Assembly: GCA_035637375.1 (NCBI GenBank) | Contig: DASPXL010000122.1 | Location: 1 to 30,453 of the forward strand | Length of the DNA stretch: 30,453 bases | Direction: 5' to 3' | From: Burkholderiales bacterium | GTDB taxonomy: Bacteria > Pseudomonadota > Gammaproteobacteria > Burkholderiales > SG8-39 | In this document: positions 1 through 30,453 of the stretch, piece after piece | How positions within the stretch are numbered: position 1 is the stretch's first letter | How the letters are laid out: each line of letters opens with the position of its first letter | Notes under the pieces: model-generated | Seen by the model: only the letters and a program-made list of their open reading frames with translations | Told to the model about the DNA's origin: nothing | Database searches by the model: none | Made by a program: the position numbers and the translations under genes

Positions 1-1407
<1,407 letters not shown>

Positions 1408-1429
1408 GCACCACAGGGGAGGAGCGGCC

Positions 1430-4076
<2,647 letters not shown>

Positions 4077-4082
4077 GCGGCA

Positions 4083-4091
4083 AGTTTACCA
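4083..4091 (-). promoter_or_regulatory. Extended -10 (TGgTAAACT) 6 nt before the nadE ATG; leaderless geometry
   Basis: Minus strand reads TGGTAAACT-TGCCGC-ATG with no SD. Confidence 0.55.
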
Positions 4092-4175
4092 TCGCGGCAT
4101 TCGCCGCCCGAGGCCGCAGGCGTACATCGACTTCTAAGATCGGCCCGCCGCGAGGGCCGCTTTGGACCGCACCGA

Positions 4176-5306
4176 TTGAAGGAAGACACGCCCACGGTCA
4201 AGCTTGTCGACACGCTCGCGGCCGTCGAGCCGCGGGCCTGGAACGCGCTTGTCGGCCAGCAGCCGTTCCTGCGCCACGAGTTTCTCCATGCCCTGCACGA
4301 GACGGGGTGCGCCTGCGAGCCCACCGGATGGACGCCGCACTATCTCACCCTGTGGCAGGGCGAATCGCTCGCCGGCGCGATGCCCCTGTACCTCAAGTCC
4401 CACTCCTACGGGGAATACGTTTTCGATTGGGCCTGGGCCGACGCCTATCACCGTCACGGACTTGCGTACTATCCCAAGCTGCTCGGCGCGATCCCGTTTT
4501 CTCCGGTCACGGGACCCCGCCTGCTTGCGGGCGACGCGGCCACGCGGGCGCTCCTGGTTCGCGCCGCGATCCGGCTCGCGCGCGAAACGTCTTCGCTGCA
4601 CGTGCTGTTCCCGACCGAGCCCGAGGCGCGCGAGATGGAAGCGGCGGGAATGATGCTGCGCCGCTCGGTACAGTTCCATTGGGAGAACCGCGGCTACGCG
4701 AGTTTCGAGGAGTTCCTGTCCGAGCTCGCTTCGGCCAAGCGCAAGAAAATCCGCCAGGAGCGGCGCAGGGTGCAGGAATCGGGCGTGCGCCTGCGGCGGC
4801 TCGCCGGCGGGGAGATTCGCGACGAGCACTGGAGCTTCTTCACGCGCTGCTACAACAGCACCTACCGCGCGCACCGTTCGACGCCCTATCTCAACCTCGC
4901 CTTTTTCCGGCGCCTCGGAGAGACGCTACCCGAGCACGTGCTCATGGTGCTTGCCGAGCTCGACGGCAAGCCGGTCGCAAGCGCCCTCAACATCTACTCG
5001 CCGACGGCGTTGTACGGGCGCTATTGGGGTTCGGTCGTCCACGTCCCGCTGCTGCATTTCGAGGTCTGCTATTACCAGGCGCTCGAGTTCTGCATCGAGC
5101 GCGGCATCCGGGTCTTCGAGGGGGGCGCGCAGGGCGAGCACAAGCTCGCGCGCGGCTTCATGCCGACCCAGACCTGGTCTGCGCACTGGTTGCGGCACCC
5201 GGAGTTCTCTGGCGCGGTGGAAAAATTTCTCGCGCAAGAGACGGCGGGGATCGAGCGCTACGTGGACGAGTTGAACGAGCGCAGCCCGTTCCGCCGGGAA
5301 AGTTAG
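4176..5306 (+). CDS. FemAB-like / DUF482 GNAT-family protein; start uncertain (TTG at 4176)
   Basis: PFLRHEFL.ALHE.GC, P.YLK.HSYGEY.FDW.WA, YYPKL..A.PF.PVTG.R, LYGRYWG, LHFE.CYYQ, FEGGAQGEHKLARGF. Upstream -10-like TAAGAT at 4135-4140. Confidence 0.85.
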   Translation: MKEDTPTVKLVDTLAAVEPRAWNALVGQQPFLRHEFLHALHETGCACEPTGWTPHYLTLWQGESLAGAMPLYLKSHSYGEYVFDWAWADAYHRHGLAYYPKLLGAIPFSPVTGPRLLAGDAATRALLVRAAIRLARETSSLHVLFPTEPEAREMEAAGMMLRRSVQFHWENRGYASFEEFLSELASAKRKKIRQERRRVQESGVRLRRLAGGEIRDEHWSFFTRCYNSTYRAHRSTPYLNLAFFRRLGETLPEHVLMVLAELDGKPVASALNIYSPTALYGRYWGSVVHVPLLHFEVCYYQALEFCIERGIRVFEGGAQGEHKLARGFMPTQTWSAHWLRHPEFSGAVEKFLAQETAGIERYVDELNERSPFRRES

Positions 5307-5312
5307 CGGCGC

Positions 5313-6716
<1,404 letters not shown>

Positions 6717-6807
6717 ACGGATTTTCTCCTTCCGCCCCGGGTCCGGGCCGAAGAGTCGTCAGTCAATGGCGGGAAATCTGCGGACGGGGTGGATGACGAT
6801 CGAAAAC

Positions 6808-6816
6808 ATTATAGCA
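6808..6816 (-). promoter_or_regulatory. Extended -10 (TGcTATAAT) for rhlE
   Basis: Perfect extended -10 about 90 nt upstream of the TTG start. Confidence 0.65.
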
Positions 6817-6917
6817 AACACATCCCGGACGCCGGAGCTCTTTTTCCTACCGGGTCCCGCCGCGGTTCGGCGTGCGCCACAGGGGTTCCTCGGATCGCGA
6901 CACGCGAAGGGCTCCAG

Positions 6918-8009
6918 TCAGCTCGCTGCATGACGCGCGAGCGCCCAGGCGACGTGCTCGCGCACCAGCGCTGAAGGGTCCCTCGCGCGCGAACGCAGCG
7001 CGGCGACCACGCGCTCCTCCTTGGGTGCATTGCCGAGTCCCACGGCGAGATTGCGCAACCAGCGCTCGTAGCCGATTCTCAGGATCGCGCTGCCTGCCAT
7101 GCGCTCGCGGAACTGGCTCTCGGGCCAAGCGAAAAGCTCGACGAGCTCGGCGCTGTCCAGGCCGTTGCGCACCCGGAAGTCCGGCTCCGGCGTGACCTGC
7201 GCGTAGCGGTTCCAGGGGCAGACGAGCTGGCAGTCGTCGCAGCCGAAGACGCGGTTGCCGACGAGCGGCCGGAGCTCCAGCGGAATGCTGCCTTTCAGCT
7301 CGATGGTCAGGTAGGAAATGCAGCGCCGCGCATCCAGCGTGTAAGGTGCGACGATCGCGCGCGTCGGGCAGACGTCGATGCACTTGGCGCAGGTGCCGCA
7401 ATGTTCGCCCACCGGAGCGTCCACCGGGAGCGGAAGATCCGTATAGATCTCGCCGAGAAAGAAAAACGAGCCCGCCTCGCGCGAGAGCAGCAGCGTGTGC
7501 TTTCCCCTCCAGCCGAGCCCCGCCTTGCGCGCCAGCTCCACTTCCATCACCGGCGCCGAGTCGGTGAACACGCGGTAGCCGAATTCGCCGATTTCGCGTT
7601 CGATTCTTCCGGCGAGCTGCTGCAGCCGTCCCCGCAGCACCTTGTGGTAATCGCGCCCGAGAGCATAGCGAGCGACGAACGCCTTGCTGCCGTCGGCGAG
7701 AACGCTCCAGCTGTCGGCCGCATCGGGACGGTAGTCAATTCGCGCCGAAATGACGCGCAGCGTTCCGGGAACGAGCGACGCCGGGCGCGTTCTTTTGACG
7801 CCGTGCTTTCGCATATAATCCAGCTCGCCGGCGAAACCCCTTTCGAGCCAGGCGGCGAGGCCGGGCTCCACCGCCGCCAGGTCGGTATCGGCGATACCGA
7901 CGGCCTGGAACCCCAGCTCGCGTCCCCAGGTCTTGACCGTCGTCGCGAGTATCGCAAGATCGGGGGGCCGCGTCGGAGGCGCCCGCCGGATCGCTTTCAC
8001 GTGACTCAT
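6918..8009 (-). CDS. queG: tRNA epoxyqueuosine(34) reductase
   Basis: ARYALGRDYHKVLR, R.FTDSAPVME, GW.GKHTLLL, G.FFFLGE, CGTC..C.D.CPT.AI, CISYLTIE, GCDDCQLVCPWN (two 4Fe-4S clusters). Start taken as the ATG at 8009. Confidence 0.95.
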   Translation of the reverse strand: MSHVKAIRRAPPTRPPDLAILATTVKTWGRELGFQAVGIADTDLAAVEPGLAAWLERGFAGELDYMRKHGVKRTRPASLVPGTLRVISARIDYRPDAADSWSVLADGSKAFVARYALGRDYHKVLRGRLQQLAGRIEREIGEFGYRVFTDSAPVMEVELARKAGLGWRGKHTLLLSREAGSFFFLGEIYTDLPLPVDAPVGEHCGTCAKCIDVCPTRAIVAPYTLDARRCISYLTIELKGSIPLELRPLVGNRVFGCDDCQLVCPWNRYAQVTPEPDFRVRNGLDSAELVELFAWPESQFRERMAGSAILRIGYERWLRNLAVGLGNAPKEERVVAALRSRARDPSALVREHVAWALARHAAS

Positions 8010-8507
8010 CCCGCCAATCATAACCAGCCGTCGCTGCAGGCGCACTGGGCCGGGTATCTGCCTGACGAGGCGGCAACGTTGCGACTGGGGGGGGTGCTCG
8101 CCGCCTGCATCGCCCCGGGCATGCGGATTTACCTGCGCGGTGAACTCGGCAGCGGCAAGACCACTTTGGTTCGAGCGCTGCTGCGAGGTCTGGGTGCCGA
8201 GGGAACGGTAAAGAGTCCGAGTTATGCTCTAGTTGAACTTTATGTAGTTTCTAGATTACACTTGTACCACTTTGATTTTTATCGATTCATGAATCCTAGT
8301 GAATTTGGCGATGCTGGCTTGGCGGACTATTTCCGCGACGGCGACGGGGTCTGCATGGTCGAATGGCCGGAACGGGCTGGCGGCGTACTACCCCCGCCCG
8401 ATCTCGAGCTTGAGCTCGCGTATTCCGGGACTGGACGAGACATCAACGTTCGCGCATTTTCTGAAGCGGGAGGGCAGTGCTTAAAAAAATTGCGGGACGA
8501 CGGGTAA
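8001..8507 (+). CDS. tsaE: t6A biosynthesis ATPase TsaE; start uncertain (GTG at 8001)
   Basis: LPDEAAT, L.GELGSGKTTLVR P-loop, VKSPSYALVE.Y, HFDFYR, VEWPE. Confidence 0.93.
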   Translation: MTHPANHNQPSLQAHWAGYLPDEAATLRLGGVLAACIAPGMRIYLRGELGSGKTTLVRALLRGLGAEGTVKSPSYALVELYVVSRLHLYHFDFYRFMNPSEFGDAGLADYFRDGDGVCMVEWPERAGGVLPPPDLELELAYSGTGRDINVRAFSEAGGQCLKKLRDDG

Positions 8508-9793
8508 GCGCAGACTGGCCGCAACGCCTGGCGGCCTTTGGATTCGCTATCCTTTTTCTTTCCCAATTCCTTGTCGTGCCGGCGCAGTCTGCCGAGCCCT
8601 TGCAGGCTGTCCGCGTATGGCCGGCGCAGGACTACACGCGAGTGACGATTGAATCGGGCGTATCCCTCAAGCACAGCCTGCTCGTCCTGAAAAATCCGGA
8701 GCGGCTCGTCCTCGATCTTGAAGAGGTCGATTTAGCAAGCGTGCAGCAAGGCTTCGCCGGCAAGGTTTCGCCGGACGACCCTTACATCGATAACCTACGC
8801 GTTGGGCGCTTCAAGCCCGAGGTGGTACGCGTCGTGCTCGACCTCAAGGCCGAGATCAAGCCGCAGATCTTCACGCTTGCGCCGGTCGGCGACTACGGGC
8901 ATCGCCTCGTGCTCGATATTTACCCGCTCGAACCCCTGGACCCGTTGATTGCGCTGCTGCAAAAGCCTGCGCTGAAAATGGAGGACCCGCTGGGCAAGTT
9001 TCTCGAAAATGAGGAGCAAAAGGCTGCGTCGAACAAGGGGAAATCAGTAAAGGAACGGCCTGGGCGCATGGCCAATCGCCTCGTGACCATCGTGATCGAT
9101 GCCGGGCACGGCGGAGAAGATCCGGGCGCGAAAGGGCGCCGTGGGACCTACGAGAAAACCGTCACTCTGACGATCGCCCGCAAACTGAAGACCCTGATCG
9201 ATGCCGAGCCCAATATGCGCGCGTCCCTTACCCGAGACGGCGACTATTACGTTCCTCTTGAGGTGCGAGTCGAGAAAGCGCGCCGCGTCAAGGCCGATTT
9301 GCTTGTCTCGGTCCACGCCGATGCCTTCATCAAGCCCCACGTGCGCGGCTCATCGGTGTTCACGCTGTCGGAAAGCGGCGCAACGAGCACTGCCGCCCAG
9401 TGGCTGGCCAAGCGCGAGAATGAGGCGGACCTCATCGGTGGAGTGAACCTCAATCGGAAGGACCGCTTCCTCGCCATGACGCTTGCCGACCTGAGTCTCA
9501 CGGCGCAAATCAGCGACAGCCTCAAGCTCGGACGGGCAGTGCTTGGGGAGCTGGGAGGGGTGAACTCCCTGCACAAGGGAAAAGTCGAGCAGGGCGGCTT
9601 TGCCGTGTTGAAGGCGCCCGACATACCCTCGATCCTGGTCGAGACGGCGTTCATCAGCAATCCGGACGAGGAACGGCGTTTGAACGACGTGGCCTACCAG
9701 GAGAAAATCGCGCGCGCAATCCTGCGCGGCATCAAGAACTACGCCGCGAAGAATCCCCCGCTGTCCCGCTCGACCCTCGCCACGCTCTACTGA
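8477..9793 (+). CDS. amiC: N-acetylmuramoyl-L-alanine amidase (AMIN + Amidase_3)
   Basis: AMIN domain (VRVWPAQDYTRVT, L.NP.RLVLD, GHRLVLDIYP); catalytic IDAGHGGEDPGA, SVHADA, PSILVETAFISN; N-terminal hydrophobic signal. Confidence 0.9.
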   Translation: MLKKIAGRRVSADWPQRLAAFGFAILFLSQFLVVPAQSAEPLQAVRVWPAQDYTRVTIESGVSLKHSLLVLKNPERLVLDLEEVDLASVQQGFAGKVSPDDPYIDNLRVGRFKPEVVRVVLDLKAEIKPQIFTLAPVGDYGHRLVLDIYPLEPLDPLIALLQKPALKMEDPLGKFLENEEQKAASNKGKSVKERPGRMANRLVTIVIDAGHGGEDPGAKGRRGTYEKTVTLTIARKLKTLIDAEPNMRASLTRDGDYYVPLEVRVEKARRVKADLLVSVHADAFIKPHVRGSSVFTLSESGATSTAAQWLAKRENEADLIGGVNLNRKDRFLAMTLADLSLTAQISDSLKLGRAVLGELGGVNSLHKGKVEQGGFAVLKAPDIPSILVETAFISNPDEERRLNDVAYQEKIARAILRGIKNYAAKNPPLSRSTLATLY

Positions 9794-9810
9794 TCATCCG
9801 CGGTCCAACT

Positions 9811-10458
9811 TCAGGTTCTCGCCTTGTTCAGCCGGTGCCTGAGGTACTCGAACGCGAGCGGCGTCAGAGACATCGCGATGATGCTCAGGATCACCCAAGT
9901 CAGGTTCTGCTTGACGAAGGGCACGTTGCCGAACCAGTACCCGGCATAGAGGAGGGCCAGCACCCACGCGAGCGCGCCCGCCAGGTTGTACGCGGTAAAG
10001 CGCACATAGGTCATGCGCGCAATCCCGGCGACGAAGGGCGCGAAGGTCCTCAAAATCGGCACGAAGCGCGTGATGACGATGGTCTTGCCGCCGTGCCTTT
10101 CGTAGAAGGCGTGGGCGCGCTCGAGCGCTTTCCTGTTGAAGAACCGGGACTGCTCCCAGTGGAAGACCTTCGGCCCGAGGAAGTACCCGATCGAGTAGTT
10201 GACGGTATTGCCGAGCGCCGCCGCCGCGACGAGGAGCGGCGCGAGCAGGTGCACATCGATGCCGCCCGCGGCTGCAAGCGCCCCGGCGACGAACAACAGC
10301 GAATCCCCGGGGAGAAAAGGCGTCACGACCAGCCCGGTTTCGCAAAAAATGATGGCGAAGAGCAGCGGATAAACCCAGGCGCCGTGTTGCTGGAGCAGTG
10401 CTGCGAGGTGCCGGTCGAGATGGACGAGCAGATCCCAACCGGAGAGAAGGAGTTCCAC
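9811..10458 (-). CDS. dedA: DedA-family membrane protein
   Basis: IIFCETGLVVTPFLPGDSLLF, G...NY.IG, RFVPI.RTFAPFVAG motifs; GTG start. Confidence 0.92.
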   Translation of the reverse strand: MELLLSGWDLLVHLDRHLAALLQQHGAWVYPLLFAIIFCETGLVVTPFLPGDSLLFVAGALAAAGGIDVHLLAPLLVAAAALGNTVNYSIGYFLGPKVFHWEQSRFFNRKALERAHAFYERHGGKTIVITRFVPILRTFAPFVAGIARMTYVRFTAYNLAGALAWVLALLYAGYWFGNVPFVKQNLTWVILSIIAMSLTPLAFEYLRHRLNKART

Positions 10459-10464
10459 CGCGGC

Positions 10465-10484
10465 ATTCTACCGCGACATATAAT
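10465..10484. promoter_or_regulatory. Divergent -10 elements: TAGAAT (-, dedA) and TATAAT (+, mutL)
   Basis: TAGAAT at 10470-10465 (minus), 6 nt before the dedA GTG; TATAAT at 10479-10484 (plus), about 70 nt before the mutL GTG. Confidence 0.55.
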
Positions 10485-10551
10485 TGAATCCTCCCGGAAT
10501 CGACACGGACGCAAAGCGCCGGTCATTCCGGGGCTGAAGAGTCCACCGCCC

Positions 10552-12300
10552 GTGCCCCTAATCCGCCCCTTGCCCGAGACGCTCATCAGCCAGATCGCCG
10601 CGGGCGAAGTGGTCGACCGGCCGGCGTCGGTCCTCAAGGAGCTGCTGGAGAACAGCCTCGACGCGGGCGCGACCGATATCGGCGTCGCGCTCGCCGAGGG
10701 CGGGATCAAGCGGATCCGGGTCGCCGACAACGGCGCCGGCATCGAAAGCGGCGATCTGCCGATGGCGTTCGCGCGGCACGCGACCAGCAAGATCGCTTCG
10801 CTCGAGGATCTCGAGCAGGTGCGCTCGCTCGGTTTTCGCGGCGAGGCGCTGGCGAGCATCGCCTCGGTCGCACGCGTCAACATGGCGAGCCGGGCCGCGG
10901 GAGCAGTCCGCGCTTTCTCTGTCGGCGCCGAAAGCGGCAGCGTCGGCTCGGTTCAGCCTGTCGCCCATCCCGTCGGGACGACTGTCGAAGTCGGCGACCT
11001 CTATTACAACACGCCGGCGCGGCGCAAATTCCTCAAGAGCGATGCCACGGAATTCGCTCACTGCGAAGACGCATTCACCCGCGCGGCTCTGTCGCGCCCC
11101 GATGTCAGCTTCACCCTGAAGCACAACGGCCGGGTCGTGGCGCGGCTCGCGCCGTCCGATCCGGCGCGACGGGTCGAGGCGTCGCTCGGAGCGGAGTTCG
11201 CTCAGTCGATGCGGCCGATCGAGGCGAACGGCGTCTTGAACCTCTCCGGGTTCGCCGGCTCGCCCGCCTACACCCGGGCTTCGCGCGACGCCCAGTTCAT
11301 ATACGTGAACGGCCGGTTCGTGCGCGACAAGCTGCTTTCGCACGCCCTGCGTGAAGCCTACCGCGACGTCCTCCACGGCGAGCGCCATCCCGCCTATGTG
11401 CTTTTCCTCGAGATCGATCCGCGCGGGGTGGATGTCAACGTCCACCCGGCGAAAATCGAGATCCGTTTCCGCGACCCGCGCGCGGTGCATCAGTTCGTGT
11501 TTCACGCGGTCGCGAAAGGCCTTTCCGGGACCGCGGCCGAGACGCCGCCCGCAGTAGCAGCGCCCGTTGCCGTTGGCCGCTCCGTGCAGCCGCGAGCCGG
11601 CGTCCTCGGCCTCGCGCAGCCGGTCGCGAGCTACACCGCGATGTTCGCCGACGGGCGCGCGAGCGCCGAACCCTTGGCCGCAAAGGCGACAAGCGGCGAC
11701 GCAAATTCCTCCGAGGCGCCGCCGCTCGGCTTCGCGCTCGCCCAGTTGCACGGCATCTACATCCTGGCCCAGAACCGGGACGGGCTGATCCTCGTCGACA
11801 TGCACGCCGCGCACGAGCGCATCGTCTACGAAAAGCTCAAGGCGGCCCTCGACTCGCGCGCGATGAACACGCAGAAGCTGCTTATCCCCTCCACCTTCCA
11901 TGCGGACCGGGTGGATGTCGCAACGGTCGAGGAGCACGGCTCCACGCTCAACCTGCTGGGTTTCGACGTGGCGGCGATATCGCCGTTCGCGCTGGCAGTG
12001 CGCGCAGTCCCCTCCATGCTCGCCGACGCCGACGCGGCCGAGCTCGCCCGGGCGGTGCTGCGGGACATCCGCGAGTACGGGGCGAGCCGCGTGCTGACCG
12101 AGCGCCGGGACGAGCTGCTGGGAACCATGGCTTGCCACAGCGCGGTGCGCGCCAACCGGGCCTTGACGATACCGGAGATGAACGCCCTGCTGCGCGAAAT
12201 GGAGGAGACCGAGCGCTCCGGGCAGTGCAACCACGGCCGCCCGACCTGGTACCAGATGAGCCTTGCAGACCTGGACAAGCTCTTCCTTCGGGGGCGGTAA
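10552..12300 (+). CDS. mutL: DNA mismatch repair endonuclease MutL
   Basis: [81 protein letters not shown]; C-terminal [11 protein letters not shown] and CNHGRP. Confidence 0.97.
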
Positions 12301-13231
12301 ACCCCCAGCCGTTTTGGTCATGGGCCCGACTGCGAGCGGCAAGACGCCGCTCGCGCTCGCGCTCGCGCAAGTGTTACCGGCGGAGATCGTCAGCGTCGAT
12401 TCCGCGCAGGTCTATCGCGGTATGGACGTCGGCACAGCGAAGCCCTCGCTCTCGGAACGCCGCGCCGCGCCCCATCATCTCATCGATATCATCGATCCGA
12501 CGCAGACGTATTCGGCCGCCCGCTTCCGCGCCGACGCGTTGCGCCTCATGGACGAGATCGCCGCGCGCGGGCGCGTCCCATTGCTCGTCGGCGGGACCAT
12601 GCTTTACTTCAAGGCGTTGCGCGAAGGCCTATCCGAGCTCCCGGAGTCCGACGCGGGCGTTCGCACGCAGCTCGACGCCGAGGCGACGGCGCGCGGCTGG
12701 CCGGCGCTGCACGCGGAGCTGGCGAGCGTCGATCCTGCAACCGCGACCCGCCTGAAACCCACCGATACGCAGCGCATCCAGCGGGCGCTCGAGGTCTTTC
12801 GGATCAGCGGAAAGCCGATGTCACAACTGCTCGGGCAAGCAAAGCCTGCATCTCTTCCCTTCCGCCTCATCGAGCTTGCGCTCGTTCCATCCGATCGCGG
12901 CGCGCTGCATCGGCGCCTCGAAGAACGCTTCGACGCGATGCTGAAAGCAGGACTCGTCGAGGAGCTGCGCGCGTTGCGCGAGCGCTACGCGCTGCGGCCT
13001 GGCCTGCCTTCGATGCGCTGCGTCGGGTATCGGCAAGCGTGGCAGTTTCTCGAGGGAGAAATCGATCGCGACGAATTGCGCAATCGCGGGATATTTGCGA
13101 CGCGCCAGCTCGCCAAGCGCCAGCTTACCTGGCTCAGAGCGACGCCGGGGATCCAGAGTTTCGATTGTCTAGACCCTGCCGTCGCAGCGAAATCGATCGA
13201 TTTCCTCCGCCGTGAAACTCACGCGCGCTAA
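12263..13231 (+). CDS. miaA: tRNA dimethylallyltransferase; start uncertain
   Basis: [60 protein letters not shown]. Confidence 0.94.
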
Positions 13232-13814
13232 GAGCGCCCCGGCACGATCAAAGCGAGCGCGCCGGTCGCTCGTCCTCCCCGATAGCCTTGCGCCGGGGCT
13301 CGAGATTGTCTCGATCGGCATCAATCCGTCGATCTATTCTGCAACCCGCGGTTTCAATTTCGCGCGCCCCGGAAACCGGTTCTGGCCGACCTTCAACGCG
13401 GCCGGCATCGCGCCGGAAGCGCTCGAGCCCGGCGGAGCTGCGGTAATTAAGCTGCTGGGTGACTATCGCATCGGCTTTACCGACATCGTAAAGCGCGCGA
13501 CCGATCGCGCCGACGAACTGACCGACGAGGATTACAGACGCGGCGCCCTAATCCTGAAGCGCAAGCTGCTGCACCATCAGCCCGTAATTGCCTGGTTCCA
13601 GGGCATCAGCGCGTTTCAGAAATACCTGCAGTTTGCCGAGGGCGCAAAGCGCACGATCCGACCGGGCCTGCAACCGGAGAGAATCGGCGCAACACTGGTA
13701 TTCGTGACGCCGAACCCGAGCGGCGCAAATCCGGCCGCCAACCCCAAAGCCTTGCTTCCGTGGTACCGAGAACTGAAGCGCTTGCGTGATCGGTTGCGCG
13801 GCAAGCGCCGGTAA
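13212..13814 (+). CDS. mug: G/U mismatch-specific uracil-DNA glycosylase (MUG/TDG family)
   Basis: GINPS....G..FA.PGNRFW, IG.TDIV.R.T, PNPSG.N motifs; GTG start overlapping the miaA end. Confidence 0.85.
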
Positions 13815-13816
13815 GT

Positions 13817-15889
13817 TCAGACCATCAGCGGCACGATCAGCAGCGCGACGATATTGATGATCTTGATGAGCGGATTGACCGCGGGGCCGGCGGTGTCCTT
13901 GTAGGGGTCGCCGACCGTATCGCCGGTAACCGCGGCCTTGTGCGCGTCGGAGCCCTTGCCACCGTGGTGGCCGTCCTCAATGTATTTCTTGGCGTTGTCC
14001 CAGGCGCCGCCGCCCGTGGTCATCGAGATCGCGACGAAGAGCCCCGTGACGATCGAGCCCATCAGCACACCGCCCAGCGCCTGCGGCCCGAGCAGCAAGC
14101 CCACCACGATCGGCACGAGCACCGGAAGCAGCGACGGCACGATCATCTCCTTGATCGCCGCGCGGGTGAGCATGTCTACCGCTACGCCGTACTCGGGCTT
14201 GGCCTTGCCCTTCATGATCCCGGGGATCTCCTTGAACTGGCGCCGCACCTCGATCACCACCGCCCCCGCGGCGCGCCCGACCGCTTCCATCGCCATCGAG
14301 CCGAACAGGTAAGGCACGAGACCGCCGATGAACAGGCCGATGATCACCATGTGGTTCGACAAATCGAAGGACAAGGATTTGCCCGCGTGGTCGAGGGCGT
14401 GGGTGTAGTCGGCAAAGAGGACCAGCGCCGCAAGGCCCGCCGAGCCGATGGCATAGCCTTTGGTCACCGCCTTGGTGGTGTTGCCGACCGCGTCCAGCGG
14501 GTCCGTGATGGCGCGCACCGAGTCGGGCAGATCCGCCATCTCGGCGATTCCGCCCGCGTTGTCGGTGATCGGGCCGTACGCATCGAGCGCGACGATGATC
14601 CCGGTCATCGACAGCATCGCGGTAGCGGCGATGGCGATGCCGTAGAGCCCCGCGAGCTTGTAGGCGATGAGAATCGCGGCGCATACGGCGATCACCGGCC
14701 ACGCGGTCGATTTCATCGATACGCCCAGACCCGCGATGATATTGGTCGCGTGCCCGGTCGTGGAGGCCTGCGCTACGTGGCGTACGGGCGAATACTCGGT
14801 TGCGGTGTAATACTCCGTGATGACGACCATCAGCGCGGTGAGAACAAGGCCGACGAGTGCCGCGCCCCACAGGTGCCAGATCGTGATCATCTGCTTGACG
14901 CCGAGGATCTCGAACGGCACGTCCTTCACCAGATTGCCCATGATCTTCCAGGTCACCGGGATGAATAGGATCGCAGCGATCACCCCGGCGACGATTACCC
15001 CGCGATAGAGCGCGCTCATGATTTTCTTGCCCGGTTTCGCCTTGACGAACATGCAGCCGATGATCGAGGCGATGATCGAAACACCGCCGAGCGCGAGCGG
15101 ATAGATGACCGCCGCGTCGGAGTCGGTCTTCACCATCAGCGCGCCGAGGAGCATCGTAGCGATCAAGGTCACCGCGAAGGTCTCGAACAGGTCCGCCGCC
15201 ATGCCGGCGCAGTCGCCCACGTTGTCGCCGACGTTGTCGGCGATCACCGCGGGATTGCGCGGGTCGTCCTCGGGAATGCCCGCTTCGACCTTGCCGACGA
15301 GATCCGCGCCGACGTCCGCGCCCTTGGTGAAGATGCCCCCGCCGAGCCGCGCGAAGATCGAGATGAGCGACCCGCCGAATCCCAGGCCCACGAGCGGCCT
15401 GATGACTTCGCTCAAGGCGGCGCCAGGCGCCGCCGAAGCCGCCATGATCGCGTAGTAACTCGCGACGCCCAGCAGACCGAGGCCCACGACGAGGAGACCG
15501 GTGATCGCGCCGCCGCGGAAGGCAAGCGTCAGCGCCTCGTTCAGCCCTACGCGCGCGGCTTCCGCGGTGCGCACGTTGGAGCGCACCGAGATGTTCATGC
15601 CGATGTAACCGGTCGCTCCCGACAGGATCGCGCCGACGGCGAATCCCCAGGCGGTCGCCCAGCCCAGGCCGGGCACAAGGCCGATCACCAGGAACAGGAT
15701 CACGCCGACGATGCCGATGGTCGTGTACTGCCGATTGAGGTAGGCCATCGCGCCGGTCTGAATGGCTTGCGCGATCTCGCGCATGCGATCGTTGCCGGTG
15801 GGCTGCTGCAGGATCCAGGATATTTGCCAGCCGCCGTAGGCGAGCGCCGCCGCGCCGCAGCCGATGGCGAGCCACAGACCTCCGCTCAT
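13817..15889 (-). CDS. hppA: Membrane-integral H+-translocating pyrophosphatase, K+-independent type
   Basis: [74 protein letters not shown] (Lys), [22 protein letters not shown]. Confidence 0.96.
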
Positions 15890-15943
15890 AGACTTCTCCT
15901 CTGATTGAGGGCCCTTGTCCCGGACCTGGGTGAAAAGCGCGAA

Positions 15944-15952
15944 ATTATAGCA
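15944..15952 (-). promoter_or_regulatory. Extended -10 (TGcTATAAT) for hppA
   Basis: Perfect extended -10 in the pfp-hppA spacer. Confidence 0.6.
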
Positions 15953-15967
15953 GCAGGAAACCCGAAT

Positions 15968-17227
15968 CTAAATCTTGAAGGGGGGAAGCTTTTTCGGGAC
16001 CGGCGTATTTTTGAGTTTCACGTAGTCGGGCAGCCCGTTCTTGTACGGCGGCGGCGACTCACCCTGGATCAGCGGCGAGAGATAGGCGCGGCACTTCGGC
16101 GTGATGTGGAAGCCATCATCGGTGATGAAGTCGCGCGGCATCATCTTTTCCTTGTTGGCGATATCGGCAAGGTTTGCGACCACGATGCGCCAGCGATAGG
16201 GCTTGTTCGACACGCGCTCGATCACCGGCATCACCGCATTCCTGCCCGCGATCGCAAACTTCACCGCGGCGACGCCGAGCTTGTAAGATTGCTCGACGTC
16301 CACCTTCGAGGCGATATGGCGCGCCGCGCGCTGCAGATAGTCGGCGAGCGCCCAGTGGTATTTGTAGCCCAGGCGGTCCTTGACGAGCTTGGCGATGATC
16401 TCGCCCGCGCCGCCCAGCTGCGAATGGCCGAACGCGTCCTTCAGACCGGTCTCGGAAAGGAACTTTCCTTCCCTGTTGCGCAGCCCCTCGGACACGGCGA
16501 TCGCACAGTAGCCGTCGCGTTCCACGACCTCCTTCACGCGCGCGAGGAACTTCTCCTCGTCGAACTGGATCTCCGGAAAAAGCAGGATCTGCGGCGCGTC
16601 GCCCTCCCTGTCGGCCGCGAGACCGCAAGCCGCGGTGATCCATCCCGCGTGACGGCCCATGACCTCCATGACGAAGACCCGGGTTGAGGTCTTCGCCATC
16701 GAGGCGACGTCGAAGCCCGCCTCGCGGATCGAGGTCGCGACGTACTTCGCCACCGAGCCGAAGCCGGGGCAGTTGTCGGTGACCGCCAAGTCGTTGTCGA
16801 CGGTCTTGGGAATGCCTACGCAGACGAGCGGGTAGCCGAGTTTCTCGCCGACTTGCGAGATTTTCCACGCGGTGTCGGCGGAGTCGTTGCCGCCGTTGTA
16901 GAAGAAATAGCCGATGTCGTGGGCGCGGAACACGTCGATCAGACGCTCATAGTGCGCGCGGTTTTCCTCGATGCCCTTCAGCTTGTAGCGGCACGAGCCG
17001 AACGCGCCGCCGGGCGTCGTCTTGAGCCTGGCGATGAAAGACGCGGGTTCCCTGCTCGTGTCGATCAGGTCTTCGCTGAGCGCGCCGATGATGCCGTCGC
17101 GGCCGGCGTAGACCTTGCCGATGCGGCTCCTGTGCTTGCGCGCGGTCTCGATCACTCCGGCCGCGCTCGCGTTGATGACGGCGGTCACCCCGCCCGATTG
17201 TGCATAGAAAGCATTTCTCGGTTTCAT
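15968..17227 (-). CDS. pfp: Phosphofructokinase, PPi-dependent signature
   Basis: YAQSGGVTAVIN, FGSCR, NGGNDS (Asp at the G/D specificity position), PKTVDNDL (Lys), EVMGRHAGW. Confidence 0.88.
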   Translation of the reverse strand: MKPRNAFYAQSGGVTAVINASAAGVIETARKHRSRIGKVYAGRDGIIGALSEDLIDTSREPASFIARLKTTPGGAFGSCRYKLKGIEENRAHYERLIDVFRAHDIGYFFYNGGNDSADTAWKISQVGEKLGYPLVCVGIPKTVDNDLAVTDNCPGFGSVAKYVATSIREAGFDVASMAKTSTRVFVMEVMGRHAGWITAACGLAADREGDAPQILLFPEIQFDEEKFLARVKEVVERDGYCAIAVSEGLRNREGKFLSETGLKDAFGHSQLGGAGEIIAKLVKDRLGYKYHWALADYLQRAARHIASKVDVEQSYKLGVAAVKFAIAGRNAVMPVIERVSNKPYRWRIVVANLADIANKEKMMPRDFITDDGFHITPKCRAYLSPLIQGESPPPYKNGLPDYVKLKNTPVPKKLPPFKI

Positions 17228-17233
17228 ATTGCG

Positions 17234-18713
<1,480 letters not shown>

Positions 18714-18741
18714 GCGGGCCGAATTCCAGGCACCGCCTGAC

Positions 18742-18924
18742 CTATTCGACTTCCTCGGTGGGCTCGAGCTTGCGCGCCTCTTCCTCGAGCATCACCGGAA
18801 TATCGTCGCGGATCGGGAATCCGAGGCGGTCAGCTTTGCAGAGCAGCTCGGCCTGCGCCTTGCGATGGACGAGCGGTCCCTTGCAGATCGGGCAGACGAG
18901 GATGTCAAGCAGGCGCGCGTCCAT
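18742..18924 (-). CDS. Trm112-like (YcaR/UPF0434) small protein
   Basis: [18 protein letters not shown]...L.FPIRD.IPVML..EAR, in the usual position between lpxK and kdsB. Confidence 0.92.
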
Positions 18925-19921
18925 GAATGCGTTCCAGAATGAGGTTGCCGAGAACGGGATCGACTTCGGCGTCGACGGACACGGCGATCAGATCGCGCCG
19001 GCCGAAGCGCCGACATTTTACCGCATCCTTCTCCGTCATCAGCACCAGATCGCAGTCGGCGAATTCGAGATCCGCCGGCCGAAACCGGTGATGGTCGGGG
19101 AACGGATGCGCCGCGAAATTCAGGCCCATTCGCGCAAGCTCCTCGAAAAACCGCTTTGGATTGCCGATTCCCGCGACCGCGTGCAGCCTCCTTCCCGACA
19201 GCTCGGAGCGCGCCACGGGTGCAGGCCGCTCGCCGACCCGGTAAAAGCCCGCCGGCATGAGCCGCATGCGGAACGCGCCCGGCTTCGGCTCGGCGCCGTT
19301 CACGACCGTCGCGTCCACGCGACGGCTCGCAGGTTCACGCAAAGGTCCGGCCGGAAGCGGCAGGCCGTTGCCGTGGCCGCGCTCGTCCTCGACCGCAATT
19401 TCAAAATCGCGGCGAAGGCGGTAGTGCTGCAGCCCGTCGTCGCAGAGAATCACGTCGCACTCGGCATGGGCCGCGAGCAGCGCGCGCCCGGCCGCCGCGC
19501 GGTCGGCGCCGACCCACACCGGGCAGCCCGAACGCTCGGCAAGCAGCAACGGCTCATCGCCGACCCGTTCCGCGTCGTCTCCCGCGCTCACCGCACAAGG
19601 CCCGACGGGGGCTCCGCCGTACCCGCGGCTGAGAATCCCGGGGTGTCGTCCTTTGCGGCGAAGGGCTTCGGCCAGCGCGAGGATCAGCGGCGTCTTTCCC
19701 GTGCCGCCCACGGTGAGGTTCCCGACGACGATCACCGGGACGCGAAGCCGTGCCGAGGGCAGCACGCCCACACGGTAGAACAGGCGGCGCAGGGCCGCCA
19801 GGAAGCGAAAGAGAAGCCCCACCGGGACGAGCAGGACCGACACCGGGCTCAGCCGGTACCAGTGGCGCGCGGCGAAGCTCATTGGAGGAACGGGAGCCGG
19901 ACCGCCCGATGCGGCCCTCAT
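18905..19921 (-). CDS. lpxK: Tetraacyldisaccharide 4'-kinase; start 19921 or 19882
   Basis: [69 protein letters not shown]. Confidence 0.96.
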
Positions 19922-19922
19922 G

Positions 19923-20339
19923 CTACTTCGTGACTTGCTCCACTGCGAACGCCACCTGGCCGAAGCCCGCCTGTCGCGCCGCGTCCATGACGCGGATCAC
20001 CGACTGATGCGTGGCATTATTGTCGGCGTTGATGACGACGATCGGGCTCTTCATGCCGGCGCCGGCGCGGCGGAGTTCTTCGGCGAGGCTGGGAACATCC
20101 CGGAACTGGATCGGCTTTCGCTGCAGCTGGTATTGCCCGCCGGAGCTGATCGCAACGTTGATTTCGTTGGAACGCTCCAGCTGCTTTTCGGCGTCGGCGC
20201 TCGGCAGATTGATCTGCAGCTCCGCGAACTTGGAGTAGGTCGTCGTCAGCATCAGGAAAATGATGATCACCAGCAGCACGTCGATCATCGGAATCAGGTT
20301 GATTTCCGGATCTTCCTTGGGCCTGCGGGTAAACCTCAT
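19923..20339 (-). CDS. exbD: ExbD/TolR-family biopolymer transport protein
   Basis: EINLIPMIDVLLVIIIFLM single TM helix with the conserved Asp; INAD..A.HQSV..VMDAA. Confidence 0.9.
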   Translation of the reverse strand: MRFTRRPKEDPEINLIPMIDVLLVIIIFLMLTTTYSKFAELQINLPSADAEKQLERSNEINVAISSGGQYQLQRKPIQFRDVPSLAEELRRAGAGMKSPIVVINADNNATHQSVIRVMDAARQAGFGQVAFAVEQVTK

Positions 20340-20971
20340 GCCTCGGCGTGCGGGGGCTGCTGGAAGTCGAAGCGTTCGCCGTGGACCACGTCGACCAGCC
20401 GCGCCGCCTGCTGCTCCATTTCGATCACGAAGGTCTCGACCCGGCCGCGGAAGTGGCGGAAAAAGATCATCGCCGGAATCGCGATCACCAGGCCGAACCC
20501 CGTGTTGTACAGCGCCACGGAAATGCCGTGCGCGAGCTGCTGGGGGTTGGACCCGGAAGGCGACTGCGAGCCGAAAATCTCGATCATGCCGACCACCGTG
20601 CCGAACAGGCCCATGAGAGGGCTGATCGTGGCGATGGTGCCGAGCGTCGTCAGGAAGCGCTCGAGCTCGTGCGCCACGGCGCTACCGGCTTCCTCGATAG
20701 CGTCCTTCATGACTTGGCGGGGACTCTTGTGATTGCGCAAGCCCGAAGCGAGCACCTGCCCTAGCGGGGAATCCTGCGAGAGCTTCTCCAGCATTTCTTC
20801 ACTCACGCCCTGTTTCTCGTACGCCACGAGCACCCTTTCCAGCAGACCGTTTGGAACGATTTTTTCCTTGCGGAGGATGATGAACCGCTCGATGATGAGG
20901 GCAACTGCGATGATCGATACGGCAAGGAGGAAATAGATCGGCCAGCCCGCGGCCTGGATGATGGCGAACAA
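20336..20971 (-). CDS. exbB: MotA/TolQ/ExbB proton-channel protein
   Basis: FAIIQAAGWP..., LGTIA.ISPLMGLFGTV.GMI, GIS.AL..T.FGL.IAIPA. TTG start at 20971 with a GGAG SD; 4-nt overlap with exbD. Confidence 0.9.
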   Translation of the reverse strand: MFAIIQAAGWPIYFLLAVSIIAVALIIERFIILRKEKIVPNGLLERVLVAYEKQGVSEEMLEKLSQDSPLGQVLASGLRNHKSPRQVMKDAIEEAGSAVAHELERFLTTLGTIATISPLMGLFGTVVGMIEIFGSQSPSGSNPQQLAHGISVALYNTGFGLVIAIPAMIFFRHFRGRVETFVIEMEQQAARLVDVVHGERFDFQQPPHAEA

Positions 20972-20999
20972 CAGCGTTCTCCGGGTCAGACCCGCGCCC

Positions 21000-21028
21000 A
21001 CTTTAGCCTGCGACCGGGGATTCGGCAA
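21000..21028 (-). promoter_or_regulatory. Sigma70 promoter for exbB-exbD-lpxK-ycaR-kdsB
   Basis: TTGCCG-17 nt-TAAAGT on the minus strand; AT-rich palindrome GAAATATTTC at 21032-21041 just upstream. Confidence 0.55.
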
Positions 21029-21100
21029 GGCGAAATATTTCAAGAAGATGCGCCGCCCGGGTATGGAAAAAAGCGACGGCGACCGCGCCCATTACGGATG

Positions 21101-21116
21101 CCGAGCACGTGCTCGG
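21101..21116. repeat. Perfect 16-bp intergenic palindrome CCGAGCACGTGCTCGG
   Basis: Read directly from the sequence. Confidence 0.9.
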
Positions 21117-21124
21117 TGCCAAAC

Positions 21125-21161
21125 CCTTATCCACAAATACTGTGGATAAGGTTGTGCATAC
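21125..21161. promoter_or_regulatory. DnaA-box cluster: two perfect inverted boxes plus one 1-mismatch box
   Basis: TTATCCACA at 21127-21135, TGTGGATAA at 21141-21149 and TGTGCATAC at 21153-21161, against consensus TTWTNCACA. Confidence 0.8.
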
Positions 21162-21246
21162 CGGTAGGAAAGCGCGCGTAAGTGAATCGCGCAAAAGGAT
21201 TTTCTCCCTCCTGATGAAAACTTGACCTTTCATTTTTACTATTTCT

Positions 21247-21259
21247 GCTCAATAGCTTA
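21247..21259 (+). promoter_or_regulatory. IHF-like site
   Basis: GCTCAATAGCTTA matches WATCAANNNNTTR at 11 of 13 positions (four are N) and is preceded by a T-rich tract. Confidence 0.35.
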
Positions 21260-21321
21260 CGTCCTGCACTTCGGCCTTTGCATGAGCCGCTCATAGGGAG
21301 CCCAATCGCCGGGCGGCCCAT

Positions 21322-21338
21322 TGTGGATAGGTTACAAT
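21322..21338 (+). promoter_or_regulatory. xseA -10 (TACAAT) with an abutting 1-mismatch DnaA box (TGTGGATAG)
   Basis: Box at 21322-21330, TACAAT at 21333-21338, ATG at 21345. Confidence 0.6.
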
Positions 21339-21344
21339 CGGCCG

Positions 21345-22700
21345 ATGCGCGCAGAACAAGCACTGGCGCGGGTTTCCACGCCGTCTCCCCGGGAAATTCT
21401 CACCGTTTCAGCCCTTATTCGCAGCGTCCGGGACCTGATCGAGCATCGCTATCCCTTGCTCTGGGTTGCCGGCGAGATATCCAATTTCACCACCGCCAAG
21501 TCCGGACACGCCTATTTCGTCCTGAAAGACGAGCACGCGCAAGCGCGCTGCGTGATGTTCAGGCACCGGCACCGGGGTCTCGAATGGCTGCCGCGAGACG
21601 GGCTGCAGGTCGAAGCGCAGGTGCTCGTGACGATGTACGAGCCGCGCGGCGACTTTCAGCTCAACGTCGAAACCATGCGGCGCGCCGGACGCGGCGCGCT
21701 GTTCGAGGCTTTCCTGAGGCTTCGCGAGAGGCTCGAGAAAGAGGGCCTGTTCGAAACGGAAAAGAAGCGGCAGCTCCCCCCTTTCCCGCGCACGATCGGC
21801 GTGGTGACTTCGCGGGAGGCGGCAGCCTTGCGGGATGTGCTCACGACGCTCGAGCGGCGCGACCCGTCGGTCGCGGTCGTCCTCTTCCCGGTGAGGGTCC
21901 AGGGCGAGGGCGCGGCGGAGGAAATCGCAGCCGCGCTCGGAACCGCCGGCCGGCGGGGGGAGTGCGAGGTCCTGCTGCTGGTGCGCGGCGGCGGCAGCAT
22001 CGAGGACATGTGGGCGTTCAACGAAGAAATCGTGGCGCGCGCCGTTCGGGCGTGCCCGATTCCTGTCGTCACCGGCATCGGCCACGAGACGGACTTCACG
22101 ATCGCCGACTTTGCCGCCGACCGGCGCGCGCCCACGCCGACGGCTGCAGCGGAAATGGTGAGCCCGGAACGCACCCAGCTGCTCCACGTCATTTCCAGAC
22201 TGGCGGCACGCATCGGGCTGCGGGCCCGGCACGAGCTCGAGGGCCGCATGCTGCATGTCGACCACCTCGCGCGCAGGCTGGTCCACCCCGGCGCGAGGCT
22301 GCAGGCCCAGGGCGAGCTGCTGGGCCAGCTGCGGCTGAGACTCCGACAAGCCCTTGCCCGGGTGGTCGCAGAGCGGCAATGGCGGATCGCAGCGCTTTTG
22401 CAGCGCAGCCGGGCGCGGCTGCCCAATCTCGACGAACTCTCGGCGAGGTGGGTGCAGGCGATATCCCGGGTACGGGCAGGGACTCGCGCCCGCGTCGAAC
22501 GGGCCGCCGCCGATTGCGCGCGCCTCGCGGCGAGCCTCGCGCACCTGGACCCGGCCGCGGTACTGGAGCGCGGCTACAGCATCGTGCACAAGCTGGACGG
22601 CGGCATCGTGCGCGACAGCGCCGCCCTGGCCGTAGGAGAGTCGGTGGCTCTGCGCTTCGCCAGGGGGCGCGCCCGAGCGCGCATCGCCGCCAAAGACTGA
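21345..22700 (+). CDS. xseA: Exodeoxyribonuclease VII large subunit
   Basis: LTVSAL, WVAGEISNF..A.SGH.YF.LKD, YEPRG.FQL, IGVVTS..AA..D, V.RGGGSIED.WAFNEE, GIGHETD.TI.DF.AD.RA.TPTAAAE, L.RGYSIV. Confidence 0.96.
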   Translation: MRAEQALARVSTPSPREILTVSALIRSVRDLIEHRYPLLWVAGEISNFTTAKSGHAYFVLKDEHAQARCVMFRHRHRGLEWLPRDGLQVEAQVLVTMYEPRGDFQLNVETMRRAGRGALFEAFLRLRERLEKEGLFETEKKRQLPPFPRTIGVVTSREAAALRDVLTTLERRDPSVAVVLFPVRVQGEGAAEEIAAALGTAGRRGECEVLLLVRGGGSIEDMWAFNEEIVARAVRACPIPVVTGIGHETDFTIADFAADRRAPTPTAAAEMVSPERTQLLHVISRLAARIGLRARHELEGRMLHVDHLARRLVHPGARLQAQGELLGQLRLRLRQALARVVAERQWRIAALLQRSRARLPNLDELSARWVQAISRVRAGTRARVERAAADCARLAASLAHLDPAAVLERGYSIVHKLDGGIVRDSAALAVGESVALRFARGRARARIAAKD

Positions 22701-22828
22701 GCGCACGGGATCAAACCCGCGCTCATTCGGAGGCCTTTTCCGCGAACTCGCGCTTGCAATCGGGCCCGCTTTGGACAGAGAATTACGCGGGCCGCGCGCT
22801 TGCGGCTCCGATCATCGGGAGAACGACC

Positions 22829-22927
22829 ATGAAAAATCCGCTTGATTCACTCTGGGGGACGGTCATCAGCGGCTTGATCCTGACCCTGATCCTGCACAAC
22901 ATCGTCTCGTACGCGCTGGGAGGCTGA
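22829..22927 (+). CDS. 32-aa hydrophobic microprotein (single TM helix)
   Basis: MKNPLDSLWGTVISGLILTLILHNIVSYALGG. GGGAG SD 7 nt upstream; its last codons contain the GGAGG SD of the next gene, whose ATG is 1 nt after the stop. Confidence 0.75.
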   Translation: MKNPLDSLWGTVISGLILTLILHNIVSYALGG

Positions 22928-22928
22928 C

Positions 22929-23423
22929 ATGGACTGGGTACCTGCAATCTCTCGCTGGATCCACCTCCTCGCCGGCGTGATGTGGATCGGCCTGCTCTAC
23001 TACTTCAATTTCGTCAATGTCGCGGCGGCGAAGGCGGCAGCGGCCGACGGCACGGCGGCCGGCATCTCCAAACACGTGATGCCCCGCGCGCTGTTCTGGT
23101 TCCGCTGGGCGGCCGTCGTGACCTGGCTTGCGGGAGCGGCGCTGCTGGGACGGCATTTCCTCGACGCGTTCCTGTTCCTGAACAAATCGTATTACGCGAT
23201 CGGCGTCGGTGCCTGGCTTGGAACCATCATGCTGATAAACGTCTGGGGGCTGATCTGGCCCAACCAGAAGAAGATCCTCGGCATGGTGCAGGCGACCGAC
23301 GAGGAAAAGAACAGGGCGCGCCGTGTCGCTTTCCTCGCCTCGCGCACCAATACGATGTTTTCCCTTCCGATGTTGTATTTCATGGCGGCGGGGGCGCACA
23401 CCGCCCTGTTTTACGGCAGATAG
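22929..23423 (+). CDS. PuuD-like (Urate_ox_N) integral membrane protein lacking the cytochrome c domain
   Basis: RWIH..AG..WIGLLYYFNFV, AL.WFRWAA..TW..G, G.WLGTIM..NVW..IWPNQKK, ASRTNT..S.PML.FM resemble the urate hydroxylase PuuD membrane domain; there is no CxxCH. Confidence 0.7.
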   Translation: MDWVPAISRWIHLLAGVMWIGLLYYFNFVNVAAAKAAAADGTAAGISKHVMPRALFWFRWAAVVTWLAGAALLGRHFLDAFLFLNKSYYAIGVGAWLGTIMLINVWGLIWPNQKKILGMVQATDEEKNRARRVAFLASRTNTMFSLPMLYFMAAGAHTALFYGR

Positions 23424-23474
23424 AGCCCGGCAGAGACGGCGCGGACGCGAGCCCCCGCTTCTCCCTGAAGGCCC

Positions 23475-23918
23475 TCAGCGCGCCGCAGGCGCCTTGTCGA
23501 CGCCGAGGATCGTCGCGCCGGACCTGATGCCCTTAGCGGCGAACCAGCCGTGGCTCATTTCCAGCGCGAACTTGGCGGGTGCCGCCGCGCAATGCGAGAT
23601 TTCGGTCCGCGGCTGCATGTCGGCAATGCTGACGACCCTTCCCTTTTCGTCCAGAAACGCCACCGAAAGCGGGATCAGGGTGTTCTTCATCCACATGCAG
23701 TGGATTTCGGCCCGAGGGAACACGAAGAACATGCCTTCATTGGGACCGAGCGCCTTGCGGAACATGAGACCCTGCCCCCGCGTGTCGAAGGTATAGGCCA
23801 CTTCGGCGCGAACGAGGTGGATGCCGGCGGAAAGCTCCACCGTCGGCAGCTGGGCAAAGGCGGTCGCGGCCGCCATGGCGCCCATACAAACCCCGATCTT
23901 CAGGCCAAGCCGTCTCAT
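23475..23918 (-). CDS. DUF192-family exported protein
   Basis: Signal-like N-terminus (AATAFA), AEVA.T...R..GLMFR..L....GM.FVF, MWMKNT.IPLSVAFLD, LEM..GWF. Confidence 0.88.
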   Translation of the reverse strand: MRRLGLKIGVCMGAMAAATAFAQLPTVELSAGIHLVRAEVAYTFDTRGQGLMFRKALGPNEGMFFVFPRAEIHCMWMKNTLIPLSVAFLDEKGRVVSIADMQPRTEISHCAAAPAKFALEMSHGWFAAKGIRSGATILGVDKAPAAR

Positions 23919-23924
23919 ACGCGG

Positions 23925-23957
23925 AAATAAAAAAGGCAGGGCTGGAGGCCCTGCCTT
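23925..23957 (-). terminator. Rho-independent terminator after the Lys-rich microprotein gene
   Basis: Minus strand AAGGCAGGGC-CTCCA-GCCCTGCCTT followed by TTTTATTT. Confidence 0.8.
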
Positions 23958-23976
23958 GGTTTCACCGAAGCGCAAG

Positions 23977-24162
23977 TTACTTCTTTTCGTCCTTCTTGGC
24001 TTCCTTCTTCGCCTTCTTGGCCTTCTTGTCGGACTTCTTGTCGCCCTTCTTCATCTCTTCCTTCTTGTCCGCTGGCTTGGCACCGGTATGGGACATCGCC
24101 AGAGCCGCGCCGCTTGAAACGGCGAACACAGCGGCCACCAGGATGGTGATCAGCTTCCTCAT
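23977..24162 (-). CDS. Secreted Lys-rich low-complexity microprotein (61 aa)
   Basis: Sec signal MRKLITILVAAVFAVSSGAALA, then an xKK-repeat tail. GGAGAGGA SD, own terminator, and a candidate promoter TTGCGC-18-TACAAT (24300-24271). Confidence 0.85.
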   Translation of the reverse strand: MRKLITILVAAVFAVSSGAALAMSHTGAKPADKKEEMKKGDKKSDKKAKKAKKEAKKDEKK

Positions 24163-24399
24163 ATTTTCCTCTCCGTGGAGTTAACGATCGGGTTGCGACC
24201 GGTCCTCTGCCTCGGGACCAGTCCCTCCCACTAACGCCCTTTGCGTTGCGAGGTTGACAGGCGCGAGCGCATTGTAACGAAAAGCCGCCGGAAGGCGCAA
24301 CCCGGCGAGCTGATTTCTTTTGCAACAACAGCTGGTTGGAGCCTTTTCCCTTCCTTGCCCCACGCTGCGGCGCTGCGGGGGACTCTCGCAACGATTCGC

Positions 24400-24405
24400 T
24401 ATAAT
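24400..24405 (+). promoter_or_regulatory. Sigma70 -10 for icd
   Basis: Perfect TATAAT about 95 nt upstream of the GTG start. Confidence 0.55.
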
Positions 24406-24499
24406 AGCGCCCTCTCAAGAACACGCCTTTTTGCGCGGCCATGGCTGCACCCGGCCGCGCAGACCTCTTACATCCAAAGCGAAACTGCAGGAGCCTCCC

Positions 24500-25714
24500 G
24501 TGAACAAGATCAAGGTCAGGAAGCCGATCGTCGAGATGGACGGTGACGAGATGACCCGGATCATCTGGAAAATGATCCGCGAGAAGCTGATCCTTCCCTA
24601 TCTCGACGTCGAGTTGAAATACTACGATCTCGGCGTCGAAGCGCGGGACAAGACCGGCGATCAGATCACGATCGACGCGGCCAACGCCACGAGAAGATAC
24701 GGCGTGGCGGTGAAGTGCGCGACCATCACTCCGGACGAAGGGCGCGTGACGGAGTTCAAGCTGAAGCAGATGTGGCGCAGCCCGAACGGGACCATCCGCA
24801 ACATTCTCGACGGCACGATCTTCCGAGAGCCCATCATCTGCAGGAACGTGCCGCGCATCGTCCCCCACTGGAACAAGCCGATCGTGATCGCGCGTCACGG
24901 TTTCGGAGATCAATATCGAGCCACCGAGATCAAGTTCGACGGCTCCGGCACGATCAAACTCAGCTTTCAGCCCGAAGGCGGCGGTGCCGCGGTCGAGCGC
25001 GAAGTGTTCAAGGCGCCCGGCGCGGGCGTCACCATGGCGATGTTCAACCTCGACGAGTCGATCAAGGGCTTCGCGCGCGCCTGCTTCAACTACGCCTTGC
25101 AGCGCAAATACCCGGTATATCTTTCAAGCAAGAACACGATTCTCAAGGTCTACGACGGCCGGTTCAAGAACCTGTTCGAGGAGATCTTCGACGCGGAGTT
25201 CAAGAAGCGGTTCGACGCGGCGGGCCTGACCTACGAGCACCGCCTGATCGACGACATGGTCGCCGCGAGCCTGAAATGGAGCGGCGGTTATCTCTGGGCG
25301 TGCAAGAACTACGACGGGGACGTGCAGTCCGACACCATCGCCCAGGGCTACGGGTCGCTGGGTCTGATGACTTCGGTGCTCATGTCCCCCGACGGCAAAG
25401 CGGTCGAGGCCGAGGCCGCGCACGGCACCGTGACGCGACATTACCGGTTGCACCAGCAGGGCAAGCCTACTTCGACCAATCCCATCGCCTCGATTTTCGC
25501 CTGGACTCGCGGGCTGATCTTCCGCGGACGCATGGACGGCACCCCCGAGCTGATCAAGTTCGCCGAAACCCTGGAAAAGGTCTGCGTCGATGTCGTGGAG
25601 TCCGGCAAGATGACCAAAGATCTCGCCATCCTGATCCGCCCGGACCACCCATTCCTCACCACCGACGAGTTCATGAACGCAGTGGACGAAGAGCTCAAGC
25701 GGCGCATGCAGTGA
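24500..25714 (+). CDS. icd: NADP-dependent isocitrate dehydrogenase, eukaryote-like (type II) subfamily
   Basis: [91 protein letters not shown] before the GTG at 24500. Confidence 0.95.
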
Positions 25715-25852
25715 CGCGGGCGCGTGCCTGAAAGCGCGCAAACGGGCTCATTCCGAACGGAAAAAGAGCGCCCGACCCCGGTAACCCGAGGTCGAAAACG
25801 AGGGGAACTTGCAGCCTTGGGCGGGGGTGCCGCCCGAGAGCTCGCGAGCGCT

Positions 25853-26059
25853 CTAGCTCGCGGCCTGGATGTTCGAAGCCTGCTTGCCTTTCGGGCCTTG
25901 CGTGACTTCGAACTGGACCTTCTGTCCTTCCTTGAGCGTTTTGAAGCCGCTCATCTGAATCGCGGAGAAGTGCGCAAACAAATCCTCACCGCCGTCGTCC
26001 GGGGTTATAAAGCCATAACCCTTGGCATCATTGAACCACTTTACCGTACCTGTTGGCAT
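25853..26059 (-). CDS. cspD: Cold-shock domain protein (cspD syntenic position)
   Basis: [15 protein letters not shown] (RNP1), LFAHFSAI (RNP2); divergent from clpS-clpA. Family assignment is certain, paralog name is from synteny. Confidence 0.88.
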
Positions 26060-26167
26060 AGAACCTTCCTGAGTTTTAATACCGGGACACTTTCAACTAT
26101 GCCTGTACTTCAACGCAGCAGAGGAATTTGAGCCTGCAAACCGCATGGAGGACAAACACAGGGAAGC

Positions 26168-26196
26168 CTTTTACGCGCTTTGAGCGATGACGTCAA
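26168..26196 (-). promoter_or_regulatory. Candidate sigma70 promoter for the csp gene
   Basis: TTGACG-17 nt-TAAAAG on the minus strand, giving a leader of about 100 nt. Confidence 0.5.
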
Positions 26197-26364
26197 GTGC
26201 CCAAGGGAGCGTCAACCCCTTGTTCTGCCAGCACGTTTGAGGTTGCACGATGCAGCGACAGCGATTACATTATGGACGATCAGCCGACATTGATGGAGGC
26301 GCTTCCGCCCAACAGGGTGCGCATGAAGCTCGTGATTTTCCTCCTGCAACCGGGTCCGAGCGGT

Positions 26365-26393
26365 TTGACGGGTGGGAGCTTCTGGCATAAGTT
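26365..26393 (+). promoter_or_regulatory. Sigma70 promoter for clpS-clpA
   Basis: TTGACG-17 nt-TAAGTT. Confidence 0.6.
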
Positions 26394-26407
26394 AAGTTAA
26401 GTGACGT

Positions 26408-26716
26408 ATGGCGACCCGCATGCGAGAAGGCGCTCTACTCGAGGCCAAGAAATCCAAGCTCAAGCCTCCCCCCTTATTTAAGGTCATCATCTTGAACGAC
26501 GACTACACCCCCATGGAATTCGTTGTCCTCGTGCTGCAAAAATTCTTTTCCATGACTCGGGAGAAGGCAACACAGGTGATGCTCAAAGTCCATCGCGAGG
26601 GCATGGGTATCTGCGGGGTCTACCCGAAGGACGTCGCCACGACCAAGGTCGAGCAGGTGGTCGGGTATGCACGCAGGCACCAGCACCCGCTACAATGTGT
26701 CATGGAGGAAACGTGA
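26408..26716 (+). CDS. clpS: ATP-dependent Clp protease adaptor ClpS
   Basis: [47 protein letters not shown]. Confidence 0.97.
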
Positions 26717-26747
26717 GTCATCGCATGAAGATGATTACGGACAACCG

Positions 26748-29027
26748 ATGATCGCCCAGGAACTCGAAGTCAGCTTGCACATGGCTTTCGTGGAGGCTCG
26801 CCAGAAGCGGCATGAGTTCATCACCGTCGAGCACCTGCTGCTCGCGCTGCTGGACAACCCCACCGCGGCGGAGGTGCTGCGCGCGTGCGCCGCCAACATC
26901 GAGGAATTGAGAAAGGCCCTGGGGGACTTCATCACCGCGCATACGCCAACGGTCGCGGGAACCGGGGAAATCGACACGCAGCCCACGTTGGGCTTCCAGC
27001 GCGTCATCCAGCGCGCGATCCTGCACGTGCAATCCTCGGGCAAGAAGGAAGTCACCGGCGCGAACGTGCTCGTCGCCATTTTCGGCGAGAAGGACTCGCA
27101 CGCCGTATATTTCCTCCACCAGCAGGGCGTGACGCGCCTCGACGTCGTGAACTACATCTCGCACGGCATCACCAAGACGCCGGCATCGAAGGAAGCAAAA
27201 GGCGGCGGCGAGTCCGAGCAGGAAGCCGCGGGCGACGAGCAGCAATCCGGCGGCGCCCTCGAAACCTATACGCTCAACCTCAACGCCCAGGCGCTGGTCG
27301 GCAAGATCGATCCGCTGATCGGCCGCGAGCGCGAGATCGAGCGCGTCATCCAGACGCTGTGCCGGCGGCGCAAGAACAACCCTCTCCTCGTGGGCGAGGC
27401 GGGCGTGGGCAAGACTGCGATCGCCGAGGGGCTCGCGCGCCGCATCGTCGAGGGTCAGGTGCCCGAAATTCTCACGCGCTGCCAGGTTTACATGCTCGAC
27501 ATGGGCGCGCTGCTCGCGGGGACCAAGTACCGCGGCGATTTCGAGCAGCGCTTGAAGGCGGTGCTGAAGCAGCTGGTGGACAACCCGAATGCGATCCTTT
27601 TCATCGACGAGATCCACACGCTGATCGGTGCCGGCGCCGCCTCGGGCGGGACCCTGGATGCTTCGAACCTCCTCAAGCCGGCGCTCTCCTCCGGGGCGCT
27701 GAAATGCATCGGCGCGACCACCTACAACGAGTACCGCGGCGTGTTCGAGAAAGACCACGCGCTGTCGCGGCGCTTCCAGAAGATCGACGTGCCCGAGCCT
27801 TCGGTCGAAGAGACGGTGCAGATCCTGCGCGGCCTGAAATCGCGCTTCGAGGCGCATCACGGCATCAAGTACAGCGGCAACGCGTTGACGAGCGCCGCCG
27901 AGCTGTCCGCACGCTATATCAATGACCGGCACCTGCCCGACAAGGCGATCGACGTGATCGACGAGGCGGGCGCCGCGCAGAAGATCCTGCCGAAGTCCAG
28001 GCAGAAGAAGGTCGTCGGCAAGACCGAGATCGAGGAGATCATCGCCAAGATCGCGCGCATCCCGCCCGCGTCGGTGTCGCAGGACGACCGGGCAGCGCTC
28101 AAGAACCTCGACCGCGACCTGAAGGCCGTGGTGTTCGGCCAGGATCAGGCGATCGAGGCGCTGGTGTCGGCGATCCGCACCGCGCGCTCGGGGCTCGCCA
28201 ATCCGCAGAAGCCGATCGGCTGCTTCCTCTTCAGCGGGCCCACCGGCGTCGGCAAGACCGAAGTCGCGCGCCAGCTCGCCTACTGCATGGGGATCGAGCT
28301 GCACCGCTTCGACATGTCCGAATACATGGAACGGCACGCAGTGTCGCGCCTGATCGGCGCGCCCCCCGGCTACGTCGGCTTCGACCAGGGCGGACTCCTG
28401 ACCGAGGCGGTTACCAAGAAGCCTTACGCGGTGCTGCTGCTCGACGAGATCGAGAAGGCGCATCCGGACATCTTCAACATCCTCTTGCAGGTGATGGACC
28501 ACGGCACCCTCACCGACAACAACGGCAGGAAGGCCGACTTCAGGAACATCATCATCGTCATGACGACCAACGCCGGAGCCGAAGCGCTCAACCGGCCGGT
28601 GATGGGCTTCACCGCGAAGAAGGAGCCGGGCGACGAAAGCGCCGAGATCAAGCGGCTGTTCTCGCCGGAGTTCAGGAACCGGCTGGATGCGACCATCTCG
28701 TTCCGCTCGCTCGACCACGACATCATCCTGCGCGTGGTGGACAAGTTCCTGATGCAGCTCGAGGCGCAGCTGCACGAGAAGAAGGTCGAGGCGATATTCA
28801 CCGACGCGCTGCGCGAGCACCTTGGCAAGCACGGCTTCGATCCGCTGATGGGCGCCCGCCCGATGTCGCGGCTGATCCAGGACACGATTCGCCGGGCGCT
28901 CGCCGACGAGCTGCTCTTCGGCAAGCTCGCCAACGGCGGCAAAGTCACGGTCGACATCGACGCGAACGGCAAGATCACGCTCGCGTTTTCCGAGGAGAAA
29001 TTGCCGGAGGTCGCCCCCGAAACGTGA
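26748..29027 (+). CDS. clpA: ATP-dependent Clp protease ATP-binding subunit ClpA
   Basis: [30 protein letters not shown]-domain; AAA1 [14 protein letters not shown]; AAA2 [17 protein letters not shown]; [10 protein letters not shown]; MGARPM.R. Confidence 0.97.
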
Positions 29028-29047
29028 ACGCCCGCTGAAACGGACAG

Positions 29048-29076
29048 AGGCCGCCGCGGGGCGGCCTTTTATTTTT
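29048..29076 (+). terminator. Rho-independent terminator after clpA
   Basis: AGGCCGCC-GCGG-GGCGGCCT followed by TTTATTTTT. Confidence 0.8.
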
Positions 29077-29164
29077 CGCGCGGCGCGAGCCGCGCCCCTT
29101 GACAGCCCGCCGGGCCGGACGGAAACTCGAAATCACAAGGACAAGAATTTTCGAGGAGGCTGCC

Positions 29165-29479
29165 ATGATCCGCACACTGTTTGCCGCCGCGTTCGTCTCC
29201 GGCACTGCCCTCGCCCCGAGCGCTCCGGCGCAGGGCGCGGATCCCAATCTCGGCCGAAACCTCGCCGCCGCCTGCGCCACCTGCCACGGGACAAATGGAG
29301 CGAGTCGGCAGGGAATGCCGAATCTCGCCGGCCAGCAGCGGTCCTATCTCGCGCAGCAGATGCAGGATTTCAGAGCCGGGAAGCGCCCGGCGACGATCAT
29401 GCACCAGATCGCGAAGGGCTATACCGACGAGCAGATCGATGCGCTCGCCGCGTATTTCTCGGAGCAAAGGGCCAGATAG
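29165..29479 (+). CDS. fccA: Monoheme cytochrome c, flavocytochrome c sulfide dehydrogenase cytochrome subunit
   Basis: Signal peptide, single CATCH, P.LAGQ, ATIMHQIAKGYTD.QI.ALA.YF. GAGGAGG SD; TTGACA at 29099-29104; directly upstream of fccB. Confidence 0.85.
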   Translation: MIRTLFAAAFVSGTALAPSAPAQGADPNLGRNLAAACATCHGTNGASRQGMPNLAGQQRSYLAQQMQDFRAGKRPATIMHQIAKGYTDEQIDALAAYFSEQRAR

Positions 29480-29488
29480 GAGACGATC

Positions 29489-30453
29489 ATGAGTCGATTG
29501 ACCCGACGCGATTTCCTGAAGATTTCCGGCGCCGCGGCGACCTCGCTCCTGACGGGCTGCATGACGCAGCCGAGCGCCCCGGAGAAGCCGATCGGCCGCG
29601 TGATCGTCATCGGAGGGGGGTTCGGCGGCGCGACCGCGGCTAAGTACCTGCGCATATGGAGCGGCGGAGCCGTCGAGGTGTTTCTGATCGAGCGCAACGC
29701 CGAGTTCATCTCCTGCCCTACGTCCAACCTCGTCCTCGGGGGAACCAGGACGATGGGCGACATAACGCGCAGCTACGCGAGGCTGCGCGACTACGGCGTG
29801 CAGGTGATCCGCGACGAAGCCACCGCGATTGACGTCGAGAAGAAGAGGGTTTCCCTCAAGCGCATCGAGGACCTGCCCTACGACCGGCTGGTCGTATCGC
29901 CCGCGGTCGATTTCATGCACGATCAGATCGAGGGCTATAACCCCGAAGCGCAAAAAACGATTCTGCACGCCTGGAAGGCAGGCCCCGAGACCGTCGCTCT
30001 GCGGCAGCAGCTCGAGGCGATGCCCGACGGCGGCGTCTTCATCATCGCAATTCCCCGCGCGCCTTTCCGCTGCCCGCCGGGACCCTACGAGCGCGCCTGC
30101 CAGGTCGCCTTCTACTTCAAGCAGGCGAAGCCGCGCTCCAAGATCATCATCCTCGATGCGAACGAGGACGTCGTCTCGAAGCCGGCGCTTTTCAAAGCAG
30201 CCTGGAACGAGCTCTACAAGGGCATCATCGAGTACCGCGGCAACAGCGAGGCCAAAGCGGTGGACGCGCGCGCGAAGACGGTCAAGACCGATTTCGATGC
30301 CGTCAGAGGCGACGTGCTCAATGTGCTGCCGCCGATGCGCGCGGGAGATATCGCGCGCACCGCGGGGCTCCTCGCGCCGAACACGCGCTGGTGCGGCGTG
30401 GACTGGCTCAGCATGGAATCGACCGCGCACAAGGGCATCCACGTGCTCGGCGA
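29489..30453 (+). CDS. fccB: Flavocytochrome c sulfide dehydrogenase flavoprotein subunit (partial, runs off the window end)
   Basis: Not in the ORF track; translated by hand: MSRLTRRDFLKISGAAATSLLTGC (Tat plus lipobox), VIVIGGGFGGATAAKYL, FISCPTSNLVLGG, PYDRLVVSP, HAWKAG, FRCPPGPYERA. AGGAG SD. Confidence 0.88.
   Translation, partial: MSRLTRRDFLKISGAAATSLLTGCMTQPSAPEKPIGRVIVIGGGFGGATAAKYLRIWSGGAVEVFLIERNAEFISCPTSNLVLGGTRTMGDITRSYARLRDYGVQVIRDEATAIDVEKKRVSLKRIEDLPYDRLVVSPAVDFMHDQIEGYNPEAQKTILHAWKAGPETVALRQQLEAMPDGGVFIIAIPRAPFRCPPGPYERACQVAFYFKQAKPRSKIIILDANEDVVSKPALFKAAWNELYKGIIEYRGNSEAKAVDARAKTVKTDFDAVRGDVLNVLPPMRAGDIARTAGLLAPNTRWCGVDWLSMESTAHKGIHVLG

Follow-up and report, generated by a model that had tools for sequence, protein, structure and literature searches.

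A conserved four-box DnaA module with DARS-core geometry between exbB and xseA in a Burkholderiales bacterium

The spacer between the divergent genes exbB and xseA of this Burkholderiales bacterium holds a conserved DNA module of four boxes for the replication initiator DnaA. The module has the geometry of a DARS core and is neither a replication origin nor an RNA; DARS (DnaA-reactivating sequences) are sites of E. coli at which spent DnaA is recharged. The site was studied in a window of 30,453 nucleotides (the whole stretch of DNA that was analysed), which comes from a 2.08-Mb draft assembly of 463 contigs with a GC content of 66% and a completeness of about 77%. Judged from its sequence, the site is most likely a DNA element that controls replication and not an origin. 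We consider it very probable that positions 21127-21330 are a DnaA-bound module of the DARS-type family, and the analyses described below make it fairly probable that these ~205 bp act as a DARS-type module for the handling of DnaA. For nucleotide exchange as the function of the module, the balance tips only slightly in favor.

The initial annotation drew attention to a cluster of DnaA boxes at 21125-21161, and direct reading of the sequence leaves no doubt that the cluster is real (Table 1). Boxes I and II form an exact inverted repeat with 11-bp arms (CCTTATCCACA and TGTGGATAAGG) around the center AATAC, as had been described. Box III had been credited with a single mismatch, which holds against the consensus TTWTNCACA; against the strict 9-mer the count is two. 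A fourth box was found where it had been placed, with one mismatch. The fifth, weaker box that had been proposed at 21415-21423 did not survive: it has two mismatches, lies within the xseA coding sequence and is unconserved in the genus alignment, and is therefore attributed to chance.

Perfect DnaA boxes are no more frequent in the whole 2.08-Mb assembly than expected (four, versus 3.6), and two of the four are boxes I and II, which lie 5 bp apart. Boxes with at most one mismatch number five in the window, versus 1.36 expected. Clusters of three or more such boxes within 500 bp occur at one place in the whole assembly besides the exbB-xseA site. That other cluster, at C100:3123-3281, is composed of the one-mismatch boxes ATATCCACA, TGATCCACA and TTATCCACG, all on the + strand, and could be part of the real oriC region. 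On the exbB side of the module, 10 bp before box I, there is also a 16-nt perfect palindrome, CCGAGCACGTGCTCGG (21101-21116). It is not conserved in congeneric spacers and probably lies outside the module. The true start of exbB may be a few codons further in than the coordinates in Table 1 indicate.

Table 1. Features of the exbB-xseA site and of the second module in the assembly
Feature	Position	Strand	Basis or remark
exbB/tolQ-type gene	20336..21043	-	Pfam MotA_ExbB; left neighbor of the DnaA-box module
exbB-exbD-lpxK, exbB first		-	Pfam MotA_ExbB, ExbD, LpxK
DnaA box I, TTATCCACA	21127-21135	+	perfect; direct sequence reading
Spacer between boxes I and II			5 bp, AATAC
DnaA box II, TGTGGATAA	21141-21149	-	perfect, inverted; direct sequence reading
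Spacer between boxes II and III			3 bp, GGT
DnaA box III, TGTGCATAC (read on the + strand)	21153-21161	-	orientation as box II
Conserved non-coding flank	21162..21321	.	70-83% identity across the genus
Flank island TAAGTGAATCG	21179-21189
Flank island AAAGGATTTT	21194-21203
Flank island TGATGAAAACTTGACC	21212-21227
IHF-like site GCTCAATAGCTTA	21247-21259		2 mismatches to WATCAANNNNTTR; offset ~120 from box I
DnaA box IV, TGTGGATAG	21322-21330	-	1 mismatch; orientation as boxes II and III
Putative -10 hexamer of xseA, TACAAT	21333..21338	+	6 nt before the ATG; read from the sequence
xseA, exodeoxyribonuclease VII large subunit	21345..22700	+	ATG at 21345; Pfam Exonuc_VII_L (3.7e-100) and OB fold
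Second module, degenerate	C418:2454-2664	-	between hemE and priA (L222)

Comparison of the spacer with 40 relatives by BLAST revealed that conservation starts exactly at box I and continues to the start of xseA; the exbB side of the spacer is unconserved, both in this search and in the genus alignment. Both perfect boxes, at their 5-bp spacing, are kept in all of the 20 congeneric loci (20/20). The sequence TGTGCATA of box III is nearly invariant in the same loci, several islands of the flank are common to them, and box IV is conserved not only in the genus but also across families. The nearest named loci with an xseA-exbB context belong to Sulfuritalea, Propionivibrio and Rhodocyclaceae MAGs, with an XseA identity of only 47-67%. 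Extra copies of the motif in one genome (G008) turned out to be more xseA-exbB spacers from co-binned strains, and were rejected as new sites.

A survey of the order covered 29 families, with one genome each; the three-box layout was scored in the 450 bp that precede xseA. The complete triple box, with no more than 5 mismatches among 27 positions, was found in 23 of the 28 assessable families (29 examined). Among the other families, one had 6 mismatches, one had boxes II and III only, and in one a contig end interrupted the locus. The best of the shuffled controls (n = 580) had 10 mismatches. The triple box precedes xseA by 150-410 bp and never changes orientation, box III being nearest to xseA, and in most of the families that carry it exbB-exbD are found on the opposite side. 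At this location box II matches perfectly in 22 of the 29 families, and box I usually carries one mismatch. Conservation in orthologous spacers had been set in advance as a test of the initial annotation's proposal; the boxes are kept across the genus and in most families of the order.

Box IV begins at an offset of 195 from the start of box I, 2 bp 5' of TACAAT and 15 bp 5' of the xseA ATG. At the putative xseA -10, GGTTACAATCG is conserved in the genus, and TTGTGGATAGGTTACAATCG is common to congeneric loci before the ATG. The TACAAT and the ATG (window positions 21333-21347) are accompanied by neither a Shine-Dalgarno sequence nor a recognizable -35, an arrangement that is kept across the genus. 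The location of TACAAT just 6 nt before the ATG implies a leaderless mRNA, and on this reading of the sequence xseA is probably leaderless. Promoters had been assigned to 21000-21028 and to the vicinity of 21335, but a sigma-70 consensus scan of 20800-21600 called none on either strand; the putative xseA -10 was not called because no -35 is present. The IHF-like site in the flank (Table 1) was detected at two mismatches, and a scan of the exbB-xseA spacer for the IHF consensus at no more than one mismatch returned none.

The geometry of the core is not peculiar to the xseA locus. The exact perfect pair at 5 bp was found in 16 of 201 genomes of the order, one per genome except for a single genome with two, and the reversed control pattern was never found in these 201 genomes. 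In the class, 166 of 401 genomes contain a perfect head-to-head pair with a spacer of 0-14 bp; the spacer is exactly 5 bp in all but 3 of the approximately 75 places listed, and the reversed-pattern control had a match in one genome of the 401. The number of modules per genome in the class scan ranges from one to five. Species-representative genomes were scanned for the perfect pair together with TGTG at 3 bp, which yielded at least 120 loci. Among the matches listed, nearly all are from Gamma- or Betaproteobacteria, including Pseudomonas, Legionella, Lysobacterales, Woeseiaceae, Nitrosomonas, Sulfuritalea, Propionivibrio, Duganella and others, and none of the matches listed adjoins dnaA. The gene contexts vary with lineage: xseA-exbB in Rhodocyclaceae-like lineages, hemE-priA in Duganella and another family, a DUF1232 gene in Pseudomonas, and others. 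A variant was seen in one genome of the order (L028, G184:C7:75391-75453), where a perfect twin box lies within a longer palindrome, GGCTTTTTC ... GAAAAAGCC. This variant is without box III at 3 bp and stands in a different gene context.

To characterize the sequences adjoining the core, 81 loci with the core were aligned on box I. In most of them a further DnaA box, oriented like boxes II and III, is present at offset 191-206. The aligned modules also contain an island, ATCAANNNNTTA, which equals the IHF consensus, near offset 120-135, and the IHF-like site in the flank of the exbB-xseA module aligns with it. A flank-only profile was then made from 50 modules outside xseA contexts, stripped of their 35-nt core, and run against the whole assembly; circularity was avoided because the core was masked and xseA contexts were left out of the profile. 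It has two matches only in the assembly, at C418:2623-2458 (E = 0.006) and at 21179-21283 of the window (a weak match, E = 0.047), and both of these places carry a core with DARS geometry. The core of the C418 module, directly before the profile match, reads TTTTTCACA, 5 bp, TGTGAGTAA, 3 bp, TGTGAATAA, and its fourth box, TGTGCATAA, is at offset 190. In the hemE-priA spacer the full layout is present in 10 of 30 genomes (this genome included), and boxes II and III are present in about eight more. The exbB-xseA core opens a four-box module of ~205 bp, copies of which stand beside unrelated genes across Beta- and Gammaproteobacteria.

E. coli DnaA is well established as a transcription factor, and the boxes might serve only as an operator through which DnaA represses or activates xseA, and possibly also the divergent exbB-exbD-lpxK operon, without taking part in the DnaA nucleotide cycle. 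The place of box IV in the xseA promoter region, immediately before the conserved TACAAT, would be just as natural for a plain transcriptional operator. Other families, too, have a box directly before a TAGAAT or TAGTAT that precedes xseA, and the synteny with xseA is deep. However, the four-box module is also found with equal spacings beside unrelated genes (hemE-priA, DUF1232 and others), and neither a strict 5-bp head-to-head pair nor a conserved flank of 160 bp would be required of a simple operator. We consider it unlikely, though worth keeping in view, that the boxes are an operator and nothing else; regulation of xseA is compatible with the DARS-type reading, and the two are not exclusive.

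The window is without dnaA, as the initial annotation had stated. The gene was found instead on contig C201 (C201:18424-19424, L001), where it runs off the contig end, with its 5' end and the upstream region, the usual oriC neighborhood, missing. The product of this 5'-truncated gene is 58% identical to E. coli DnaA. All of the DNA-reading residues that were checked are conserved (R399, R407, Q408, D433, H434 and T435), and with these residues kept the protein should read the same box. Together with the perfect consensus boxes, they lead us to infer that DnaA binds the module. The protein also keeps K178, D235, R285, L290, R334, F239 and K243. In E. coli DnaA, DARS-dependent release of ADP needs Gln208 and Leu290, and Phe239 and Lys243 assist (PMC6868365). 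The position of E. coli Gln208 is occupied by Ser in the source DnaA and by Thr in a genome of the same family (G041). This substitution is a genuine caveat to DARS action, and the requirement for Gln208 is known for E. coli DnaA only.

Other components of the system were found in the assembly. Hda is encoded at C343:422-1063 (215 bits, versus a curated cut-off of 194.8), indicating that a DnaA ATP/ADP cycle exists, and IHF-alpha is present with a score above its curated cut-off. A search for Fis by HTH_8, which reported only long open frames, did not identify it.

The same components enter the case for a module that acts negatively on initiation, either as a DnaA sink (titration) or as a datA-like site that promotes the hydrolysis of DnaA-ATP. 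Two perfect and two near-perfect boxes would suit such a role, as would IHF with an IHF-like site in the flank, and Hda with the nucleotide cycle that its presence implies. The datA-like alternative had been offered by the initial annotation, but the layout of the boxes does not favor it: an inverted pair at 5 bp with a third box at 3 bp is the signature of DARS, not of datA. A sink or a datA-like site is in our judgment improbable, although recharging, titration and ATP hydrolysis are indistinguishable on the basis of sequence alone.

The conserved block is not a structured RNA. An Rfam scan of 20300-22000 gave chance-level matches only, and the consensus structure of the flank in the genus alignment has just 5 pairs (-0.98 kcal/mol) and no compensatory changes. 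Folds of the single sequence are uninformative: the + strand of the block does no better than shuffles (z-score -0.14), and the palindromes themselves explain the z-score of -4.1 for the - strand. The 160-bp conserved non-coding block and the exact palindrome with 11-bp arms could have suggested a small RNA or the operator of another dimeric regulator; given these folding results, the match of both arms to the DnaA consensus at 9 of 9 positions, and the non-palindromic boxes III and IV that follow the DARS layout, the chance of either is very small.

The initial annotation had also raised the possibility of an atypical origin, for which a DnaA-box cluster beside an AT-richer stretch, between divergent genes, might speak. 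The GC skew, which was assessed in the window and in a same-family genome of 6 contigs, the source assembly being in 463 contigs, argues otherwise. Within the window there is no switch at 21.1 kb, and in the same-family genome the skew is uniformly negative across 400 kb centered on the orthologous site (200 kb to either side), with dnaA on another contig. In closed genomes of the order in which the core was read upstream of xseA (G043, G081 and G058), the distance between dnaA and xseA is 0.31, 0.71 and 1.5 Mb, respectively; in two more closed genomes (G029 and G076), for which only the distance was taken, it is 1.3 and 0.56 Mb. The site has neither the GC-skew minimum nor the proximity to dnaA that mark oriC, and is, as DARS are, a non-coding chromosomal site away from oriC. 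Skew and dnaA distance rule out a chromosomal origin at exbB-xseA, and with a module that is present one to five times per genome, the likelihood of any origin here, chromosomal or second and cryptic, is negligible. Annotators should not mistake perfect inverted DnaA boxes that lie far from dnaA for origins.

The layout of a DARS core is present, with the head-to-head pair at 5 bp and box III at 3 bp in the orientation of box II, and Hda provides for an ATP/ADP cycle on which a DARS could act. We infer looping, nucleotide exchange and an effect on xseA, and propose that the DARS-type module may operate as follows. DnaA would bind the perfect box II and recruit to box I, at a distance of 5 bp, a second protomer in head-to-head arrangement; box III, at 3 bp, would take up a third protomer head-to-tail. 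The conserved flank, which has the IHF-like site about midway, and box IV, ~195 bp away, could then bend back onto this complex. If E. coli DARS1 and DARS2 are a guide, the assembly would loosen ADP from ADP-DnaA, the activity that defines a DARS, and the apo-DnaA would rebind ATP, which would leave the initiator recharged for a further round. The abutment of box IV on the -10 of xseA suggests a second, transcriptional output: DnaA on box IV may also throttle transcription of the probably leaderless xseA, much as E. coli DARS1 overlaps the uvrB promoter P3.

Our literature search found no DARS characterized outside E. coli and none in Betaproteobacteria, no DnaA boxes at xseA, and no description of an xseA-exbB or hemE-priA site. 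Experimentally characterized DARS are those of E. coli only in the searchable literature, and primary papers confine the DARS2 core to close relatives, tying it to the E. coli-related Gammaproteobacteria (Kasho 2014). According to reviews, many proteobacteria contain DARS1- and DARS2-like sequences (PMC10380432), and relatives from the beta- and gamma-proteobacteria are mentioned in a 2017 review. The earlier remark that such an element is uncharacterized in this lineage is borne out as far as the searchable literature goes, but DARS-like sequences had already been reported for many proteobacteria in these reviews.

A broader proposal, which we put forward tentatively and with more doubt than confidence, is that Betaproteobacteria carry two ancient, syntenic DARS-type modules, at exbB-xseA and hemE-priA, of a ~205-bp four-box form that is common to many Gammaproteobacteria, together with a DnaA that is without Gln208. 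If this is true, initiator recharging would be much more ancient, and its mechanism more flexible, than the E. coli model suggests; alternatively, the primary job of the module could differ, for example in coupling the status of DnaA to genes for repair or replication restart (xseA, priA). The xseA module and its hemE-priA counterpart are test objects for the question of whether DNA-driven recharging of DnaA nucleotides is general in proteobacteria. They could also reveal whether recharging needs Gln208, and what the conserved flank and the fourth box contribute.

The closest known systems are the two DARS of E. coli. In the genome record of E. coli K-12, the DARS1 core, in the bioD-uvrB spacer, reads TTATCCACT, 5 bp, TGTGGATAA, 3 bp (CCA), TGTGTATTA, and the DARS2 core, in the rppH/ygdT-mutH spacer, reads TTATTCACC, 5 bp, TGTGGATAG, 3 bp (AGT), TGTGAAGAA. 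Both are identical to the exbB-xseA core in box order, box orientations, and the 5-bp and 3-bp spacings, and it is this identity, with the conservation of the boxes described above, that supports the DARS-like reading of the initial annotation. Boxes I and II of DARS, which are in opposite orientation and 5 bp apart, are essential, and their spacing is functionally relevant (Sugiyama et al. 2019, PMC6868365). The genome studied here has two modules with DARS geometry, just as E. coli has two DARS.

The likeness to DARS1 extends to the nucleotide level, with 26 of 35 core positions equal. Box II, which is the perfect box of DARS1 (PMC6868365), is perfect in both, and both elements are intergenic and lie just upstream of a DNA-repair gene (uvrB and xseA, respectively). 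They differ in that box I is also perfect at exbB-xseA, in that the element here extends into a conserved flank with a fourth box ~195 bp away, and in lineage and neighboring genes, as well as in a DnaA without Gln208. The flank recalls DARS2, a regulated DARS with IHF and Fis sites at fixed distances in its flank, which has an IHF site at offset 109 (IHF-like site here, ~120) and a further DnaA box at offset 211 (195 here), and in closed relatives of the source genome the location is often mid-replichore, another likeness to DARS2. However, the distal box of E. coli DARS2 is oppositely oriented, and the IHF-like site here is degenerate, with 2 mismatches.

With datA, which works with IHF, the module shares the character of a non-coding DnaA-box cluster that lies outside oriC, and it may likewise work with IHF. 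However, datA is not known to have the inverted pair at 5 bp and the third box at 3 bp, its boxes being otherwise arranged around an IHF site, and it acts opposite to DARS, by ATP hydrolysis. In the DnaA-regulated promoters of uvrB (P3), dnaA and nrdAB a DnaA box overlaps the core promoter, much as box IV lies at the putative xseA -10. Those operators are gene-specific, whereas the module described here recurs with a fixed architecture beside unrelated genes.
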